DNA of 64,000 nucleotides. Source: an uncultured virus (IMG/VR IMGVR_UViG_3300007516_000009) (Duplodnaviria > Heunggongvirae > Uroviricota > Caudoviricetes). Shown here piece after piece: positions 1 to 64,000 of the stretch; positions within the stretch are counted from its first letter, which is position 1, and each line of letters starts with the position of its first letter. The notes under the pieces are model-generated. The model was not told the origin of the DNA and ran no database searches. It was given only the letters and a program-made list of their open reading frames with translations. Made by a program: the position numbers and the translations under genes. The stretch is taken from the IMG/VR virus record IMGVR_UViG_3300007516_000009; one strand, written 5' to 3'.

Positions 1-589
1 CAATATTATTTGCAATCGTCTGTGCCTGGATCTTATAAGTTCCAGCATCACCCGCGGTTGGCGTAAAACTAAACACAAGCGTGTTGTTTGCATTAACGAT
101 GCCTGTGTTGGAATTCGAAGGCGCAGCAATAGCAATTACAGTTGAATTTCCACCAGCCGTGTTAGCGATCAGAATTCGGTTGTTTCCAGATAAACCTGAG
201 TGCTTTACGGGTTCGTTATATACCACGTAAATCTTTACCGCAGTACTTCCAGAATAGGCGGCGGTTATAGAATTGGAATCAAGATATATTTGAGCAATAT
301 CTGGGTTGCCCAGATGGTTGTTGGATGCATAACTGAAACCATCACCAGTTCCTGGGTGAGCAGCAACTAGGACTTCATCAACGATTCGAGGAGTAGAACC
401 AACGCCACCGGTCTGCTTAATTGTACGTCGAACCCAACCTTTAGCGGTAGCAATAACATTACGTTTTGAACTGAGCAAATCGGCCTGTGAATTCGGCTGA
501 AATCCGGCTTTTAGGCCGCCAGTTGGATTAGTTGTAGTTGACCCGGCATTGTTTTGATTCTTTTCTTTTCTGAAATCCCAAGATGACAT
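1..589 (-). CDS. Virion structural protein, partial (runs off the window)
   Basis: My translation from ATG at 589 reads MSSWDFRKEKNQNNAG...RNVIATAKGWVRRT...DEVLVAA; a TATAAATA late promoter lies at 665-672. Not in the ORF track because it has no stop in the window. Confidence 0.6.
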   Translation of the reverse strand, partial: MSSWDFRKEKNQNNAGSTTTNPTGGLKAGFQPNSQADLLSSKRNVIATAKGWVRRTIKQTGGVGSTPRIVDEVLVAAHPGTGDGFSYASNNHLGNPDIAQIYLDSNSITAAYSGSTAVKIYVVYNEPVKHSGLSGNNRILIANTAGGNSTVIAIAAPSNSNTGIVNANNTLVFSFTPTAGDAGTYKIQAQTIANNI

Positions 590-664
590 TTATTTTCTTC
601 CTTATTTTCTCTTTTCTTGGCAATATTGCCCTTACTCGGCATAACAAAAACTTCAATTATGGTT

Positions 665-672
665 TATTTATA
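665..672 (-). promoter_or_regulatory. T4-type late promoter TATAAATA
   Basis: Exact consensus. Further exact copies at 1651, 2513, 3128, 31192, 33015, 34136, 36520, 38491, 41153, 46473, 57296 and 61181, each just upstream of a structural or putative internal-protein gene; gp55 is encoded in the window. Confidence 0.85.
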
Positions 673-675
673 CGC

Positions 676-1623
676 TTACAGTTTATTAAGATTATTAATG
701 AAATCCAGTTCTTCACGTGTCAACTTATCGGTGGCGGTTTCAATGCCACGCTGACGTTTTTTCATTTTTTTCAGGGCGGCGCCGTACTCGTAGCGCTCGG
801 CGCCGGCTTCGATCCCAGCCATTCCGCGGTCTCTTGCCGCGCCTTTAACATATCTACCAAGAGTTTTCTTTGACAGTTCATCGAGTTCTTCAGCGTCCAT
901 ATTGTCCATCATGCTTACCAGTTCTTCTTTCTTCAGCCGCTCGACGTGCCGCTGATCAACGCGCCAGCGCTGGCGCTGCAGCAGCCGCTCGCCGCGGGCG
1001 GTGACGGGCACGGCGGCGTCTTGCGCAGCAGTCGATGCGGTCTTAACATAGCTACCAAGAGTTTTCTTTGACACTTCATCAAGACTAAGTTCTTCTTTAT
1101 TCTGAACATAAAGAGCTTCAAGCTGAGTAGCAATGTAAGCTCGCTGGCCGCGGATACGCGGTGTAGTTCCTGCAAGTCGCGAATATTTCTGCTCTAGAAT
1201 ACGAATTTCATCTTGTGTTGACATTTGTTGTCCTTTATTATCTGATGTGTTGAAATGACCTAGTTCTTCGGTGAAACTCATATCAAGCGAAACGCCTTCT
1301 TTCACGGCCCGTTTAGTTGTGATCGCAGCCATCGCTTGCTTAGCACGATTGCCATATTTGACTCTAAACTGAGCACCTTTGGTTTTTAGAGCCGTGATTA
1401 GTTGATCGCGCTTTACAGACTGTGCATCAGTCAGTTCATCAAGACTAAGTTCTTCGGCTACGCCTTTAGTCATCGTATATTTCGGCTGAGTATCAACGAT
1501 ATCTTTTTCACCAGAAAGAGTTTTCTTTCCCTTTTTCTTAGGTTCTTCTTTACGGCCCTCAAGTACAGCTCTAATAGCGCTAAACAGAGGATCTGACTCT
1601 GGATTTCTAAAATAATTAGACAT
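676..1623 (-). CDS. Late, probably capsid-internal (prohead core-like) protein built of modules separated by EELxLDE motifs
   Basis: Late promoter at 1651-1658; repeated EELSLDE/EELDE sites and two SKKTLGxYVK modules. Confidence 0.65.
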   Translation of the reverse strand: MSNYFRNPESDPLFSAIRAVLEGRKEEPKKKGKKTLSGEKDIVDTQPKYTMTKGVAEELSLDELTDAQSVKRDQLITALKTKGAQFRVKYGNRAKQAMAAITTKRAVKEGVSLDMSFTEELGHFNTSDNKGQQMSTQDEIRILEQKYSRLAGTTPRIRGQRAYIATQLEALYVQNKEELSLDEVSKKTLGSYVKTASTAAQDAAVPVTARGERLLQRQRWRVDQRHVERLKKEELVSMMDNMDAEELDELSKKTLGRYVKGAARDRGMAGIEAGAERYEYGAALKKMKKRQRGIETATDKLTREELDFINNLNKL

Positions 1624-1734
1624 TGATTGGCTCCAGATATGTTTTCTTATTATTTATAATAACCGAACTTTTATTAAATGATATTTAACGACTAACTATA
1701 ACGTCTTGATGAGTTTGGTTCGTGTACAGTTTTC

Positions 1735-1890
1735 TCAATGCGCCAACCATCCTTTGTGTGTTAAAACGCGTGGATGCTTCTTAGCGTCTTTGGATTCGCC
1801 CTCTGGTGTATTTGAAAATCCCGGTTTTGCAGCAGGCACATCAACCGCTATTTCTTTTTTCTGCGAAGAACCGAACGTTCCCTTAGTCAT
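1735..1890 (-). CDS. Small hypothetical protein (51 aa, MTKGTFGSSQKK...)
   Basis: My translation; ATG overlaps the end of the upstream ORF. Could instead be a frameshifted tail of that ORF. Confidence 0.35.
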   Translation of the reverse strand: MTKGTFGSSQKKEIAVDVPAAKPGFSNTPEGESKDAKKHPRVLTHKGWLAH

Positions 1891-2482
1891 GTGTACAATA
1901 ACTTCTTCTGGTTACTGAATCAGTTCGTTCATTAAATAGAGACTCGAATACTAGATTAACTGCTTCATTTTTAGTTCCACGGGATTGTTTAAGCCGCTCA
2001 GCCTCTGCTTTACGGATTTTTGGTAGAAGACGCTTTGAAATTCGACCAACCTGTGACATCTTTTTCTGGATTATTTTATCGACTGACATTTTAGCAGTTG
2101 CACTAAGCGATGCGTATTTTTCGCCCTGTTTACCAGCAAAACGTTTACGGAGAAGTCTAATTGCTGCTTTGCGTGACCGCTTATCAAGCTGAGCTGGCGG
2201 AGCCATACGCCGTTTAGCAATTTCACGCTTGCGCTTCAGACGAGGCGCTAGACGTTTCATCCGACGCCCAAGCTTGATTCGTTGCTGAACGTTTAGTGGC
2301 TTACGTTCGGCAATATATTCTTCGAATATATCGTCTAGTTCTGTATCCGCGTCGAGCTCATCAAAATCAAGCATATCGACAAAAACATCGAGATCAGAAT
2401 CACTAATCTCAAAATCTTCATCATCAAGTTCAATTACTTCATTTAAAGAACGAATCTTTTCGTATGCTGAAATATATGTCAT
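1883..2482 (-). CDS. Late prohead-core-like protein with acidic N-terminus and highly basic C-terminus
   Basis: Late promoter at 2513-2520; acidic propeptide ending YIAE, then R/K-rich 'LNVQQRIKLGRRMKR' segment typical of T4-like core proteins. Confidence 0.6.
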   Translation of the reverse strand: MTYISAYEKIRSLNEVIELDDEDFEISDSDLDVFVDMLDFDELDADTELDDIFEEYIAERKPLNVQQRIKLGRRMKRLAPRLKRKREIAKRRMAPPAQLDKRSRKAAIRLLRKRFAGKQGEKYASLSATAKMSVDKIIQKKMSQVGRISKRLLPKIRKAEAERLKQSRGTKNEAVNLVFESLFNERTDSVTRRSYCTHD

Positions 2483-2515
2483 GTTATAGCTCGGTCCTTT
2501 GCGTTTATTGAATAT

Positions 2516-3109
2516 TTATATCGTTTTGATCTTATGTCTGTCGATGATTTTAATCGACTCTGGATGATATGCTAAGAAAACATCATGACGTTTCAGTCCC
2601 ATATTAATACCGCCATTATAACGCAACCCATCATAGCCGTTTCTAATTAATATAGCTCTCGTTTTTGCAGTGGTTATCCCGCCGCGAGAAAGACCTTTAA
2701 ATACTTGTTCTCCTGTTAATACTTTTTTGCCGTCCTTCAGTGATGAAAGAACGGCAAATGTATCCACGCCATATGAAAGAAGACTAGCACCACGAGCGAA
2801 ACTATCGACATCATCACCAATTAATTTAGTTAAATCTTTTCCCGTGAACTTATGGTCAACATCAAAAATATTTTTGAGTCTAAGCATTACCTCATATAGA
2901 ACTGGTTCGCCGGTTTTTTTTGCCATACCATTAGCATAGTTTATACCGACTTCTCTATCAGTAGTGAAGTATGCTATTCCACCGCCATAAAAATCATTTG
3001 GAATTCTGGCTTTTTTAGCATCAAATTTACTAAAAAACGAATTCGACCCATGATAGGCGGTACCAGAGAACTTTTCTTCTGTGATGAATTTTCCGAATGA
3101 AATTAGCAT
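2516..3109 (-). CDS. ADP-ribosyltransferase-like (ART-PolyVal-type) protein with capsid-targeting-like N-terminus
   Basis: YHGS...F..FD, G.YFT, YA, YEV.L and GYDG motifs; N-terminus MLISFGKFITEE; late promoter at 3128-3135. Confidence 0.6.
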   Translation of the reverse strand: MLISFGKFITEEKFSGTAYHGSNSFFSKFDAKKARIPNDFYGGGIAYFTTDREVGINYANGMAKKTGEPVLYEVMLRLKNIFDVDHKFTGKDLTKLIGDDVDSFARGASLLSYGVDTFAVLSSLKDGKKVLTGEQVFKGLSRGGITTAKTRAILIRNGYDGLRYNGGINMGLKRHDVFLAYHPESIKIIDRHKIKTI

Positions 3110-3130
3110 ATATACCTCACTTTAGTATAT

Positions 3131-3550
3131 TTATATGCTAAGGTTTTCCACTTTAATATCGGCACTAAGAAGATAATCGATCCCGCTGGTATCTCGATAA
3201 TCTTCTGCATAATAAACTTCCGTGATACCAGAAACTAAAAGCAACTTAGCACAATCAAGACACGGCATCATAGTGATAAAAACTATTGCGCCTTCGCTCG
3301 ACTCGTTGCTTCGGGAAAGTTTTCCAATCGCATTAGCTTCGGCGTGAATGACTTCGTTATGAGTTATCAGACCGAGTTGAGTTTTATCTTCACAATTATT
3401 ATCTGCGCCGGGCCGAGTTCCATTATACCCAGTCGAAATAACTCGGCCATTTTTAACAACTATACAACCAACACCGCCGCGGCGTGCAGTACTACATTCT
3501 GCCCAATTATATGCGGTCTTCATAAATGCTATTTCATGTTTTCGTTTCAT
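3131..3550 (-). CDS. cd: dCMP deaminase
   Basis: GYNG, HAEANAI and PCLDCAK zinc-deaminase motifs. Confidence 0.92.
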   Translation of the reverse strand: MKRKHEIAFMKTAYNWAECSTARRGGVGCIVVKNGRVISTGYNGTRPGADNNCEDKTQLGLITHNEVIHAEANAIGKLSRSNESSEGAIVFITMMPCLDCAKLLLVSGITEVYYAEDYRDTSGIDYLLSADIKVENLSI

Positions 3551-3971
3551 CTAAATACTCCTTTAAGAGAGCCTCACTCATAGTAAAGGCCTCAATCTCC
3601 CATGGCTGTTGGTAATAATCTTCAATGTTAGAACAATCCTGGTTTTTCCACATTTGTCTATAGCCATACGTTTGAACATCCCGAAGCTCATTATAGGCAT
3701 ATTGCTTTACATGAACGAACTCATGAAACAAAATTTCAAGCAAAATATCATCTGGTAATTTTCGTTCTAGTTGAATTAAAAACTCTCTTGGGCGGCGATG
3801 GCTATCCGTCCACTCAGTCAAGCCCTGAACCTGTGGCAGTTGCCTAAATTTGATATCCACTCTGATATTTCGTAGAAGAGAAGCACGAATAAGCCTGGGC
3901 GCCACCCATCCAGCAGCGCCCAAGACCAATATTTTCTGTTTTTTGTAGCCGTTAAGTACCGATAATTCCAT
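3534..3971 (-). CDS. Putative zinc metallopeptidase
   Basis: HEFVHVKQY (HExxH) and PWEIEA motifs. Confidence 0.7.
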   Translation of the reverse strand: MELSVLNGYKKQKILVLGAAGWVAPRLIRASLLRNIRVDIKFRQLPQVQGLTEWTDSHRRPREFLIQLERKLPDDILLEILFHEFVHVKQYAYNELRDVQTYGYRQMWKNQDCSNIEDYYQQPWEIEAFTMSEALLKEYLDETKT

Positions 3972-4096
3972 GCTACTACCCGATTAAGAAGGCCCCGACA
4001 AACCAAGCAATGAGCATAAAGAAAAGAAACATCAGAGCAAAACACAAGCCAAACAAAAACAAATTCCAAAAAAACAAGACGAAATATTTTACGGTT

Positions 4097-4438
4097 TTAA
4101 CCGCGAGCGAAATCATCTTCGGCCACCTCTCTATCGAACGCCACGACAGCATCGTCATAGCAATCTGCACTAAATTTGAAACTGTCATTGCCCATTTCCA
4201 ATTCGTAGCAGTGAATTTCTTTGTGCGCGTCCATATTTATATGCGCCCACAGCACCACGCGATTCCCCTTGGAATCAACCCCATCTCGACGAAATTCGGG
4301 CTTGATGTAATTGGGCAGCTGGGTTTCCCATTTGGTTCCGGTGAAGTAGACAGTTGCTGCAGTACACCCAGCCCAACGGGTCGCGGCGAGCGCTTCGAGT
4401 CGGCTCGTACCACTATAAAGAACTCTGTATTCGTACAT
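4097..4438 (-). CDS. Early hypothetical protein
   Basis: ORF with GAGG RBS immediately downstream of a sigma70-like promoter. Confidence 0.55.
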   Translation of the reverse strand: MYEYRVLYSGTSRLEALAATRWAGCTAATVYFTGTKWETQLPNYIKPEFRRDGVDSKGNRVVLWAHINMDAHKEIHCYELEMGNDSFKFSADCYDDAVVAFDREVAEDDFARG

Positions 4439-4467
4439 GATGTAACCTCTATGTTTATCCTAATATG

Positions 4468-4496
4468 AATATAACACTAAGCGCTCGATTTGTCAA
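4468..4496 (-). promoter_or_regulatory. Sigma70-like early promoter
   Basis: TTGACA-17 bp-TATATT with an upstream A-tract. Confidence 0.7.
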
Positions 4497-4510
4497 TCTT
4501 TTTTTAAAAA

Positions 4511-4708
4511 CTAAATCTTTTTTCTATCAAGGTCTACCGATAGCCCAGACACGAAAAAGGCAGGAATGACTCCCTCGAAGCCACACAACCTGAGCGTTGA
4601 TGATGCATATTTATTAGCGACGTGCCGGTCTGAGGAAAAGACTACACACGTGCCAGTAGAGCTATCGAATACCTTAAACTTATCGCCAAACTGTCTCACT
4701 TCAAACAT
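4511..4708 (-). CDS. Conserved-type small hypothetical protein
   Basis: GGGAG RBS; GFEGVIPAFF motif resembles small T4-like phage proteins. Confidence 0.55.
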   Translation of the reverse strand: MFEVRQFGDKFKVFDSSTGTCVVFSSDRHVANKYASSTLRLCGFEGVIPAFFVSGLSVDLDRKKI

Positions 4709-4733
4709 ATAAGAACTCCCAAATAAAGTTGCA

Positions 4734-6152
4734 TTAACCGAACAGATTGCCGAAATCTTTCTTCCCAGCCTTTTTAGTCATGAAATTCATAGAATCATCT
4801 TCGTTCGCTCGACTACCAAAGTCAGAATTATCCATAACTGGTTTATCGCTTACGATATCTTTCTGCGCCAACTGTTCGGTATTAAATAATCGCATTTTGG
4901 ATCTATCAACTCCAACGACAAAGCGTTTATGATATGACAGATCGTTATACCGGTTCTTTAGCTGCTTGAACATCAACTGGCCAAGAGACTCAAGTTCTTC
5001 AGACGAAATGATTGCGATCATTAAGTCAACAGTTGCGGGAAGCGCGAAAGATTCTGAAGTATCTTCTAGGCCTGGATCTGAATTCGTGAATCCAGTTCTA
5101 TTGAGCTGGGTTGCAGTAACAATTGGTAGATTTTTCTCAACTGCCAGACCACGCAGTTCTTCAGCCACGGCCTTGATGTACGTATAGCTGTTAACATTAG
5201 CACTATATTTGTGTCGTGCTGAAGTGCATAGATTAATATAGTCAATGTAAACGATATCAGGTCTGAAGTTCTTTTTTAAACTCAACTCACCCAATAAATG
5301 TCGAAAGTGATTAGATCCAACAGTTGCAGTCGGATATTCCTTGATGATAAGCTTTCCATTTGTCTTATTTTTCAGGCGAGTAATTTTATCATCATATAGT
5401 TTTTCAGAAGCAGCTGCAAGCTCACTGAGTGGAATATTCAATAGGTTTGCATCAATTCGTTCGGCGATCCGTTCTTCGGCCATTTCAAGCGTGATGTAGA
5501 GAACGTTTTTGCCATCAAGCAGATTTGCTGAGGCCATATGACACATCGCGAGTGTCTTCCCCACCCCAGTTCCTGCGAGTAAAACGCTGAGTGTTTTTTT
5601 AGCTAACCCGCCCTTAGTGATAAGATTCAGATACTCGATATCAAACGGTATCCTATCTTCAGTTCGGTGATAAAACTCGAACCGCTCTTTAGAATCTTCA
5701 AGAAAGTCATGGCCAATGTGAGTATCAAACGAAACCCCAAGCGCGTTAGTCAAAATTGTTGGAATATTGCCCTTGTCTTGCGCTGTATCTTTTCCGTCAA
5801 TGATAGAAATCGAGTCCATTATTGCATTAAAGACGGCTTTATCTTTACAGAAAGCTTCAGTGGATTCAATCAACCAGTCTATATTCTTCTTGTCAAATGT
5901 TATGTCATTATTAACAAACTCTATAGCTTTAGAATAAATCTGTTCTGGTATTGATGTGCTATTAGTTAGTTCAATAAGCAGAGTTTCTTTTGTGGGCAAT
6001 CCATTGTACTTGGTTATGAACCGCTCAATTTCTTTAAATACTTGTTTTTCAGTAGCATCATGGAAATATTCAGGAGTCAAAAACGGCAGAACGCGGCGCG
6101 TATACTCCTCGTTAAATACCAGGTTGCTCAATATCGTTTGTTCTATCCTCAT
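4734..6152 (-). CDS. 41: DnaB-like replicative helicase gp41
   Basis: AGTGVGKT Walker A, ITLEMAEE, IKEYPT, DYINL, TSESFALPAT; start placed at MRIEQ (6152) behind GAGGA. Confidence 0.97.
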   Translation of the reverse strand: MRIEQTILSNLVFNEEYTRRVLPFLTPEYFHDATEKQVFKEIERFITKYNGLPTKETLLIELTNSTSIPEQIYSKAIEFVNNDITFDKKNIDWLIESTEAFCKDKAVFNAIMDSISIIDGKDTAQDKGNIPTILTNALGVSFDTHIGHDFLEDSKERFEFYHRTEDRIPFDIEYLNLITKGGLAKKTLSVLLAGTGVGKTLAMCHMASANLLDGKNVLYITLEMAEERIAERIDANLLNIPLSELAAASEKLYDDKITRLKNKTNGKLIIKEYPTATVGSNHFRHLLGELSLKKNFRPDIVYIDYINLCTSARHKYSANVNSYTYIKAVAEELRGLAVEKNLPIVTATQLNRTGFTNSDPGLEDTSESFALPATVDLMIAIISSEELESLGQLMFKQLKNRYNDLSYHKRFVVGVDRSKMRLFNTEQLAQKDIVSDKPVMDNSDFGSRANEDDSMNFMTKKAGKKDFGNLFG

Positions 6153-6429
6153 TCGACGCACTTTCCTCAATTAATGAAACCAAAATGTCACCAAGGGTTC
6201 TTTCCAGCCCGTATTTATCCCCAGTCGTTAAGGCGTCTGGATCAATTCCTTCTGGTAGAAAGACAATATCATATTCAAATGCCAGAGTTGCGTGCTCATC
6301 AAACTCCTTTACCTTCACTGTTCTGTAATTATAAATCAATCCTTCCCATGGACCCGAGCTGATTTCGATTTTAGCTACATCATCCTTTTCATACCCATCA
6401 AACAATACGATAAACTTTGTGTTAGACAT
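6112..6429 (-). CDS. gp40-like head vertex assembly chaperone
   Basis: Located between uvsX and gp41 as in T4; LxFxYD and GDILVSLIEE motifs. Confidence 0.6.
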   Translation of the reverse strand: MSNTKFIVLFDGYEKDDVAKIEISSGPWEGLIYNYRTVKVKEFDEHATLAFEYDIVFLPEGIDPDALTTGDKYGLERTLGDILVSLIEESASNEDRTNDIEQPGI

Positions 6430-7471
6430 AATCCGCTCCTTGCATCATTGGTCGATCCGTGTTGAGCGCATACTTACGATTTATATAATTAATAAGATCT
6501 GTTTTCTCGAACATCATCTCCCAAAATTCTTTGTTGTTGTTGATTTCATCCGCGCGAAACATTTTATCTCCGAGAATTTCTCCGGTGTCTGGATTGTGTA
6601 TTTCGTACCAGCCCTTCTTCGGTTTAGTAACGAACCCGCCTTCTTCTGCAACCTCGAGCATTCCCGACCACTTGCTAATCCCGCCAGCAAACGAGACTGT
6701 GATTGGAATTTTGGATTTTTCAATAACGTGCCGCGACTTCTCGATGTTGATTATAAATCTATATCCGTGTAGTCCTTCAGTGTCTTTGTCCTGCTGCCGA
6801 CCGATCACCCAAATATCGTTAGACGAATAATAAATTCCCGAGCCTCCACTAACAATATCACGACTATACATTTCCATAGATTTGTACGTATGATTAACTA
6901 CAATGAGCGGTATGTCTTTAAGTGTCAGATGAGGAGTTACGATTCTGAATAGCGATTTCATTTGTTTAGCGCGTGTCATGTCGGCTACTGATTTTTCATT
7001 TAGTGCGTCTTCAACTTCCTTCCGAGAAGCCAAGTTGCCAACGGAATCAATCACAATAACGACCTTATCGCTACGCTCAAGTCCGCGGAGCTGGTTGGCG
7101 ATATCAAATTTCAGCTCCTCAATATCAGTAATGGGCGTGTGTACAACGCGGTTCATATCAATACCAAACGCATCAAAATATGTTTGCGGAGAGCCAAATT
7201 CAGAGTCATAGAAAAGCATAACGGAATCTGTATGTTTGCGGTGATACGCACTAGCAATAAGCAGAGCAAATAGTGACTTAAAGTGTTTCGATGGGCCAGC
7301 TAACATCAACAGACCAGGAGATAACCCACCATCTATTCGCGCAGATAATGCTACATTGAGCATTGGAATTGGTGTAGTCGCCATATCTTTCTTGCCGAAT
7401 ACTTTAGACTCAGTAATGATAGACGTAAGTTTTATAGTTGAATTTTTTGTGAGTTTATCTAATAGTGACAT
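6422..7471 (-). CDS. uvsX: RecA-like recombinase UvsX
   Basis: GPSKHFKS, YDSEFG, DSVGNLAS, DMTRAK.KSLFR. Confidence 0.97.
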   Translation of the reverse strand: MSLLDKLTKNSTIKLTSIITESKVFGKKDMATTPIPMLNVALSARIDGGLSPGLLMLAGPSKHFKSLFALLIASAYHRKHTDSVMLFYDSEFGSPQTYFDAFGIDMNRVVHTPITDIEELKFDIANQLRGLERSDKVVIVIDSVGNLASRKEVEDALNEKSVADMTRAKQMKSLFRIVTPHLTLKDIPLIVVNHTYKSMEMYSRDIVSGGSGIYYSSNDIWVIGRQQDKDTEGLHGYRFIINIEKSRHVIEKSKIPITVSFAGGISKWSGMLEVAEEGGFVTKPKKGWYEIHNPDTGEILGDKMFRADEINNNKEFWEMMFEKTDLINYINRKYALNTDRPMMQGADYV

Positions 7472-7502
7472 TTGTATTTGCTACTCCCTGAATAAGAGAC
7501 TA

Positions 7503-7531
7503 ATTATATAATATTCGTTTGGGGGTGTCAA
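7503..7531 (-). promoter_or_regulatory. Sigma70-like promoter for uvsX
   Basis: TTGACA-17 bp-TATAAT, perfect consensus. Confidence 0.75.
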
Positions 7532-7537
7532 TAGAAC

Positions 7538-10057
7538 TTATGAGAAGAAGCCTTCTATTGTATTTCTCTTGTGTGTTTCCCATCCAATAGCATCAAGAAT
7601 ATTCTTCACTGGGGCTATATACGCCTTATCAAATTGTTTATCGAAATCAACGAATTTTTTGAGATCGAACTCTGGCGGGAATACAGTAGGAAACCCAATT
7701 ACGTCCTCACGGGTTGGATTCGGCAATTTCATATATGCGAACTTGATTTTGTTACCATCATAGATCATTTCATACTTGTTGCTTAGGTTTTTCTCCTCAA
7801 CCATGTTGTTATATATGATTGCGGCACGCACGTGGATAGGAACTCCTTTGGTGTATGTACGGCCATGGCGGTCATAATACTTTCCGATGTCAGAAACGCC
7901 CCGAGGAAAAGCAACATCCTCAACATCAAGCTCAAGAAATGCAGCCCGACTACCACGAATAAAATCCTGAACTGAGGATTCGTCACGAGTCATGATGAGT
8001 TCGATTGTTTCTTCAATGAGTTTCCGGCAATATGCAGGAGTTGAAGATCGGACCGACTCGATGCCGGTAACTTTGATTTTTGGCTTCGCATATTGAACAC
8101 CTTCTTTGTTCAGTATACTCGCGATGTATTTCTTCTTTCCTGTAAAAAGAACTCTATTAGCGATAAGTTCCCGTTTCATAAACATCCTTTGTTCCGGTGC
8201 ATGTACATAGTTTCTTAATTCTTCATATGCAGCCAAAATTATCGGCTCAAATCTTTCAGACGAAACCTTGTCTATAAATCTACATATTTTAAGTTGGTCA
8301 GTTTCAACGGGCATTACTTTTTTAACCAACTCGCCTAGTTTAACATACAGACTATCAGTATCAATAGCTAGCACGTAATCTACATCCACCGTATCAAGAA
8401 TTTTATTCATATATTTGTTGACTACATCCTCGGCCCACTGAATAGATACTTGGCCAGAGACTGTGATCGCCTCTGCCATTCTGTTATCGAAATATCTGAA
8501 ATGTTCGTTGGCCATAGAACCATAAAGCGAATTGAGCAATATCTTGATTGCGTGTTGCTCGTTATGGTATTTACTGATTTTGTTTTCGATAGCGCCAATA
8601 TCAGCCTGCTTGCCGTCTTCAACTATCTGTTCCATAACTAGCATTTCAGCTTTAATATTTGCTCGTTCGTTATAAAGCTTATCAATAATTTGTGGAAATA
8701 CGCCCTTAATATCGGTACGAAATAGCTGTCCAGTGGCAGTCATACACCTATTGGCGGGAATATCAAATTTCTTTTTAGCAAGCAAATTGCTCACAGAAAC
8801 TCCCGGGATACGCTCATCAACGATAGTTTCTGGTGACATATTATATTGCATAATCAAATGTGGATATAGTGAGTTCAAATCAAACGAACAGACCCAGTCG
8901 TGCATTCCCTTGTGTGGTTCTTTAATAAATGCACCCTCAATACTACCGCCAGCAGCGCGATATGGTGCCGGGCTAATAATGATGTTTTTACTAAGAAGAA
9001 CCTTATATATGAACGTATCCCAGATCTTCGTTGAGCCGTACACAGTATTATAATTTACGTTTGCCTTATATGCTAGCGTCATAGCAAGCAAAATTAGATT
9101 TTCCTTAGCATCCATACGTTCTACAAGCGATGTGTCCTTTATATTATAGTCGATAAATTTCTGTGGGTTCTTAAGATACAGTTCTGTTAGTGATGAGTAT
9201 TCTGAATAGTCGAGTTTCTTTTCTTTCAGTACAACATTAGCAATAAAATCAAGACGATATGATTCTTGGTTACCATACCCGGCCGGACCCGCAAACTTTT
9301 TAAACAGTTTGAGATAGTCGAGTTGTGTCATTCCGGAAATTTCGTAGTATTCTCCACTAAACTTATCTTCTCGACGGCGAGGAGCGATGCCGTGAATAGA
9401 GAAATGAGTTAACATATCGTCACCGAGCACCTTAGCACATCGGTTAATGAGATACGTAATATCGAAGAATTCGGAATTCCAACCGCTAATAATATCTGGA
9501 TGATTTAAAGCCCAATGGAATAGAAACTTTTTGAGTAACTCCGCTTCATCTTTACAGCGCACATATACAACCTTTCGGTCTGGAATAATAGTTTTGGTTA
9601 TATCATATACAACAGTTGACCAAACATAAAAAACTCGGTCTTGATTATTAACAAGCGTAATGGCAGTTACAGGCCACTTTGCTTCTTCTGGTTTTGGAAA
9701 CCCCTCGTCAGATTGTACCTCAATATCGGTAAACGTCACATTTACTGCATTAATGTCGAACTCACATCCAGCTGGAAACATCTCAGTAATGAACTGAGAA
9801 ACGTAATCTGTATTGCCGTGAATTGAAAAATTTGATGCTGTATGAGTTTCGATAAACTCTTTACAATCAGTCATTGAGCCCGGCTTAATCGGCGCCACAG
9901 CCAACCCAGTTAAAGTAGAATATTCGGAGTCCTTATTTGTAGGTACGAAAAGTGTTGGTTTATACCTGATTCGCTCCACAATTCGTTCTCGGCCATTACG
10001 CCCAACATACAGAATACTATTACCATATCGTTCCACAGACGTATAAAATATTGCCAT
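7538..10057 (-). CDS. 43: Family B DNA polymerase gp43
   Basis: DIEV exonuclease motif, SFDLNSLYP, KILLNSLYG, IDTDS, KKKY; no intein visible. Confidence 0.98.
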   Translation of the reverse strand: MAIFYTSVERYGNSILYVGRNGRERIVERIRYKPTLFVPTNKDSEYSTLTGLAVAPIKPGSMTDCKEFIETHTASNFSIHGNTDYVSQFITEMFPAGCEFDINAVNVTFTDIEVQSDEGFPKPEEAKWPVTAITLVNNQDRVFYVWSTVVYDITKTIIPDRKVVYVRCKDEAELLKKFLFHWALNHPDIISGWNSEFFDITYLINRCAKVLGDDMLTHFSIHGIAPRRREDKFSGEYYEISGMTQLDYLKLFKKFAGPAGYGNQESYRLDFIANVVLKEKKLDYSEYSSLTELYLKNPQKFIDYNIKDTSLVERMDAKENLILLAMTLAYKANVNYNTVYGSTKIWDTFIYKVLLSKNIIISPAPYRAAGGSIEGAFIKEPHKGMHDWVCSFDLNSLYPHLIMQYNMSPETIVDERIPGVSVSNLLAKKKFDIPANRCMTATGQLFRTDIKGVFPQIIDKLYNERANIKAEMLVMEQIVEDGKQADIGAIENKISKYHNEQHAIKILLNSLYGSMANEHFRYFDNRMAEAITVSGQVSIQWAEDVVNKYMNKILDTVDVDYVLAIDTDSLYVKLGELVKKVMPVETDQLKICRFIDKVSSERFEPIILAAYEELRNYVHAPEQRMFMKRELIANRVLFTGKKKYIASILNKEGVQYAKPKIKVTGIESVRSSTPAYCRKLIEETIELIMTRDESSVQDFIRGSRAAFLELDVEDVAFPRGVSDIGKYYDRHGRTYTKGVPIHVRAAIIYNNMVEEKNLSNKYEMIYDGNKIKFAYMKLPNPTREDVIGFPTVFPPEFDLKKFVDFDKQFDKAYIAPVKNILDAIGWETHKRNTIEGFFS

Positions 10058-10097
10058 ACTATATCCTGTTCAATTATCGGTATTGTATATATTGGTT

Positions 10098-10125
10098 GAG
10101 GGGAGAAACCGAAGCATCTCCCCTC
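10098..10125 (-). promoter_or_regulatory. Stem-loop between hsp20 and gp43 (processing site, terminator or operator)
   Basis: GAGGGGAGA-TGCTTCGGTT-TCTCCCCTC, 9-bp perfect stem with CUUCGG in the loop region; no U-tract on the minus strand. Confidence 0.5.
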
Positions 10126-10130
10126 TTTTA

Positions 10131-10595
10131 TTATTCCTGAAGAAATTCTCGTTCAGACTTCACTTCGTCTGCTTCATCTCGGATATCAACCCGGGTGGGC
10201 TTCTTCGAGTCTGGAATAATATGCTCAAGAAAAATCCTGAGCATACCGTTCATCATTGCTGCATCTTTCACAACAACGGAATCCGCAAGTGTAAATTCTC
10301 TAGTAAATGGTCGATCCGAAATTCCCTTATGAAGAATATCGAATGGGACATCACCAGAAATTTTACCACTAACTACCAACTGATTGTCAGCCAGATTAAT
10401 TTCAATGTCGGTTTTGCCGAATCCAGCGACCGCCATTTCAACTACGTACTTATTTTCAGCTAGTTTTTTGATATTGTATGGCGGATAAGTTGGAATTGTT
10501 TTTCCAACATGTTCATTCATCTGGTCAACCTGTCGCCAGAAATCATCCGCACCAAGAAAAAAAGTGTCAAATTTATGTCTATCGTATGTAAGCAT
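10131..10595 (-). CDS. hsp20: Small heat-shock protein (Hsp20/IbpA family)
   Basis: YPPYNI, EMAVAGF, LHKGIS.R.F.R.F.LA, NGML; start MLTYDR at 10595 behind AGGAGG. Confidence 0.95.
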   Translation of the reverse strand: MLTYDRHKFDTFFLGADDFWRQVDQMNEHVGKTIPTYPPYNIKKLAENKYVVEMAVAGFGKTDIEINLADNQLVVSGKISGDVPFDILHKGISDRPFTREFTLADSVVVKDAAMMNGMLRIFLEHIIPDSKKPTRVDIRDEADEVKSEREFLQE

Positions 10596-10599
10596 AGTT

Positions 10600-10651
10600 C
10601 GCCTCCTAAAAGCAAGGTTAAGTGAGTGGAACCCGAAGCATTCCACTCACT
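10600..10651 (-). promoter_or_regulatory. Structured hsp20 5' UTR, ROSE-like RNA thermometer
   Basis: 5' hairpin GTGAGTGGAA...TTCCACTCAC followed by CCTTGCT-TTT-AGGAGG (UUGCU motif opposite the Shine-Dalgarno). Confidence 0.55.
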
Positions 10652-10688
10652 ATATATACGCTAACCACACCCGGAAGACGAATATCCA

Positions 10689-10946
10689 CTACCCTGCATT
10701 AAACGAACTGCAAATCACTACGGCAGACACATAACGCTCATCTGCCTTACCTAAGCAGATCACGTCTACATCTTCAGGGCGGCACCAATCGTTGCCGCTC
10801 CACTTTTCTTCAGAGAAGTTAGATTCATTACAAAATGTGTCGGGATGAATGTTGCGTGCTTCTTCTTCACTATTAGAAATTACCACAGCACTATCGTAAG
10901 TATCATATCCTGTAGTTTTACTCTGTGACAGCAGATAAATGTTCAT
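10689..10946 (-). CDS. Hypothetical protein of a widespread phage type
   Basis: YDTYDSAVV.....EEAR.IHP...W....DV....G....VICSSFNAG pattern; AGGA RBS. Confidence 0.7.
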   Translation of the reverse strand: MNIYLLSQSKTTGYDTYDSAVVISNSEEEARNIHPDTFCNESNFSEEKWSGNDWCRPEDVDVICLGKADERYVSAVVICSSFNAG

Positions 10947-10964
10947 GCTATTTTCTTCCTTTAT

Positions 10965-11141
10965 TCAATGCTCTGTTACGAGGGTGCAGCCGTATCCATT
11001 AAGATCTTGGTTCCCATTAAGAAACCCATTGATGTCGTCTAGATCGATGTCGGAGATTTTATCGACTGTTGCGATTTCCGTGACTGCATTAACAATATCG
11101 GATGGGATATTGTCGTAGTTTTCATAATTAAACTTTTGCAT
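10965..11141 (-). CDS. Small hypothetical protein (58 aa, MQKFNYENYDNIPSDIV...)
   Basis: My translation; preceded by the TGAAACAGGAGAC leader motif. Confidence 0.6.
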   Translation of the reverse strand: MQKFNYENYDNIPSDIVNAVTEIATVDKISDIDLDDINGFLNGNQDLNGYGCTLVTEH

Positions 11142-11179
11142 GCTCTGTCTCCTGTTTCAAACGATTCTAGCAATCTCTG

Positions 11180-11503
11180 TTATTCATCACTGTCTTCTGA
11201 ATCAATACTTTTCCTCACAAATTGAAGTTTTTGATCCTTTGTCCACTCAATAAGATAATCATTGTCCTTATCAAAAAGTTCAAGCATATCATCTTCGCTC
11301 ATCTCAACAGCATCCACGATATATTCTCCCAGGTGTTCTTGGGAGAACACATCACACTCTTCAGCGCTAACTGTATCCTTAGCCCATTCAATACTATTAA
11401 CTGGGTCTTGTGGATTTTGTTTCTGTAGATCATCGCGATGCATTACATACCGCATACGATGCGATGAAATAGTAGTAACAACAACATAATCTTTATTATT
11501 CAT
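11180..11503 (-). CDS. Hypothetical protein
   Basis: Packed in the operon; ISSHRMRY and FSQEHLGE motifs resemble other T4-like phage hypotheticals. Confidence 0.65.
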   Translation of the reverse strand: MNNKDYVVVTTISSHRMRYVMHRDDLQKQNPQDPVNSIEWAKDTVSAEECDVFSQEHLGEYIVDAVEMSEDDMLELFDKDNDYLIEWTKDQKLQFVRKSIDSEDSDE

Positions 11504-11508
11504 TTATC

Positions 11509-11801
11509 TTACCATCCTGGCGCACAATAGTCGCCATCCTTTTTTATATGATTGAAGCCCGTCTAGCAAACAAAAATCTTATCTGGCAATCCTAAACTAC
11601 GTCGAAACTATCCTTCTCATCGGCTTCTCCACGAATAAAGAAGTGTCCATGTTTTTCTGGAAATGCCCTGTGAAGAATGTTCTCTAACTTCTCAATATAC
11701 TCTTTTGCCTCTTTCACAGTATCAAGTCTTGAATCCCATTGTCCAGTTTGAAACATCTGAGTAGACATATCATCCAGCCTTTCGAGTAAAGTTTTATCCA
11801 T
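11509..11801 (-). pseudogene. Hypothetical gene, probably disrupted at the 3' end
   Basis: ORF MDKTLLERL... stops at 11592, but another frame continues GLPDKIFVC*...KKDGDYCAPGW* up to the next gene. Confidence 0.35.
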
Positions 11802-11866
11802 TATTCTCAATTTCCTTAATAGATTTCTTACTGTGATCTGGAGTAACTCATAATTTTCACTCCTTG

Positions 11867-12979
11867 TTACATTCTATCTGTTCTGTGAAACGCGTACACT
11901 ACACCGAACCGAGGAATTCCGTCCGGAGTCAAATTCTGATATCTAACCGTAGCTTCCTGCCCCGCGTAAGCCGTTGCGTCTTCGAGTAACGCTTTAGTAA
12001 ATTCCTGGTTTCCTTTAATACCGGCACGGAACGTAGTTCCATCACCGAGATCAAATGTGACGCTCTTGGCATATCCCGCCCAGTTTCCCTGTCCTTCATT
12101 GATGTGAACGATTCTGTATTCGGCATCTTGAAACTCCTTCCGTTTCAATAGCGATTTAGTTCGGCCGCTTTCGTAGATCGAATTGCCATCACGAATCATC
12201 TGACCTTCCATGCCGGATTCAAGATATCCACCATATAGGCCATCAAGAGCTTCACGGGACTCTGCTTTATGTGTTGGAACTACAACGAGTGAATTATGAC
12301 ATTCGGCGAGCAACCTGCTAATTAGCTGTGTACGCTCGCCGAATGTCTCTTCAGAACTGGGCATATCATATATCCAATACTGAAGTCCTGTAGCACTCTT
12401 CGCAAGATCCTCGGCCGTGGGTTTACTCTGCTTTGCCATGCTGATAATCGTATTAAAATCATCAGCCAAAGCGCCTGCGTAAAGTTCGCCATCAAAAATG
12501 AAATCTGGATCGGCGAGAAAAAGTGGTTCAAGCGCTGCTCGAATATGGGGTGCGGATATGATCGGTTTTCCTCGCCGTGAGAACATACCCTCGGCCCGAA
12601 CGATGCACCGAACTCCATCAAGCTTCGGCTGTGAATATACCAGGCCGCTGGCGAAATCCTTAGTAGAATAGCTTTCTGGCTTAAACTTGTGAGCAAGCAT
12701 TGGTTCAAGAAACTTAGGTTTATCGATGTTCTCGATTGTTGAATGATATCCGCCCTGCTCAAGCTTTACTTTATATCGAGCAGCAACTTCAGCTTCCGCC
12801 TGAGCGGGGCCTGTAGTTCCGTTTTTCTTTCCCTCATTCTTGGGAAGTGCAACCCGCCATTCCGATACGACTTGAATGCCGTCGATCTGTCCACTAACGG
12901 TCCGATATGTATCTTCAGAGATTTCCATTCTCCAAATTTGAACAGCGCCGGAAGAAGTTCGTTTAAAAAGTATAGTCAT
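11867..12979 (-). CDS. ATP-dependent DNA ligase
   Basis: PMLA, QPKLDGVRC, FDGELY, EGQMIR, LLKRK motifs. Confidence 0.93.
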   Translation of the reverse strand: MTILFKRTSSGAVQIWRMEISEDTYRTVSGQIDGIQVVSEWRVALPKNEGKKNGTTGPAQAEAEVAARYKVKLEQGGYHSTIENIDKPKFLEPMLAHKFKPESYSTKDFASGLVYSQPKLDGVRCIVRAEGMFSRRGKPIISAPHIRAALEPLFLADPDFIFDGELYAGALADDFNTIISMAKQSKPTAEDLAKSATGLQYWIYDMPSSEETFGERTQLISRLLAECHNSLVVVPTHKAESREALDGLYGGYLESGMEGQMIRDGNSIYESGRTKSLLKRKEFQDAEYRIVHINEGQGNWAGYAKSVTFDLGDGTTFRAGIKGNQEFTKALLEDATAYAGQEATVRYQNLTPDGIPRFGVVYAFHRTDRM

Positions 12980-13518
12980 TAGAAATCATCCCCAGACTGG
13001 TTGCAGTTGAAAACATAAAGCCCATTTTCACGCCACATATTAACAACTCTGGTTCTATCATCGAAAACGATTGTTGGAGTATACCCCTGGCTGATGATAA
13101 GATCAAGCAATTCTTTTTTGATAATAGTATCATCGCGATAGTCTTTAGGCTCGCGCATATATAAATTCCCGCATTTGATATACTTTCCGTACCCCTGGCC
13201 GGGGGTGTGTAACTCGGCTAAGATTTCCCTCTGCGAATCCGTTAGCAACGGGAGATCGTCCTTAAAAAATATATTGGTGTGTTCGAAAAGCCACTGAACT
13301 GTCTGAGTACGAATTTCGGACGTGCTTTCGCGGGCGGAAACAACAAAAATGACATGCCGCTGAGCGAATAAATGCAGCGCTTGGCGGGCCGGGTAATACA
13401 CAGAATCGAGCGAAATGGTTTCATTAAAGGCACTCCAATTCTTCGGTTCCTCTTTCAGAAACGGCCGACGATGATCTGGATTCGAAAGTGTTCCATCAAT
13501 GTCGAAAATTACGGTCAT
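12979..13518 (-). CDS. HAD-family polynucleotide 3'-phosphatase (PseT C-terminal domain-like)
   Basis: FDIDGTL, VSAR, MR...DYRDD...K, FDDR..VV.MWR..GL. Confidence 0.85.
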   Translation of the reverse strand: MTVIFDIDGTLSNPDHRRPFLKEEPKNWSAFNETISLDSVYYPARQALHLFAQRHVIFVVSARESTSEIRTQTVQWLFEHTNIFFKDDLPLLTDSQREILAELHTPGQGYGKYIKCGNLYMREPKDYRDDTIIKKELLDLIISQGYTPTIVFDDRTRVVNMWRENGLYVFNCNQSGDDF

Positions 13519-13787
13519 TAATTCCTCTCTAGCAGCCTGAGTGGGCCAGGATAATTAGCGAAATTCTTGCGCTCGAATACATACGGCTTACAGTACCAAT
13601 TCAGAACTCCGTGTAGAGAATCAAATTTTAGTGGAAGTTTCTGATCATCAAGATATACCGTCCAGACGGCATAGAACTTGTTGTTGCCAGCAGGATAATT
13701 CCTACCTACTATGATGTATTCCTTATTATTGTGTTTGTCAACAATCTTATAGTTTCTCGCCTTAATCATCACAAATTCAACGGTCAT
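13518..13787 (-). CDS. Hypothetical protein
   Basis: AGGAG RBS; stop overlaps the next start. Confidence 0.55.
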   Translation of the reverse strand: MTVEFVMIKARNYKIVDKHNNKEYIIVGRNYPAGNNKFYAVWTVYLDDQKLPLKFDSLHGVLNWYCKPYVFERKNFANYPGPLRLLERN

Positions 13788-13821
13788 AATAGCTCCTATT
13801 TATGTCAAGGAAAATTTGAAT

Positions 13822-14097
13822 TTATCGAGTTACGTTTTCCGCGCCGAAGAGCTCAGTCATGATCTCGGCCGGGCCATCGAACGAGAAAACACCGCGCTCA
13901 TGGCTTGCCTTATAATCCCAAATCCCGCACTCTCTGTGGTTTGCAGAGAACCCCCAACTGAATAGAACCTTATCATCATCGTCTTCGCAATTCGGCTCGA
14001 ACCCGAGCACCGAGGCGATACGACTGGGCGTCATGTTGATGAGCGAACCCTTACGGCTATTGCCTGAGGTTGCTCTGGCGACGATATTGATACTCAT
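13822..14097 (-). CDS. Early hypothetical protein
   Basis: Directly downstream of an early promoter and TGAAACAGGAGAC leader; IWDYK motif. Confidence 0.65.
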   Translation of the reverse strand: MSINIVARATSGNSRKGSLINMTPSRIASVLGFEPNCEDDDDKVLFSWGFSANHRECGIWDYKASHERGVFSFDGPAEIMTELFGAENVTR

Positions 14098-14103
14098 GTT
14101 TAT

Positions 14104-14152
14104 GTCTCCTGTTTCAATACTATTAGTATATCACATCTGGAAACGATGTCAA
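14104..14152 (-). promoter_or_regulatory. Early promoter plus leader cassette
   Basis: TTGACA-16 bp-TATACT then TTGAAACAGGAGAC; a similar cassette lies at 63587-63635. Confidence 0.7.
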
Positions 14153-14261
14153 ATCTTTTTTAAAGAAATATATCACTTATTTTCAGCGCGATGGTCGGGC
14201 CGGGTGCTGTGCGCCGCGTATTCGACTTCAAGATTCCCCGCATCATCTCCACCACTTACAT

Positions 14262-14498
14262 CTAAATAATCCACATCGCGAAGAATACACCAATAACCGC
14301 GAAGGCCGTGAATACAATATTCCATTTGATGTTACCCATATCCTCATGCAAGCCGACCGCAGCGGTTTTTGCTTCGGTTACGGTTGTTGCGAGCGCCAAA
14401 AGTTGGACCGTAAGACGGTCTAGTTTACCATCAATACCAACCAGTCGCGGATCGAGTCGAGCCTCCACTGCTTCCAATTTAACATTGTATTCTGCCAT
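14262..14498 (-). CDS. Coiled-coil protein with C-terminal transmembrane helix, probably of bacterial origin
   Basis: GAGG RBS; heptad-like N-part and hydrophobic end; GC-richer than flanks. Confidence 0.5.
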   Translation of the reverse strand: MAEYNVKLEAVEARLDPRLVGIDGKLDRLTVQLLALATTVTEAKTAAVGLHEDMGNIKWNIVFTAFAVIGVFFAMWII

Positions 14499-14683
14499 AT
14501 CAGCCTCACTTTCTTTTTTTTTGTCTCTCTACCGCTGTTAATGATACGTCCGCGACTTTTTCCTGCGACTAGGTCTTGCTAGGCACTTAGATCGGAGTGG
14601 CTGCTGCCTGAAGAATGTACTCTAATACAATCCCAGACGAGGCTGCTTCACCTCGTTTCGCCCTTACGGGCTCGTCAGTGGGA

Positions 14684-15129
14684 TCATTGCATGTTGATCT
14701 GGTTGTGATCGTAGTTAGGGATATTGTCCGTGTTTTCGACCTTCTGGACCAGTTCAGGAACCATCGTAGCTTCTTTTGCCGATACACGGTTCATCATGAT
14801 GTTGTACGCCATCTTGGGCATACCCATCGCAATAAACATAGCTGCGGCGCGGCGGCGGTTACAATCAGCGTCGTGCCACGTACTACCCAATGATAGACCG
14901 AACGCCATAGCGGATACACCAGCAGAGGTACTGTCCATGCACGTACCGGTAGCTGCTACTAGCGCCGGCGTATGCGCCGGCGACACTGGAATTCTCGCTG
15001 CAACATCCCCAGCAATAGACGCCGAGTTTGTCGAGTCTGTCCTGGCCGTCTGTGCCAGCACCGCGGCGTAAAGACTAGAGATTAAAATTACTACAACGCA
15101 AAAATAAAAACAGACAAAGTAGTTCTCAT
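14684..15129 (-). CDS. Secreted or membrane protein with a frameshift in its signal-peptide region
   Basis: ATG 15129 (AGGTG RBS) gives MRTTLSVFIFAL*; one extra T in the run at 15100-15104 would join it to VVVILISSLYAAVLAQ...TCMDSTSAG...FGLSLG...DADCNRR. Confidence 0.5.
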
Positions 15130-15197
15130 AATAAACACCTATAGAAGAATTGAATTCTATAATATCCAACCAAGAGTGGTTTGTCAACACATATGTG

Positions 15198-15596
15198 TTA
15201 TTTTTTCTTACCGATGCTGTATTTTGTAACCAATTCCCAATCTGCTTTTTCCTTGAATGGAAGAATCTTAATTTGGCTGATTGGGGCGATTGGTTCTTCG
15301 CTTTGTTCTGGACGAACGATATCAAGCAAATCCCATTCCCTAAGCAAATTGGCAATAGAATTTCTGCGGGCTATATCTGATTCCGAGAGATTTGATGGCT
15401 TACCGTCGAGCGCAAAAAGCTCTTTAAAGTGCACGATATAATACCGGCCCTGCTTATGAAGAATGTGACAAGACTGATAAAGTATCTGGTCTTTTTTTGA
15501 TGCTACACCGATGCGCGTTAATGTTTCTCTGATCTTTAGGAAATCATCCTCAGCAAATAACTTTATCTCTAATAGTGAATTTATATCAAATATCAT
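15198..15596 (-). CDS. regA: Translational repressor RegA
   Basis: DDFLKIRETLTRIGVAS, LYQSCHILHKQGRYYIVHFKELF, LVTKYSIG. Confidence 0.97.
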   Translation of the reverse strand: MIFDINSLLEIKLFAEDDFLKIRETLTRIGVASKKDQILYQSCHILHKQGRYYIVHFKELFALDGKPSNLSESDIARRNSIANLLREWDLLDIVRPEQSEEPIAPISQIKILPFKEKADWELVTKYSIGKKK

Positions 15597-15988
15597 TTTT
15601 TCAAACCACCCTTCTCAAGCTTTTTCTTTATTGTTTCGATTTGTTGAGAAGACAAAATATCCATGATCTGATTTGCTTTTTCATAACTATAGCCGAAATA
15701 CGTGCTAACAGCTTCGAGATCATCACCATGCTCTGTCTTAGCCCATCGTGCAAAGCGCTTTTTGGGCCTAACAATATTTATATAAAAAGAGAAACACAAC
15801 TTTTTCTCGAGTTGCGGGTTAGCATTCATTTCGTTTGCTACAAAAATAGTATCTGGAAAATACGAAAACTGGCGGTTAACCATGAATGCGTTATACCCCT
15901 TCTCGGCTAACTCATCATTATCCGTCCCAGTCATAATATCTTTGCCAGTGTTTATAGCATTCACGTAATCATAAAAATTAACAGTCAT
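15593..15988 (-). CDS. 62: Clamp loader small subunit gp62
   Basis: Y..FMVNR..S...DT...ANEMN, KRF..W.K, YFGYS; synteny with gp44 and regA. Confidence 0.92.
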   Translation of the reverse strand: MTVNFYDYVNAINTGKDIMTGTDNDELAEKGYNAFMVNRQFSYFPDTIFVANEMNANPQLEKKLCFSFYINIVRPKKRFARWAKTEHGDDLEAVSTYFGYSYEKANQIMDILSSQQIETIKKKLEKGGLKK

Positions 15989-16647
15989 AATAGCGACACT
16001 ACTTTCTGAAATTCCTCAAGCGAATAATCATATACGTTAGAAAATTCTGCCGTTTTAAACTCACTAATTCCGCAATTCACCCGCGCAAAAACAGTAAACG
16101 GATGTTTTTTATATATCCGTTCGTGCTCGGAATACCATTCAGCTAATGGATAGGAATTCTCGTAAAGTGCTGTATTCAGATAGATATTATCGCTATTTTC
16201 TATGTCGAAACCAGTCATAAACACGAGACTATTATCCTGTGCAGCAATGTCGAGCGAAGTTAGTCCGGTTGACATCGGTGGTGCTGTCGGTAAGGCGATA
16301 ACTCGGTCTACTGGGTAAAGCCAGGTTACATATAGATTGTTATCTGCGCCAGAAATAATACAGCGATCCGAGTGCCGTGTGTTTTCAATGACCAGTGAGT
16401 GCCCAAACATACTTTTAATCGATTCATATTCAGCAGCTTCTTGAATGTCCCATTGGGTGAAATAGCAGATATTTCTAATAGGATAACCGGAACTGTAAAT
16501 TTCGTGTTGCATTTTAACATCGACCGCAGTAAGAAAGTCAACCGTCATATCCCGATAAATTGCATTACACCCATATGTGCTTAACTTTGATGAGTGAGGA
16601 ACCGTAAGCCTGGATTTCCCGTTACCCAATACTATTGCAGCACTCAT
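15985..16647 (-). CDS. Glycosyltransferase-like protein (GT29/MptE-like fold)
   Basis: VLGNGKSR, YGCNAIYRD..VD.L.AVD, STG, GFD motifs. Confidence 0.5.
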   Translation of the reverse strand: MSAAIVLGNGKSRLTVPHSSKLSTYGCNAIYRDMTVDFLTAVDVKMQHEIYSSGYPIRNICYFTQWDIQEAAEYESIKSMFGHSLVIENTRHSDRCIISGADNNLYVTWLYPVDRVIALPTAPPMSTGLTSLDIAAQDNSLVFMTGFDIENSDNIYLNTALYENSYPLAEWYSEHERIYKKHPFTVFARVNCGISEFKTAEFSNVYDYSLEEFQKVVSLL

Positions 16648-17576
16648 ATGAACTCACAGTCGGCCATGATCTCAGTTAAGCACGCTACGAGATTGATTTC
16701 TTGATCCGCAACGAACGCAGATTTATACGAATAGTTTGCAAGATGTAATACCAGCTGAGGTATGGATTTGGGCGCGACATTTTCACTTGCAGCATCGTAA
16801 AGCTTCCGATATAGCACATGAGGCTCGATATCTGTGTTCGTTGCTACCCATTTTCGCATTTCTTTAAAGCTTTTGTTCTTCAAGAAACCAATAAGCGGCT
16901 TAAGATTATCATCAGAAAGATTAACTAAGATTCCAACATCGATCGTTCCATTAACTGAATATCGCTGAAGTTCATTAAGTGATCGGCGCCAGTCCGGGAA
17001 GTATTTAGTAATAAGCTCAGCAATAACTCTTGGATCAAACGTGATGTTTTCACTTTTCAAAATCATAGCTGCTCGCTTCATGAAACTCTGAGCAAGAAAT
17101 GGCTTCTCGTTATTAGGAATCACGAAATCAATAACTGCGCAGCGAGAATGAAGTGGCGGGATAATCCGGTTTTTAAAGTTACAAGTAAGAATGAATCCGC
17201 AGTTATTGGAATATTCCTCCATAAAGTTTCGAAGACCAGGTTGCGTAGACTGCGGCTGAAGATAATCTGCTTCGTCAAGTATTACATATTTTCGAGAACC
17301 GGTAAATGAAACGGTTGAAGCAAAGTTTTTTATCTCGACTCGAAGCGTATCAATATTTCCGTTGAGCGAACCGTTAATCACTATATAATCGAACCCACAC
17401 TCTTCAAGCATGGCGCGGGCGACAGTAGTTTTACCGACGCCCGCCGTACCAGATAACAGTAAATTTGGCACATATTTTTGCTCTACAAACTTAGCAAATG
17501 TGTCTTTTAGATTTTTAGAAAGAATACAATCTTCAATTTTCGATGGGCGCCAGCGTTCGGTCCAGAGTTCGTTCAT
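16644..17576 (-). CDS. 44: Clamp loader large subunit gp44
   Basis: GTAGVGKTT, ILDEADYL, LHSRC, FPDWRR, DQEINL. Confidence 0.97.
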   Translation of the reverse strand: MNELWTERWRPSKIEDCILSKNLKDTFAKFVEQKYVPNLLLSGTAGVGKTTVARAMLEECGFDYIVINGSLNGNIDTLRVEIKNFASTVSFTGSRKYVILDEADYLQPQSTQPGLRNFMEEYSNNCGFILTCNFKNRIIPPLHSRCAVIDFVIPNNEKPFLAQSFMKRAAMILKSENITFDPRVIAELITKYFPDWRRSLNELQRYSVNGTIDVGILVNLSDDNLKPLIGFLKNKSFKEMRKWVATNTDIEPHVLYRKLYDAASENVAPKSIPQLVLHLANYSYKSAFVADQEINLVACLTEIMADCEFI

Positions 17577-17701
17577 AATCTATATTTCCTTCATATGGTG
17601 TATATTCCACACCAAAAAACATAAGTCACGCCGAGCGTACTTTCGGTGTGCGGATGTAACCGATATCGGTACACTTATGACCAGTTACCTCGTCTTGATG
17701 T

Positions 17702-18355
17702 TCATCGAGGGCTTTCAGTTGCGATGAAATACTGAAGCGATCCAGTTTCATTTGTAAAATGACTAATACCCTTTGATGAGATATTTACGTTGTAGTTGCT
17801 TGGCATTACCTTTAGGTTTTCGGCTTTAAATACAAGATCAAACGTCTGGTCAGTTTCACCCACAATGACTTGATATTTATTGGATGTTGCGTTCTTCACG
17901 TCGCCGACTTCAAGAACAATTTCACCAGATCGACCAGCGACTGACCAATTAGGCGCTTGAAAAACGCTTGCTGCTTGCATTGTAGCTTTGAGCGTCTCAA
18001 TCGAAAGCCTGAATTCGACAACCACATCGGGTAGACTGATAGCTTTTGCTGGTGCTGCGAGCACCATATTCTTATCTGCAAAGAAATACTTGATAGAAGA
18101 TTTGCCAGTAGCAATAGTCACGTGCCTGTCGCTAAACGTAAAATCCGGATTTTCAAAAAGCGATACTGCGGATAGAAACTGGTTCAAATCATAGATCGCA
18201 AACTCAGATTCAAACGAATCATCGACTTCAGCAATTGCCATAATCGTTTTCTGGGGTGAAATGGTGCGGAGTACGTTTCCAACATTGATGAGAATAGATG
18301 GGTTAATTGATGTGAAGCTCTTAAGTACTGCGAGCGTGTTGGGCGAAATTTTCAT
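17702..18355 (-). CDS. 45: Sliding clamp gp45
   Basis: MKIS..TL.VLKSF.SINPS, FAIYDLNQFL, ENLK, YFIATE. Confidence 0.95.
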   Translation of the reverse strand: MKISPNTLAVLKSFTSINPSILINVGNVLRTISPQKTIMAIAEVDDSFESEFAIYDLNQFLSAVSLFENPDFTFSDRHVTIATGKSSIKYFFADKNMVLAAPAKAISLPDVVVEFRLSIETLKATMQAASVFQAPNWSVAGRSGEIVLEVGDVKNATSNKYQVIVGETDQTFDLVFKAENLKVMPSNYNVNISSKGISHFTNETGSLQYFIATESPR

Positions 18356-18416
18356 TATGAGTCACTCCTTATGTTAAACAATATTCTATATTATAATCAG
18401 GTTCAAGTATATAATT

Positions 18417-19259
18417 CTACTTTAGTTTCTCAGACTTATCTGCTGTTGCAGATGCCCCAATCTGTGCCAAATCGGATAGACTTCCACCGAACGTATATGA
18501 TCCCATATGCGTTAAGCGCATCCACGGGCACATCCAAACCTTGATCTGGGCTTTACGTGCCCACTGGCAAAACATATAGTCCTCCGAAAGATATCGGCGA
18601 GACTCAGGATCAATAACACAATCGAAATATGCCATGATTTCTCTCGATCCATCAAAGTGTGCTGTCCGCACGTGGTCTGGAAGATATTTGAACTCAGGAT
18701 ATGCCTTTTCATATGCAACGAATGCTTTTCGTTGGATCATCATAAATCCAGTTCCGCCCTCAAGCACTTCTGTCGGCTCACTTAAAGAAATTTGAGTCTG
18801 CCCATGTGCTGGATTAAATACATAATCTCCAACAAAATTCTGTAGATTGTTAGGGTTTTCATCTGCATAGCCTTTATCAACAGCGCGCTTGATCTTTTCC
18901 CATGCAATTGTCTTTTTCGGATACGGCCCACACATAATATCTTTATTTGATTCCGGATCTGCGAGCGCCGCAAGCGCAAGCACGTCATTTGGGTTAAAAC
19001 CGATATCTGCGTCAATAAACATCAGATGAGTAAATTGTTCGTTGCGAAGAAACTCATCTACGCAATAATTACGGGCGCGCGTAATAAGTGACTCATTAAA
19101 CAGATAAAAGAACTCAATCTCAATCCCATTCTGTGAGCAAAGTTTAGATAGATCTGCCGTTGATTTAGTATATTGACCTGAGCACATTCCCCCAAACATC
19201 GGAGTAGCTACAAAAATCTTTCGCTTTTGTAACTCAGTTCTGTCAATTGAAATCTCCAT
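18417..19259 (-). CDS. GT-A fold glycosyltransferase-like protein
   Basis: IFVATPMFGG, NESLITRARN, HLMFIDADIGF (DxD), GTGFMMI, YLSEDY.FC. Confidence 0.8.
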   Translation of the reverse strand: MEISIDRTELQKRKIFVATPMFGGMCSGQYTKSTADLSKLCSQNGIEIEFFYLFNESLITRARNYCVDEFLRNEQFTHLMFIDADIGFNPNDVLALAALADPESNKDIMCGPYPKKTIAWEKIKRAVDKGYADENPNNLQNFVGDYVFNPAHGQTQISLSEPTEVLEGGTGFMMIQRKAFVAYEKAYPEFKYLPDHVRTAHFDGSREIMAYFDCVIDPESRRYLSEDYMFCQWARKAQIKVWMCPWMRLTHMGSYTFGGSLSDLAQIGASATADKSEKLK

Positions 19260-19543
19260 TATTTTCTACCCTTAAAATTATTGTCGTGATTATGAAGTGC
19301 GATAATCGCATAGTGGATAACTTTAAGAAGATCTTTTCTCCACGCATCACTATCACTTTTGCGGCCATAACGCTGCGCATACTTCATAATATTTCCAATA
19401 CAGAAACCATCGCCGTGGCCGGCATCTAGAATGAATTCCGTTGCTTGATATTTATTCTGAGCATAGTGCTCTTTATATGTATTATTAATATATGTTGTGA
19501 TTTCTGCGAGTATTTCTTCTTCATTATATTTATAGTTAATCAT
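19259..19543 (-). CDS. DUF3310/SaV-like protein
   Basis: HY, GFCIGNIMKYAQRYGRK, DLLKVIHY motifs. Confidence 0.8.
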   Translation of the reverse strand: MINYKYNEEEILAEITTYINNTYKEHYAQNKYQATEFILDAGHGDGFCIGNIMKYAQRYGRKSDSDAWRKDLLKVIHYAIIALHNHDNNFKGRK

Positions 19544-20409
19544 TATTGTGCCTTGCCAAAAGTTTGTTTATGTTTCGGGCTCCAAATATCATAACAACTC
19601 GAACATAAAGATTTAATAGTTGATTTAATCGGAGTAGCGCAGCCGCAGCACTCTAATCCCGCCATCATGGGCTCATATACCTCGGTCGGTTGTTCTACAT
19701 CGCGGATCCAACTACCTGCTTGTTCCCAGCCGGACCCATTAAATTTTGGTGAGATGATTGGTTTAAATCCATGATCATATATTTCTTCTAATAAGAGATT
19801 TGATTTTGCAACCCAATCGCCTTTGGCTGCTGGAATTTTATGAAAGTCAACGACAATCGCGCGCATAGATGGACTTATTAGCTTGCCGCTATACTGATAT
19901 TCAGCGCCCTCTACATCTATTTTAACAACTGTTGCGTGTTTAATAGCATCGGTATATTGTACAGCCTTAACATTCTCAGTTTTTGCTTTTGATTTCTGTC
20001 CCAAAATTATACTGTTAGTGACTCCAATTCCTTTTGAAATATTGATATCCACAGATTCGATATCAACTCCAACTACCGCAGCATGAATTACTTCCATGTT
20101 TGGCAGTTTGGTAAGAGAAAGAATTTCGTGTGTTTTACGGGTCGGCTCATACGCAGTTACTTTTTTGACCGGAAATCTGGCACACCGAATCGCAAAGGTT
20201 CCTACATAAGCACCGATATCAACCACAACATCTGTATGTCTGAGTTCAATTGAGTTGCATTCTTTCATTGGCGTAATAAATGGGTTTTTCTCATTATCCC
20301 GGTAAATTACGTTGTGCCCGCCAGGGACGTTTCCACCTGGAATATGTTTATAAAAAATTTCTGGGTCTGGGTCTGTATAGGTTTTGCCGAAAAAACTTGC
20401 AATATTCAC
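19543..20409 (-). CDS. FkbM-family SAM-dependent methyltransferase with C-terminal Cys cluster
   Basis: VVDIGAYVG, AYEP, KIDVEGAE; CCGC...CSSC near the C-terminus. Confidence 0.82.
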   Translation of the reverse strand: MNIASFFGKTYTDPDPEIFYKHIPGGNVPGGHNVIYRDNEKNPFITPMKECNSIELRHTDVVVDIGAYVGTFAIRCARFPVKKVTAYEPTRKTHEILSLTKLPNMEVIHAAVVGVDIESVDINISKGIGVTNSIILGQKSKAKTENVKAVQYTDAIKHATVVKIDVEGAEYQYSGKLISPSMRAIVVDFHKIPAAKGDWVAKSNLLLEEIYDHGFKPIISPKFNGSGWEQAGSWIRDVEQPTEVYEPMMAGLECCGCATPIKSTIKSLCSSCYDIWSPKHKQTFGKAQ

Positions 20410-21374
20410 CGTGTTGCTCCATAATAAGATTTATACCAATTAACAAATTTCTCAACACCCTCGGGGATAGAAACCCGAGGTTTCCAGCCAAGTGCTTGAA
20501 GCTTAGTTGTATCTGACCAAGTTTCAAGTGTATCCGCCGGGTGAGGACCAACCATATTTTTTTTGATTTCTAGGCCGAAATTCTTTTCAATCTCAGCGAT
20601 GAAATCCATGAGATGAACTTGTTCACCGCGGCCTATATTATATATCTCGTCAAGCGGTGTGTTATCATCAATAAGTTTCTTTTCTAGAATAAGCAAAATT
20701 CCCTCAACGATATCAGTCACATACGTAAAATCTCGTTTCATATTCCCATAGTTAAAAACATCAATTGTTTTTCCAGAAACAGCCGCTTCAGAAAAACCAA
20801 ACAGTGCCATGTCTGGTCGGCCATATGGCCCATAAACAGTAAAAAATCGTAACCCAATTGTTTGCGAAATTGGTGATGTTATAAATTGACATTCGTTAGT
20901 GCGTTTTGTATATCCATATGGATTTAATTGATGCCCAGTAGGCGAGTCCTCTTTCCACGGTAATGGATTTCCAGCCATTACACATGATGTTGATGCGTAA
21001 ATAACTTTTCTAATTCCCAATGAAGTAACAGTATCAATTAAATTTTGAGTTGCGAGAATGTTATTCTTAATATACTCCATGGCATGATCGTATGAATGAC
21101 GAACCCCAGCATATGCAGCCAGATGAATTATCACCTCTGGGGTTATTTCACTAATAACAGATTGACAGTTGGCCGGGTCTGCCAAGTCACAGAAATGAAT
21201 TTTTATGTTTTTTGCGGCAAGTATATTTTCCCGACGTTTTTTCAACTGGGGATCATAATACGAATTGAAGTTGTCCAACCCAACAACATCATGGCCAACA
21301 CTATATAGGTTTGATGCGAGATGATATCCGATGAATCCTGCCGCGCCAGTAATTAGAACCCGTGTCATTACCAA
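20406..21374 (-). CDS. NAD-dependent epimerase, UDP-glucuronate 4-epimerase-like
   Basis: ITGAAGFIG, DNFNSYYDPQLK, HLAAYAGVRHS, YGYTK, LRFFTVYGPYGRPDMA, RDFTYV.DI. Confidence 0.9.
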   Translation of the reverse strand: MVMTRVLITGAAGFIGYHLASNLYSVGHDVVGLDNFNSYYDPQLKKRRENILAAKNIKIHFCDLADPANCQSVISEITPEVIIHLAAYAGVRHSYDHAMEYIKNNILATQNLIDTVTSLGIRKVIYASTSCVMAGNPLPWKEDSPTGHQLNPYGYTKRTNECQFITSPISQTIGLRFFTVYGPYGRPDMALFGFSEAAVSGKTIDVFNYGNMKRDFTYVTDIVEGILLILEKKLIDDNTPLDEIYNIGRGEQVHLMDFIAEIEKNFGLEIKKNMVGPHPADTLETWSDTTKLQALGWKPRVSIPEGVEKFVNWYKSYYGATR

Positions 21375-22279
21375 CTTCCTCTTCCCGACGGATAAACTGC
21401 TTTATTGAAATCATAATCTATGAATTGTTCTTCCGTACCGTATTTTCTAGCAAGTTTCATGCCGAATTCGTTTGCTTTATTCTTGATTATAACGTCTGGT
21501 CGTAGGAGCATTTTGTTATTTCTGAACCCGGAAATATCTACGTGGTGGTGTGTTCTGCCATATCGTTCGACGAGTGTTACAACATCCGGGTGCATGTCAA
21601 CAAGCATTTTTGATTTTTTATATGAAGCATCTTCTTCATAATTATTATAGACCTCAGTGGTGTTTCCTCCCCTGACTGAGCCCGTTCTAGCCTTGCCGCA
21701 AAGAAAAGAATAAAATAGCATCGTACAGGCACCGTCTTTAAGGACGCGGATAGAAAGATCAACGTCTTCATTATAACGGCCGCGCCACCTATGCGGACAA
21801 GAATTTTGAATAAGAAAACACGACATAATACGGGTATTCAAAATGTACGGTGGGTACGGATAATCGTCTATACAGAAAAATTTATACTGAAAACCAGCCA
21901 ACTGAACATTTTGGAACCTATCGACAAAATCCTCTGCTGCTCGAAACACTGCGGTCCCTGTTTCCACGCGATATCTTTTATTATTATGAAAGCGCCAAAA
22001 CTCAAAAATGTTATCGTCGAGCAGCCAATGCCGATCAAACCCACTCGATAATGAGTGCTCCCAACACCAATTGCGGGCGGGGCCGGATCCCTTTCCATGA
22101 TTGCTAAACGGTAGCAACAAGATTTTTGTTGGATCAATAACAGCAGCATATGCGTCAAATTCCTGTGGCTCGATCACAATATAATACGGAACGCACATTC
22201 GCTCAAGCGCTTTACTCGTATACCGCGTATCTGCTCGGCCCTTTGAAATTATATAAATTGGATATCGCGTATTATTCAT
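21368..22279 (-). CDS. TET-associated/GREB1-like glycosyltransferase (TAGT)
   Basis: YPIYIISKGRA, GSGPARNWCWEHS, HWLLDDNI, WRGRYNEDVDLS.RVLK, GGNT; start moved to MNNTRYP (22279). Confidence 0.8.
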   Translation of the reverse strand: MNNTRYPIYIISKGRADTRYTSKALERMCVPYYIVIEPQEFDAYAAVIDPTKILLLPFSNHGKGSGPARNWCWEHSLSSGFDRHWLLDDNIFEFWRFHNNKRYRVETGTAVFRAAEDFVDRFQNVQLAGFQYKFFCIDDYPYPPYILNTRIMSCFLIQNSCPHRWRGRYNEDVDLSIRVLKDGACTMLFYSFLCGKARTGSVRGGNTTEVYNNYEEDASYKKSKMLVDMHPDVVTLVERYGRTHHHVDISGFRNNKMLLRPDVIIKNKANEFGMKLARKYGTEEQFIDYDFNKAVYPSGRGSW

Positions 22280-22646
22280 CTTCCACCCACTTATTAGTGA
22301 TATTTTCTTCGCGAGATTTCTCTGGCCAAAAAAACCCACGAGTTTTCGGAGTAAATACTTGATTTAGAAGTTTAGCAAAAGCATGATAATCTTCTTCATT
22401 TCGTAAACTCACTATTATTTGTTTGTATGGCGCAAGATCAGTACTCGCATATGCTGGCATCCCACCAGCATGCCATTGCCGGTATGGGTTGGTCCATTCT
22501 TCTTGAAGTTTTTCTTCTTCTGATAAACCGAAAAAATCCGTAAGTGTACTTATCTGTTCAACTTCAGGAGCATGGTCGGAGCGGTCGGAGCGGTCGTCGT
22601 AGTCAATTGAAGTATCGGGTAAGTTCTCGGTCATCAGCGTCTCCAT
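22272..22646 (-). CDS. Small acidic partner protein upstream of the TAGT gene
   Basis: W..GGMPAY...IIV..RNEEDY..F...L.Q..T.KT..W.P pattern; overlaps both neighbours. Confidence 0.65.
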   Translation of the reverse strand: METLMTENLPDTSIDYDDRSDRSDHAPEVEQISTLTDFFGLSEEEKLQEEWTNPYRQWHAGGMPAYASTDLAPYKQIIVSLRNEEDYHAFAKLLNQVFTPKTRGFFWPEKSREENITNKWVEDE

Positions 22647-23086
22647 TCTGAATTTGAATACTCTTTGAATTGATTGATTATATACTCATCGGTGATACAA
22701 GTCAATAGCTCACAAGAGCTAACATCATATAAGTGCATCGTGCGTCCATCTTTTGTTTTTCTAATTCTGGTGATTCTATTCTCTGGAAGATACTTCCAAA
22801 TATTGACTTTGTTTCCATTATTTGAGCTTGGAGTTTCTACAAAAATAAGCAGATCAACGGCATTACATTTCGCAATTTGGTTTGCGTTTACCGAAAATGC
22901 CCGCTCGACATGAAACATCTGTTGTGTTTTCACCTCGCATGTGAGTTCACCAATAGACATATCTTTCTTTCTATCATATAAATCAAGCGACTCATCAACC
23001 TGAAACCCCTGATCTCTATAGTATTTAGCCACCAATTTTTCACCGAGTGCGCCACTTTGTACTTTTTTCATTTCAATATCACTCAT
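22634..23086 (-). CDS. PD-(D/E)xK nuclease-like hypothetical protein
   Basis: GALGE helix, KD...CEVKT motif. Confidence 0.5.
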   Translation of the reverse strand: MSDIEMKKVQSGALGEKLVAKYYRDQGFQVDESLDLYDRKKDMSIGELTCEVKTQQMFHVERAFSVNANQIAKCNAVDLLIFVETPSSNNGNKVNIWKYLPENRITRIRKTKDGRTMHLYDVSSCELLTCITDEYIINQFKEYSNSEWRR

Positions 23087-23471
23087 TAGATGTCTCCGGA
23101 CTATAAAGAACAGCCCCGAGATCGGGCGAAGAATAGTTTGGTCCCTTGAGAACTTTCCCGTCCTCTCTATAAAGTGGGTTACCGTCCGACCCCAATTTAC
23201 TCATATTCGATCTATGTACCTCTTTAAAGCACAGGTCGATATCAAGCCCATAACACAATGCGGCACCATAAACAACATAAAGAATATCAGTGAGCGCATC
23301 GGCGATCTCGACGATGTCTTTATTGAAAATGCCGGTTTTCAACTCATCCACTTCTTCTTCAATAAGTGATAGTCGAAGCTTTTGTTCATCTGTTTCCAGA
23401 AGACCGGGTGTTTTGCGATCTGGCAAATCGAACGTGGCGTGGAATTCTCGAACCATTTCAAAATTCGTCAT
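23079..23471 (-). CDS. MazG-like/phosphoribosyl-ATP pyrophosphohydrolase-family NTP pyrophosphatase
   Basis: LIEEEVDEL, EIADALTDILYVVYG, EVHRSNMSK, REDGKVLKGPNY. Confidence 0.9.
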   Translation of the reverse strand: MTNFEMVREFHATFDLPDRKTPGLLETDEQKLRLSLIEEEVDELKTGIFNKDIVEIADALTDILYVVYGAALCYGLDIDLCFKEVHRSNMSKLGSDGNPLYREDGKVLKGPNYSSPDLGAVLYSPETSNE

Positions 23472-24091
23472 TAACTATTCTCCTCGAAAACCAATTTTTG
23501 TAAACGCAAAATATCCGCGGCGACATCATGAATAGAATTGTGTTTTTCGAATTTAGTATCCCATTCTTTTAACGTGAAACAATTCATATTGCGCTTGAAA
23601 TTAAATTTGGCATCAATATAAGTTCGTGTATCGCGGACATTCCAATGCTTAAGTGCTTTATTAAACTCGTCGATGCGACCAACGTCTGAACACATTCGAT
23701 ACATAATGATCGGATCAAACGTATTAGATCGCGACCACCAATATTCAACTTGGTTATTCTCAGCTAAATACTTGAGTACATTATCAATGAAAGCTGAAAC
23801 TCTGATATCGGTTGGTTCTGGTTTTAGCATAATTTTTGCTAGTGAACTGTCCTGACTTCTCCACCAAGCAAGTGTGTCAGGATCGATTTTATATCCAAAC
23901 TCAGTGACCTGATGAGTGACCTCTAGTTTATCTTTTATAATAACAGTCTCGACCAATTCTTCGAACGTGTATGGATTGGTTGTGAATCTATCAGCATTAA
24001 ATACTGCATATGAGCATTCTAAAACCGGAAACCCACGTATCAAATCGGTCCCGAGTGTCTCGAAGTCGAATATAAAATGTTTGCCCTTCAC
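23471..24091 (-). CDS. dexA: DexA-like 3'-5' exonuclease
   Basis: FIFDFETLG, TL.WW..Q, WSRSN.FD, RDTRTYID, HNSIHDVAADI. Confidence 0.85.
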   Translation of the reverse strand: MKGKHFIFDFETLGTDLIRGFPVLECSYAVFNADRFTTNPYTFEELVETVIIKDKLEVTHQVTEFGYKIDPDTLAWWRSQDSSLAKIMLKPEPTDIRVSAFIDNVLKYLAENNQVEYWWSRSNTFDPIIMYRMCSDVGRIDEFNKALKHWNVRDTRTYIDAKFNFKRNMNCFTLKEWDTKFEKHNSIHDVAADILRLQKLVFEENS

Positions 24092-24142
24092 TTAAATCTC
24101 CATTTTGTAGTTGTTTTATTTTCTTTTATATAGTGTATTCGT

Positions 24143-24655
24143 TTAATTCTTGCGGCGTCGAAGAGCCAATTTTTGATCTTTTCGAGCCTTAACCAAATGA
24201 TAAGAAATAGCTTTACTCGTAAATACAACACCCAAAACATGATCATATTCATGTTGAATAGCCCTTGCAGTGAATCCAGCATACGTATTAGTAGTCGTCT
24301 CATTATATAAGTCAGTGAATCGCATACGAATCTTAGTCGAGCGCTTAATTGGAATATATAATTTTGGAAACGAAAGACATACTTCTTTAGACGTTTCTTC
24401 TTCTTCTGAATAGTTAACGATAGATGAGTTGAAGAATGCCATAATCGACTCTTTGTTTTCAGGATCACCCACAACAAAAACAGAATAAGGAATACCCATC
24501 TGTGGTGCAGCGAGTCCAAACCCATTATGCTTGATCATGATCTCGGAAAGTTCGACCGCAAGTTCTATTGGATCACATGGCGGGTTTGCAAAATCGAAGA
24601 CTTCTGCTGGACGACGGAGATCCGGGCTTGTTTCTTTAAGAAAAGCTAGTTTCAT
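24143..24655 (-). CDS. def: Peptide deformylase
   Basis: GFGLAAPQ, EVCLS (variant of EGCLS), QHEYDH. Confidence 0.92.
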   Translation of the reverse strand: MKLAFLKETSPDLRRPAEVFDFANPPCDPIELAVELSEIMIKHNGFGLAAPQMGIPYSVFVVGDPENKESIMAFFNSSIVNYSEEEETSKEVCLSFPKLYIPIKRSTKIRMRFTDLYNETTTNTYAGFTARAIQHEYDHVLGVVFTSKAISYHLVKARKDQKLALRRRKN

Positions 24656-24819
24656 ATCGCGTATTCCTCAACTATATAGTCCTTCCAAGTTAAGCTTGCG
24701 TAGTAATCTGCTTCTTGAAAATTCAGAAACAATTTCGGTGTTGTTTCCGCCGCATCATTTTGCTTCACTTCAAGCACCCAGAGATAATCCTCACTAAATT
24801 TCACCTTAACTCCGTACAT
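24652..24819 (-). CDS. Small hypothetical protein (55 aa, MYGVKVKFSEDYLWV...)
   Basis: My translation; AGGAG RBS and ATGA overlap with def. Confidence 0.65.
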   Translation of the reverse strand: MYGVKVKFSEDYLWVLEVKQNDAAETTPKLFLNFQEADYYASLTWKDYIVEEYAI

Positions 24820-24906
24820 AATAATCTCCTATAGTGTATAAACTTTGAGTGTAATGGGAAATATGTTGTGTGTTCCGGCGCCTCTTGTTCGGCTGTATAG
24901 ACTTTT

Positions 24907-26622
24907 TCATGCTGCAATCCTCGAGAAATTCTTGTGTTTCTCAAATTTGATAATAGCGCGGAATTTATCTTGTAGAAGATCTCCTTTGTGACTGATAACG
25001 AAAACATTATTGTTCTTTCCAAGTTCATTGAGCAACTTCAAGAATTCATCCGATCCATTTGCATCAAGTGACGCATCGAATACTTCGTCGAGCAGTAACA
25101 GATTTGTGTTAGTTGAATTTTTCATTTTAGCAATAGCCCGCCAAGTCATGAGTAGAGCCAAATCAATTCGCATCTTCTCACCCTCGCTAAACGACGGATA
25201 ACTAAACTCATCTCGATGTCGAGACTTAATTACCCCATCAAAGGTTTCGGTTAACTCGAAGTGGACAAAGAACTCCATCGATGCAAGATATTTATTGATT
25301 AGTTTATTCATCACTGGAATATACTGCTTTATGATCTGGGTTTTAATGCCCTTATCTTTGAGTAAATCAGCCGCGGTGTCGAATATGTGTTTCTCTTTTA
25401 ACAATTCTTCTTTATGTTCTTCGTACTTACTAATTACGCTTCTGAGTTTGCTTATCTTGGCCGTTTCAGCATCAAGATCGCCAATATTACCGGTTTCAGC
25501 TATCATATTTTTTTGTAGTTTAATGCTGTAACTATTGAGAGACGAAACCTGGACAACTTCTAAGTGCATCGCTTGTTGTGTTTGCTGAATTGATTTTTTC
25601 GTCGTTTCAATATCATTGAGCCGGTGCGACCACTTATTAAGTTGTTCTGCGAGTTTAGAATACCCATCCTCTATTTCGCCGATTTTGTTATATTTACACT
25701 CGATGCTGGTGTGTTTCGTTTCGTTTGTTATGACTTGATTACATGTTGGACAATTATTATTGTTTTCGTAAAAGAAAACTTCCTTTTTAAGGGTTTCTAT
25801 TTTATCTGTTAGTTTTGATTTAATTAGTTGAATATCACGGATTTTCTTTTGTACCGCTGCGTCGTCTTTTATGTGTTCTTGAAGTATACTTATATCTTCT
25901 TCATATTCAGAAACAGTCACAGTAAGCTTATTGATGTTTGCTTGCGTAAGATCGAGTTCGGTTTGAATAGTTTCTATCCTCTTTTGATTTGAAATTTTTA
26001 TTTCTTCTACATACTGTGTGTGTACCTTGAGTTTCTCCCCATCTACTTCAATTTTATAGTTCATATCGCTAAGAGTTTCTCTATTTGTTTGTAGTTTTTC
26101 TTTAAGTAGAATATTCATTGATGTGAATATTTTAAGATCAAGTAGATCCTCAATTATCTCTCGGCGTTGTTGCGCGCTAAGTTGCATAAATGGAATAAAC
26201 GTAGATGATCCGAGTACGACTATTTGGGTAAATGAGGAGAAGTTAAGCTTTAGAATATTCTTCTCCAGATACTCTTGATAGTCCTTAGCCGCCGCCGCCT
26301 GCTCAACTAACTTTCCGTTTACGTGAATATCAAAAATGTTAGGTTTTAGCCCACGAATAATTCTGTATTTTATTTTACCGATACTAAACTCGACTTCGAC
26401 CAACAGCCCCTTTTGATTAATTGAGTTAATTAGCTGGGGTTTATTGATTTTTCTGAACGGTTTACCAAACAACACGAAACATAAAGCATCTAAAATAGTT
26501 GACTTGCCCGCCCCGTTTTCACCGATCATCAGTGTCGTTGCATTTTTACGAAGATTGATTTCTGTCCATACGTCCCCGGTAGACAATAGGTTTTTCCATT
26601 TTATACTGTTAAATAAAAGAAT
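24907..26622 (-). CDS. 46: Recombination nuclease ATPase subunit gp46 (Rad50/SbcC-like), probable ATT start
   Basis: GENGAGKST, CPTC hook, FSEGEKMRIDLALL, LDEVFD, ISHK; conserved F..I.WKN.LSTG N-terminus extends to ATT at 26622. Confidence 0.95.
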   Translation of the reverse strand: MLLFNSIKWKNLLSTGDVWTEINLRKNATTLMIGENGAGKSTILDALCFVLFGKPFRKINKPQLINSINQKGLLVEVEFSIGKIKYRIIRGLKPNIFDIHVNGKLVEQAAAAKDYQEYLEKNILKLNFSSFTQIVVLGSSTFIPFMQLSAQQRREIIEDLLDLKIFTSMNILLKEKLQTNRETLSDMNYKIEVDGEKLKVHTQYVEEIKISNQKRIETIQTELDLTQANINKLTVTVSEYEEDISILQEHIKDDAAVQKKIRDIQLIKSKLTDKIETLKKEVFFYENNNNCPTCNQVITNETKHTSIECKYNKIGEIEDGYSKLAEQLNKWSHRLNDIETTKKSIQQTQQAMHLEVVQVSSLNSYSIKLQKNMIAETGNIGDLDAETAKISKLRSVISKYEEHKEELLKEKHIFDTAADLLKDKGIKTQIIKQYIPVMNKLINKYLASMEFFVHFELTETFDGVIKSRHRDEFSYPSFSEGEKMRIDLALLMTWRAIAKMKNSTNTNLLLLDEVFDASLDANGSDEFLKLLNELGKNNNVFVISHKGDLLQDKFRAIIKFEKHKNFSRIAA

Positions 26623-26638
26623 AATTCATCTCCTATAA

Positions 26639-27716
26639 TCATACTATAACCATATCTTGTGCTTCAACATACAACGAAGTAAACAGCTGAGACAATCTAC
26701 TCTTATCTACATCGGTTTCCATTCTATCAACGCACTTATTTATAGTTGATAGTGTATCTTCTGCTTCGTTGATTATTTCGTCTTCCGTTAGTAAATCCAT
26801 ATGCTTATTGTCTTCAACAATAGAAACATCAATCGGATTTGCTTTATAGAGAGAATCAAGTACTTTATCCAACCAATACGGATTGTTTTTTGCCTGGACT
26901 ATAAACTTGACAAACGTATCCTTATATTCAGAAAAATCATATCGTTCCATTAGAGTCTCGAACTTCACATCAGTGTCGTCATAGAACACCTTGTGGAACA
27001 TTCGATATGGATTTTGAATAAATTCCAACTCTCTTGTTTCGGAATCAAATATATGAAACCCTCGGCGGTCATTATAGTCGTTCCAATTAGTTTCATACGG
27101 GCTACCGAGATAATTGATGTTCTTCCGAGATGACTTGTGGTGAAAATGCCCAGAACAAACCATATCAAACTTATCGAATGCTGCCGTGTCCATACCATGA
27201 TCATTTTTGATCCCGCGGTACATTTCGAATCCTTTCAACTCAAGATGCCCGAATAATATCTGTGCTTTAGTTTTTCCGAGAAACTCCATTGTGTCGGCAT
27301 AATTAGTACTATTAATCCACGGAACTAATGCGAGTGGAATTCCATCAAACTCTACTTCCGTAGCTTCAGAATAGATAGTAAGATTATCATATCTACTAGA
27401 AAACAACTCATCAGCCGAATTAACCGCATTTGTATTACGGAAATAGATATCATGATTGCCAACGAGCATATGTAGTTTGATGTTGTGTTCACTACATTTA
27501 TCCATAAACATTTCACGGAATCTGTGTAGTGTGAGATAGTTTATAAATTTGCGGCGCTCGACGGTATCGCCAAAATGGTAAATCGTGTCTATATTGTGTT
27601 CAAGCAAATAAGGGAAGAATATAGTAGAATAGAATTTCTCGAAGAAATCAAGAAGCAATTGGCTATCATTTCTAACTCCGAAAGTGGGTATCAGTTATAA
27701 GAGCTGCTTTACTCAC
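26639..27716 (-). CDS. 47: Recombination nuclease subunit gp47 (Mre11/SbcD-like), +1 frameshift near 27680
   Basis: GTG 27716 behind AAGGAG gives SKAALITDTHF; GVRNDS continues in the +1 frame; GD, GNHD, GH.E, SGHFH motifs follow. Confidence 0.92.
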
Positions 27717-27751
27717 ACTAATTCTCCTTTCTCTGTTAAAGAGTTATTGGT

Positions 27752-28339
27752 TTATAAAACTTCGGCGTCATTAATCAATACGTCAATTGGAGTTGTCTTT
27801 TTATTTCGTTTCTTTTTGCGTTTTGACTCTTCGAAGTCTTCAATAAATTGTCCAACGTGATCTCGTGTCCATTCAGACGTTTTTGTCGCTGGAGTATAAT
27901 CAGTCGTATCGTGCGCCTGATTATCACTAGTCAGATTCATAATATCCATTTCCTCTGACAGTTTGTGTTTGATATATGTGTACTTCTTTTCTTTAGCTAT
28001 TCGCCGTAAAAACGCAAAGTAGATTATCTGAGTGAAATACGCGAACGGATTAGAAGACTTTTCAGGATCGAAATTGTCAATATACTGTAGACAATTTTCT
28101 ATGCCATCCGAAATCATTTCTTCTTTGAATGAATAGTTAATAAAGTTCGGCTTATATGATAGATGAGTGGAAATCTTCATTAAACACTCGCCGATATAAG
28201 TTGGAACTCGCGGTCGAGCTTTATTAAGCTGTTCGGATTCAGCGACGGCCTCTTTAAACGCAATCATAGCAACAAGGAAATCTTTATTGCTTACATAATG
28301 TTGTTTGGGTTTTTTAATTCTTTTGGGTTTAATCATCAA
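27752..28339 (-). CDS. 55: Late-transcription sigma factor gp55
   Basis: HYVSNKDF, YIGEC, NFINYS, MISDGIENC, NPFAYFTQI..AFLRRI.KEKK. Confidence 0.97.
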   Translation of the reverse strand: MMIKPKRIKKPKQHYVSNKDFLVAMIAFKEAVAESEQLNKARPRVPTYIGECLMKISTHLSYKPNFINYSFKEEMISDGIENCLQYIDNFDPEKSSNPFAYFTQIIYFAFLRRIAKEKKYTYIKHKLSEEMDIMNLTSDNQAHDTTDYTPATKTSEWTRDHVGQFIEDFEESKRKKKRNKKTTPIDVLINDAEVL

Positions 28340-28677
28340 TGCACCGTAAAACTAGTGTTAGAGAAATAGTCATGTGTAGTGTTTAGTTTAGGCGGCCGAT
28401 ATTTTTTATCTAATGTCGAAATAGCCTCAAAATAATAATCTTCAATATCCTTTGTCGGCGAAAAACTTAACATAATATCCTTTGTGTTAAGTGCAAAATC
28501 TTCAGCTGATGAAAACGGGATCCATTTAGCAACCCTAACAACTGCACCGTGTGCAGAGTTTTGAACGAAAAACTGAATTGGTTTGTGAATATAGATGTAT
28601 TCATCGGATATAGTATCTGTAATAGCAACTATATCCTCACCCGTAACCAATTTGAAATATAAAACATTCTCATCCAT
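28336..28677 (-). CDS. Conserved Sm-like hypothetical protein between uvsW and gp55
   Basis: KLVTGEDIVA, WIPF, C-terminal TVH; usual position in T4-like phages. Confidence 0.7.
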   Translation of the reverse strand: MDENVLYFKLVTGEDIVAITDTISDEYIYIHKPIQFFVQNSAHGAVVRVAKWIPFSSAEDFALNTKDIMLSFSPTKDIEDYYFEAISTLDKKYRPPKLNTTHDYFSNTSFTVH

Positions 28678-28688
28678 TTGTCAACCCT

Positions 28689-30140
28689 TTAGAGTTTTAT
28701 ATTATAGATTTTGTAATCAAATCCTTCTTTAGCATAAATCTTTATTCTCTCTGCGAAGTGTTTAAGCGAGAAATTGTTTTTTGATTTGCGTCTTAGATCA
28801 TCAGATAAATCAAATAGTGTAGCTTGGTCCTTTTTATCCCCAAGTCTCAATACACGGCCAATGGACTGTAATACTCGTATAACGGATTTCGTGGGTGAAG
28901 AAAAGATGATATTATGAAGATTACGAATATTTATCCCTGTGCTAAAAGTGCCATAAGAAGCAACAATAATAGCACTTGACTCCAGCTCGGCAATTTTTCT
29001 AATTTGCTCACGAGTTTCTCCGCTAGTCCCTCCATAAACGAAAAACACTTTTCGCTCATCTTTTATTTCCTTTTCTATAAGATCGAATAGTATTCGGCCG
29101 TGTGTATCAACTCGCTCAAAAAGAAGTAGAGTATTTCCATTTAGAGACATAACTAGGTTCTTGATAAACTTGTTTCTACGTGGATGACCGATGAGAAATG
29201 TTATTTCAGTTTGATAATCCATTTTTGCTACTTGTTTCTTTTCGTCGTCTGTATAATCAAGCACTAGCGACTTTATTCTAAACGGGGATAGATGTTTTGA
29301 TTTAATTAAATCCTTTGTTGTTACGAACTGTTTCACTGGGCCAAATAAACCCTCAAGAACTAATCTATGGACTTGAGAGCCGTCTAGAGTCCCAGTAAAA
29401 CCGAAGCGGCGAGCAGTTGAGTCCATTTTAACTAGAATAGAAGTTAGTGACTTCGCTTTAAATAGATGTACCTCATCTCCAATCACTACTTCATAATCTT
29501 CAAAGAAAGTTCTGTTCAGTTTATACAGCGATTGCCACGTGGAGACTATCACTGGTCGCGTTGTCTTTTTTTCTTTCCCGCCCATGATGATATGAATATC
29601 GTCCTCGTGCATACCATAATCAATAAAATCTGTTTGCATCTGATAGACTAGTGAGGTAGTAGGAACTATGATTAACGACCTTAACTCATAGTATCGAATA
29701 AGCAAATAGATAATCAGCGATTTACCGGACGCTGTTGGGGATACAACAACTCCTCGGCCTTCACGAACTGCATGTACAAACGAATCAATCTGATAATCTC
29801 TAACTTCAAATTTGAGTTTTAAAGTTGAAATGAACTGTTTAGCTTCTTCGATTGAGAAGTTGGTTTTAACATGTATTTTGTCTTCGTATTCAATCATATA
29901 CTCACGATCAGCAGCAAACTTCTCAACATATGAAATGAGCCCCAAATATAGATCACCAGTCATTGTATTATAAAGTCGAATCTTGCCATCCCACATTTTA
30001 TTCTTATATGCGGCCATAAACTGGACACCCGGAACCATAAACGAAAAGTGATCAGCTAATTCTGATCTGATACTAGATTCCGCCACAACGGTCATATACG
30101 CTTCATTTTTTTTACTGATGTATAAAGTGTCTTGTTTCAA
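28689..30140 (-). CDS. uvsW: RNA-DNA/DNA helicase UvsW
   Basis: WDGKIRL, RDYQ, SPTASGKS, DEVH, GTFSTGINI, QSIGRVLR. Confidence 0.96.
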   Translation of the reverse strand: MKQDTLYISKKNEAYMTVVAESSIRSELADHFSFMVPGVQFMAAYKNKMWDGKIRLYNTMTGDLYLGLISYVEKFAADREYMIEYEDKIHVKTNFSIEEAKQFISTLKLKFEVRDYQIDSFVHAVREGRGVVVSPTASGKSLIIYLLIRYYELRSLIIVPTTSLVYQMQTDFIDYGMHEDDIHIIMGGKEKKTTRPVIVSTWQSLYKLNRTFFEDYEVVIGDEVHLFKAKSLTSILVKMDSTARRFGFTGTLDGSQVHRLVLEGLFGPVKQFVTTKDLIKSKHLSPFRIKSLVLDYTDDEKKQVAKMDYQTEITFLIGHPRRNKFIKNLVMSLNGNTLLLFERVDTHGRILFDLIEKEIKDERKVFFVYGGTSGETREQIRKIAELESSAIIVASYGTFSTGINIRNLHNIIFSSPTKSVIRVLQSIGRVLRLGDKKDQATLFDLSDDLRRKSKNNFSLKHFAERIKIYAKEGFDYKIYNIKL

Positions 30141-30141
30141 A

Positions 30142-30591
30142 TCATTGTCCAGACGTAAATTTCAGGAAATCCAAACTATTCTTGATTACAAACCCGCGGG
30201 TATTCAAGCTCTTGATTATTTCCTCAAGTACTTCCACAAGTTCTGATTGGTAAGCAATGCGTGTATTTAAATCAACCATTTCATCGTCACCATCCACGTA
30301 ATACTGGACATCTTGCTTCAACACAGTCTTGGCCCACGGATCTCTACTAATCGCTGCCAGATCTTCAGGAGTATTAAGATCACCTCTATAATAATCAATT
30401 AGTTTTTTATTAGTTTGTTTTTGCTTGAGTTTCATTCCTCTGAGTTTTAACCGTTCTGCTGAAAACATCTTCAAATACTTCCCGTGTAGTCTGGGAATCT
30501 TGATACTCTCACGAGATAATTCTGTCTCATCGATTATAGTATCCTGTTGCCATTCTGCAATAAGCTCATCAAGTTTCATTAAACTATCCAT
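30142..30591 (-). CDS. uvsY: Recombination mediator UvsY
   Basis: W..D..ID, ESIKIP.LH.KY, YY.G, R...IKN...F.KF..G. Confidence 0.93.
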   Translation of the reverse strand: MDSLMKLDELIAEWQQDTIIDETELSRESIKIPRLHGKYLKMFSAERLKLRGMKLKQKQTNKKLIDYYRGDLNTPEDLAAISRDPWAKTVLKQDVQYYVDGDDEMVDLNTRIAYQSELVEVLEEIIKSLNTRGFVIKNSLDFLKFTSGQ

Positions 30592-30602
30592 TGTTTATAT
30601 TG

Positions 30603-30657
30603 TGTCATTCAAAGGCGGCAAGGCCTATTATAACCAGTTTGGATATAAAGTCAATAG
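30603..30657 (-). repeat. Copy C of a dispersed promoter element (uvsY promoter)
   Basis: CTATTGACTTTATATCCAAACTGGTTATAATAGGCCTTGCCGCCTTTGAATGACA; near-identical to 42829-42902 and 61206-61279. Confidence 0.9.
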
Positions 30658-30659
30658 AA

Positions 30660-31172
30660 CTAGAGGGTTTCTATTGTAAAGTTACGATATCTAAAAGATA
30701 CCTCTGCTTCTAGATATTCAATATCGCTACCAGTGATGTCAAACGGTAGCGACGATAACGAGGTCGGGAACATGCTGGTGAACGCGACTCGAATAGAAGC
30801 ATTATTATTTGAAGTTAGAATAATAATAGAGCCATCTGACACTTTCGACTCAAGTGTTCTATACTGATCGAAGTTCTCTGGATGTGTTAGTCCGACCATC
30901 CAATCATGTATCTCAAGATAATTAGTCAGGTCTTCATCTACGCGGAATCTCAAACTAAATAGTTCATAGACTAGCTTATCGCCGGGTCGTGGAATTGTTA
31001 CAAATGGAGTTGGCTGTAGCGCCTCACCCATACTCAACGAGGGTAGCGCGGCAGACTGACAGAAATATTCCACGTTAGGCGCGCGACTCAATAAAAACCT
31101 GAATCCTAGTGGAGACAGAAAATTCTTGTTTCTTACAACACCGGTTGCGGTGATACCAGATGATAATGCCAT
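30660..31172 (-). CDS. 3: Tail completion/sheath stabiliser gp3
   Basis: NFLSPLGF.F, VEYFCQ, PGDK, VDEDL.NY.EI.DW, FP.SLS; late promoter at 31192. Confidence 0.9.
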   Translation of the reverse strand: MALSSGITATGVVRNKNFLSPLGFRFLLSRAPNVEYFCQSAALPSLSMGEALQPTPFVTIPRPGDKLVYELFSLRFRVDEDLTNYLEIHDWMVGLTHPENFDQYRTLESKVSDGSIIILTSNNNASIRVAFTSMFPTSLSSLPFDITGSDIEYLEAEVSFRYRNFTIETL

Positions 31173-31199
31173 TTAATCCCTCGCTTTTGTATATTTATA

Positions 31200-31227
31200 T
31201 TGACAGTTTTCCGTGGTTGTGTATAAT
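31200..31227 (+). promoter_or_regulatory. Sigma70-like promoter divergent from gp3
   Basis: TTGACA-16 bp-TATAAT, followed by TAAGGA. Confidence 0.65.
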
Positions 31228-31249
31228 GGAAACGATAAGGAACTATAAA

Positions 31250-31358
31250 ATAAAATCCGTTAAGTATAGGGCACCGAGCGGGTTCTGAAACAAGTCTGTG
31301 CGCGGAGCCCACGGATAAAGCTCGGAAACGAGTTGATCATCAAATATGGAATCAATTA
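31250..31358 (+). pseudogene. Decayed copy of the MKSVK/QVxx mini-gene family
   Basis: ATA AAA TCC GTT AAG start motif; ERVLKQVCAR and KARKRVDHQIWNQL in shifted frames. Confidence 0.55.
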
Positions 31359-31556
31359 ATGATATCAGTTAAAATGCATTTTTGGAAGCCGCACCCAATG
31401 ACATTTGCGTGTTTTTATTCAGACGAACGGACTCACGCCGACCGATGGAATCATATGAGAAAAAGATTGGATTCTAGAGTTGATTCTTTACACTTCATTA
31501 TAAGAGAATCGATCTATGATGTAAAAAAAGAGGGGACCGAAGTCCCCTCTAAGTAG
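31359..31556 (+). CDS. Small hypothetical protein starting MISVK
   Basis: Start matches the family junction motif (CAATTAATGATATCAGTTAA versus CAACTAAATGAAATCCGTTAA). Confidence 0.4.
   Translation: MISVKMHFWKPHPMTFACFYSDERTHADRWNHMRKRLDSRVDSLHFIIRESIYDVKKEGTEVPSK
31523..31550 (-). terminator. Rho-independent terminator after gp23
   Basis: AGAGGGGAC-TTCG-GTCCCCTCT followed by a T-run. Confidence 0.9.
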
Positions 31557-31582
31557 TTATCCGCTTTTCTTAAATATTCAGA

Positions 31583-32971
31583 TTACATTAGGTTTGCAAT
31601 TGTGATGATACGGTAGTAGATGTTCTTCTTCTGGAACGAAATCGCACCATCAGCCGCAGTAGTTGCGAATGGGTTTGCGACCATACCGTATCGGGTCTTG
31701 AAGCCGATCTTAGGCTGGAAGCTATTTTCACCAATCGCGCGAACCATCTGAAGAGGAACGTATGGGCAGTAGAACAAGCCAGCATCAAACGAACTTGACC
31801 CCTTATAACCGATTGTCGCATATTGCTTACCGGTTGAGCTTGAGAAGTATGGGTCTACATAAACCTTCATACGACCGTTAAGAACACCCGCGAAGGTGTT
31901 TCCCGTGTCATCAACGTTCAGGTTAGCACTGAGTGCTGGAGTGTAATCGAGAACACCTGCCATCTGGAGAGCGGAAGCGACGTCCGAACCACAGATAAGG
32001 ATGTTGCCCTTGCCACGACGAGTTGCTTGAGCAATCTTGTTAGCTTCGCGCTCAAGTTGGAATACCAAGCCCTTGAAGCGCTCTACTGACCAGCGGCCGT
32101 TTGCATCAACGTCTAGATCGAACGTACCAGTTGTTACCACATTTTCCTGGGCGCCGGCAGTTGCCGTGTAGTTAATCGTACGAACAACTTCACGGTTGAT
32201 TTCAGAAAGAATTTCAGCAGACAGGATGTTGCTTAGTTCTGTTTCTGCATCAAGCCCATGAATTGCCTTAAGATCCTGAGCAAGCTCCATCGTGTACTCT
32301 GCCTTTAGAGCGCGGGAATTAGCCACAACAGCAACCTTTTCGATGCTGAATGCCATTTCGGAGAAGTTAACGCTTGTTGCGCCACCAAGAGCTTCTGCGG
32401 TTGAGGTTGACATACCGGTTGCTACAGTGTAGCCAGAACCAGATGCGCGGGCAGTTGGATCGTTACCAGCCTGCGCGGCGCCAGCACCAGCTGCTTGGTT
32501 ATAAGCCGGTTTGATGTTTGCAGCACCAATCGAGTTGTTCGAAGATGCCGAGAAGCTCGTTAGTGCTTCGTTATAAAGCGCTTCAGAACCAGCCTTCGAT
32601 GCATATCGCGGACGCATAGCAAAAACAAGTCCGGTTGGACCGGTCATTGGCTGAACACCAGCAACATCATAAGCAATCAGGTTTGGCATTGAACGACGAA
32701 CAAGTGAGATCATCACTGGGTCGAAAATATCAATGGCACCATCAGCGGCAACAGAACTCGATGCGCCCATAGCATTTGTTGGTGCAGCTTCGCCCAGTAG
32801 GGTTGGCATACTATATCCACCGGAACCGGCACCAGCTTCGCGTGAAGCCTTTTCTTGGTTTTCAAGAAGTGTTGCTGTTACAGCTCGGCGATGCGGGTCC
32901 GTAATTGCTACGAGATCGGGATGCTCAAGGATTGGGGCCCATTTCTTTTGTAGATCTTCAGATAGAAACAT
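31583..32971 (-). CDS. 23: Major capsid protein gp23
   Basis: KW.PILEH, LLENQE, GVQPMTGPTGL.FAMR, SRALKAEYTMELAQDLKAIHGLDAE.EL, YCPYVPL, FQPKIGFKTRYG. Confidence 0.99.
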   Translation of the reverse strand: MFLSEDLQKKWAPILEHPDLVAITDPHRRAVTATLLENQEKASREAGAGSGGYSMPTLLGEAAPTNAMGASSSVAADGAIDIFDPVMISLVRRSMPNLIAYDVAGVQPMTGPTGLVFAMRPRYASKAGSEALYNEALTSFSASSNNSIGAANIKPAYNQAAGAGAAQAGNDPTARASGSGYTVATGMSTSTAEALGGATSVNFSEMAFSIEKVAVVANSRALKAEYTMELAQDLKAIHGLDAETELSNILSAEILSEINREVVRTINYTATAGAQENVVTTGTFDLDVDANGRWSVERFKGLVFQLEREANKIAQATRRGKGNILICGSDVASALQMAGVLDYTPALSANLNVDDTGNTFAGVLNGRMKVYVDPYFSSSTGKQYATIGYKGSSSFDAGLFYCPYVPLQMVRAIGENSFQPKIGFKTRYGMVANPFATTAADGAISFQKKNIYYRIITIANLM

Positions 32972-33028
32972 TTTTATTTTCTCCTTACCTTATAAGTAAT
33001 TCAGGCTTCATGTTTATTTATAAAATCA

Positions 33029-34096
33029 TTATTTTTTAGAAGTTCTTGAAATAGCCGCGGCATATCCGTCCATAGCTGCTCCATGACTCCTAACGTCTTC
33101 ATCCAACGAAATCGGATCGAACGAATCGTCAAGAATAACAGAGTGGTTTGTCACGTCCTCGTCAATATCAAAGTAGTGTGACTTAAGCATAGAAATCTTC
33201 TTTGTAAAATCTCTAGCTGAATTGTAATCTACACCTTCGGTTAGACTACGAAGTTTTTCTGCTTGCAGATTGGTCAAGCCACCGACCGATTCTGCGAACA
33301 ACATTTCTTTTTCATATGAATTTAACTGAGCGAGAAGCGATACGTTTTTATCTGTTTCTTCATTAAGATCAGATTCAAGCGCTTCAACTCGTACAAGAAG
33401 CTCGTCAACGATATCGACACTGTTTTCTGGAATATCTACGTAATGTTCGGTGAACAAGTTCTTAAGACCATACATAAAGGACTCAACCATATCTGCTCGA
33501 ATACCAGACTCGATAGAAAGCTTATTTTCTTCTGTCCATTCCGAAACAACATAGTCAAGATAACTATCAACTTTTTCAGAAAGCTCATCGACTGCATCGG
33601 CAGTTGAAAGTTCAACATCTGATTCTGCATCAATAGCAATCTTTTCAATCTGCTCATTGATTTTTGCAAGAACAGCTGCCTCGAAGATTGTCCGGATACG
33701 ATCTTTGAACTCTTCGTCAAGATCAGAACCGTTGAACATTGCATCAACATCATCAGAAATATCAATGTCAGCCGCAGTAAGCTTTACAAGCCGATTTACA
33801 GCAACTTCTACTGCTGACTCATCTTCATCATAGAGTTCTTCATTGAAAACTCTACCATATGCAATTTTGAGCTCTTCTTTAGTCATGGTCGCCATTTCTT
33901 TAACTACTGCATTCATCATGCCCGTTTTAGTTCCTGGCAACTTCTGCATTGGTTCTTTTTTGTTTGTTGGTTTCTCTGTAGTTTTCTTTGTCTTTGGATC
34001 TGGCAATTCAGACGGATCGCCGAGCGAGGCTTTGAACTCATCAAGTTCTTCAGCGTCTACATCATGTTCTGACTGATTTAGCTCTTCTTTACCCAT
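33029..34096 (-). CDS. 22: Prohead core scaffold gp22
   Basis: IFEAAV, VDSYLDYVV.EW..EN, ESFM.GLK.LF.EHY; start MGKEE at 34096. Confidence 0.93.
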   Translation of the reverse strand: MGKEELNQSEHDVDAEELDEFKASLGDPSELPDPKTKKTTEKPTNKKEPMQKLPGTKTGMMNAVVKEMATMTKEELKIAYGRVFNEELYDEDESAVEVAVNRLVKLTAADIDISDDVDAMFNGSDLDEEFKDRIRTIFEAAVLAKINEQIEKIAIDAESDVELSTADAVDELSEKVDSYLDYVVSEWTEENKLSIESGIRADMVESFMYGLKNLFTEHYVDIPENSVDIVDELLVRVEALESDLNEETDKNVSLLAQLNSYEKEMLFAESVGGLTNLQAEKLRSLTEGVDYNSARDFTKKISMLKSHYFDIDEDVTNHSVILDDSFDPISLDEDVRSHGAAMDGYAAAISRTSKK

Positions 34097-34155
34097 TTCA
34101 TATCTCCCGTTGAAAACTTGTTTCAAATTCAATATTATTTATAAAAATACATCTT

Positions 34156-34806
34156 TTAGAGTTTACTTAAAAACTTTGCAAAGGCACGGAATTTAACTTC
34201 CTGTAAATCAGCTTTAGATGCACCGCGAATACTTTTCTGAGTCTCATCAGTATATTGCGAAACCCAACGCTCATCAATTTGAAGCCATTCGACTCCTTCC
34301 ATAATACCCCGAACAAACGCTTCTGGGGCAGACGGGTCGGCAACAATATCCGCGGCTGTGGCCAGCATGAAATCGCTCTGAACTTCATTGATTCCGTTTT
34401 TCTGAACCAAAGAACCCATACCACGAGACGAAACACCCAAGCGAGCACCCTCGTTCATCAGATTTTTTACGATAGAACCCATAGGAGTTTCCATGATTTT
34501 AGCTCTACCAATAACATTGTTTCCGTCTTGATGAAGTTCCTTAATCATATGAGAAACACGTTCTAAGTTAATAGTTGGTCCCTGTGGGTGGCCAAGTTCT
34601 CCGTACGCCCGGTTTTCCTTCACATATTCTTTATTATACCGTGTTACTTCAGCCATGAGAGTTTCCATAGGATACATTCTACCATTACGATTTTTGATAT
34701 TACCCTGAAGGAAAATTCCCTCGATATAATAATTCTTTGTGCCGTCTTCTTTTGCTTCAGTGATGAATTCAATACTCTGATCAAGCGCCTCTGTGATTAG
34801 CTTCAT
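34156..34806 (-). CDS. 21: Prohead protease gp21
   Basis: MKLITE, IEGIFLQ, NRNGR.YP, GELGHP, GVSSRGMGS, DIVADPSAP. Confidence 0.98.
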   Translation of the reverse strand: MKLITEALDQSIEFITEAKEDGTKNYYIEGIFLQGNIKNRNGRMYPMETLMAEVTRYNKEYVKENRAYGELGHPQGPTINLERVSHMIKELHQDGNNVIGRAKIMETPMGSIVKNLMNEGARLGVSSRGMGSLVQKNGINEVQSDFMLATAADIVADPSAPEAFVRGIMEGVEWLQIDERWVSQYTDETQKSIRGASKADLQEVKFRAFAKFLSKL

Positions 34807-34807
34807 T

Positions 34808-35185
34808 TTATGCTCCCGACGATTTGTGTAATTTAATCACAAAATTCATATTGCCGGCGGTCTGAAATACTACGTTAGCCAGAGCATCACCGCCAGTAGA
34901 AGCCTCAAGTCGCATTTGATTTGCTTGAAAATCTACATAGCCAGTTCCGTATCCGACCCAAACTGTGTTGCCTCCACGACTAATAGTAAGTGTTGATGCC
35001 GCGGCACCCGACCAAGCAACTTCTGCGATACGCATAGCAGAAATGGTTTCTCCTGCTGTATTAGCTCTGAACCCGGCAGGAGCGTTTGCGGTCGTTGAGA
35101 GATACCCAGTAGTATTAGCAGTAACCACTATAATACCAGAACCAAGTCCGCCTTTAGTCTGATTGACTGTTATTCTTTGTCCCAT
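34808..35185 (-). CDS. Hypothetical head-region protein
   Basis: AGGA RBS; tightly packed between the core genes and gp21. Confidence 0.7.
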   Translation of the reverse strand: MGQRITVNQTKGGLGSGIIVVTANTTGYLSTTANAPAGFRANTAGETISAMRIAEVAWSGAAASTLTISRGGNTVWVGYGTGYVDFQANQMRLEASTGGDALANVVFQTAGNMNFVIKLHKSSGA

Positions 35186-35194
35186 GACTTGTCC

Positions 35195-36322
35195 TTATGC
35201 TACTGATTTAGCAAATTTGGAAATACGGTCAAATGAAGACTTATCTTTCATAGATTCGGTTTCCATCTTCTTTTTATTCGCGCCGTTAAGTTGATCTATT
35301 GCTGTATTAAGAGCAGAGGCTGTTGTTTCGTCGACCTTAACAGTCTCACCAGATCTTAGTTTTAGTGTACCGGCTTTGAACATTTCATCAAGTTCTGTTT
35401 CTTCACGTGTCAACTTATCGGCGGCGGTTTCAATGCCATGCTGACGTTTTCTCATTCGTGCTTCAGCGGAATCGGCGCGCGAGTATTGCCGCGATGGGCG
35501 TCCGACTTCAACCCCAGCAGCGCCGCGGTCTCTTGCCGCGCCTTTAACATATCTACCAAGTGTCTTTCTTGACAGTTCAGCAAGGTCAACTTCTTCAAAT
35601 ACTGGAATCCAACCATGTCGTGGGTCTTTTTTAACTTTATTCACATTAGGAAAAGTTTTCTTAATGTGTTGAAGTATAGATTTTTCATCATCCTTTACTT
35701 TAGAACCACCCAAATTAATATATCCTTTTGTTACTTCAGCAAGGTCAGTACCTTCGTACATACCTTCGCGCTTCTCACGCTCGACCTGATAATCAAGAGA
35801 ATTTTCTAGGTTATCTGTGAAATCCTGAACCATGCGTAGCGTATGCTTCGATTCGTAACTAGGATCTAAATCTTTGAGAACCGCGAGCATACGAGTTGCT
35901 TGTTTAATAGCATCAGCATGATATCTTTTATTTTGCTTCTGATATTCTTCGTCAAGCTCGATTTCTTCTTTAATACGAGATGAGCCCTGCATAACAGTTG
36001 TTTTTTCTCCAGCTGGCACACTCATACCATGATATTGAGAACCTATCTTCCCACCGAGTGCTGCAAACCGAGCAAAAGAAGTTAACTGCTTTTCGCCGGC
36101 CTTTTCGGCACCTTTATGTGGACCAACCGATTTCGTGCCGCCAGAAAACTGAATTTCAGTAGCAACTGGGTGCCCGGTCTTTTTTGTTTTATGTGCATTT
36201 TTAAAATCTTCCTCGCCTTTTGACCGTGGCTTAAAGTCTTTTACTTCATCATCAGTATCTTTTTTGATTTTGAAATCCTGAGCAGGCGAACCCATCTCAA
36301 GCAATTTCTTAAATGTCTTCAT
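35195..36322 (-). CDS. Prohead core/internal protein (gp68 position)
   Basis: MKTFKKLLE capsid-targeting-like start, several E-x-L-x-E sites; overlaps the end of the gp67-like gene. Confidence 0.75.
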   Translation of the reverse strand: MKTFKKLLEMGSPAQDFKIKKDTDDEVKDFKPRSKGEEDFKNAHKTKKTGHPVATEIQFSGGTKSVGPHKGAEKAGEKQLTSFARFAALGGKIGSQYHGMSVPAGEKTTVMQGSSRIKEEIELDEEYQKQNKRYHADAIKQATRMLAVLKDLDPSYESKHTLRMVQDFTDNLENSLDYQVEREKREGMYEGTDLAEVTKGYINLGGSKVKDDEKSILQHIKKTFPNVNKVKKDPRHGWIPVFEEVDLAELSRKTLGRYVKGAARDRGAAGVEVGRPSRQYSRADSAEARMRKRQHGIETAADKLTREETELDEMFKAGTLKLRSGETVKVDETTASALNTAIDQLNGANKKKMETESMKDKSSFDRISKFAKSVA

Positions 36323-36494
36323 CAGAACTTTCTCCTTCTGTGTCATCAGCAAAAACCAACTGACCAGCAGTTACACGTCTAGATTCAATTTCGTCCATTG
36401 CTTTTGATATAAGCGTATCTTTTACTACGTTTCTGAATGTAGTTGAATCTCCATCTTGAAGCGCAAGAATTGCATCTCTAAGTTCATCGTTCAT
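36309..36494 (-). CDS. gp67-like prohead core protein
   Basis: Small acidic protein after the portal; late promoter at 36520. Confidence 0.7.
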   Translation of the reverse strand: MNDELRDAILALQDGDSTTFRNVVKDTLISKAMDEIESRRVTAGQLVFADDTEGESSDEDI

Positions 36495-36566
36495 AATATG
36501 TCTCCATTGTATTTAAGTATATTTATAAATTAAGAAAACCCGGGTTTTATAAGCTTAGCGGTGTAG

Positions 36567-36724
36567 TTAGTCGAACGTGACGGTGGTTCCGAGAGTGCCC
36601 GCGCCCTCCACCACGACATAGAGGCCCACGTGTTAATTGAATATCCTTAAGCTTATCGTTAACTCTAACAAGTTCTTTTTATGTATTTAATAACAAAAGC
36701 AAGGAGTTTTGTTTGCTCAATCAT
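36567..36724 (-). pseudogene. Gene relic: AT-rich N-terminal stub joined to a GC-rich C-terminal stub
   Basis: MIEQTKLLAFVIKYIK, then KELVRVNDKLKDIQLTRGP, then GLYVVVEGAGTLGTTVTFD*, joined by two frame changes. Confidence 0.45.
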
Positions 36725-36797
36725 AATTTTATGTATTGCTATCTATGAATTTCGTCATGCTTTCAATTAGAGCCTTTTCTTCGCTAGACATTGTATC

Positions 36798-38483
36798 TTA
36801 AACGACTGGCACGCCGTGTTCCTCATCTGCTACCTCAGCCATTACAGCAGTCATACGGTCTATAAGTTCTTGTTGATCCTCGTCTATACTAGCTTGTTCC
36901 AAAATGAACATTTCTTCTTTAACCGCGAGTTTTGGAGCTGGTTGTTCTTGCTTTTTAGGCGGAACATCTTCTGCCTGGTCATCCTCAAACTCATCTTTGT
37001 TCTCGTCCTTTTCTTTATCCATCTGCTTTTTCATATTCTTAACTTCATCTTCAGTGAAGCGAAGAATCTTCAACATTATATATTCCTCAGAGAAATATTT
37101 ACCCACGAATCCATCTGCTTCGCCGGCCAACTGAAGCCGTTCCCGAAGCATTTCTGTGTCTTTAAGTTCAGAGAAATGATTATCTTCAATAAAGTCATAG
37201 TATACTTTTTGCTTGATCTCCTTCCAATCTTTTTTCGATAGAACGCCCTTAAGAATAAGTTGAGTTTCAAGAAGATTGTCAAATAGAACAGAAAATCTAG
37301 CACGGAGCCTTTTAATGAATTTACTGAATTTAATTTCATCGCGTGTTATTTCAGTTCCACGACCGATATTAAACTGGTTTTCTGATTCCATACGAGTAAC
37401 AGGCACATTTAGTGACTTATACATTTTACGACGGAAGTAATCAACATCATCCATTTCGCCGAGATTTGCGCCAGATGGAAGTGTAGTGATTTCTGTACCT
37501 CTTCCTCCCTCGCGGCGAGGTAGCCAGAAGTCCTCTAACATAGTCATAAATTTGCGATCATCCCGGATTTCTCCAGTAGTAGCATCATATGTTAGTTTAT
37601 TTTTGTGCTTCACCATCATGTCGCGCATATACTGTTCGGCCTTTGCTTTCGGCAAATTACCAACATCAATATAAAAAATTCTACGCTCTGGTGCTCTGGC
37701 CAAACGATAGATAACGACCGCATCCTCAAGCATCCGAAGCTGATTAAGTGGTTTGATTGCTTTATGTAGATGCGAGTAAATGAGATTGTTTTTTAGATCA
37801 AACACGCCAGAGTGAACATAGCAAATAGAATCCTTAGCAATTTTAAGGCCGTGCGTTGTGTTCTGCGTTGATAATCCAGTTGCGTTATACATGTAGTATT
37901 CATTCACACCAACATAGACCGTGGCTCCAGTTTTCGGGTCTCTTCTTTTAATTGGTTCTTTGATTTTGCGTATTTTACGCGGATCGATATATCTTAGGTC
38001 TTTGATTCCGGCAGATGTATTTTTTTCATCAATAACGATGTGATAGTAAAGCCGACCATCGATGTACCACTTTTTAAAAATATCATAGCAGTTATTATTA
38101 AAGTCCATGATTTCAAGAATCTTTTCGAATTCTTCGCGTATTTTATCTTTGATTGCTTCCGGATATTCTAGTTTGTCGAGAACTATTTTTATAGGACCCT
38201 CGTCTACGCCGACAACAATAGCTTCATTTACAACGTCTTGAATAGCAGCATCACATTCTGCCTGGATCGACATGTCTCTATATCGATTTACAAGCTCGCC
38301 CTCAGTTTTTGATTTGCCTTCAAGATCAACGTACGTCCCATATGCACCGCCCGGTGCAACTTCTATAGAACCATCATCATTCGAGGGTGGAACAATTGAC
38401 GGGAGTAGATCGTCGTTATCCTTTTTGTTTTTCCGAACAACCTCGAAACCAAACATTTCCATTTTATAGTCCTTATAAGCCAA
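36798..38483 (-). CDS. 20: Portal vertex protein gp20
   Basis: WYIDGR, NQLRMLEDAVVIYRLARAPERRIFYIDVGNLPK, EDFWLPRREGGRGTEI.TLP, ITRDE.KF. Confidence 0.99.
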   Translation of the reverse strand: MAYKDYKMEMFGFEVVRKNKKDNDDLLPSIVPPSNDDGSIEVAPGGAYGTYVDLEGKSKTEGELVNRYRDMSIQAECDAAIQDVVNEAIVVGVDEGPIKIVLDKLEYPEAIKDKIREEFEKILEIMDFNNNCYDIFKKWYIDGRLYYHIVIDEKNTSAGIKDLRYIDPRKIRKIKEPIKRRDPKTGATVYVGVNEYYMYNATGLSTQNTTHGLKIAKDSICYVHSGVFDLKNNLIYSHLHKAIKPLNQLRMLEDAVVIYRLARAPERRIFYIDVGNLPKAKAEQYMRDMMVKHKNKLTYDATTGEIRDDRKFMTMLEDFWLPRREGGRGTEITTLPSGANLGEMDDVDYFRRKMYKSLNVPVTRMESENQFNIGRGTEITRDEIKFSKFIKRLRARFSVLFDNLLETQLILKGVLSKKDWKEIKQKVYYDFIEDNHFSELKDTEMLRERLQLAGEADGFVGKYFSEEYIMLKILRFTEDEVKNMKKQMDKEKDENKDEFEDDQAEDVPPKKQEQPAPKLAVKEEMFILEQASIDEDQQELIDRMTAVMAEVADEEHGVPVV

Positions 38484-38512
38484 TTACATGTATTTATAAT
38501 ACTATTACCAAC

Positions 38513-38536
38513 AAAAAAGGGGGCCGAAGCCCCCTC
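38513..38536 (-). terminator. Rho-independent terminator after gp19
   Basis: AGGGGGC-TTCG-GCCCCCT followed by a T-run. Confidence 0.88.
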
Positions 38537-38556
38537 GTTCATGCATAGAAAGTATA

Positions 38557-39108
38557 TTAGAAGTTTATACCGACCGAGAATTGGTTGCTATTATCAACTG
38601 TGAAATAGTCGTATGTGAATACTGTTGAGTATTCTTCAATCTGATCTCCATTGTTCCAGTCAAGATCAATCGCTGCGATATTTACTGGAAACATACCAAC
38701 GAATGTATATTCGCGAAGAATATTGCCCTGCTTACCGTAATGAATTACTGATGCCTGTGACTTATATGCTTCTGGACTAGCGCCAGTAAGTCTGAGGTTG
38801 CCCTTAGTACTATTGATATTCTGAACCCATTCTTCTAGCGTACTACGAATAGAAAAGTCTTCATCGTTGATGATAGTGACTTGCCAATCTTCGAATACTC
38901 TATTTCCGGCAAATTTGATTGGCCGACCGAAATAACTTACTGAAATTGGGGTAATCGAGGTGGCGGGAATCTGTGAAGCTCGGCACATAAACCTGACCTT
39001 ATCGTCAGCAGACGAATTGAACGGATTAGTTAGATTTACTTCAAATAGTGACGGCCGAGCGCCACCACCAGTCATCTGACCTTGGAATTCATTTATGTTA
39101 AATGGCAT
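38557..39108 (-). CDS. 19: Tail tube protein gp19
   Basis: GGARPSLFEV, FGR.IKFAG.R.F..W.VTIINDEDF, FP..I.AI.L.W, IEE. Confidence 0.96.
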   Translation of the reverse strand: MPFNINEFQGQMTGGGARPSLFEVNLTNPFNSSADDKVRFMCRASQIPATSITPISVSYFGRPIKFAGNRVFEDWQVTIINDEDFSIRSTLEEWVQNINSTKGNLRLTGASPEAYKSQASVIHYGKQGNILREYTFVGMFPVNIAAIDLDWNNGDQIEEYSTVFTYDYFTVDNSNQFSVGINF

Positions 39109-39132
39109 TTAAATTTTCTCCTAGTTTAAAAC

Positions 39133-41103
39133 TTAAAAGTTTCCGACAATTTCGTCAAATTCTACACCAGAACGAACCGCGACAAAGTTCAGTTGGATAA
39201 AATTGATACTTCTTGCTGGCTTAATGTAGATATCACCAACAAATTCGTTACGGTCGATCACTTCGGCTGTGTTATTAGTTTCATTGCAGATTACACGGAA
39301 ATCAACAACACCGCGACGGCCCTGAACATCTCGTAGGAATGGTTCCACGAGATTTTTGAACTGCGAGCGAGTAAACGCATCGTTAAATTCGAACAGAGTG
39401 AATTTAGATGCTGTCGCTATTGCCTTTTCAAGTACAATAAACAAGCGACGAACATTAATTCTATCGAAGGCACTTGGCTTTGACAGCATGGTTTTGTCGC
39501 CGAACAGTACAGTTCCCTGACCCGGGAATGTAACTACTGGGTTCACACCGGCTTTATAAAGCAGATCGCGTTCTGATTTCTTTGGGTTATAAGAAAGTTT
39601 TACAACGTTCTTAATATTACCGCGGTTGAAGCCAGCAGGCGAGAACCAAGGATCGCGAACCGTATCGGTACGAACCATAAGTCCGGCAGTATCGCCGTTC
39701 ATTGGCACATAACGATATACGTCATTGTATTTGTCGTACTGGTATTTCCAACCACTATCCATGACTGCATATGAGCTTGATGGTAGTGTGTTGCGGAAAG
39801 CGATAACGTCTTCTGCTTCTTTGCCCGCATATGTTGAGTTATTCACAACATCAGCATTTTCCGGCGATAGGCAAACGATACTGTCAAGTCGCGTTTCGCA
39901 GATGTTGTTGATGATATGAGTAAGAACAGTTGAGTTATTATCTCCGCCAAGAATAAGTGAAACATCCACATCTTCGGCAGATTGGAAGAAGTTATATCCA
40001 GTGACAATCTGTGCGTTCGTCGGTGCGGCACCATCTGATCCACCAGACAATGATACTGACTGAGCCTTATCGCTTGTAACCGAATATGTTACAGATGAAA
40101 GGCCGCCGGCGGCAGTCATAACATCGACATGAGAAGCCCACCAAACCCAAGGCGACCGCTGATTAAGAACCTCTTTGTAATAGATAGCGGATCCATCAGT
40201 TGCTTTTGCGTCCGTCGCCCGCGATAGTGAAGGGTACCGCTCAAGAACTTGCTTAACCGTTCCAGTGATACTACCGTCTTCATCAATTACTGCTACATGA
40301 AGCTCATCGTTTGCTCCGCCCTTGCCAGTCGCGAAAGTTGATGTTCCCGGCGCAGAATCAAACAGGTTGAAATATTCCCAGCGACGACTGACTGCGGCCG
40401 ATTTAACATATGAAGTGTCGTTTGTTGTGCTGAGTTGTGTCTGTGTTGGTGCAGTCTCTACAACGATTGCAGTCGTATTTACAGATGCAACCTTTAGACC
40501 GTCACCAAGATTAATAGCTGATGTCTGAAGAAACAGAATATCGCCAACAGCAATAACCCCAGTTAGATTAATTGCTGCACCCGACGTAAGCAACACGTCC
40601 GTGTTGGCGCCTTTCGTGAGAACAGTTGTGCTTCCGGCTTGAAATACTAGGTTAGCAGTTGCAGTTGACGACCAAGCATTTGCTGATTGACAGACAGAAA
40701 TTTTAAGTGAGTTACCGAGCGCGCCGGGATATTTTGCTACCCAGTCGCCAGAGTTGGTAACACCAGAAGAATAGTTATTCTCATAATCGCTACTGTTTTT
40801 TACCAGCGTATTACTCCATGCATTACCATTAGCATTGTTTGCGCTATTCAATACACGAGACACAAACAGTGCATTTCCATACGCAAGGAAATTCGCAGCC
40901 GTGAACCATTCTTGGTAGTTATCAGAGTCTGGCTTTCCGAGATTATCGCGTAGAGTATCTTCTGAGTCTACGAAGACGCGCTGGTCGGCTGGGCCCCAAT
41001 TGAATCGCCCTGCGATAGCACCAACTGTTGTAGAAACGGCCGGAATTACTGTGGTTAGATCAATTTCGCTTACATTAACGCCTGGTGAAACTTGAAAGGA
41101 CAT
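39133..41103 (-). CDS. 18: Tail sheath protein gp18
   Basis: FQVSPGV, PWFSPAG.NRG, GDKT, AFDRINVRRLF, FEFND, KPARSINFI.LNF. Confidence 0.98.
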   Translation of the reverse strand: MSFQVSPGVNVSEIDLTTVIPAVSTTVGAIAGRFNWGPADQRVFVDSEDTLRDNLGKPDSDNYQEWFTAANFLAYGNALFVSRVLNSANNANGNAWSNTLVKNSSDYENNYSSGVTNSGDWVAKYPGALGNSLKISVCQSANAWSSTATANLVFQAGSTTVLTKGANTDVLLTSGAAINLTGVIAVGDILFLQTSAINLGDGLKVASVNTTAIVVETAPTQTQLSTTNDTSYVKSAAVSRRWEYFNLFDSAPGTSTFATGKGGANDELHVAVIDEDGSITGTVKQVLERYPSLSRATDAKATDGSAIYYKEVLNQRSPWVWWASHVDVMTAAGGLSSVTYSVTSDKAQSVSLSGGSDGAAPTNAQIVTGYNFFQSAEDVDVSLILGGDNNSTVLTHIINNICETRLDSIVCLSPENADVVNNSTYAGKEAEDVIAFRNTLPSSSYAVMDSGWKYQYDKYNDVYRYVPMNGDTAGLMVRTDTVRDPWFSPAGFNRGNIKNVVKLSYNPKKSERDLLYKAGVNPVVTFPGQGTVLFGDKTMLSKPSAFDRINVRRLFIVLEKAIATASKFTLFEFNDAFTRSQFKNLVEPFLRDVQGRRGVVDFRVICNETNNTAEVIDRNEFVGDIYIKPARSINFIQLNFVAVRSGVEFDEIVGNF

Positions 41104-41172
41104 TTTCTTCTCCTCATTGTCTTGGGTGTTTATTTAAAACAATTATTATGATTATTTATAAAAATACTGTTT

Positions 41173-42819
41173 TTACCAGCCCGTCCATTTGTTGTTTGTA
41201 TCACCCCAGAAATCAGGAGAACCACTACTAGTTGTAACTTCTAAATCCTCGTTCCCACCATCGTCGATGAATCCAAAGGGAAGAATATCGTCGAATAATA
41301 ATCTCTCTCTGTCTTCCATGAGTTTAGCTCTAATATCTATATTTGTTAGGTCTTTGAAGAATTGCTGTCCGGTGGCCCACGCGAATAACACTGTACACAT
41401 AACCAAATCGTCGTGATCACCAGAGGTTGCTTCATACGATGCTCCTTTTTTAACAAAGCATGAAAATTCATATATCAAGTCATAGTCCCAGAAAATAAGC
41501 TGATCGTTCTCGATCATAGTTTTAACATTCGAGCAACCAATTGATTTAACCGGTTTTGTTGTTCGAACACCTCGCTGAGTCGATGTTCCATATCCACCGC
41601 CGATTACTTGTCCAGCCCGGCCCTTTATTGAGGTAAATACTACATTTTCGTATTCATAATCATAGAATAATAAATCAGCAACCTGCTGTCCAATATCATT
41701 AATTTCAACCAGTGTGTGTGCGTTATTATATTGTTTCGCTACCGTATAGATTACTTCTGGATAAACTAGTGGATCAATGATATTTGATTTATATGTGGCG
41801 ACTATCTTATACGGGACAGACGAAACATCAAACACACAGAAAGCAGAATAATCAATGCCCTTACCGCGAGAAGTATCAACAGTCATAAAATATTCTCTGC
41901 CGGGTTGTTTATGTTCGAATATACGCAAACATCCAGCGTAATGAGTTTCGATTGGATCCTTCATTGCGAGACGCTGGAGTACATATCCAGGCAACAAAGT
42001 ATTCGTCGAACCGAGAAACTCAGTACCAAACTCTTCGCGGAACTGTTCTTCGCCGATATTAGAAATCGTTTCTTTGCGCCATTCTTCATCTCTACCGGGT
42101 ACATCATCCCACTCAACTTGAACTCTTTTAAACGAGTTTTTGTTGGCTATAGATTCGGTCCAAAGCTTATAGAACAAATCGAATCCGTTTGGAGTCGATG
42201 TAATAACTAATCTTGATGTCTTGGCGCTTGTAATAGTTGGATAAGTAGACTTGAAAAAATCATCTTGAATATTTTTATGCACGAAACAGAACTCGTCAAG
42301 ATAAAGCAGTGCGACTGCTTTACCGCGACCGCCGGTGCTACTCGTTGAATCCGCTACAATTCTCGAGCCGTTCTCGTATTCAATATCGCCCTTATTCCAA
42401 GTCACCACCCCCTGTTGGAGCCATCCGGGTAACAACTCGAATGCTTTTTTGATACGGTCCAAAATCTCGCGAGCTTGTGATGCTTTGTTAGCAAGAATAG
42501 CGATTAGCTTATTATCATTAAATAGCGAATAGTGGAGAAGAAACCCAGCGATACCCTGTGTTTTTCCAGACTGTCTTGGGGCCTTGATAATGGTGAACCG
42601 GCCAGATTCAATTGTATTAATCATTTCTTCTTGGTATGGCCAGAGCTCAAACGGAACTATGCCCTCGTCGATAGTTACGATTTTCACATAAGTTTTAATA
42701 AAATAAATAGGATCTGCTGAACATTTTATATATTCGGCAACTTGTTCTTCTGTAAACTCCTGTGAGATACCCCGACGTTTAATATTTTCATTACCGTGAT
42801 AATATTCATTATCCATCAT
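41173..42819 (-). CDS. 17: Terminase large subunit gp17
   Basis: PRQSGKT, ILANK, LYLDEF, ITSTPNG, DTSRG.G.DYS, HDDLVM. Confidence 0.98.
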   Translation of the reverse strand: MMDNEYYHGNENIKRRGISQEFTEEQVAEYIKCSADPIYFIKTYVKIVTIDEGIVPFELWPYQEEMINTIESGRFTIIKAPRQSGKTQGIAGFLLHYSLFNDNKLIAILANKASQAREILDRIKKAFELLPGWLQQGVVTWNKGDIEYENGSRIVADSTSSTGGRGKAVALLYLDEFCFVHKNIQDDFFKSTYPTITSAKTSRLVITSTPNGFDLFYKLWTESIANKNSFKRVQVEWDDVPGRDEEWRKETISNIGEEQFREEFGTEFLGSTNTLLPGYVLQRLAMKDPIETHYAGCLRIFEHKQPGREYFMTVDTSRGKGIDYSAFCVFDVSSVPYKIVATYKSNIIDPLVYPEVIYTVAKQYNNAHTLVEINDIGQQVADLLFYDYEYENVVFTSIKGRAGQVIGGGYGTSTQRGVRTTKPVKSIGCSNVKTMIENDQLIFWDYDLIYEFSCFVKKGASYEATSGDHDDLVMCTVLFAWATGQQFFKDLTNIDIRAKLMEDRERLLFDDILPFGFIDDGGNEDLEVTTSSGSPDFWGDTNNKWTGW

Positions 42820-42828
42820 TTTTTATTC

Positions 42829-42902
42829 TTTTTCCTATTGACTTTATACCCAAACCGGTTATAATAGGCCTTGCCGCCTTTGAATAACATATTAAGTGGT
42901 TT
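42829..42902 (+). repeat. Copy A of the 74-bp promoter element, antisense to gp16
   Basis: 73/74 identical to 61206-61279; TTGACT-16 bp-TATAAT. Confidence 0.92.
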
Positions 42903-43320
42903 GTTTAAGTTGGTTTAAAGCCTTCTGTAAATCAGCAGTACTTCCAATAAACATTGTGTTATTCACTACATCAGGATTAGGTTTCTTCTCAGTACCTTTA
43001 AGTTCTTTTAGTTGTTTTTGAAGAACAAGCAGAGATTGGTTAGCATCAACTACAGTTTTAATCAGGGTTGAAAGAACTTCATATGCTCTTGGAGATTCAG
43101 AAATAGATGCTATATCAGCCATATTATTAATTGCACCTTGGGCGGTATCAATAATATCTGTTAAGTTTTTTCTAGCATAAGCATAATCATCGGCAATATC
43201 ATCATTCGTAGTTTCTGGTTTTTCTACTACTGGGTTTGAGTTGGAAATTATTTCAGCCATTGGAGTAGTTTCTGATAAATTCAAAATTTTCTCCATATTT
43301 TTTTCAAGGTTTGTTTTCAT
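42892..43320 (-). CDS. 16: Terminase small subunit gp16
   Basis: DY.YAR.NL, SPRAYEV..L.K, NN..FIGST.DLQK. Confidence 0.95.
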   Translation of the reverse strand: MKTNLEKNMEKILNLSETTPMAEIISNSNPVVEKPETTNDDIADDYAYARKNLTDIIDTAQGAINNMADIASISESPRAYEVLSTLIKTVVDANQSLLVLQKQLKELKGTEKKPNPDVVNNTMFIGSTADLQKALNQLKQTT

Positions 43321-44159
43321 TATCCATTTATACCTATACTATAACTATCACTATCAATATCAACCGAGAACCCATAATCACTATTTGAACTAATCGAGTT
43401 AATATTTACCGATAGTGATGAGTTTGCAGATGGACTAAATAGCGGTGAACCATTTGCATATTGAGCGGGCGTGACAGTAATCCGCTCAAGTATAGGAGTT
43501 CCAGATGCCGAGTCGTCATGAATATTCGTAATTGCTCTTTTAATAACCCCAGAAGTAGATGTTGGACCGTAAAAATATGCTTTCATAATAAAATCTAAAC
43601 TGTAAACCAGGGATCGGCGCGTATCAAAGTCGCCTTCATATGCATCTTCTAGTGAAACATTCTGCAATACTATAGGAATATCAGCGGCAATTCCCATCTC
43701 TGGTACTAGAATAATGTTAGTAGTGAACTCTGGTCTGAAATACGGAAGAATCTGTTCAAGTATTTGAGCACCATCGTCAGCATTTTTAACAAAAATTGAC
43801 ATATTGAACGTTAAATCATACGGAACCGGAACATAATTAGTCTTTAGTCTATCTGTATCAGTACTTAAAAGCTGTATGTTTTTGAGTGTTGATGATAATT
43901 TTCTAGTAGGTGTGTAAACCATACTAGTCATTTCAAACCCAATTCTCGGGATAGTTATTGCGACCTTCTTTTCTAAATTTGGATCTTCTTTAATGCGCGC
44001 CAACCACTTCTGTTTTGGTCCATAACCAAGCGGAACCGCTATCGACTGAATGCGTACTCCATCGGCATCTACTCTTTGCACTACTATATCGTTAAACAGA
44101 TTACCAAACCCAATAACCAGCTTACGTATTGTGCCATTATAATATGCTACGCCAAACAT
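43320..44159 (-). CDS. 15: Tail sheath stabiliser gp15
   Basis: FG.LFNDI, VPL.YGPKQK, PR..FE, PVPY, QILEQILPYF.P, YFYGP. Confidence 0.96.
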   Translation of the reverse strand: MFGVAYYNGTIRKLVIGFGNLFNDIVVQRVDADGVRIQSIAVPLGYGPKQKWLARIKEDPNLEKKVAITIPRIGFEMTSMVYTPTRKLSSTLKNIQLLSTDTDRLKTNYVPVPYDLTFNMSIFVKNADDGAQILEQILPYFRPEFTTNIILVPEMGIAADIPIVLQNVSLEDAYEGDFDTRRSLVYSLDFIMKAYFYGPTSTSGVIKRAITNIHDDSASGTPILERITVTPAQYANGSPLFSPSANSSLSVNINSISSNSDYGFSVDIDSDSYSIGING

Positions 44160-45706
44160 TAGTACCTATCCCCATCCGTCTCAGAGAACGGATTTCCTTC
44201 AGACCAGTCAAAAATTGTATGATCACCAAAAATCGGATCATTTGATTGGAAATACTCATTATTTGCTGCTGGTTGAACATCTTCAATTCTATATTCTTGC
44301 ATCAAACTTTTACCATCTTCATTAAGCAATTTAAATCCATCTTCCTGTAGTAATTCGTAGAAAAGAATATCCGTAGAATAAGTATCCTCGATGAGATCAA
44401 TGTCTGTATTACCAGTATTAAATCGCTCGTTGTTATACTCAAACAATTCACATCGAATATCATACGTCTGTAACCGGCCGGTCTGATAAAAAATCTGTTC
44501 ATGCTCGACGAACTTAATTTCAAAAATTTCATCCACAAGTGGAAAATAAATGAGATCGCCCTCTGTTGGCCGATTTGATGTAATAGCATAACCTTCGCTT
44601 GTACCAACTTCTAACACAATAGAGTCACCGACATACGTAGTCGAAATTCGCTCACTACTAGTACTATTCGAAACCGGAATGAACTCACTGGCTGCGAGCG
44701 CCATATCGGAGATACGCACGTCGGACAGAATGCCATTGTAGAACCCGAATGCGCCGTTATTGATCGAGCCGATCCACAGGTTGGTTGCCGGATCGTCGTA
44801 TCCGGCAACGCGGCTACCGACGAACGTGTTGGCTACCAGGATCTGATCGACATAGAGGCGCATTTCGTTGCTCGCGCCGGTGTCGTCGAACACCGCAGCG
44901 ATATGCTGAAATTTGCCGTTGACGATCTGGCCCGCTGATGACGTAAGGTCCAATGTTGAGGCATCGTCGAAATACATGTGGAAGTTAAGGCTGCCATCGC
45001 CGTTTATGTTCAGAAAATAGGAATCCTGGCTGCCGAGCGGGCCGCCCATGAACAGCGCAAAGGCGCCAACACCCTCGTGGATGAGTCCGGCTTCGACTGT
45101 GAAACTTCTGCTCAATTCCAGCGGACCGCCGGCCGTGCTGGGAATGAGAACGTTCTGGTTCGTCCCGTTAAAGCTGAGCCCCTGGGTGCCGTAACCGGAT
45201 TGGACGGCGACGACATATACAGGCCCGTTAAAGGCGGTGCCGTTGTTTGTACCCGCGGAATCCGTGATGGTTACTGCCGGCTGGCCGACAGTCCCGTCCT
45301 CGAATGTCCAGTGAGCGACCGGCGAAGCGGCGACGGCCGAGACCGTGGCAGTTTCAAGCAAATAGTTATAGCCAACCTCGGTTGTTAACTTTTCAGATGT
45401 AGCTTGGTCGAATCTTTTACGGGCAACCGTGAACGTAATTTGGTCTCGAATTTCAAGATTGAATTTTGAGAGGAAATCGCCCTCGCCCGAGAACCCTTCA
45501 ACATCTTTAATATAGACTTCGATCTCGGCCGCTTTATCATAGCTGGTTAATATATCCTCACCGAATAATGGATCATCTCGCACTATAGTTTTAGGCATAT
45601 ATCTTATAGAATGCCCATATTGCTTTATTGACTCAATAGTTATATCTTCTATTAAATCTTGTTCTCGTCCATATGAGAAATTGTTGAAATATTTATTGGT
45701 TGGCAC
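44159..45706 (-). CDS. 14: Neck protein gp14 with an inserted LamG-like domain
   Basis: gp14 N-part (EQDLIED..IESI..YG, GF.G.GDFLSKF) and C-part (RP.EGDLIYFP, FEIKFVEHE, CELFEY, NPF) interrupted by a GC-rich insert at about 44680-45350. Confidence 0.92.
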   Translation of the reverse strand: MPTNKYFNNFSYGREQDLIEDITIESIKQYGHSIRYMPKTIVRDDPLFGEDILTSYDKAAEIEVYIKDVEGFSGEGDFLSKFNLEIRDQITFTVARKRFDQATSEKLTTEVGYNYLLETATVSAVAASPVAHWTFEDGTVGQPAVTITDSAGTNNGTAFNGPVYVVAVQSGYGTQGLSFNGTNQNVLIPSTAGGPLELSRSFTVEAGLIHEGVGAFALFMGGPLGSQDSYFLNINGDGSLNFHMYFDDASTLDLTSSAGQIVNGKFQHIAAVFDDTGASNEMRLYVDQILVANTFVGSRVAGYDDPATNLWIGSINNGAFGFYNGILSDVRISDMALAASEFIPVSNSTSSERISTTYVGDSIVLEVGTSEGYAITSNRPTEGDLIYFPLVDEIFEIKFVEHEQIFYQTGRLQTYDIRCELFEYNNERFNTGNTDIDLIEDTYSTDILFYELLQEDGFKLLNEDGKSLMQEYRIEDVQPAANNEYFQSNDPIFGDHTIFDWSEGNPFSETDGDRY

Positions 45707-45709
45707 ATT

Positions 45710-46453
45710 CTATCCTATCATATCAGTAACGGGTAGAGAATATGAGAAGATCATTTCTTCTTCTAGTTTAGCAATTTCTGTTTCTGCGTCATCATAAATT
45801 TTTTGTCCATTGAATGTTATGCCGCCCGGCAGCTGTAGGCCTTCGAACTTACTAAGATTACTTCCCCACTGACGCTTAATTAGTGCAGTTGTGTATCTTG
45901 TAAGCCAGCGATCACCCCAAACATCAGTGTATACTTCTGGATCAGTGATGCTATAGCAATCGACAATTATGTAGTGTCCGTTCTCTACGTCATCTGTCCA
46001 ATCCATATCAATATGTAATTTATTTACATGGCGGTTATATCGAATTTGTTTCTTACCCACGAAAATTTCTTGCATAGTCTCGATGTGTCGCATCGCCATG
46101 ACATATGGTGCCATGGACGAAGCAGACACATCAAACATATCGTTCATATGCATCTGATATCGGACACTAAATAGACTGTTAACTGATGTCTGAGAACCAA
46201 TATCGAGTATACTATTAATACCAATAATAGCCTCTGGAATCGTGATATACTTGTTATCTTTATCCGTTTGCGTGACTACATGTTTATAAAAAACACGTTC
46301 AGTACCATCGAAATGATAATCTTGATAATATTTCAGCGCCTCGTCGATGCGATCCTCGACTTGTTCATCATCGACATTTATATCAATAACCGGCGATCCG
46401 AGCCTACGCAGACAATATGCTTTAAAAGATTCTCTTGTATTCGGGACGGCCAT
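45710..46453 (-). CDS. 13: Neck protein gp13
   Basis: YCLRRLG.PVIDINV, YHFDG, KRQWG.NL.KF.G.QLPGG. Confidence 0.96.
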   Translation of the reverse strand: MAVPNTRESFKAYCLRRLGSPVIDINVDDEQVEDRIDEALKYYQDYHFDGTERVFYKHVVTQTDKDNKYITIPEAIIGINSILDIGSQTSVNSLFSVRYQMHMNDMFDVSASSMAPYVMAMRHIETMQEIFVGKKQIRYNRHVNKLHIDMDWTDDVENGHYIIVDCYSITDPEVYTDVWGDRWLTRYTTALIKRQWGSNLSKFEGLQLPGGITFNGQKIYDDAETEIAKLEEEMIFSYSLPVTDMIG

Positions 46454-46493
46454 TTAAATACTCCATTTTTTATATTTATAATACTGGAATAAA

Positions 46494-46997
46494 CTATACG
46501 AGCAATATAAACACGGCGCTTACGGCCATAATCCAAGCACCGGTTGCCAATTCGCCAATCGCCGTTGAGCCGTCAATAAAACTACCAAGACGAAAATCAG
46601 GAGCTTTCCACGATAGCCAATAAATCGGTGACATCATGCCGCCAGCGATAATCATATATTCCGGATACGCGGTGATTCCGAATAAAGAGAATAATATCGC
46701 TAACGGAGCGAGCAAAATCATTCCTCGGCCGAACATACCCACAAAATCATCATTTTCTTCTACTCGACCCATATCCATCCACTGGGCCCACGGGAAAATA
46801 GTTCCTACCCAGAGCGCCGGAATGGACAGTAGAGAAACAACAACATTTCCTGTAAAGAAAAGGATTGCCGCTGCAAGCACAACCGCGGGAATTAGACGGC
46901 CAAGTTGAGTACTAGGGACACTTAGCCAACCACCGCGGACACGCCAAGCAACTGCCATAATCACGCAAGAAATAAGTACTGCAATAAATGTAAACAT
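46494..46997 (-). CDS. Multi-pass membrane protein
   Basis: Several hydrophobic helices, WRVRGG motif, GGAGG RBS. Confidence 0.7.
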   Translation of the reverse strand: MFTFIAVLISCVIMAVAWRVRGGWLSVPSTQLGRLIPAVVLAAAILFFTGNVVVSLLSIPALWVGTIFPWAQWMDMGRVEENDDFVGMFGRGMILLAPLAILFSLFGITAYPEYMIIAGGMMSPIYWLSWKAPDFRLGSFIDGSTAIGELATGAWIMAVSAVFILLV

Positions 46998-47271
46998 TAA
47001 AGATCCTCCGGCAAATCGTTTATTTTGGCTATTGTGTTAATATGCCCATTAGCATAATATTTGTTTTCATGAAGCGCTATAAACTTAGTCATAGTTGATG
47101 CTAATCCAACTGCTATTTCTATTTTACACCATCACTCATGTTGGTTTTCCAATTACTTTACGCGGCACTGATTTCCAATTCGTCCCGGAGCCCACACAGT
47201 ATGTTCGACCGTCCGGGCCCGATACGAGGAGCGTCCATGTAGAAGAGGCACGAACAAGTTCCTGACCTCGC

Positions 47272-47961
47272 CTACCAAAGTGAATATCGTGTGTTGATGT
47301 ATGTGAGAAGCGTTGCAAGGTCGGTCCCGGTGATCTGCGCCGGGTAGGCGAACGCTTCGACGAACGCGACGTTGCCTGGGACAGTGACGGCGCGGTCGGA
47401 TGCGAAACGGACGATGTTCATGGCGGTTGACCCGGCGCTCGATGGCGTCGTCGCCGTTCCGTTGTTGAGCTGCTGATACGAAGACGCGCCGCTCCAGAAC
47501 GATTGGACCAGACCGTAATTGGTGGTGCCAATCACAACCCCGTTGAAATTACCTTGATTCATCTGGCCGGTGATGTCGCGCTGTTGAAGGTTAACTTTAT
47601 CGAACGACTCCAGCCCCAGGATGTAGTCCGCGTGCGCCCAGCTGACGATTTTGAACACGTTGAAGACATGAAACGGCTGCGCGATTGGCCCGAACGTCGA
47701 GGACATGAGCTTGTCGTTTGTTCCGTCAAACGTGATCGACGGCACGCTATTCGGCCCGCCGGTCGCAGAATAGGCGGGCTTGTTCGTCGCCTCGGAGACG
47801 TTACGGGCGTTGCTGGACTGGTCAGCCCATGCCGACACCGTGCCGCCGGACTCCGTAACGCCGAGATCGGAACGATACCACCAAGTTAGTGCGGTACCGA
47901 TATCGGCAGGGCCGGGCAATCCCGCGGCGCCGGGCGTGAAGAAGGGAAAGGGAAAGGTCAT
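47272..47961 (-). CDS. LamG/concanavalin-A-like protein (putative receptor-binding component)
   Basis: WWYRSDLG, VSAWADQS, P.Y, ITFDGTND.L, YINTRY; ATG 47961 overlaps the upstream TGA. Confidence 0.75.
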   Translation of the reverse strand: MTFPFPFFTPGAAGLPGPADIGTALTWWYRSDLGVTESGGTVSAWADQSSNARNVSEATNKPAYSATGGPNSVPSITFDGTNDKLMSSTFGPIAQPFHVFNVFKIVSWAHADYILGLESFDKVNLQQRDITGQMNQGNFNGVVIGTTNYGLVQSFWSGASSYQQLNNGTATTPSSAGSTAMNIVRFASDRAVTVPGNVAFVEAFAYPAQITGTDLATLLTYINTRYSLW

Positions 47962-48461
47962 GGCTTGGGTATCGACAATTTGACCGCAGCAATAGCGGCG
48001 ATGATGTCGGCAAATTCCTGCGTCTCCGATGCCCCCCTCGCGGCCATTTCGGTAATGATCGCGTCGAGTACAAACCCGATTACCGTCACCTTGTCTGCAA
48101 GTTCTGGCGGGAATCCCTTCACCCCCGCGATTGCCGCCACATAGCCGTTCGCCCGCGTCCGCGCCCACGCCGTTGCGTCAACCGCAAGATCAAGTTGAGA
48201 CCTGCTGTAGATCGTGTGCCGCGAGACCGTGTCGGTCTTGTTGTTATATATCGGCTCACCCGCAACGGCCACCGATCCAGCGCCTTTGCGCTTCTCGGCT
48301 ATCTCGTAGACTCGCTGCAACACGGTCGCGCCAAGAACGTATTCAAGCCCGTCTTGTGCAATCATTGCGCAGCGGTCTGTTGTGCCATGCCATACAAACG
48401 CACCGTCGAACGGTTCGCCGAGAAGATCGCCAGAGACCGTATCGCGGAGGATGAAGCTCAT
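47958..48461 (-). CDS. Putative tail-fibre chaperone/accessory protein
   Basis: Follows the fibre gene with ATGA-type coupling; C-terminal I.AVK..IPKP motif. Confidence 0.55.
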   Translation of the reverse strand: MSFILRDTVSGDLLGEPFDGAFVWHGTTDRCAMIAQDGLEYVLGATVLQRVYEIAEKRKGAGSVAVAGEPIYNNKTDTVSRHTIYSRSQLDLAVDATAWARTRANGYVAAIAGVKGFPPELADKVTVIGFVLDAIITEMAARGASETQEFADIIAAIAAVKLSIPKP

Positions 48462-49387
48462 TGTAGCGCCCTCACAATCAGTTCGGAAAAGCCATTCAAC
48501 TTTGTGATGTAGAAAAAGAAGTCGTCACCGCTCGTTGTGGACGTCGCCGTCGTATCGCTGGCCGTAAAGCCAGAGACGGTGATTGCACCCGCGCTTGCGT
48601 CGTTGGTGTACTGGATGACCAGTGTGCAGTTGTTTGTCGGCGGGGCAAGTGTATGCGCCCCGCCGTTAACGGCGTACTGCATGTTCCCGTTGGCTTCGTC
48701 CGGCGTGAATGTCCCGGTCGTTTTCGTCCCGGCGTTGTAGGGCGTTGCCGCATACCCAGCTGTCAGCACGTCGGCAACATCTGCTTTCAGTGTGTCAGCG
48801 TCATATGCCTGCACATCCGTCCCGATAACCGCGCCGTCCTTGACGAGTTTGCCCGTAGTTCCATCGTAACGTACAAGAGAATTGTCGGTTGCAGTATTCG
48901 CATTTGTAGTGAGTTTAGTTGCAATATATGTGTTTGTATTAGCAAGTCGAGTATTGGCGGTTGCTTTAGTTTCATAAGTGCTTGCGGCGGCAGTTGTAGT
49001 GAGTTTAGTTGCAATATATGTGTTTGTATTAGCAAGTCGAGTATTGGCGGTTGCTTTGGATTCTTTTGATAAGATGTATATGTTTGTATTAGCAAGTCGA
49101 GTATTGGCGGTTGCTTTGGATTCTTTTGAGAAGATGTATGTATTTGTATTAGCAAGAAATGCAACTTCAGTTGAATTGATTGACGCCGCAGGAAGTGTTA
49201 TAGAAGTGTTAACAGTCAACCATTTTATAGTCACAGTATTAGCGCTTACTGTATTTGAAGTTACCGCGTTGGCAGAAATAGTATTTGCTGCTGGATTAAT
49301 CTCGAACAAATTTGTAGCTAGTTGATTTGTCCGTGTTACCCAAACGTTAAATGTATCCGTGAGCGCGACGTTAGCGACTTGACCCAT
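48458..49387 (-). CDS. Fibre-like structural protein with internal repeats
   Basis: N-terminal DTF..W..RTN motif, ANTNTYI repeats, RYDGTTGKL, IGTDVQAYDA. Confidence 0.7.
   Translation of the reverse strand: MGQVANVALTDTFNVWVTRTNQLATNLFEINPAANTISANAVTSNTVSANTVTIKWLTVNTSITLPAASINSTEVAFLANTNTYIFSKESKATANTRLANTNIYILSKESKATANTRLANTNTYIATKLTTTAAASTYETKATANTRLANTNTYIATKLTTNANTATDNSLVRYDGTTGKLVKDGAVIGTDVQAYDADTLKADVADVLTAGYAATPYNAGTKTTGTFTPDEANGNMQYAVNGGAHTLAPPTNNCTLVIQYTNDASAGAITVSGFTASDTTATSTTSGDDFFFYITKLNGFSELIVRALQ
48905..49155 (-). repeat. Intragenic 60-bp/90-bp tandem repeats (KATANTRLANTNTYI)
   Basis: TGTTTGTATTAGCAAGTCGAGTATTGGCGGTTGCTTT at 48931, 49021 and 49081, plus a partial copy at 49141. 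Confidence 0.9.
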
Positions 49388-49390
49388 GTG

Positions 49391-49603
49391 TTATTTTCCT
49401 TGTAGGGCGCTTAAAATTTTAGTTAGGGTTTCTTGCATATCCGCAATATCCTGCTTCATAGTATTTATATCGTCTGTCATAATCCTATTTTTAGCTTTAC
49501 TGTTCTTGTACGCAGAGAGTGCTTGTGTATCCGTAGATAAAATGGCGCCAGTTGACGGATCTTTTTTAAATCCGTCAACATCTTGTATTGGTTGCAAGTT
49601 CAT
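49391..49603 (-). CDS. Small conserved protein downstream of VrlC-like gene
   Basis: KDP.TGAIL.TD followed by a coiled coil. Confidence 0.7.
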   Translation of the reverse strand: MNLQPIQDVDGFKKDPSTGAILSTDTQALSAYKNSKAKNRIMTDDINTMKQDIADMQETLTKILSALQGK

Positions 49604-49610
49604 AATAAGC

Positions 49611-52600
49611 CTATATCTGTAGTGCGATTGCTCTGAAATCCTTCACTCTCGGTACACGCGAGGGTGTAGACGAAAGCAGTACAATTTTAATTTTAAATCG
49701 TTTGAATCCAGTATATGTCACCCCGGAAGCATCATATTGAACTTCGCCACTTGCTCCTGTGAGCGAAGCAGTTGGTATCTGATATTCATACTCTTTAAAA
49801 TCATTTGTATTTTCTGAATCCGACACAATAGTTGCAGCTGTAACTTGAGTCATATTTAGCCACGTTTTATCGTCCATCTGATCGCCGTCGTCATTATTAA
49901 GCAACTTAACATATATGCTAATTGTGGCAGTAGATGGTTTATATGCAGTGATGAATACTTTCAAGTCTTCAGCATCCTGCCCTTCAGCTAGAGTTACGGT
50001 GCGCTGAATGTATCGCGCAAGCGCCGAACCTTCTGTTGTAGTGTTTTCGTTAGTTGAATCGTTGTTTATAAGATTCTCGATTGTGAAAATAGCAGCTCGA
50101 TCATTATCAATTGCCGGAGAATGTCTCTTATTTGAAGCATTAGTAAGTGTTGCTATTAACTCAGCCGATTTAGAACTTGATAGGTTTAGAACTTCATTTG
50201 AACGACTTAGAATATATCTGCGTGCATCATATTGATTATTATCGTTAATTGATACACGGCGGAATGCAGTATCTCTTGCAGACGCTGACGTTGCAAATTT
50301 AGCGGTGACTGCGGTTGTAGTATCCTGAAGTTCTAGTTTACTCATGAATGGTTTAAAGGTATCAATTCTGAGATTATCAACTGAAACAATTCGTGCATCT
50401 AATCCAGTGGTCTGCCCACGGAGCCAAGTATTCGCGGTAAACGAGCCAGTTGGCACCGAAAGATGAACGATTGTGTTTGACTGAGTAACAGCATCAAAGA
50501 AGTAAACTCTACCAGCCGGAGTAGCTTGGCTACTTATAGTTGCGGTTGTACCTGTATTAGCACCCGATGCAGCAGCATATTTATAGATACTGGCACTATC
50601 TGTAAATTTAGTATCAAGTGTAACTTCTTTTACTCGGATTGTACTTCCGCTATTATAGGTGACTATGCCGTTTGCTTGTGCCGAAGTAGTATTTGCCTGC
50701 ACTACAATATCACCAACATTTGCGGTAATTGCGCCAGAAAGCACAAGCGTGGTTTCGCCATTTACAACTTCGTGCACAGTTTTAAAGACGGTTGCGTTAT
50801 CTGTATTTGCAAGAGTCAGATATTCTTTATCGGTGTTTTTGAATACTGCGGTGCCCGTCTGATTGTTACCAAAGTTCGCAAAGTATAGTTTGAACTTCAA
50901 GTCTTCTTCTTGTATTGCGGTCCACGTTCTATCGTTGGCCGATGCGAACAATATACCGGCAGCTGGTTGCTCAGTCACTCTATTTCCTGTAATAAGATCG
51001 TTTTCTCCAAGTCGCGCAGTCCATACAGAAACATTTGGATTTCCATCAGCTGGTTTAATTACTATAGCATAATCTACATTGTTCATCAGATATACTGGAG
51101 TTTCGAAAATGATCGGCGTTGGTGAAGTTCCGGTCGTGCTTGTATTAATATTTGCTGCGGTAACGATTACCTTTCCAAAAGGTACAATTCTGCTAGTAAT
51201 AAACGCCGTAGCTGGATCACACTCACGAATTTCGATCACCACTGGCTGAGCAGAATCTTTTGCCGAAAAATAAAGATCAAGTTTAGATAGATACGCGCCA
51301 GGAATAGTACTATTAATGCCGTCGGAAACTCGGAATGTCTGAGCAATAGGATCAATTCGCGGTATAGTACTAATATCAACACGTTGCGTTATTGTTGATG
51401 TTTGAGGCGCTACTTGTGAGATAGAAATATCAATACTTCTAGTAGAAATAATAGTTCCGCGTGTTGTAACATCAAGTCCCTGGGCGCTATATGTTGTTTG
51501 AGCGCCTGTAGTCGCTGCACCGATTGTACTGCTATCAGTCACACTATCTGTAAACCGGAATACTTTATCGCCAACTGTAAATTTAAGCGCATCTTCATTT
51601 GGTATTCTGAAATTGGCATAAGCAACACCAGAAGAATTAGTAAGCAGAGCAGAACCCTCGGCCGATGTATTTGCGAATGAAGAATTCGCTGGCGAAATAT
51701 AGTTACTTACGGATACACCATCAAAAAAGACATAAACCCGCGTATTTGGTTTAAGCCCCTGTCCAGTCACGTTAATATTACGTGAACGAATAAACGGAAT
51801 GATATTGATATTCTGAACAGAATCGCCGAGATTAGTTTCAAGCAATTCGCCGGCATTAACATTAAGCCGTTGGCCGGTTCTCATTTGTTCTACTTGTCCA
51901 AGAACGGTCCCACTACCACTGGGCTCGTCAAAAATAAACCCGCTATTAGTAGACGTAATTCTGCCAGTATTTTGCCAACCATTCCACTGAACACCAACGA
52001 AGTTTGCAATTTCCTGAAGTGCTTCTGCGAACTGACCGAACTCAATTTGGACGGATGGCGATGTAGTAATATCCTGCCAATAATCTGTTGTTGGGTTGAG
52101 AGTTGCGGTACCAATAAACGAGTATTGAAGTCCAGCCGCGTTTCTTGTGTCAGTTGCAAATGGCTGTTCAACAGTCATGTCATGAGTCCAAGGAAGAAGA
52201 ATGAGTTTTCCTGCTGCGACGGCAGACGCTGCCGATACTGCCGATGTAGCAGTAGAAGTTCCGCCAACCGCATTCGCAGATGTTGAGAATGTACCAGACA
52301 CGCCAGAAATATAAAGCTTAGTTCCTACCTGATAATCGAGTGTTCCCGATGCAGCACCCTGCGTGATTGTTTCACCATTAGCGTATGCTGCGCTACTAGA
52401 AGAAATAGTTAATGAAGTGTCTTTCGACGTTGCGGTTATATTTGATGAGTTTGCTGATTGGAATTCGAGCTGAACGTCATCTAGTTTGAATGATGGTCTA
52501 AGTTCTTTTTCCTGCTTGTCAATAGCAACTCTGTATCCATCATTATAAAAATCACTAACCGAAAAATCAACAAATTGATCTACCACAATGCCGTTTTTGA

Positions 52601-55600
52601 ACCTATCAATACCAGACGTGCTAGAAAGGAATAGATTCTTCGTATCAGATTCAAGCAGCGATAGCGAAGTATAGTATTCTAGATTATCAATTCTGCTTTC
52701 AAGACCCTTGATATCTTTCATTGTAAATCGGCGAATACGTACTGGCTCGATTTTGATTGACAGGTCGGTTCGGCCATTAGGAGCGGTTCCCGTGCTGATA
52801 CGATTAGCATTTTCCTGCGGTAGAGATGGGTACGGCTTCACGTTGACTATCGCAATAGTCATACCATCAGAAGGTCCGGGCGGAATTTTAGGAAGAAGAT
52901 CTGGCGTGCCCTTTACCGCCCGGAATTTACCGTCGGCAGTCACAACGATTCTGTCTTTTCGTGGAAGATAATAATCAAGATCTGTGATAAAGTCTTCGTT
53001 TGGAGCCATAAACCGCAGGCCGCCAGATGGCTCAGCAATTGTGGTTGATGTGGCTGGCGTTCGCGACATGTTTGTTAGTGTTGTCACGTTATTTGCAGTG
53101 TCCACAATACGCGGCCGAATATCAATATGATTTCTAAGATCATATCTAATTCCAGAAGTCAAGGAAGTATAAATCGGAACTTCGCCTGTAGCGATGGCAG
53201 TGGTATTTGCTGTATTCGCGTCGTCAATTGGATAAGAATCTATCGAGAAATAACCAACCCCAGATGAAGTGTTGTGAGTGAAATAATCGAATTTCACCAG
53301 ATACACATTGCCGTTTGCAACCGCGTGTGTTGCATTATGTTTCAGTTTAAGTTTAGCATGATCGTAGAAATTGTCTCGCATACCAGTATCAAAATCAAAC
53401 TGGTTGGTTATGTCCGTCCCTTGGCTTGTAGTAGTGAAAACGGCGTTACCTGTTTTAACGCGCACTTCTTGTAGATTAAACCCGTCTGAAACTCCAAGAT
53501 TCCATGGGCCGGCCGTTGTACCAGATACTGACACGTTTATTTCAACATAGCGACTTGACTGAAGATTCTTAGCAATTTCTTGTCCATCGACTTTTTTCAG
53601 CTCAGTTACAATAGATGCCGCGACTGTTGCTGCCAGTGTTTCTTGTATGTCAATAGTTGCGCTTGTTGTTGAATTGATAGTAACTGAGCGAGCAGTGCCA
53701 TCACCACCATAACCGTTCAGAGAAATAACCTGTCCGGGCTGGAATGCTTTGAATACCGTAGCACCAGATGTCGTACCAGTTGAAGTTCCAAGCCCATAAA
53801 CACTAACTGAAGTTGCTCCAAGAATACTTGACACAATAAATGTATTTGCTATTCCCTGAAGTTTAAGCACATCGCCAACATTATATTTTGTAGTTGCCGA
53901 TGTTAGGCCCGTGATTGTATTGGCACCGGTAGCTTTCGCGGCAGTTGTATCACGGGCCGTTGCGCTATTGGCAGTTGCTTCAAGTACAACCAAGAAGTTT
54001 TCACGTTCTTGTGTATCATTAAGCGCACCGACTGAGAACGGAAACTGCTCATCAGTCAACCCAGTTGTAGCAGTAACAGTGCCATCGGCCGCGATTGTTA
54101 CTGAAAATTCTTTTTTGAAGCGAAATTCGTTGTCGATAACGCCAGAAGTATCTCTAAGACGTTTAATATTCTCCGCTGGTATGTTAAATAGCGACCTATT
54201 AAAGGCCGTTTCATTGAGTATAGCACTATTAGCAGTCAATACAGTGTCAGCAAACCCATCATGAGACGCGTCGTCAAAATAAATTGACCGAACATAACTG
54301 AAACTGTTTGCGGTCATATTGATATCATAAAGATACATATTATATTGACCGGTCGCCGCTGCCTTTGTTCCGCTGCTATATTCGAGCGCGCGAACTCGTG
54401 CTTCACCAATCTTAACCCCAGTCGGCGATCCAGATGAAAGTTGACCAGATGAAATAGCATTCTGTGCAGTACTATAAAGAGATACTCGGTCGTGCCCGTT
54501 AATATCCCAAGTACCCACTAGTTCGTCTACTGGAGTATAGTTACCATAATTTGCGGGTATAGAAATTTGAGTGATAGAATTAACATCAGTTGCTTTGTCA
54601 ATAGTCACGTGATTGGTGGTTAGGTTTTCTATCTCGTATCCACGTACGTATGCTTTGCCGGGCGCAACATCAACGACAAGCTTATTTACGTCTCCGCCGT
54701 TTGCAAGTGTATAAACTCCACCATTATTTGCAGAATCAAGGTGTTCTCTGATACGAGAAGTTAATCCGTTAACGATATAGTCTCCGGACTCATCATATGT
54801 CCGTCTGGCAATATAGTCATTGATAACGGAATAGACCGGCTTATCTGTCTTGAATTCTATATTACCATCTTTAAGTCGAGTACGCTCAATGAAGTTTGTA
54901 GTTGCAGTATCAGTAAGTAGCTTTTTATCAATGGTCGCAACGAGTTTAAGACGGTCGGCACCAGGCGCAATATAGTTGTATGCGCCTCTAGCAGGATCGA
55001 GCAGAGTAGAATCGACTGTTGATGTTACAATAGACTCGACTATATTATAACCAATTCTATAATCAACATTCGCGGAGTACCGCCCGACGATTGTGTTCGC
55101 TGCATCAAACCGAATAAAATTGTCCTTAGCGTACAGTACGCCAGCGCCGAACGAAATTCGCGAACCAGTTCCCGCCACATTAGTTGTCTGAACACCCTCT
55201 GTCGCTACATTTGCTGTATGTCCGCCGCTTGAAGTAAGAACTTCACCGCTAGAAAACGTTGCTGTAGTTCCAAGAGAACCGGAACCAGTATAGCGAATAT
55301 AGAGAGTTTTTGTGTTTGGTGTTGCCGCTTCGGATCCAGTAAGCGCGTCCACAACATATGCAGTTACGCCGGTTGTTCCGCCTGTGATTGTTTTACCGAT
55401 AAATACAGCGGTATTAACAGCGAGCCCAGCCGAACTATCACGAAGTTTAATATACGGAAGAACTCGATCATAATTCATTTCTCCGCCGCGGACAACACTT
55501 CCTTCTGAGAAAATATGTTCGGCGAAACGATCAAGCTGATTCTGTTGAATAGTCTGCATTTGAGTAAGTTCGCGGGCCTGTACTGCCTGACCTGGGCGGA

Positions 55601-55697
55601 ACAAGATTCGGTGGAAGTTTTTACCCTCAGAAAAATCGTCATAATACGGATCAGCATTTAAATTCGTATCTAATGACTGTGTATTTGCAAGTGACAT
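49611..55697 (-). CDS. Large VrlC-like (DUF4815-type) virion structural protein
   Basis: PYYDDF, ILFRPG.AVQARELTQ.Q, APGADRLK, ARRTYDESG.Y, GKAYVRGYE, RFKNG..VD.F, DP.AQTF, DFRAIAL. Confidence 0.9.
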   Translation of the reverse strand: MSLANTQSLDTNLNADPYYDDFSEGKNFHRILFRPGQAVQARELTQMQTIQQNQLDRFAEHIFSEGSVVRGGEMNYDRVLPYIKLRDSSAGLAVNTAVFIGKTITGGTTGVTAYVVDALTGSEAATPNTKTLYIRYTGSGSLGTTATFSSGEVLTSSGGHTANVATEGVQTTNVAGTGSRISFGAGVLYAKDNFIRFDAANTIVGRYSANVDYRIGYNIVESIVTSTVDSTLLDPARGAYNYIAPGADRLKLVATIDKKLLTDTATTNFIERTRLKDGNIEFKTDKPVYSVINDYIARRTYDESGDYIVNGLTSRIREHLDSANNGGVYTLANGGDVNKLVVDVAPGKAYVRGYEIENLTTNHVTIDKATDVNSITQISIPANYGNYTPVDELVGTWDINGHDRVSLYSTAQNAISSGQLSSGSPTGVKIGEARVRALEYSSGTKAAATGQYNMYLYDINMTANSFSYVRSIYFDDASHDGFADTVLTANSAILNETAFNRSLFNIPAENIKRLRDTSGVIDNEFRFKKEFSVTIAADGTVTATTGLTDEQFPFSVGALNDTQERENFLVVLEATANSATARDTTAAKATGANTITGLTSATTKYNVGDVLKLQGIANTFIVSSILGATSVSVYGLGTSTGTTSGATVFKAFQPGQVISLNGYGGDGTARSVTINSTTSATIDIQETLAATVAASIVTELKKVDGQEIAKNLQSSRYVEINVSVSGTTAGPWNLGVSDGFNLQEVRVKTGNAVFTTTSQGTDITNQFDFDTGMRDNFYDHAKLKLKHNATHAVANGNVYLVKFDYFTHNTSSGVGYFSIDSYPIDDANTANTTAIATGEVPIYTSLTSGIRYDLRNHIDIRPRIVDTANNVTTLTNMSRTPATSTTIAEPSGGLRFMAPNEDFITDLDYYLPRKDRIVVTADGKFRAVKGTPDLLPKIPPGPSDGMTIAIVNVKPYPSLPQENANRISTGTAPNGRTDLSIKIEPVRIRRFTMKDIKGLESRIDNLEYYTSLSLLESDTKNLFLSSTSGIDRFKNGIVVDQFVDFSVSDFYNDGYRVAIDKQEKELRPSFKLDDVQLEFQSANSSNITATSKDTSLTISSSSAAYANGETITQGAASGTLDYQVGTKLYISGVSGTFSTSANAVGGTSTATSAVSAASAVAAGKLILLPWTHDMTVEQPFATDTRNAAGLQYSFIGTATLNPTTDYWQDITTSPSVQIEFGQFAEALQEIANFVGVQWNGWQNTGRITSTNSGFIFDEPSGSGTVLGQVEQMRTGQRLNVNAGELLETNLGDSVQNINIIPFIRSRNINVTGQGLKPNTRVYVFFDGVSVSNYISPANSSFANTSAEGSALLTNSSGVAYANFRIPNEDALKFTVGDKVFRFTDSVTDSSTIGAATTGAQTTYSAQGLDVTTRGTIISTRSIDISISQVAPQTSTITQRVDISTIPRIDPIAQTFRVSDGINSTIPGAYLSKLDLYFSAKDSAQPVVIEIRECDPATAFITSRIVPFGKVIVTAANINTSTTGTSPTPIIFETPVYLMNNVDYAIVIKPADGNPNVSVWTARLGENDLITGNRVTEQPAAGILFASANDRTWTAIQEEDLKFKLYFANFGNNQTGTAVFKNTDKEYLTLANTDNATVFKTVHEVVNGETTLVLSGAITANVGDIVVQANTTSAQANGIVTYNSGSTIRVKEVTLDTKFTDSASIYKYAAASGANTGTTATISSQATPAGRVYFFDAVTQSNTIVHLSVPTGSFTANTWLRGQTTGLDARIVSVDNLRIDTFKPFMSKLELQDTTTAVTAKFATSASARDTAFRRVSINDNNQYDARRYILSRSNEVLNLSSSKSAELIATLTNASNKRHSPAIDNDRAAIFTIENLINNDSTNENTTTEGSALARYIQRTVTLAEGQDAEDLKVFITAYKPSTATISIYVKLLNNDDGDQMDDKTWLNMTQVTAATIVSDSENTNDFKEYEYQIPTASLTGASGEVQYDASGVTYTGFKRFKIKIVLLSSTPSRVPRVKDFRAIALQI

Positions 55698-55706
55698 TTA
55701 ATATCC

Positions 55707-57269
55707 TTAGAATCTTACTATGATTTTGAAATCTTCGGTTTGGTCAGACGCTCGTTGAATTGGTGATCGGTTCTCAATATATATAAGTTCGCCAGAATAC
55801 TTTGTTAGAGACCCATGAGAGATAGAAGAAATTAGCCCAGTTATTCCGCTTGTATTGCCAGTAATAATATCTGATGTAGTAAATACTGCATTCGTACTTA
55901 CAACTTTAAGCACGCCCGCTGTATTAGCTGAATTAGTATTTGCAAAAACTAATACCTGCGCCTGAGCGCTAGTAACATCTCCAACAATGAGTTCATCGAG
56001 TATCCATCGGCCTGCGCCAGAAACGTTGGTCAGTGTTAGTTTTGTTGTCTGATCGTATGAAACTCCATTAGCAACTGCACTGGTAGAAGCTAATAGTGGA
56101 TCTTTTATCACACCGAATGTTCTAAAGTCATTAGCTACAGGGAACGTGTTGGATACTGTATTCGCGGTCTGAATACTCATCATCACGTAATGGCCGCCAA
56201 GTTCTTTAATAGGATCTGAGCCATGGCCGCCGAGTGGAGATATCGCAGCTTTAACAACTGCGCCAGAGCCAAACGAAGTATTAGCAAGTATAGTGACGGT
56301 CGCCTTAGAATAACCAGCCCCCTGCGTAATCATAGTGACGGAATTTACCGTATTGCTTATTGTGACGTTCGAGTATGCAGTTGCGCCAGTACCGTCGCCC
56401 GTAATGATAACCGATGGGCTAACAATATAAGTCGATGACGTATTCGGCGTAATACTCAATGCGCTAACCATGGTAATTGTTCGCGTTGATCCAACATAAT
56501 CAACAATCTTCTTTGCTTGTCCAGACCCTAGACCGGCCGAAATAAAGACTGTAGAATTATTATAGATGTTGTCGATAGCAGAAGCCGTGTTTGCCAAGTT
56601 GAGCACTGTATTCGAAGTCACCGTCACAAATGTACCATTCGTTGAAAGATACCCAGCGCCTGGAGTACGCACATCAATAATTTCTATAGATCCATTCGAT
56701 GCCGCTTGCTGAACCACCCACTGTGCAGATCCGTTGTTTGCGGTTAGTGTAGTCACGGGTATATAAGCACTACTAACAAATTTGAGATTATCAGCCGACG
56801 ATACTGTGTACATGTATTTCCAAATGTACCCGTCGGTAGTCCTTAGAACATTGGTTGATGTGCCGGTCGGCTTTACAACTGACGCCGCGCCCTTGCTATT
56901 ATAAAGACACTTGTACACATTCAGTATATCAGTATACACAAAAAAGGTATTCGAAGCGGCAGGATCAGCAAATAGAACTGTATTGTCGCTTGCATATTCC
57001 CGATAACTCGTATTATTAGCCCAATTGTATCTTGGTACTACGTACGAAACATCATTAATGAGCAATTTCTTAGATGCAATCATGCCGCGCCAATAATCAA
57101 AATCAGTATTTGCTACTGACTCAAGTGGCGTCGGTGGATTATTATCATCGGCGAATGCTTGAATACCAGAAACGAACAGATATAGATTTGTTTTTGAAGC
57201 TTCTTCAAAAGCTTCATAAAACTGTTCTGCATTGTGATGATGAAAGTATCGTGTTACTAAACTTGCCAT
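55707..57269 (-). CDS. 8: Baseplate wedge subunit gp8-like
   Basis: VPRYNW, VYKCL.N, DGY.WKYMY, GHG.DP..ELG, SGE.IYIENR.PI.RA.DQTED.K. Confidence 0.88.
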   Translation of the reverse strand: MASLVTRYFHHHNAEQFYEAFEEASKTNLYLFVSGIQAFADDNNPPTPLESVANTDFDYWRGMIASKKLLINDVSYVVPRYNWANNTSYREYASDNTVLFADPAASNTFFVYTDILNVYKCLYNSKGAASVVKPTGTSTNVLRTTDGYIWKYMYTVSSADNLKFVSSAYIPVTTLTANNGSAQWVVQQAASNGSIEIIDVRTPGAGYLSTNGTFVTVTSNTVLNLANTASAIDNIYNNSTVFISAGLGSGQAKKIVDYVGSTRTITMVSALSITPNTSSTYIVSPSVIITGDGTGATAYSNVTISNTVNSVTMITQGAGYSKATVTILANTSFGSGAVVKAAISPLGGHGSDPIKELGGHYVMMSIQTANTVSNTFPVANDFRTFGVIKDPLLASTSAVANGVSYDQTTKLTLTNVSGAGRWILDELIVGDVTSAQAQVLVFANTNSANTAGVLKVVSTNAVFTTSDIITGNTSGITGLISSISHGSLTKYSGELIYIENRSPIQRASDQTEDFKIIVRF

Positions 57270-57308
57270 TTTTTCTCATATGTAAAAGTATGAACTATTT
57301 ATAATAAA

Positions 57309-58898
57309 TTATGCATAACTTGTATTCGAGGTTACAGTTAATATAACATTCGCGGTACTTGTTGTAGCATAAGAACCGAACAATTTCATGCCGGCAGGGT
57401 GTAATATTCGTTTGACTATTGTATCATATGTCTTAAGAAACTCAGGAACCTTAATAACATACGAGTATTCCTGATAGTAATAGTTGTCTTGCAGTTTATT
57501 ATTCCACGATAACCAACCGCGCGTATCTATATATTTGCCGGTATAAGCAACGATTCCAGAAACAGTTGCATCGCCGAAACCTGGTTGCGTGGCGCTGCGT
57601 GTAAGATTTGCTATATCGACGACTTCTTTGCGAGTATATCCGCCGCCAAACGATTGAATGCTGACCGATAGAATAGTTCCTGTAACATTACGAGCTAGAA
57701 TAGTTGAGTTATTGCCTTTCCATTTGCCGGTGCCGTCTGGAATTAGTAATGCGAAGACGGGCTCAAACACGGCGGTTGTAGTTGGTAGTGCTGTATCATA
57801 CCCGAATCCGTAGTTAGTCATAGTTAATGCAGAGATCGTGCCGATGATAGAATTAGAAAATGCAAGGCCGGTTTGTAGAGGAGACGATACGTTAGCAGAA
57901 GCCAAGTTTGCACTCACTGCCGCCGTATTAGCACCAAGCGAAACAAATGTTGGACCAGTATTTAATACTACACTTGACATCGCGCCAATTAAGTCGGTGT
58001 TAAACAGAAGAATTTCTGTACCTGAAATTCCAGATACGGTGTAATTTGCAAGTGATCCAGACCCGCCGGTTACCGTTATAAGAGAATTTGTCTGGTATCC
58101 GCTCCCGCCATTAACGATATAAAACTCAACAGCCGAAGTGTCTGATATTTCAGTTACGGTCCCGATAGCACCAGATCCGCCAGGACTTGTAAATGATACT
58201 GAGTCACCGGTCTGATGAAACGCACCACCAGAAACGATAGTCATTGATCGCAAAGAACCCTGAGTACTAAGAATCGTTGCGTTAACTGTGTTGCCGCTAT
58301 TATGAATTAGTTCGCCGTCTTGAAATGTGCCGCTAATATCAATAAGAAACAATTCATCAACGAGAATGCCGCGTTCGATAGTTCCAACGATCCGATCTAC
58401 TTTTGCGGACGCGCCGGATATACCCCCAAACAATGAACTTCCAGCTAACGTATCTAATATTCCAAGCCGAGGAGCTGCAACTCTTATAGATGTTTCTTGT
58501 ATCCATCTGCCATCTGAAGCTCGGAGCATGTCATCTCCGGGATAATAAAAATCAATTTCTTCATTATATAGAATTCTGAATAACAATTGGTACGATGCTT
58601 CACTTCCTCGTGATCTGTAGATGTCTTTGATGTGTTTTAGTAACAGCGGTTTATCAGCTAGAATATCCCTCGGAATTGATTCCATAATCTCCCGGTGGAA
58701 GTATTCAAGATATTTGTCATACGTAGTATCGATGTCTTGATATACAAGCAGATTTTTACTAACTTCAAGCGCGTTGTTAGCTTGTTCCATCCACTCATAA
58801 TAAGCTTTAACGAACGCGACCAACTTCGGCCCATCATCACGAGCAAAATCTGGAAACTGGGCTTCTACAAGACTTGAAACTTTTTGGTCTGTTGACAT
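57309..58898 (-). CDS. 7: Baseplate wedge initiator gp7-like
   Basis: QFP.F, F.KAYYEW, Y.SRG...S...LFR.LY, LQD.YYYQ.YSY, HPAG.K.FG. Confidence 0.82.
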   Translation of the reverse strand: MSTDQKVSSLVEAQFPDFARDDGPKLVAFVKAYYEWMEQANNALEVSKNLLVYQDIDTTYDKYLEYFHREIMESIPRDILADKPLLLKHIKDIYRSRGSEASYQLLFRILYNEEIDFYYPGDDMLRASDGRWIQETSIRVAAPRLGILDTLAGSSLFGGISGASAKVDRIVGTIERGILVDELFLIDISGTFQDGELIHNSGNTVNATILSTQGSLRSMTIVSGGAFHQTGDSVSFTSPGGSGAIGTVTEISDTSAVEFYIVNGGSGYQTNSLITVTGGSGSLANYTVSGISGTEILLFNTDLIGAMSSVVLNTGPTFVSLGANTAAVSANLASANVSSPLQTGLAFSNSIIGTISALTMTNYGFGYDTALPTTTAVFEPVFALLIPDGTGKWKGNNSTILARNVTGTILSVSIQSFGGGYTRKEVVDIANLTRSATQPGFGDATVSGIVAYTGKYIDTRGWLSWNNKLQDNYYYQEYSYVIKVPEFLKTYDTIVKRILHPAGMKLFGSYATTSTANVILTVTSNTSYA

Positions 58899-60766
58899 TA
58901 ATAAACCACCGAGTTAATTCCAGTATCTACAACCGTTGTAGTTACGCCTGCCGTCGTCGCTTCCTGTGTAACCGCAACCACAATATTTGTAGTATCATCT
59001 ATTACAGCGACAGTAGCACCCGCAAACAACAAAATCTGATTTCGTACTGCAGTGATATCATTTTTTAGTGCATCTGCATATATACTCAATTCGTTCCCAG
59101 CAAAAGCCGTCGGAAAAAATGAATTGAGTGTAAGTAATCCGGTAGTATAATCTATAGTTCCGAGTGAATCTCTTATATAAACAATAGATTCATCTGATTG
59201 TATGTAATAAGAACGAAGTATTCCTTCACCGTCGTCATCTATATATGCCGTCTGAGCGGCTGATGTAAAAGCAGTAGACGAAACGTGGTGTGAACCGGAG
59301 TGTGATGTGTGGCCGAGAGAAATTGGGCTGTCTATTGCATTATTAAATGCGAGTCGATATGTAGTAGCGGCTGTAATGCTCGGCACAAAGCGCTTTTCCA
59401 TCTTCACCGCTGCGCTACTCGATACAATAGAAGTATCAGCATCATCGAGTGCGCGGATGAACCGACTGTGCCGAAATTTGTTATTAGTAAAGGTCCCGAG
59501 ATTATTAGTTTCAAACGTCACAATAGCAGTAAGTACTTTTGTCTGTACAGCTGTTGCGCTTAGTGTAGTAAGATTAGGATTATATCGGACGATCACGGTG
59601 GGTTTAATATAGAGGAATGATGCATCTACAAATTCAGGATCAACGGACACAATATTATAGCGCTTTAATTGACGCTTCAATTGATTCTTTCGGTCCTGAG
59701 AAACAAGATTACCTGAGCTTGGTTTAACAGAAATATAGACTTTTCCGAAAATTGGTGGACTATTTTCTTCACCACCCCATACTGATACCGATGCCAGATC
59801 ACCGTTTTCACGAAGAATAATTCGTTTATAATCTTCAGATAATACAGCACGATTCTGTGTTTCAAAATTCTTCGGTGCATTAAACTTAATTGACGCGATG
59901 GATTCTGTATTAGAACCACCGGCCGAAGCCGCAACCGCGGATGTAGTAAACGTAGAATAAGTGCCAAGAGTAGAAGGATCGGTAAACGCAGATATATCAT
60001 TACCGCGTGAACCACTACAAATACGATAATTTACTACCACAATATTGCCAGTGACCGGGCTTTTTCCAAGAACGGCGTCGCCAAAATAAAGTTCGTACCG
60101 ATCATTAGTGTCCTGAAGAAAATACACCGCTGAGTTTGCAAGCACTTGTGTGATATCATCGGCCTGAACATACCGAGTTAGTGTAGTATCCACACTCGAC
60201 GTCTGCACATCGACTAATAGCGAGGTTGTATCAACATCTGCATTAGGAAGAATATAGCGAACTGGACTACTTGTATCGACAGTAAACCTATGAGTTATTG
60301 GCCGACCCTCGGTGATAGTAATAGTCGAAGCATATACGCCATTATTCGCTGTTATAATAAATGCAGACGGAGTAACAAACTTGAGATCTTCGCCGTCGAT
60401 TGCGGTAGTCCATTCAGTATTCCGAGCAATTGTAACCGTATCTGGTGTGCCGGTTGGTGTGATCGTAACAGCAAGTGTCGTTGAGGCCCCTCTCGCTGAA
60501 CGAGGAGTATAACCGAGCATCTTAGCACGGGCGGTTACGTTATCCCTAAGTTGCGCCGAGTCCAAGAACATTTCGTTACCGACCATGCTTGCATAGAAAG
60601 CATTCTGATATGTGTTATATGCAAGCAGATCAAGAAGCATACTGATAGTCGACCCCTCGAAATTGTAATCAGTAAAGTCCGGTCGGCTCGAAATGAATGT
60701 TTTCATAGAAGCCTTCAGCCGATCAAAATCAAGCTCTGTTACACTGATAGTAGAATTAGCTGCCAT
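58898..60766 (-). CDS. 6: Baseplate wedge subunit gp6
   Basis: LDFD, FTDYNFEGS, LAYNT, NEMFLDSA, FGD..GK, QNRAV..DY, WGGE, G.IDY.TG. Confidence 0.95.
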   Translation of the reverse strand: MAANSTISVTELDFDRLKASMKTFISSRPDFTDYNFEGSTISMLLDLLAYNTYQNAFYASMVGNEMFLDSAQLRDNVTARAKMLGYTPRSARGASTTLAVTITPTGTPDTVTIARNTEWTTAIDGEDLKFVTPSAFIITANNGVYASTITITEGRPITHRFTVDTSSPVRYILPNADVDTTSLLVDVQTSSVDTTLTRYVQADDITQVLANSAVYFLQDTNDRYELYFGDAVLGKSPVTGNIVVVNYRICSGSRGNDISAFTDPSTLGTYSTFTTSAVAASAGGSNTESIASIKFNAPKNFETQNRAVLSEDYKRIILRENGDLASVSVWGGEENSPPIFGKVYISVKPSSGNLVSQDRKNQLKRQLKRYNIVSVDPEFVDASFLYIKPTVIVRYNPNLTTLSATAVQTKVLTAIVTFETNNLGTFTNNKFRHSRFIRALDDADTSIVSSSAAVKMEKRFVPSITAATTYRLAFNNAIDSPISLGHTSHSGSHHVSSTAFTSAAQTAYIDDDGEGILRSYYIQSDESIVYIRDSLGTIDYTTGLLTLNSFFPTAFAGNELSIYADALKNDITAVRNQILLFAGATVAVIDDTTNIVVAVTQEATTAGVTTTVVDTGINSVVY

Positions 60767-61161
60767 TATCGTATACGCTCCAATAGGATATTGATTATAA
60801 TAGGCTCAGAACTGTTTTGGACTCGAAATATAATAGTCACATTAAGCGCATTAGAATCAGGGGTTGCTTGCACTTTAATATCATCAAGCAATGCCCGTGG
60901 CTCGAAGTTATCTATAACCTGCCGAATGTTTTTAGAAATATTGAATTCCGTAAGTGTATCCATATTCTCGAATAGTTGTGAGCGTATATCTCCGCCCAGG
61001 GTAGGATTATATGGCCGCTCATAGAAATTAGTCAATACAAGGCTCTTCACACTCTGCTTCACTGCATCCCGATTAACCACCGGCTTTATATTACCAGTCA
61101 CTGGATGCGCAGTAAAGCTAAGTGGTATATCTTTGAAAACTTTTTCTTTTAATTCGGGCAT
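60766..61161 (-). CDS. 25: Baseplate wedge subunit gp25
   Basis: D..L.F..HP.T, AVK.SVK.L.LT..YERP, LFE, FEPR, LERIR. Confidence 0.95.
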   Translation of the reverse strand: MPELKEKVFKDIPLSFTAHPVTGNIKPVVNRDAVKQSVKSLVLTNFYERPYNPTLGGDIRSQLFENMDTLTEFNISKNIRQVIDNFEPRALLDDIKVQATPDSNALNVTIIFRVQNSSEPIIINILLERIR

Positions 61162-61205
61162 TGATCAGTCCTTGTTTTATTATTTATACTTGCAAAATAA
61201 GTTCA

Positions 61206-61279
61206 TTTTTCCTATTGACTTTATATCCAAACCGGTTATAATAGGCCTTGCCGCCTTTGAATAACATATTAAGTGGTTT
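61206..61279 (+). repeat. Copy B of the 74-bp promoter element
   Basis: 73/74 identical to 42829-42902. Confidence 0.92.
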
Positions 61280-61354
61280 AACTGATATGTTCAGATTGAT
61301 TAAAGACAGAACATAGACAAATCTAGTAGTCAAATAGGTATAAGTTGAGATACC

Positions 61355-61387
61355 AAAAAAGCCCGAATACATGACTGTTTCGGGCTT
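61355..61387 (-). terminator. Terminator closing the QVxx array transcript
   Basis: AAGCCCGAA...TTCGGGCTT stem followed by a T-run on the minus strand. Confidence 0.7.
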
Positions 61388-61413
61388 AATTATTATGTAT
61401 CTTCTGTTAACTA

Positions 61414-61572
61414 TCAGTGATAAAGGTGCCAATCTAATAATCCAGCAAGTCGACTATTAATTCGTATATAAATCTGCTTTAAAAGCTTGTTGCGAATCAA
61501 TTCTACTTCTGGACAAGCTCCCGCAAGTGGATATCGTTCTTTACAGAGAAGTGTAGCTTTAACGGATTTCAT
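61414..61572 (-). CDS. Last ORF in the chain (52 aa, MKSVKATLLCKERYP...), without QV repeats
   Basis: My translation; starts at the family junction motif. Confidence 0.45.
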   Translation of the reverse strand: MKSVKATLLCKERYPLAGACPEVELIRNKLLKQIYIRINSRLAGLLDWHLYH

Positions 61573-61753
61573 TTAGCCGATCCTTAACTTGCTGCTCGGC
61601 TTGATGCCCGATTTGATCATAGACTTGATCCGAGACTTGATTCCGGACTTGATGCCGGACTTGACGCTCGACTTGACGCTCGACTCGATCCCCGACTTGA
61701 TACCAGACTTGCTGCTCGACTCGATCCCAGACTTGATGTTTAACGGATTTCAT
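61559..61753 (-). CDS. QVxx-repeat mini-protein (64 aa)
   Basis: MKSVKHQVWDRVEQQV...KDRLNEIR*. Confidence 0.7.
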   Translation of the reverse strand: MKSVKHQVWDRVEQQVWYQVGDRVERQVERQVRHQVRNQVSDQVYDQIGHQAEQQVKDRLNEIR

Positions 61754-61910
61754 TTAGCCGATCCTTAACTTGCTGCTCGGCTTGATGCTCGGCTTGATGC
61801 CCGATTTGATCATAGACTTGATCCGAGACTTGATTCCGGACTTGACGCCAGACTTGATCACAGACTGGAGCCCTGACTTGATACCGGACTTGCTGCTCAA
61901 CGGATTTCAT
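61740..61910 (-). CDS. QVxx-repeat mini-protein (56 aa)
   Basis: My translation: MKSVEQQVRYQVRAPVCDQVWRQVRNQVSDQVYDQIGHQAEHQAEQQVKDRLNEIR*. Confidence 0.7.
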   Translation of the reverse strand: MKSVEQQVRYQVRAPVCDQVWRQVRNQVSDQVYDQIGHQAEHQAEQQVKDRLNEIR

Positions 61911-62183
61911 TTAGCTGATCCTTAACTTGCTGCCAGACTTGATGATAGACTCGTTCTTTCACGGATTTTATGTAGTTGATGATAGACTTGATCACAGACC
62001 TGATGCCAGACTTGACGCCGGACTTGATACCGGACTTGATCACAGACCTGAGGCCAGATCTCAGGCCAGACTTGATTCCGGACTTGACACTCGACTTGAT
62101 GTCAGACTTGATCCCAGACCTGATGCTGGACTTTATTATGGACATGATTCCAGATATATAATTCGATCTTTAACGGATTTCAT
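61897..62183 (-). pseudogene. Disrupted QVxx modules
   Basis: ATG 62183 loses frame in a TA run; TGA at 62102-62104 in the QV frame; junction at 61971 has ATA for ATG and GAA for TAA. Confidence 0.65.
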
Positions 62184-62192
62184 TGACTTAGT

Positions 62193-62447
62193 CTATAGTT
62201 CTTCATTTACTTCTACAAACAACTCAGTCATTTGCTCTGTAGTAGAAAAATGAGCAATAACAACCAACAAAGCGTCGCAGTATTTCAGATCATAGGCCAA
62301 GTCTTCTTTCGTATGATCTTCCGTCGCGGGTTGCTTCTCAATGCGCGCAATAAGCTTCTTGGTACTCTTCAAAGAATCAATCAACGACAAGCGAGTAATA
62401 ATATCCGCTGTTTCGTAATCCAGCCGAATTCCTTCTAAATAGATCAT
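62193..62447 (-). CDS. Hypothetical protein embedded in the array
   Basis: GGAGG RBS; LDYETAD.IT...L pattern; no QV repeats. Confidence 0.7.
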   Translation of the reverse strand: MIYLEGIRLDYETADIITRLSLIDSLKSTKKLIARIEKQPATEDHTKEDLAYDLKYCDALLVVIAHFSTTEQMTELFVEVNEEL

Positions 62448-62570
62448 AGTATGTTCCTCCAGTTAGGTTTGGTTTATTTATTTGTCCATACTCTAAAGAT
62501 ATCACGCCCGATCAGTTTATAAATCCTTTGTTTTTATTGAATAATACAGCTCATATTTAACGGATTTCGT

Positions 62571-62894
62571 CTAGTTGCTCCAGCTTTGCTGCCAGACTCG
62601 AGGCCGGACTTGACGATGGACTCGATCATAGACCTGATGCGTGACTCGAATCCTGACTTGACGCTCGACTTTATTATCGACTTGATGCAAGACCTGAGGC
62701 CGAACTTGATTATAGACTTGTTCCAAGACTCGCTGCTTAACTCGATGCCGAACTTGATTATAGACTGAACCCCGAACTTGACACTGGACTTGATTATAGA
62801 CTTGATCAAAGACTTGATCCCGGACTCGATCATAGACTTGACGCCGAGCTTGACCCAAGACTTGAAGCACGACCTGCTTTTTAACGGATTTCAT
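62571..62894 (-). CDS. Long QVxx-repeat protein (107 aa), frameshifted just before its canonical end
   Basis: MKSVKKQVVLQV...; EQLDEIR* is present in a neighbouring frame ending near 62557. Confidence 0.65.
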   Translation of the reverse strand: MKSVKKQVVLQVLGQARRQVYDRVRDQVFDQVYNQVQCQVRGSVYNQVRHRVKQRVLEQVYNQVRPQVLHQVDNKVERQVRIRVTHQVYDRVHRQVRPRVWQQSWSN

Positions 62895-63051
62895 TTAGTT
62901 GCTCCTGGACCTGATTATAGACTTGATCACAGACTTGATCACAGACTTGACGCCAGACTTGATGACGGACTTGATCCCGGACTTGATCCCGCATTTGACG
63001 CTGGACTTGATGACGGACTTGATCATAGACTTGCTTTTTAACGGATTTCAT
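62881..63051 (-). CDS. QVxx-repeat mini-protein (56 aa)
   Basis: MKSVKKQVYDQVRHQVQRQMRDQVRDQVRHQVWRQVCDQVCDQVYNQVQEQLNEIR*. Confidence 0.7.
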   Translation of the reverse strand: MKSVKKQVYDQVRHQVQRQMRDQVRDQVRHQVWRQVCDQVCDQVYNQVQEQLNEIR

Positions 63052-63208
63052 GTAGTTGCTCCAAGACTCGATCCATGACTCGATATGTGGCTTGGTGCCA
63101 GACTCGATGCCAGATTTGATTAAAGACTTGATTTCCAGAGTCAACTTCGACTTGTCACGCGACTTTATCTAAGACTTGATTCCGGATTTGCTCTTTAACG
63201 GATTTCAT
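63038..63208 (-). pseudogene. QVxx module with one in-frame TGA
   Basis: MKSVKEQIRNQVLDKVA*QVEVDSGNQVFNQIWHRVWHQATYRVMDRVLEQLHEIR*; TGA at 63155-63157. Confidence 0.65.
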
Positions 63209-63323
63209 TCTCGACTCGATTACGGATTTCATTTCCAGACTGGGCCCAGTAGGACAAGCCGGTTCGCGAACCGGCTTGTTATCTTACTCTCCTGTTTCAG
63301 TAAGAAAGTGCGTGTTCGGCGGC

Positions 63324-63581
63324 CTATACGGCGACGCCGCCCTGGGTCCATGCCTGGAACAGGCCTACCGGCGCCATGCCTTCGGTCCCATCCTCGTGCG
63401 TCCAGCCGGCGGGCGCCTCATAGACCGTGAACCCTCGGTCCATGAAGAAGTCCACCTCCTCGAAGGGGTCGACCTCTGCGGGCGCGACCAGGTGGCATGC
63501 GCGACTCGGTGATGTGGCGCGGACCGAGCTGATGACGCCGGTGGCGAAGTCGATCAGTACGTAGGTCTTGTTGGTATCCAT
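63324..63581 (-). CDS. GC-rich early hypothetical protein
   Basis: Behind an early promoter and TGAAACAGGAGAC leader. Confidence 0.65.
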   Translation of the reverse strand: MDTNKTYVLIDFATGVISSVRATSPSRACHLVAPAEVDPFEEVDFFMDRGFTVYEAPAGWTHEDGTEGMAPVGLFQAWTQGGVAV

Positions 63582-63586
63582 AATCT

Positions 63587-63635
63587 GTCTCCTGTTTCAA
63601 TATAGTTACTATATCACACTCAGAAACGATGTTAA
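63587..63635 (-). promoter_or_regulatory. Early promoter plus leader cassette
   Basis: TTAACA-16 bp-TATAGT then TTGAAACAGGAGAC; shares ACATCGTTTC...TGTGATATA with 14104-14152. Confidence 0.65.
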
Positions 63636-63666
63636 CAATTATTTTTAAAATCTTTTATAAAGCGTA

Positions 63667-64000
63667 TTAGCCCGCAACCGCAAATATTTCTGCGATGCTA
63701 TCATATAAGTCGAATTGCCCGCAAACTAACTCATGTTTACCCGCTTTAGGAAAGTCAACTATTTTAGAATAGGGCGATTTCCGCGCGTATATCACAACAC
63801 CGGCAGTCTTATATAGTTTATTCCATACATATCGGCCGCCAGGCGATTGGCTGTCACCCGCCTTGAGTGTGATATCTAGCTTAGTCAATATGAACTTATA
63901 GAGCTTAATAGCTAGGTTGTCGCCGCGGAACCGACTATCAACTTTTAGCACATTAATGCACCACACATTACGCGCTTTTGATAGTCCCACTAAAGCAACA
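63667..64000 (-). CDS. GNAT-fold acetyltransferase-like protein, C-terminal part
   Basis: V...FRG..LA.KLY acetyl-CoA-binding-like motif and DSQSPGGR.VW; the frame runs off the window. Confidence 0.5.
   Translation of the reverse strand, partial: VALVGLSKARNVWCINVLKVDSRFRGDNLAIKLYKFILTKLDITLKAGDSQSPGGRYVWNKLYKTAGVVIYARKSPYSKIVDFPKAGKHELVCGQFDLYDSIAEIFAVAG

Follow-up and report, generated by a model that had tools for sequence, protein, structure and literature searches.

Pairs of a glycosyltransferase (GT) and an epimerase have been described that put hexuronic acid on 5hmC, and two of the clusters studied by Pyle et al. gave hexuronic-acid-modified 5mC of 433 amu (bioRxiv 10.1101/2023.12.21.572611). 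In the same preprint about 65% of the phage contigs mined for DNA-type GTs had no neighbouring acceptor maker and were set aside, and activity on DNA was judged less likely for a GT that has neither 5mYOX nor ThyS beside it. A further set of relatives is family PF20691, with the T2/T6 beta-glucosyl-HMC-alpha-glucosyltransferase, P12024L gp27 and PhiJL001 gp22; in P12024L a TET gene adjoins that of the GT, and PhiJL001 encodes a dUMP-hydroxymethylase-like protein. The TAGT that we describe here is a member of this family (159.3 bits against a cut-off of 27.5, E = 1.6e-46) and is 24–27% identical to each of these two. The initial annotation of its locus had proposed an uncharacterised modification, which is less new than it seemed since GT–epimerase pairs acting on 5hmC are already published.

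The gene cluster comes from an uncultured freshwater T4-like phage and lies in a window (the whole stretch of DNA analysed) of 64,000 nucleotides. The initial annotation placed nine overlapping or abutting genes at 18417–24091, between gp46 and gp45. All nine are real, all are on the minus strand, and each overlaps the next by 1–13 nt; a peptide deformylase gene sits between them and gp46 (24907–26586), and the gp45 sliding clamp gene (17702–18355, minus strand; PF09116, E = 3.5e-11) flanks the other side. One public contig, which may be from the source sample, covers the entire stretch with one difference, and pieces of TAGT, epimerase and FkbM, 99% identical, are present in two other freshwater runs, making a chimera unlikely.

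The genes had been read as one operon of nine, and this stands for the core genes only. The DexA-like 3'-5' exonuclease gene (23471–24091; PF16473, E = 6e-13; phrog_255, E = 3e-25) occurs in 9 of 35 T4-like relatives and the MazG-like pyrophosphohydrolase gene (23079–23471; PRA-PH/MazG, 2e-17; phrog_671, E = 1e-41) in three; both, together with a 280-aa GT-A-like protein (18417–19259; 26/35), are variable or non-specific neighbours. A conserved neighbour encoding a DUF3310 protein (19259–19543; PF11753, E = 2e-9) is present in 16 of these relatives, and a 150-aa ORF (22634–23086), a frequent upstream neighbour, in 12. The latter had been labelled nuclease-like from a PD-(D/E)xK-like motif seen by eye; it has no Pfam, PHROG or NCBIfam match, and a nuclease role is suggested by the motif only. 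The functional core (19543–22705) is smaller than the nine-gene span and consists of a promoter, a 124-aa adaptor of an unnamed family (22272–22646), the 303-aa TAGT/JGT-type GT-A glycosyltransferase (21368–22279), a 320-aa predicted UDP-glucuronate 4-epimerase of the SDR type (20406–21368) and an FkbM-family SAM-dependent methyltransferase (19543–20409). Its probable start, judged from sequence, is a sigma70-type promoter-like site (TTGACT-17-TATAAT, an 11/12 match at 22677–22705, minus strand) that precedes the adaptor gene by about 30 nt; there are 27 sites of this type in the genome and 1–6 in each of ten shuffles.

For the 280-aa ORF the GT-A assignment is plausible: it has a FIDAD motif and matches an Atlas cluster in which 32% of the members are Anp1. 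It also matches phrog_1574, a family without an assigned function. Members of phrog_1574 were found in 62 phage records, including phiM12, Cr30, DLP6 and Synechococcus ACG-2014f, and in phiM12 and DLP6, which have no close relative of the TAGT studied here, the gene adjoins gp45 or lies close to it. Thus this is an older gp45-adjoining gene that is not specific to the cassette. A GenBank label of 'dpG-synthase-like' on one homologue raised guanine modification as a candidate, which we rejected; nothing in the literature searched supports it, and we take the label to be the generic GT2 name 'DPG synthase'. PDB sequence searches with the TAGT, the 280-aa ORF and FkbM gave no significant match.

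The TAGT (phrog_842, E = 2e-49) starts at an ATG, a listed GTG start at 22339 falling inside the adaptor gene, and its stop overlaps the epimerase start at 21368. Residues R69, D88, D89, E171 and D172 are invariant in 29 aligned TAGT sequences, with N90 in the third-Asp place of the R...DD(D)...ED motif. In a quick tree with long basal branches, of which we use this clade only, the protein groups in a 13-row T4-like clade (SH-aLRT 99). The adaptor, for which no Pfam match was found, belongs to a family of 3255 clusters at E ≤ 0.001; its N-terminal part is similar to a paralogue (c0) and its C-terminal part to the partner domain. Among 49 long relatives, 18 carry a TAGT, 18 a ParB_N domain and two a TAGT plus DNA_pol_A, the TAGT in these polymerase fusions being 33–34% identical to ours over its length. 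All seven TAGT ORFs of six cultured phages are fused to an adaptor.

Both the adaptor (TLTDFFG, internal, from residue 34) and FkbM (NIASFFG, N-terminal) contain motifs that resemble the C-terminal end of gp43 (TIEGFFS), the resemblance looked for in gp45 clamp-binding proteins. The pattern [STN][ILM]xxFF[GSA], picked after the sequences had been seen, occurs four times in 38,718 proteome residues (gp43 C-terminus, gp45, adaptor and FkbM), where 0.56 occurrences are expected across the proteome and 0.02 in the cluster. A similar motif forms the end of the protein in 18/18 distinct c0 paralogues. We infer that gp45 is a fairly likely docking partner of the adaptor and the methyltransferase through these LxxFF motifs.

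The epimerase matches the Epimerase family profile at 3e-50 and has its best PDB matches in 5U4Q (E = 6e-77) and 6ZL6 (E = 5e-43), the latter taken to be the Bacillus cereus UDP-glucuronic acid 4-epimerase from matching residue numbers. Roles for Y149 and R185 of the Bacillus enzyme are described in PMC7984243 and PMC12338863. Compared with that enzyme the catalytic Tyr/Lys pair, the Thr-Ser pair and the carboxylate-binding Arg are kept (Y151, K155, T127, S128 and R184 here align with Y149, K153, T126, S127 and R185 of 6ZL6), and a G-rich GxxGxxG motif is found at residue 7, whereas the second Ser, S128 of 6ZL6, is replaced by Cys (C129) in our protein and all 15 close relatives; no NCBIfam equivalog cut-off was reached and the activity is a prediction. 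An SDR adjoins the TAGT in 28 of 35 T4-like relatives and a short UDP-glucose dehydrogenase is present in 11. The phage's own nucleotide-sugar dehydrogenase, 21–28% identical to the cassette-type enzyme, is some 85 kb away in a second sugar cluster (106–112 kb) that also holds a methyltransferase, a radical SAM protein and three GT-like ORFs. The uronate donor of the initial annotation is supported, and we lean slightly towards UDP-GalA, which would be made from host or phage UDP-GlcA.

We propose, with about an even chance of being right, that adaptor, TAGT, epimerase and FkbM form a post-replicative DNA-tailoring unit for clamp-tethered, site-limited transfer of galacturonate followed by methylation. 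The epimerase would make UDP-galacturonate; the adaptor and the methyltransferase would dock on gp45 by their LxxFF motifs, with ParB or polymerase fusions tethering the unit elsewhere; the TAGT would move the sugar onto a limited set of sites in newly made phage DNA; and FkbM would then methylate the transferred sugar. DNA as the substrate, as first suggested, is supported as likely by the fusions, and we consider it probable. A stronger version, to which we give only modest credence, is that adaptor, TAGT and FkbM are a widespread and self-contained module that glycosylates an unmodified DNA base directly, dispensing with a hydroxymethyl handle and riding the gp45 or ParB clamp or a polymerase, so that the product here would be a methylated galacturonosyl base not described before. 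If activity on DNA is true, the modification would be new to DNA, and the enzymes might also serve to attach sugar labels to unmodified DNA.

Several observations were counted against the DNA-tailoring model as a whole: the missing acceptor enzyme, the view of Pyle et al. on GTs lacking a 5mYOX or ThyS neighbour, the avoided palindromes, the reported protein glycosylation by GREB1, and a methyltransferase fold tied with RNA methyltransferases. The rare pairing of uronate and methyl and the distant, dissimilar dehydrogenase were also counted.

The initial annotation saw no TET or hydroxymethylase gene in the window and called for a search of the rest of the genome. Across the 123-kb contig, which is 68% complete, no 5mYOX/TET or C5-methyltransferase gene was found within 18 kb on one side and 99 kb on the other, in searches that used a positive control; there is likewise no ThyA-type gene, the thymidylate-synthase-type gene present being ThyX only. 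ThyX as a hidden hydroxymethylase was tried and rejected: Ala and Gln stand in this enzyme at the positions that Glu and Arg occupy in 24 of 27 distinct relatives, but the cassette-bearing genome G004 has the usual pair. In a rival reading, the sugar may be placed on 5hmC, 5hmU or 5-hydroxy-C made by a TET- or ThyA-type enzyme whose gene lies in the third of the genome that the contig lacks, or whose sequence has diverged beyond recognition. Some phage 5mYOXs escape PF12851, the annotation being present on only 83% of the contigs found with phage-5mYOX profiles (PMC13229309), and two cultured phages with an adaptor-TAGT fusion, Kuja (single match, E = 3e-62) and PTm1 (an extra match, E = 1.5e-10), have a divergent ThyA-like gene. 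A dCMP deaminase, which Pyle et al. tie to such pathways, is present in 9 of 35 related cassettes, and in DLP6 the gp46–gp45 slot holds a TAGT, a nucleotidyltransferase and a TET. However, ThyA was found in none of 48 related records (7 of them at least 90% complete; controls positive in 10/14 genomes), and TET was detected in the positive control P12024L but in none of the 12 remaining genomes, four of which are complete genomes of small module-bearing phages; a first TET search of the 48 records was run without a positive control and is weak alone. Moreover, the adaptor and TAGT/FkbM are the only families common to all of six genomes compared, and such pathways are usually clustered according to Pyle et al. 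As the acceptor we tentatively favour, though only as a minority prospect, a chemical group that unmodified DNA already offers, for example an exocyclic amine; a pyrimidine hydroxylated by the product of an undetected gene is about as probable. If the hydroxylated acceptor is correct, the product would be the known HexA-pyrimidine with a methyl added.

These genomes continue to avoid palindromes of the restriction-site type. The studied phage has 6 CGATCG sites where 28.8 are expected and 8 GTCGAC sites where 26 are expected, and complete module-bearing phages have one GTAC against 68 expected (G027) and one GATC against 88 (G035) and 91 (G039), the module of the last two being a trio of a ParB-adaptor fusion, FkbM and TAGT. 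There is thus no blanket protection and any modification would be partial, which points to a purpose different from general protection against restriction. This avoidance and the missing acceptor gene are also consistent with a unit whose targets for glycosylation and methylation are proteins or surface glycans, for instance a virion protein, LPS or a host protein bound to DNA. Members of the FkbM family methylate the sugars in glycans of the cell surface and of secondary metabolites, and the phage has the second sugar cluster described above. GREB1, a relative of the TAGTs, has been reported to act as a protein O-GlcNAc transferase (PMC7968844). We nonetheless think a target other than DNA unlikely, given the fusions that join the adaptor to ParB or to DNA polymerase A, the clamp-like motifs, the combination of TET and TAGT in the DLP6 slot, and the position of the module, which lies among the replication genes in this phage and immediately precedes those of the terminase in G035 and G039.

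The methyltransferase is a member of a TAGT-dedicated FkbM subfamily. The protein passes the TIGR01444 cut-off (58.6 against 37.7 bits) while scoring below that of PF05050 (18.9 against 22.7 bits), and its structure model (pLDDT 90) has a class I methyltransferase fold. The subfamily differs from the rest of the FkbM family in being mostly viral, in a VPGGH N-terminal hairpin, in an optional four-cysteine C-terminal tail (116 of 120 close homologues, absent from members of 212–222 aa) and in fusions to TAGT or adaptor. Eight of 12 long homologues are FkbM-TAGT fusions, and among 131 homologues nine are fused to a TAGT and five to an adaptor. A TAGT lies near the subfamily in 46 of 62 loci but near only 3 of 151 generic FkbM controls (full-flank loci only, 31/36 and 2/97; after dereplication, 33/46). 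These fusions and this co-occurrence bear out the earlier placement of the methyltransferase in the same pathway. It is missing from 35/35 T4-like relatives, most of which have a TAGT 60–83% identical to ours, suggesting that FkbM is a tailoring step and not an acceptor maker. Scans with its two closest homologues found no T4-like contig that holds them. Well-flanked subfamily loci have an epimerase in 4 of 36 cases and a dehydrogenase in none, so uronate and methyl are rarely combined. We give an even chance to the methyl being placed on the sugar, at a hydroxyl or at the carboxyl, after transfer. An enzyme that instead modifies the base, or that donates a different portion of SAM (such as the aminocarboxypropyl group moved by TYW2), would fit the top Foldseek matches, which are RNA methyltransferases (RumA, E = 5e-6; RlmCD; fibrillarin; TYW2, E = 9e-5), the weak PF02475 TRM5-TYW2 matches of homologues, and the cysteine tail, which could bind nucleic acid. 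We consider this improbable, since the FkbM cut-off is passed, the KIDVEG motif is present, the methyltransferase core has no invariant cysteine, RNA methyltransferases (RumA, fibrillarin, TYW2) and the FkbM protein 2PY6 are tied as top structural matches (Z 12–14), and relatives use the same TAGT without FkbM.

Genes such as dexA, MazG and dCMP deaminase differ in presence between phages at this site among the replication genes, and all genes of the locus might be unrelated passengers gathered there. This is very improbable and is contradicted for adaptor, TAGT and FkbM by their fusion in every pairwise combination and by the TAGT enrichment near FkbM, although DUF3310, the 280-aa GT-A, dexA and MazG may be passengers.

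The DNA-tailoring unit can thus be set beside the systems described so far. As in the subclass II clusters of Pyle et al., a JGT-like GT-A with R...DD...ED residues lies beside an epimerase; a C5-methyltransferase and a 5mYOX in the neighbourhood define those clusters, and neither was found in our contig. Our GT has Asn for the third Asp, and its locus adds the adaptor, a clamp-like motif and FkbM. The TAGTs of Aeh1, PTm1, Kuja, POP12, GD1 and 1.124.O, annotated by similarity only, are 42–49% identical to ours and are adaptor fusions. In the ParB-dependent phage T-dioxygenases (PMC13229309), a ParB-like protein without a DNA-binding domain serves a DNA-modifying enzyme, and a figure legend lists O-methyltransferases among the domains near 5mYOX genes. 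The adaptor domain is likewise often fused to ParB_N, but the enzyme served is a glycosyltransferase, and the studied phage has a gp45-type motif and no ParB. A TAGT-FkbM module is not described in the main texts searched. The module defines a coherent part of the orphan GTs of Pyle et al., marked by an unnamed adaptor family and a dedicated methyltransferase; the minimal fusion is available in the cultured phages Aeh1, GD1 and Vibrio 1.124.O, and a test in E. coli would need only three or four small genes. What is new in this locus and its relatives is the fusions and the complete genomes that carry the module and in which no acceptor maker was found.

The window is the initial 64 kb of a linear T4-like phage contig (123,411 bp, 68% complete by CheckV) and is present in three freshwater metagenome runs. 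One metagenomic contig, which may be the source of the sequence, covers the whole stretch unbroken with a single difference, and the other two runs hold 99%-identical pieces. Nine minus-strand ORFs with mutual overlaps of 1–13 nt lie between the peptide deformylase gene and gp45. The initial annotation had read these as a candidate DNA-hypermodification operon running from dexA to a GT-A glycosyltransferase, and family searches bear out its DexA-like, MazG-like, TAGT, SDR epimerase, FkbM and DUF3310 labels. The TAGT ORF, most likely starting at the ATG at 22279, scores 159 bits against PF20691, and the FkbM ORF falls above the TIGR01444 cut-off and below that of PF05050. The supposed nuclease is a genuine 150-aa ORF, but no family match backs the nuclease label. 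The GT-A, a 280-aa ORF, matches phrog_1574 and has GT-A features. A near-consensus σ70-type site (22705–22677) lies just upstream of the adaptor gene; the genome holds 27 sites of this kind, compared with 1–6 in shuffled sequence.

By scanning viral contigs for TAGT we obtained 47 loci, of which one is the window's own sequence; 35 of the remaining 46 are T4-like (not dereplicated). Among these 35, a close epimerase is found in 15, another SDR in 13, a short UDP-glucose dehydrogenase in 11, a dCMP deaminase in nine, the 280-aa GT-A in 26, DUF3310 in 16, the 150-aa ORF in 12, dexA in nine, MazG in three and FkbM in none. The slot that FkbM takes here is that of the dehydrogenase or deaminase in relatives. 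The 280-aa GT-A recurs in 62 phage records and sits beside gp45 in phiM12 and DLP6, both without a close relative of the window's TAGT. Since the other neighbours vary in relatives and this GT-A occurs without a close TAGT, the predicted cassette core is the adaptor (a 124-aa protein), TAGT, epimerase and FkbM; dexA, MazG, DUF3310, the 150-aa ORF and the GT-A fall outside it.

Gene fusions and neighbourhoods argue that this FkbM methyltransferase is a dedicated partner of TAGT. It has 252 homologues of like length and 12 longer ones, eight of which carry PF20691; among 131 homologues examined, nine are fused to TAGT and five to the adaptor domain. TAGT lies within the fetched flank, mostly abutting, in 46 of 62 loci of the FkbM subfamily compared with 3 of 151 generic FkbM loci (three collections). 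Counting full-flank loci only, the figures are 31/36 and 2/97; dereplicating at 80% identity leaves 46 subfamily loci, 33 of them with TAGT. The 36 full-flank subfamily loci include an epimerase in only four and a dehydrogenase in none. In a quick tree of 69 rows, the window's TAGT falls within a 13-row T4-like clade (SH-aLRT 99) that is nested among FkbM-linked TAGTs. A four-cysteine tail, kept in 116 of 120 close homologues, is missing from the 212–222-aa FkbM members and is therefore accessory. The predicted structure (pLDDT 90) has a class I methyltransferase fold, and RumA, fibrillarin, FkbM 2PY6 and TYW2 tie as its structural neighbours. Relatives use a closely similar TAGT and lack FkbM, so FkbM would be a tailoring step. 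From its membership of the FkbM family we infer that the enzyme methylates the sugar.

PDB 5U4Q and 6ZL6 give the best alignments to the epimerase, which retains residues equivalent to Tyr149, Lys153, Thr126, Ser127 and Arg185; its motifs are kept in 15/15 close relatives. In the B. cereus UDP-glucuronate 4-epimerase, as described in parts of PMC7984243 and PMC12338863, Tyr149 serves as catalytic base, while the carboxylate is bound by Arg185. UDP-GlcA could be supplied by the host or by a 421-aa phage nucleotide-sugar dehydrogenase (106,083–107,348 of the full contig, G000:C1), only 21–28% identical to the cassette-type dehydrogenase. This enzyme belongs to a separate sugar cluster outside the window (G000:C1:106083-112136; L003:2583-8636), together with a class I methyltransferase, YqeY, a radical SAM enzyme and three GT-like ORFs matching nothing in Pfam or NCBIfam; the cluster possibly makes a virion or surface glycan. 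A GT-B glycosyltransferase (PF00534; G000:C1:87905-88864) near the RNase H gene is 46% identical to a gene of G004, a related cassette-bearing phage that also has CsgG, curlin-repeat, FecR and CHASE2-cyclase genes (L283:908-6919).

Elsewhere, a near-identical 48-nt promoter-like element occurs in four copies and both orientations (window 30654 (−), 42838 (+) and 61215 (+); genome 117738 (−)). An ORF between gp44 and gp62 (15985–16647), matching phrog_30607, resembles another at G000:C1:83710-84324 in an N-terminal GNGxSR motif. An ADP-ribosyltransferase-like ORF (2516–3109; PF18760, E 4e-8) adjoins a dCMP deaminase-like gene (3131–3550), and several short ORFs with low-complexity sequence, rich in DQV/QVR repeats, span 61927–64000 and continue to about 66300.

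The adaptor belongs to no Pfam family, has 3,255 matching clusters, and appears to point to DNA as the substrate. It is fused to TAGT in 7/7 TAGT ORFs of six cultured phages. In a set of 49 long relatives, TAGT is present in 18 and ParB_N in 18, and two are adaptor–TAGT–DNA polymerase A fusions (P0179, 1204 aa; P0181, 1085 aa) with a TAGT 33–34% identical to the window's. Two complete module-bearing phages, G035 and G039, have the order ParB-adaptor, FkbM, TAGT, (epimerase), terminase; ParB is absent in the window's phage. The adaptor (TLTDFFG) and the N-terminus of FkbM (NIASFFG) each contain a motif similar to the C-terminal end of gp43, TIEGFFS. A strict form of the motif, picked after the matching sequences had been seen, has four proteome matches against 0.56 expected, the fourth within gp45. 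Two small genes that are paralogues of each other occur in most relatives (HHalign probability 96), and a similar motif ends 18/18 distinct copies of the adaptor's paralogue. Docking of the adaptor and FkbM motifs on the clamp is putative, checked by sequence only. In Stenotrophomonas phage DLP6 the same gp46–gp45 slot holds TAGT, nucleotidyltransferase and TET/JBP genes (L006:2496-6786), suggesting an exchangeable DNA-modification site; the TET gene is annotated there as 'SNF2 DNA repair protein'. Vibrio phage Kuja, an ackermannvirus with a tandem pair of adaptor–TAGT fusions and a single ThyA-like gene (L292:4557-7269), is a candidate for sugar on 5hmU.

The initial annotation had left an acceptor-making enzyme to be sought beyond the window. 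Six-frame searches of the 68%-complete contig found no TET/JBP, ThyA or C5-methyltransferase, and Pfam scans of most ORFs concur. ThyA was found in 0/48 related records, and TET, recovered in the control P12024L, in none of 12 other genomes, including four complete small module phages and six cultured carriers. Pfam scans of those four small phages (ORFs of 110–900 aa; 45/46, 52/61, 32/32 and 36/36) gave no acceptor enzyme, and 128 proteins neighbouring module loci include two C5-methyltransferases and no TET or ThyA. When six genomes were compared all-against-all, only the adaptor and TAGT/FkbM families were common to all. These absences call for caution because the contig is incomplete, PF12851 fails to pick up some phage oxygenases (part of PMC13229309) and a divergent ThyA-like gene is present in Kuja and PTm1. 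We consider a hidden hydroxylated pyrimidine and a group on ordinary DNA to be about equally likely as acceptor; other acceptor routes appear in portions of PMC13326640 and PMC8256090. In the phage's ThyX (G000:C1:115940-116638), Ala and Gln replace the Glu and Arg that 24 of 27 distinct relatives show in conserved motifs; this change is unconnected with the cassette.

Palindromes are still avoided in module-bearing genomes: CGATCG occurs six times in the window's phage against 28.8 expected, GTAC once in the complete phage G027 against 68, and GATC once each in G035 and G039 against 88 and 91. Modification of every copy of one base is thus unlikely, and modification is site-limited or its target is other than DNA. 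A protein or surface glycan as target, for which GREB1 offers a precedent (part of PMC7968844), seems improbable to us given the adaptor's apparent link to DNA.

We give an even chance to a post-replicative reaction, tethered to the clamp, in which galacturonate is transferred to DNA at a restricted number of sites and the sugar is then methylated. A literature search, whose coverage excluded the 2013 paper defining TAGT, returned no description of a TAGT–FkbM–adaptor module. The analysis adds the evidence from fusions, a co-occurrence count set against controls, complete genomes in which no acceptor enzyme was found, and the test of palindrome avoidance. The first-step chemistry is already known, since GT–epimerase pairs add hexuronic acid to 5hmC (parts of Pyle et al., bioRxiv 10.1101/2023.12.21.572611). 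Although the neighbouring C5-methyltransferase and 5mYOX that define their subclass II are missing here, the window's cluster appears to work alike.

Follow-up and report, generated by a model that had tools for sequence, protein, structure and literature searches.

The window, i.e. the whole stretch of 64,000 nucleotides that was analysed, belongs to a freshwater, T4-like phage and carries an array of short repeat genes on its minus strand, between positions 63232 and 61414. Eight modules with an MKSV head could be recognised, together holding 80 in-register units of 12 nt in 12 runs. Each unit consists of the hexamer CAAGTC and six variable bases, as the preliminary description of this DNA had stated (a near-constant CAAGTC plus two variable codons), and TRF gave a period of 12 for the array. 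The pattern CAAGTC-N6-CAAGTC (at most one mismatch) was matched 54 times against 0.29 expected; every match falls within 61610-63190 on the minus strand, and this count was reached in none of 100 shuffles. The junction motif ATGAAATCCGTTAA (at most two mismatches) occurs 10 times within the array and 13 times within the window, with 1.03 expected. The features of the region are the following.

63667..64000, minus strand: 3' part of a 183-aa gene that leaves the window, a second QV array lying beyond it
63608..63635, minus strand: sigma-70-like promoter match (TTAACA-16-TATAGT, TG), a consensus match only, preceding both the 85-aa ORF and the array
63324..63581, minus strand: 85-aa ORF 5' of the array, 65% G+C against roughly 40% for the phage
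63208..63232, minus strand: duplicated head motif MKSVIESR, preceding module 1
63038..63208, minus strand: module 1 (171 nt), interrupted at 63157-63155 by a TGA in frame, tail QLHEIR-stop
62881..63051, minus strand: module 2, 56 aa and intact, of the form MKSVK-(QVxx)n-QLNEIR, with 14 nt at its start shared with the end of module 1
62571..62894, minus strand: module 3, 107 aa open, with a 1-nt frameshift ahead of the tail
62568..62570, minus strand: degenerate junction after module 3, ACG replacing ATG
62193..62447, minus strand: 84-aa gene splitting the array, unrelated to the modules
61972..62183, minus strand: module 4, broken, the head ORF stopping after 15 codons and the repeats out of frame with the head; TGA in the QV frame at 62104-62102
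61897..61971, minus strand: module 5, short remnant, ATA replacing ATG, end QLNEIR-TGA
61740..61910, minus strand: module 6, intact, 56 aa
61559..61753, minus strand: module 7, intact, 64 aa
61414..61572, minus strand: module 8, MKSVK head with a unique non-repeat tail of 52 aa
61355..61387, minus strand: terminator-like hairpin with U-run closing the array transcript (-19.7 kcal/mol, z -4.7)

At least seven modules of the form MKSVK-(QVxx)n had been counted in the preliminary description. Eight MKSV heads are indeed present, but only four of the repeat modules are intact ORFs (63051-62881, 62894-62571, 61910-61740 and 61753-61559), while three are broken and the eighth module is the one with the non-repeat tail, an identical copy of which is found on viral contig L059, a fragment of this phage. 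The three modules of 171 nt reported earlier could also be located (63208-63038, 63051-62881 and 61910-61740), although the first of them is interrupted by its in-frame TGA. Along the array, module starts lie within the tail codons of the preceding module, with an overlap of 14 nt. The proposed recent duplication was confirmed, since 61560-61651 and 61741-61844 show 0 mismatches after removal of one 12-nt unit; the last 92 nt of module 7 equal those of module 6 less that unit, and the same pair displays whole-unit gain or loss and module duplication. The hairpin agrees with the terminator that had been placed at the end of the array. It was missed by a terminator consensus scan, its loop apparently being longer than the 3-8 nt covered by the scan. 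Of the early promoter only the sigma-70-like consensus match at 63635-63608 could be retained, and it lies 5' of the 85-aa ORF. No family match was obtained for the 84-aa gene or for the 85-aa ORF, the 84-aa gene had no homologue in any fetched locus, and comparison of the window with Rfam gave no match.

Beyond the window, the identical metagenome contig L455 carries a second array, which comprises at least six modules and has six open ORFs, separated from the first one by two unrelated genes, which brings the two arrays of this phage to at least 14 modules combined. This contig of 2.2 kb was the only extension obtained from metagenome contigs, and viral contigs gave none. Three freshwater DNA sequencing runs contain the array stretch, no RNA run being listed with it, and the contigs of the DNA runs show fragmentation and alternative joints inside it. 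At least some loose contig ends fit the junction found in the second array of L455, so that they may be paralogous modules and not strain variants. The broken modules, the continuation past the window and the link to DUF6745 described below were all absent from the preliminary description.

Within the array of the window, positional entropy is lowest at unit positions 1-6 and highest at positions 7, 8 and 10; the variation sits at codon positions 1 and 2 of both variable codons, the third positions being least variable. The encoded repeat is x1-x2-Gln-Val, with constant Gln-Val, mostly Arg, Tyr or Trp at x1 and mostly Asp, His or Asn at x2. Coding constraint in the QV frame, a check suggested at the outset, was evident across the family as avoidance of stop codons: in 1717 units anchored only on the flanking CAAGTC, the QV phase contains 10 stops, whereas base composition predicts about 159. 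In the same set, the third base after TA is T in 79 and G in 4 of 96 codons, whereas G occupies this position in 1141 of the 1621 other codons. Adjacent modules of related loci overlap out of frame in 127 of 130 pairs. The ATG starts of the modules, these out-of-frame overlaps, the family-wide avoidance of stops and the occurrence of the tract in frame within DUF6745 proteins make mini-genes translated in the QV frame the best reading of the modules. Judged on sequence, 12-nt repeat regions of this kind, which break short-read assemblies, would be coding. The in-phase antisense frame is also nearly stop-free (25 stops in 1717 units). Coding in this D-L-x-x frame was rejected: it has no ATG starts, it runs opposite to every other gene, and the fused proteins fix the QV frame. 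An SD-like motif was found upstream of 100 of 175 mini-ORFs, a count made without a control and given no weight.

Many contigs of uncultured phages carry mini-gene arrays of the QV type, which were not found in bacterial genomes. QV ORFs are present at 69 of the 134 viral loci; of the 120 bacterial loci, 2 have such ORFs, with unrelated repeats, and the matches to the mini-proteins in the Atlas are 100% viral. The mini-ORFs of related loci have a median length of 63 aa (178 unique ORFs). The profile search that had been recommended was run with 39 mini-proteins, including three modules of the window, and yielded 4102 representatives at the cut-off of E<=1e-3; 89 of the best 100 of these 4102 matches carry DUF6745 (PF20530). 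Other searches returned little. The array gave no match to GenBank phages by megablast, blastn or tblastn, in which the low-complexity filter probably masks the repeats. A protein homologue search with module 2 produced 92 word candidates, none at E<=1e-3, and the modules had nothing above cut-off in Pfam, PHROGs, PADLOC and NCBIfam, the weak rows including DUF5759 and phrog_336. Viral contigs selected by the 15-nt junction motif alone comprised 111 loci with one match each, most of which are taken as chance, L070 and L075 being real arrays and L059 the fragment of this phage mentioned above. No such repeat was found in the related phages Melnitz-3 and HTVC008M, and the nearest available record (G001), only 25% complete, is without the baseplate region, the repeat and DUF6745. 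In the literature searched, no paper names DUF6745 or contains the repeat peptide strings, and nothing relevant was found beyond the papers on Tweety. The array is not an orphan, as such arrays occur in many phage contigs and the tract recurs in the unstudied DUF6745 proteins. The caution in the preliminary description that the family might already be catalogued was justified implicitly, by clusters of unnamed viral 'hypothetical proteins' and by the Pfam entry DUF6745 for the partner domain.

In other phage proteins, the repeat tract is located in frame between an N-terminal domain and the DUF6745 domain. By sequence comparison, the mini-gene repeat is a detached form of this tract internal to DUF6745 (PF20530) phage proteins. 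A DUF6745 locus has, almost without exception, at most one of the two forms, internal tract or stand-alone mini-genes: among 80 such loci, collected without using the repeat, 29 have only the internal tract, 31 only stand-alone mini-genes, one has both and 19 have neither. DUF6745 homologues were detected in 34 of 134 repeat-pattern loci, in 2 of 111 junction-motif loci (both QV arrays) and in 0 of 120 bacterial loci. The array of contig L070, the closest in type with its MKSVK head and LNEIR tail as in the window, flanks a DUF6745 gene. In this phage, neither DUF6745 nor phrog_27831 was found in the 64-kb window, in the 1.6 kb beyond it or in the incomplete G001. None of the modules of the window or their neighbours matches the DUF6745 domain of roughly 200 residues, and the modules correspond only to the tract outside the Pfam domain. 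Homology of a neighbouring partial gene to a DUF6745 C-terminus was considered and rejected. For this particular phage, the DUF6745 partner is putative.

Module 7 was predicted by AlphaFold2 as one helix over residues 3-63 (pLDDT 91.4), in line with the helical peptides proposed earlier. Docking was modelled for a mini-protein and the repeat-less DUF6745 neighbour of another phage, that of contig L147. The score of this complex, a model confidence computed from self-built alignments, was 0.72, with 0.00 for the best control; 116 of 157 solved complexes reach this mark, as do 2 of 215 mismatched pairs. Between runs, at least 47% of the contacts are the same, the partner pLDDT is at least 81, and the best-defined contacts are those of the constant V and Q residues. 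The mini-protein is thus predicted to dock on its repeat-less DUF6745 neighbour. The DUF6745 model (pLDDT 89.7) had no Foldseek match among solved folds at E<=1e-3 and a best Z of 4.3 in the wide VIA-align search; since no solved fold could be recognised, the fold offers no functional clue. A sequence search of the PDB returned nothing for DUF6745 or its 116-aa phrog_27831 partner.

The explanation proposed here, which we consider somewhat better than an even bet as a whole, is that the array encodes detached helical mini-proteins docking on a constant DUF6745 core, with a role assigned by analogy. The array would be a row of translationally coupled mini-genes, each product being a single alpha-helix of about 55-110 residues built of x1-x2-Gln-Val repeats. 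The constant Q-V stripe of the helix would dock onto the repeat-less DUF6745 protein with the variable residues facing outwards, and one constant core could thereby carry many interchangeable surfaces. Variants would arise by gain and loss of 12-nt units together with duplication and recombination of whole modules, whose copies would be redundant, so that some may decay. In the cell, the mini-genes may serve a tunable interaction with proteins of the host or of rival phages, most likely counter-defence, as suggested by the analogy with Tweety gp54 considered below.

In another reading, in essence that of the preliminary description, the mini-proteins would act alone: independently of DUF6745, they would form a library of helical peptides that bind host proteins as decoys or inhibitors. 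We regard this as rather unlikely. The many Trp, Arg, Tyr, Asp and Asn residues at the variable positions speak for it, but the docking model for the L147 pair favours association with DUF6745, and the closest type of array surrounds a DUF6745 gene. The lack of a DUF6745 gene in the window, its 1.6-kb extension and G001 would agree with independent action, yet it covers only part of the genome of this phage. The linkage is not absolute, given the 19 DUF6745 loci without the repeat and the many QV loci without DUF6745 in their flanks; the near-exclusive distribution of internal tracts and mini-genes over the DUF6745 loci nevertheless argues for a connection.

It is improbable that the array of this phage has no function and is decaying, having arisen when a gene fragment with the repeat went through runaway tandem duplication. 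Stops, frameshifts or loss of the start codon interrupt modules 1, 4 and 5, the tail of module 3 is frameshifted and its downstream junction has lost the ATG, and the partner gene is out of view in the window, all of which could be signs of such decay. Against this, four repeat modules remain open in the window and six ORFs in the second array, the array has its own terminator, and the stop avoidance and conserved start-stop overlaps of the whole family argue for selection. The three broken modules out of eight fit decay as well as turnover.

That the DNA itself is functional, either as iterons or a sponge with GATC and GANTC methylation sites, the alternative offered in the preliminary description, or as an array bound by proteins, is very improbable. 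Per kb, the array has 15.9 GATC and 11.5 GANTC sites, compared with 3.8 and 3.3 elsewhere, but GATC arises simply where the Asp codon GAT precedes CAA. The hexamer is uniform in the array, third codon positions included, and uses a rare Val codon: GTC makes up 46 of 56 Val codons in the array and 60 of 540 in ten large genes. Between lineages this uniformity disappears, as 46 DUF6745-anchored loci have CAAGTC (20), CAGGTC (12), CAGCTC (8), CAGCTT (2), CAAGTG (2), CAAGTA (1) or CAACTC (1), whereas the Q-V/L dipeptide is kept despite the differing codons. The DNA-level uniformity may be due to homogenisation within arrays. The avoidance of stops in one frame and the presence of the tract in frame inside proteins likewise speak against a DNA element. 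It is hardly credible that the modules are silent cassettes whose recombination with a DUF6745 gene varies the tract inside it: arrays do adjoin DUF6745 genes and their homogeneity favours recombination, but they accompany tract-less DUF6745 genes (31 loci against 1), and every module has its own start and overlapping stop.

Beyond the proposed docking of mini-proteins on DUF6745, a two-part repertoire can be suggested tentatively, although we hold it to be doubtful: one constant DUF6745 core would be combined with a genomic library of interchangeable, fast-evolving helical specificity subunits, detached as mini-genes or built in as a tract. If true, these would be germline-encoded combinatorial binding surfaces against host defences or for the recognition of host factors, and the modules of the two arrays would be the library of this phage. 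Should the proposed explanation hold, a large unstudied family of phage proteins, with thousands of representatives by profile search, would have a modular variable part that is either fused or detached. The detached arrays could then be a new viral way to store and shuffle a repertoire of binding surfaces without reverse transcriptase, and the single studied case of repeat-tuned counter-defence, Tweety gp54, would be generalised. The mini-protein and DUF6745 would offer a concrete, testable pair for phage-host conflict in freshwater and marine T4-like phages.

Among known systems, CRISPR and iteron arrays are conserved as DNA and free of any reading frame, and the units of the window differ from them in avoiding stops in one frame and in a hexamer that varies by lineage. 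The targets of diversity-generating retroelements resemble the window in that the first two codon positions vary and stops are avoided. The variation in the window is not adenine-specific, no pair of template and variable repeat was recognised on reading the repeats, and none of the 62 window ORFs scanned against PHROGs is a reverse transcriptase. In restriction specificity subunits of the EcoR124I type, a central tetrapeptide repeat of 12 bp, in two or three copies, sets the spacer length. These type I subunits share with the window a helical four-residue repeat of 12 bp, its copy number acting as a ruler, and one fused DUF6745 tract matched the PADLOC specificity-subunit model weakly (E 1.4e-4, driven by the helical repeat); the modules of the window, unlike these subunits, contain no target-recognition domains.

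The fused DUF6745 proteins (PF20530, phrog_31813), for instance gp38 of Mycobacterium phage prophiGD102-1 and a 426-aa protein of Caudoviricetes sp. MW202476, are uncharacterised. Among cultivable phages, a Microcystis phage of the Ma-LMM01 group is an example with a DUF6745 gene. Their tract resembles the array of the window in its two constant residues combined with variable ones of the W/R/G and D/G type, in position-restricted nucleotide variation and in profile-level similarity. It is one covalent segment of 20-50 units of low diversity between two domains, whereas the window has separate genes with heads and tails of 5-6 residues and a high diversity of units. The detached QV/QL arrays beside repeat-less DUF6745 genes (for instance on IMG/VR contigs L147, L166, L070, L075 and L417) share with the window the 12-nt unit, the small helical ORFs, the out-of-frame overlapping junctions and the hypervariable x1 and x2. 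The array of the window differs from them in that no DUF6745 or phrog_27831 is in view, three modules are broken, an unrelated 84-aa gene splits it and it is paired with a second array.

Tweety gp54 differs from the window in being a single protein with unique N- and C-terminal regions and in having constant Ala-Ala in place of Gln-Val, and its hhalign comparison with the DUF6745 profile detected no homology (probability 0.1%). According to published accounts, Tweety gp54 (also Che8 gp57 and PMC gp51) is a tetrapeptide-repeat protein whose repeat number, the adaptive variable, tunes counter-defence against Phrann gp29/gp30 (PMC2884959, PMC9262239). Its gene shares with the window a 12-nt unit, an invariant first hexamer, constant third codon positions and variation at positions 1 and 2 (PMC2884959). 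Among studied systems, Tweety gp54 is the closest analogue of the array.

The array occupies 63232-61414 on the minus strand and consists of modules of 12-nt units, each module starting with ATG-AAA-TCC-GTT (MKSV) and closing with QL-N/H/D-EIR-stop. CAAGTC-N6-CAAGTC, with at most one mismatch, was found 54 times against 0.29 expected, all within 61610-63190, while 80 in-register units could be placed in 12 runs and TRF gave a period of 12, confirming the array of QVxx repeat modules reported in the preliminary description. Its finer observations were also borne out: three modules measure 171 nt, and stretches of 92 and 104 nt are identical save for one unit (0 mismatches). Because the same bases encode the tail of one module and the head of the next, each module stop lies 14 nt inside the following gene, in another frame. 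Just four of the repeat modules remain intact (56, 107, 56 and 64 aa), and an unrelated 84-aa gene splits the array. Individual modules (minus strand) show these features:

Module 1: in-frame TGA
Module 3: frameshifted tail; ACG replaces ATG at the following junction
Module 4: head and repeats in different frames, also a TGA
Module 5: ATA replaces ATG
Module 8: head fused to a unique 52-aa tail

Metagenome contig L455 (2230 nt) is identical to window 63345-64000 and extends 1.6 kb further, completing a 183-aa gene and continuing into an array of six more open MKSV-headed ORFs that is truncated at the contig edge:

L455 942-2230, beyond the window end: second QV array, at least six open modules

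Taken together, the two arrays give this phage at least 14 modules. Between the arrays lie the 183-aa gene and an 85-aa gene, both of no known family; the latter, an ORF adjoining the first array (63324-63581), gave no family match.

The source phage is T4-like. The minus strand carries every recognisable gene in the window, and DNA polymerase, UvsX, clamp, clamp loader, a gp55-like sigma factor, portal, major head protein, sheath, tube, terminase and baseplate wedge were identified. The gp6-like baseplate protein shares at most 39.6% identity with Pelagibacter phage HTVC008M and 38.9% with the Methylophilales phages Melnitz; both belong to the Kyanoviridae, and Melnitz-3 and HTVC008M are without the repeat. 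The window stretch is present in three freshwater metagenome runs. Directly downstream of the array, in transcription order, are the gp25/gp6 baseplate genes, preceded by a hairpin with a U-run (-19.7 kcal/mol, z -4.7).

Several other features of the genome were noted. Two G+C-rich islands, 63324-63581 (65%) and 47000-49400 (52%), in a phage of about 40% G+C suggest recently acquired genes. A 74-nt intergenic element is present in two copies of 98.6% identity, one upstream of gp25 (61206-61279) and one separating the small terminase gene from the large (42829-42902), and a 51-nt portion is found inverted near the tail-tube gene (30607-30657). The element shows 99% identity to a stretch between the terminase genes of G001, the nearest available record to this phage. 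Within the element a near-consensus TTGACT-16-TATAAT is present on the plus strand, the strand opposite to that of all genes. The tail-tube and major-head genes are separated by a gene-free 410-nt stretch (31172-31586), in which a sigma-70-like promoter (plus strand), a G+C-rich hairpin near 31530 and a degenerate MKSV junction-motif copy (31250-31263) could be seen by eye; no Rfam match was obtained in it. Methyltransferase-like, nucleotide-sugar epimerase-like and glucosyltransferase-like genes clustered at 19546-22279 hint at possible DNA base hypermodification.

Since the repeat leaves several frames open, ORF-independent tests were chosen for determining the coding frame. Related viral loci supplied 1717 units, anchored on flanking CAAGTC alone, in which the QV phase contained 10 stops against about 159 predicted from base composition, and TAG occurred 4 times against 104 expected. 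In this phase the third base after TA was T in 79 of 96 cases, and otherwise G in 1141 of 1621. In the remaining phases 25, 88, 137, 497 and 1115 stops were counted. The QV frame could be fixed because, in other phages, two conserved protein domains flank the same tract and are in frame with it. In the related loci, 127 of 130 adjacent module pairs overlap out of frame, by 4, 8, 11, 14 or 17 nt depending on the lineage, which points to putative translational coupling rather than to a conserved DNA word.

The preliminary description had offered as an alternative that the DNA itself acts, as iterons or a GATC-rich sponge. Even third codon positions are uniform in the constant part of the units, with CAA making up 46 of 50 Gln codons in the array (113 of 226 in ten large window genes) and GTC 46 of 56 Val codons (60 of 540), and this uniformity within the array could suggest a DNA element. 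GATC is also denser there (15.9 per kb versus 3.8 per kb elsewhere), an excess that arises because Asp (GAT) precedes CAA. Variability is highest at unit positions 7, 8 and 10, which are first and second codon positions. Among 46 loci found via the DUF6745 domain and not via the repeat, one hexamer predominates within each locus, and which one dominates depends on the lineage (CAAGTC 20, CAGGTC 12, CAGCTC 8, CAGCTT 2, CAAGTG 2, CAAGTA 1, CAACTC 1), so that the Gln-Val/Leu dipeptide is the conserved entity. The DNA element is therefore disfavoured relative to coding in the QV frame, and the DNA-level uniformity is attributed to homogenisation within arrays. Antisense in-phase coding, which also meets few stops, was rejected as it lacks ATG starts and opposes every other gene.

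Standard searches were blind to the mini-protein family. A pattern of four units returned at least 134 stretches from IMG/VR, of which at least 69 held one or more QV mini-ORFs, at least 42 two or more and at least 20 four or more; when one genome for each bacterial species was searched with it, 120 stretches were obtained, none with an array and two with unrelated repeat ORFs. Arrays in relatives are mostly intact, with lineage-specific heads and tails (MKSV..DDIQ, MNSVK..EDLENE, MTLENKV..NDLRK and others), and among 178 unique mini-ORFs the median length is 63 aa. In the ESM Atlas, 30 unnamed clusters were found at >=0.9, the three displayed being entirely viral. The array belongs to a recurrent but undescribed arrangement.

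A flank scan of 14 arrays revealed DUF6745 (PF20530, phrog_31813), an uncharacterised phage protein, as recurrent neighbour in seven; the His-rich, 116-aa phrog_27831 also recurs. The DUF6745 neighbour HMM matched at least 34 of the at least 134 repeat-pattern loci and none of the 120 bacterial loci. Among 111 loci with the junction motif, where the tail of one module overlaps the head of the next, it matched two, both QV arrays with the MKSVK head and LNEIR tail of the window. A profile built from 39 mini-proteins, three from the window, retrieved 4102 representatives at E<=1e-3, and PF20530 was present in 89 of the top 100. In some DUF6745 proteins the repeat is internal, between an N-terminal domain of about 75 residues and the DUF6745 domain. 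Such fused members include Mycobacterium phage prophiGD102-1 gp38, with some 50 x-x-Gln-Leu units, and the 426-aa Caudoviricetes sp. MW202476 protein, whose units are Ser-Ser-Leu-x. Microcystis phage Ma-LMM01 gp174 is a member without the repeat. Conversely, 80 viral loci located through conserved DUF6745 peptides had the internal tract only (29), stand-alone same-strand mini-genes only (31), both (1, doubtful) or neither (19). The strongest reason to regard the mini-genes as a detached form of the tract, working with DUF6745, is that the two forms almost exclude each other.

Other constant dipeptides in internal tracts are Ser-Leu, Ser-Val, Ser-Ala, Ala-Val, Ala-Thr and Ser-Gln, and MW202476 (L373) retains Trp/Arg/Gly/Glu-type variable residues:

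L373:3356-4633: DUF6745 protein with another dipeptide
L424, L437, L438, L445 and L452: likewise

Phrog_27831 accompanies DUF6745 at loci L166, L070, L075, L147, L145, L172 and L174. At L166:1831-2913 the two are joined, with phrog_27831 at the DUF6745 N-terminus, suggesting a module of three parts.

AlphaFold2 modelled module 7 as a single helix (residues 3-63, mean pLDDT 91.4, 39-row alignment). Together with QV-frame coding and the one-unit difference, this predicted helix gives partial support to the proposed reading of the array as a diversifying library of helical mini-proteins, for which the preliminary description suggested a possible part in evading host defence. Docking was modelled on the pair from locus L147, not on the window's own proteins. 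The repeat-less L147 DUF6745 protein has a predicted fold (pLDDT 89.7) with no matching solved fold, and its complex with the mini-protein scored 0.72 against 0.00 for the best control, a level also attained by 116 of 157 complexes with solved structures and by 2 of 215 mismatched pairs. Different runs shared at least 47% of contacts, and the partner had a pLDDT of at least 81. The best-defined helix contacts are the constant Val and Gln residues, and helix residues not listed as touching are mostly variable positions. The model supports a predicted binding of the L147 mini-protein to DUF6745.

The window copy is unusual compared with other arrays, with several decayed modules and no DUF6745 gene in view: no DUF6745 or phrog_27831 gene was found in the 64-kb window, the 1.6-kb extension or G001 (25% complete). 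The partner may lie elsewhere in the genome, e.g. upstream of the second array, or be lost, and its loss would fit the broken modules.

No paper naming DUF6745 or containing the repeat strings was found in the open-access literature searched. Type I restriction specificity subunits carry a 12-bp repeat and form a second analogue; a PADLOC specificity-subunit model weakly matched one fused tract. The only studied protein of such design found is mycobacteriophage Tweety gp54, which has no homology to the DUF6745 family and is therefore an analogue, not a relative. In the 12-nt units of gp54 the first hexamer, encoding Ala-Ala, is invariant and third positions are constant; the units vary at positions 7, 8, 10 and 11 (PMC2884959 and our own count). 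The Phrann gp29/gp30 defence is reported to be overcome by escape mutants gaining or losing repeats (PMC9262239). The array described here is a variation on the tetrapeptide-repeat design of Tweety gp54.
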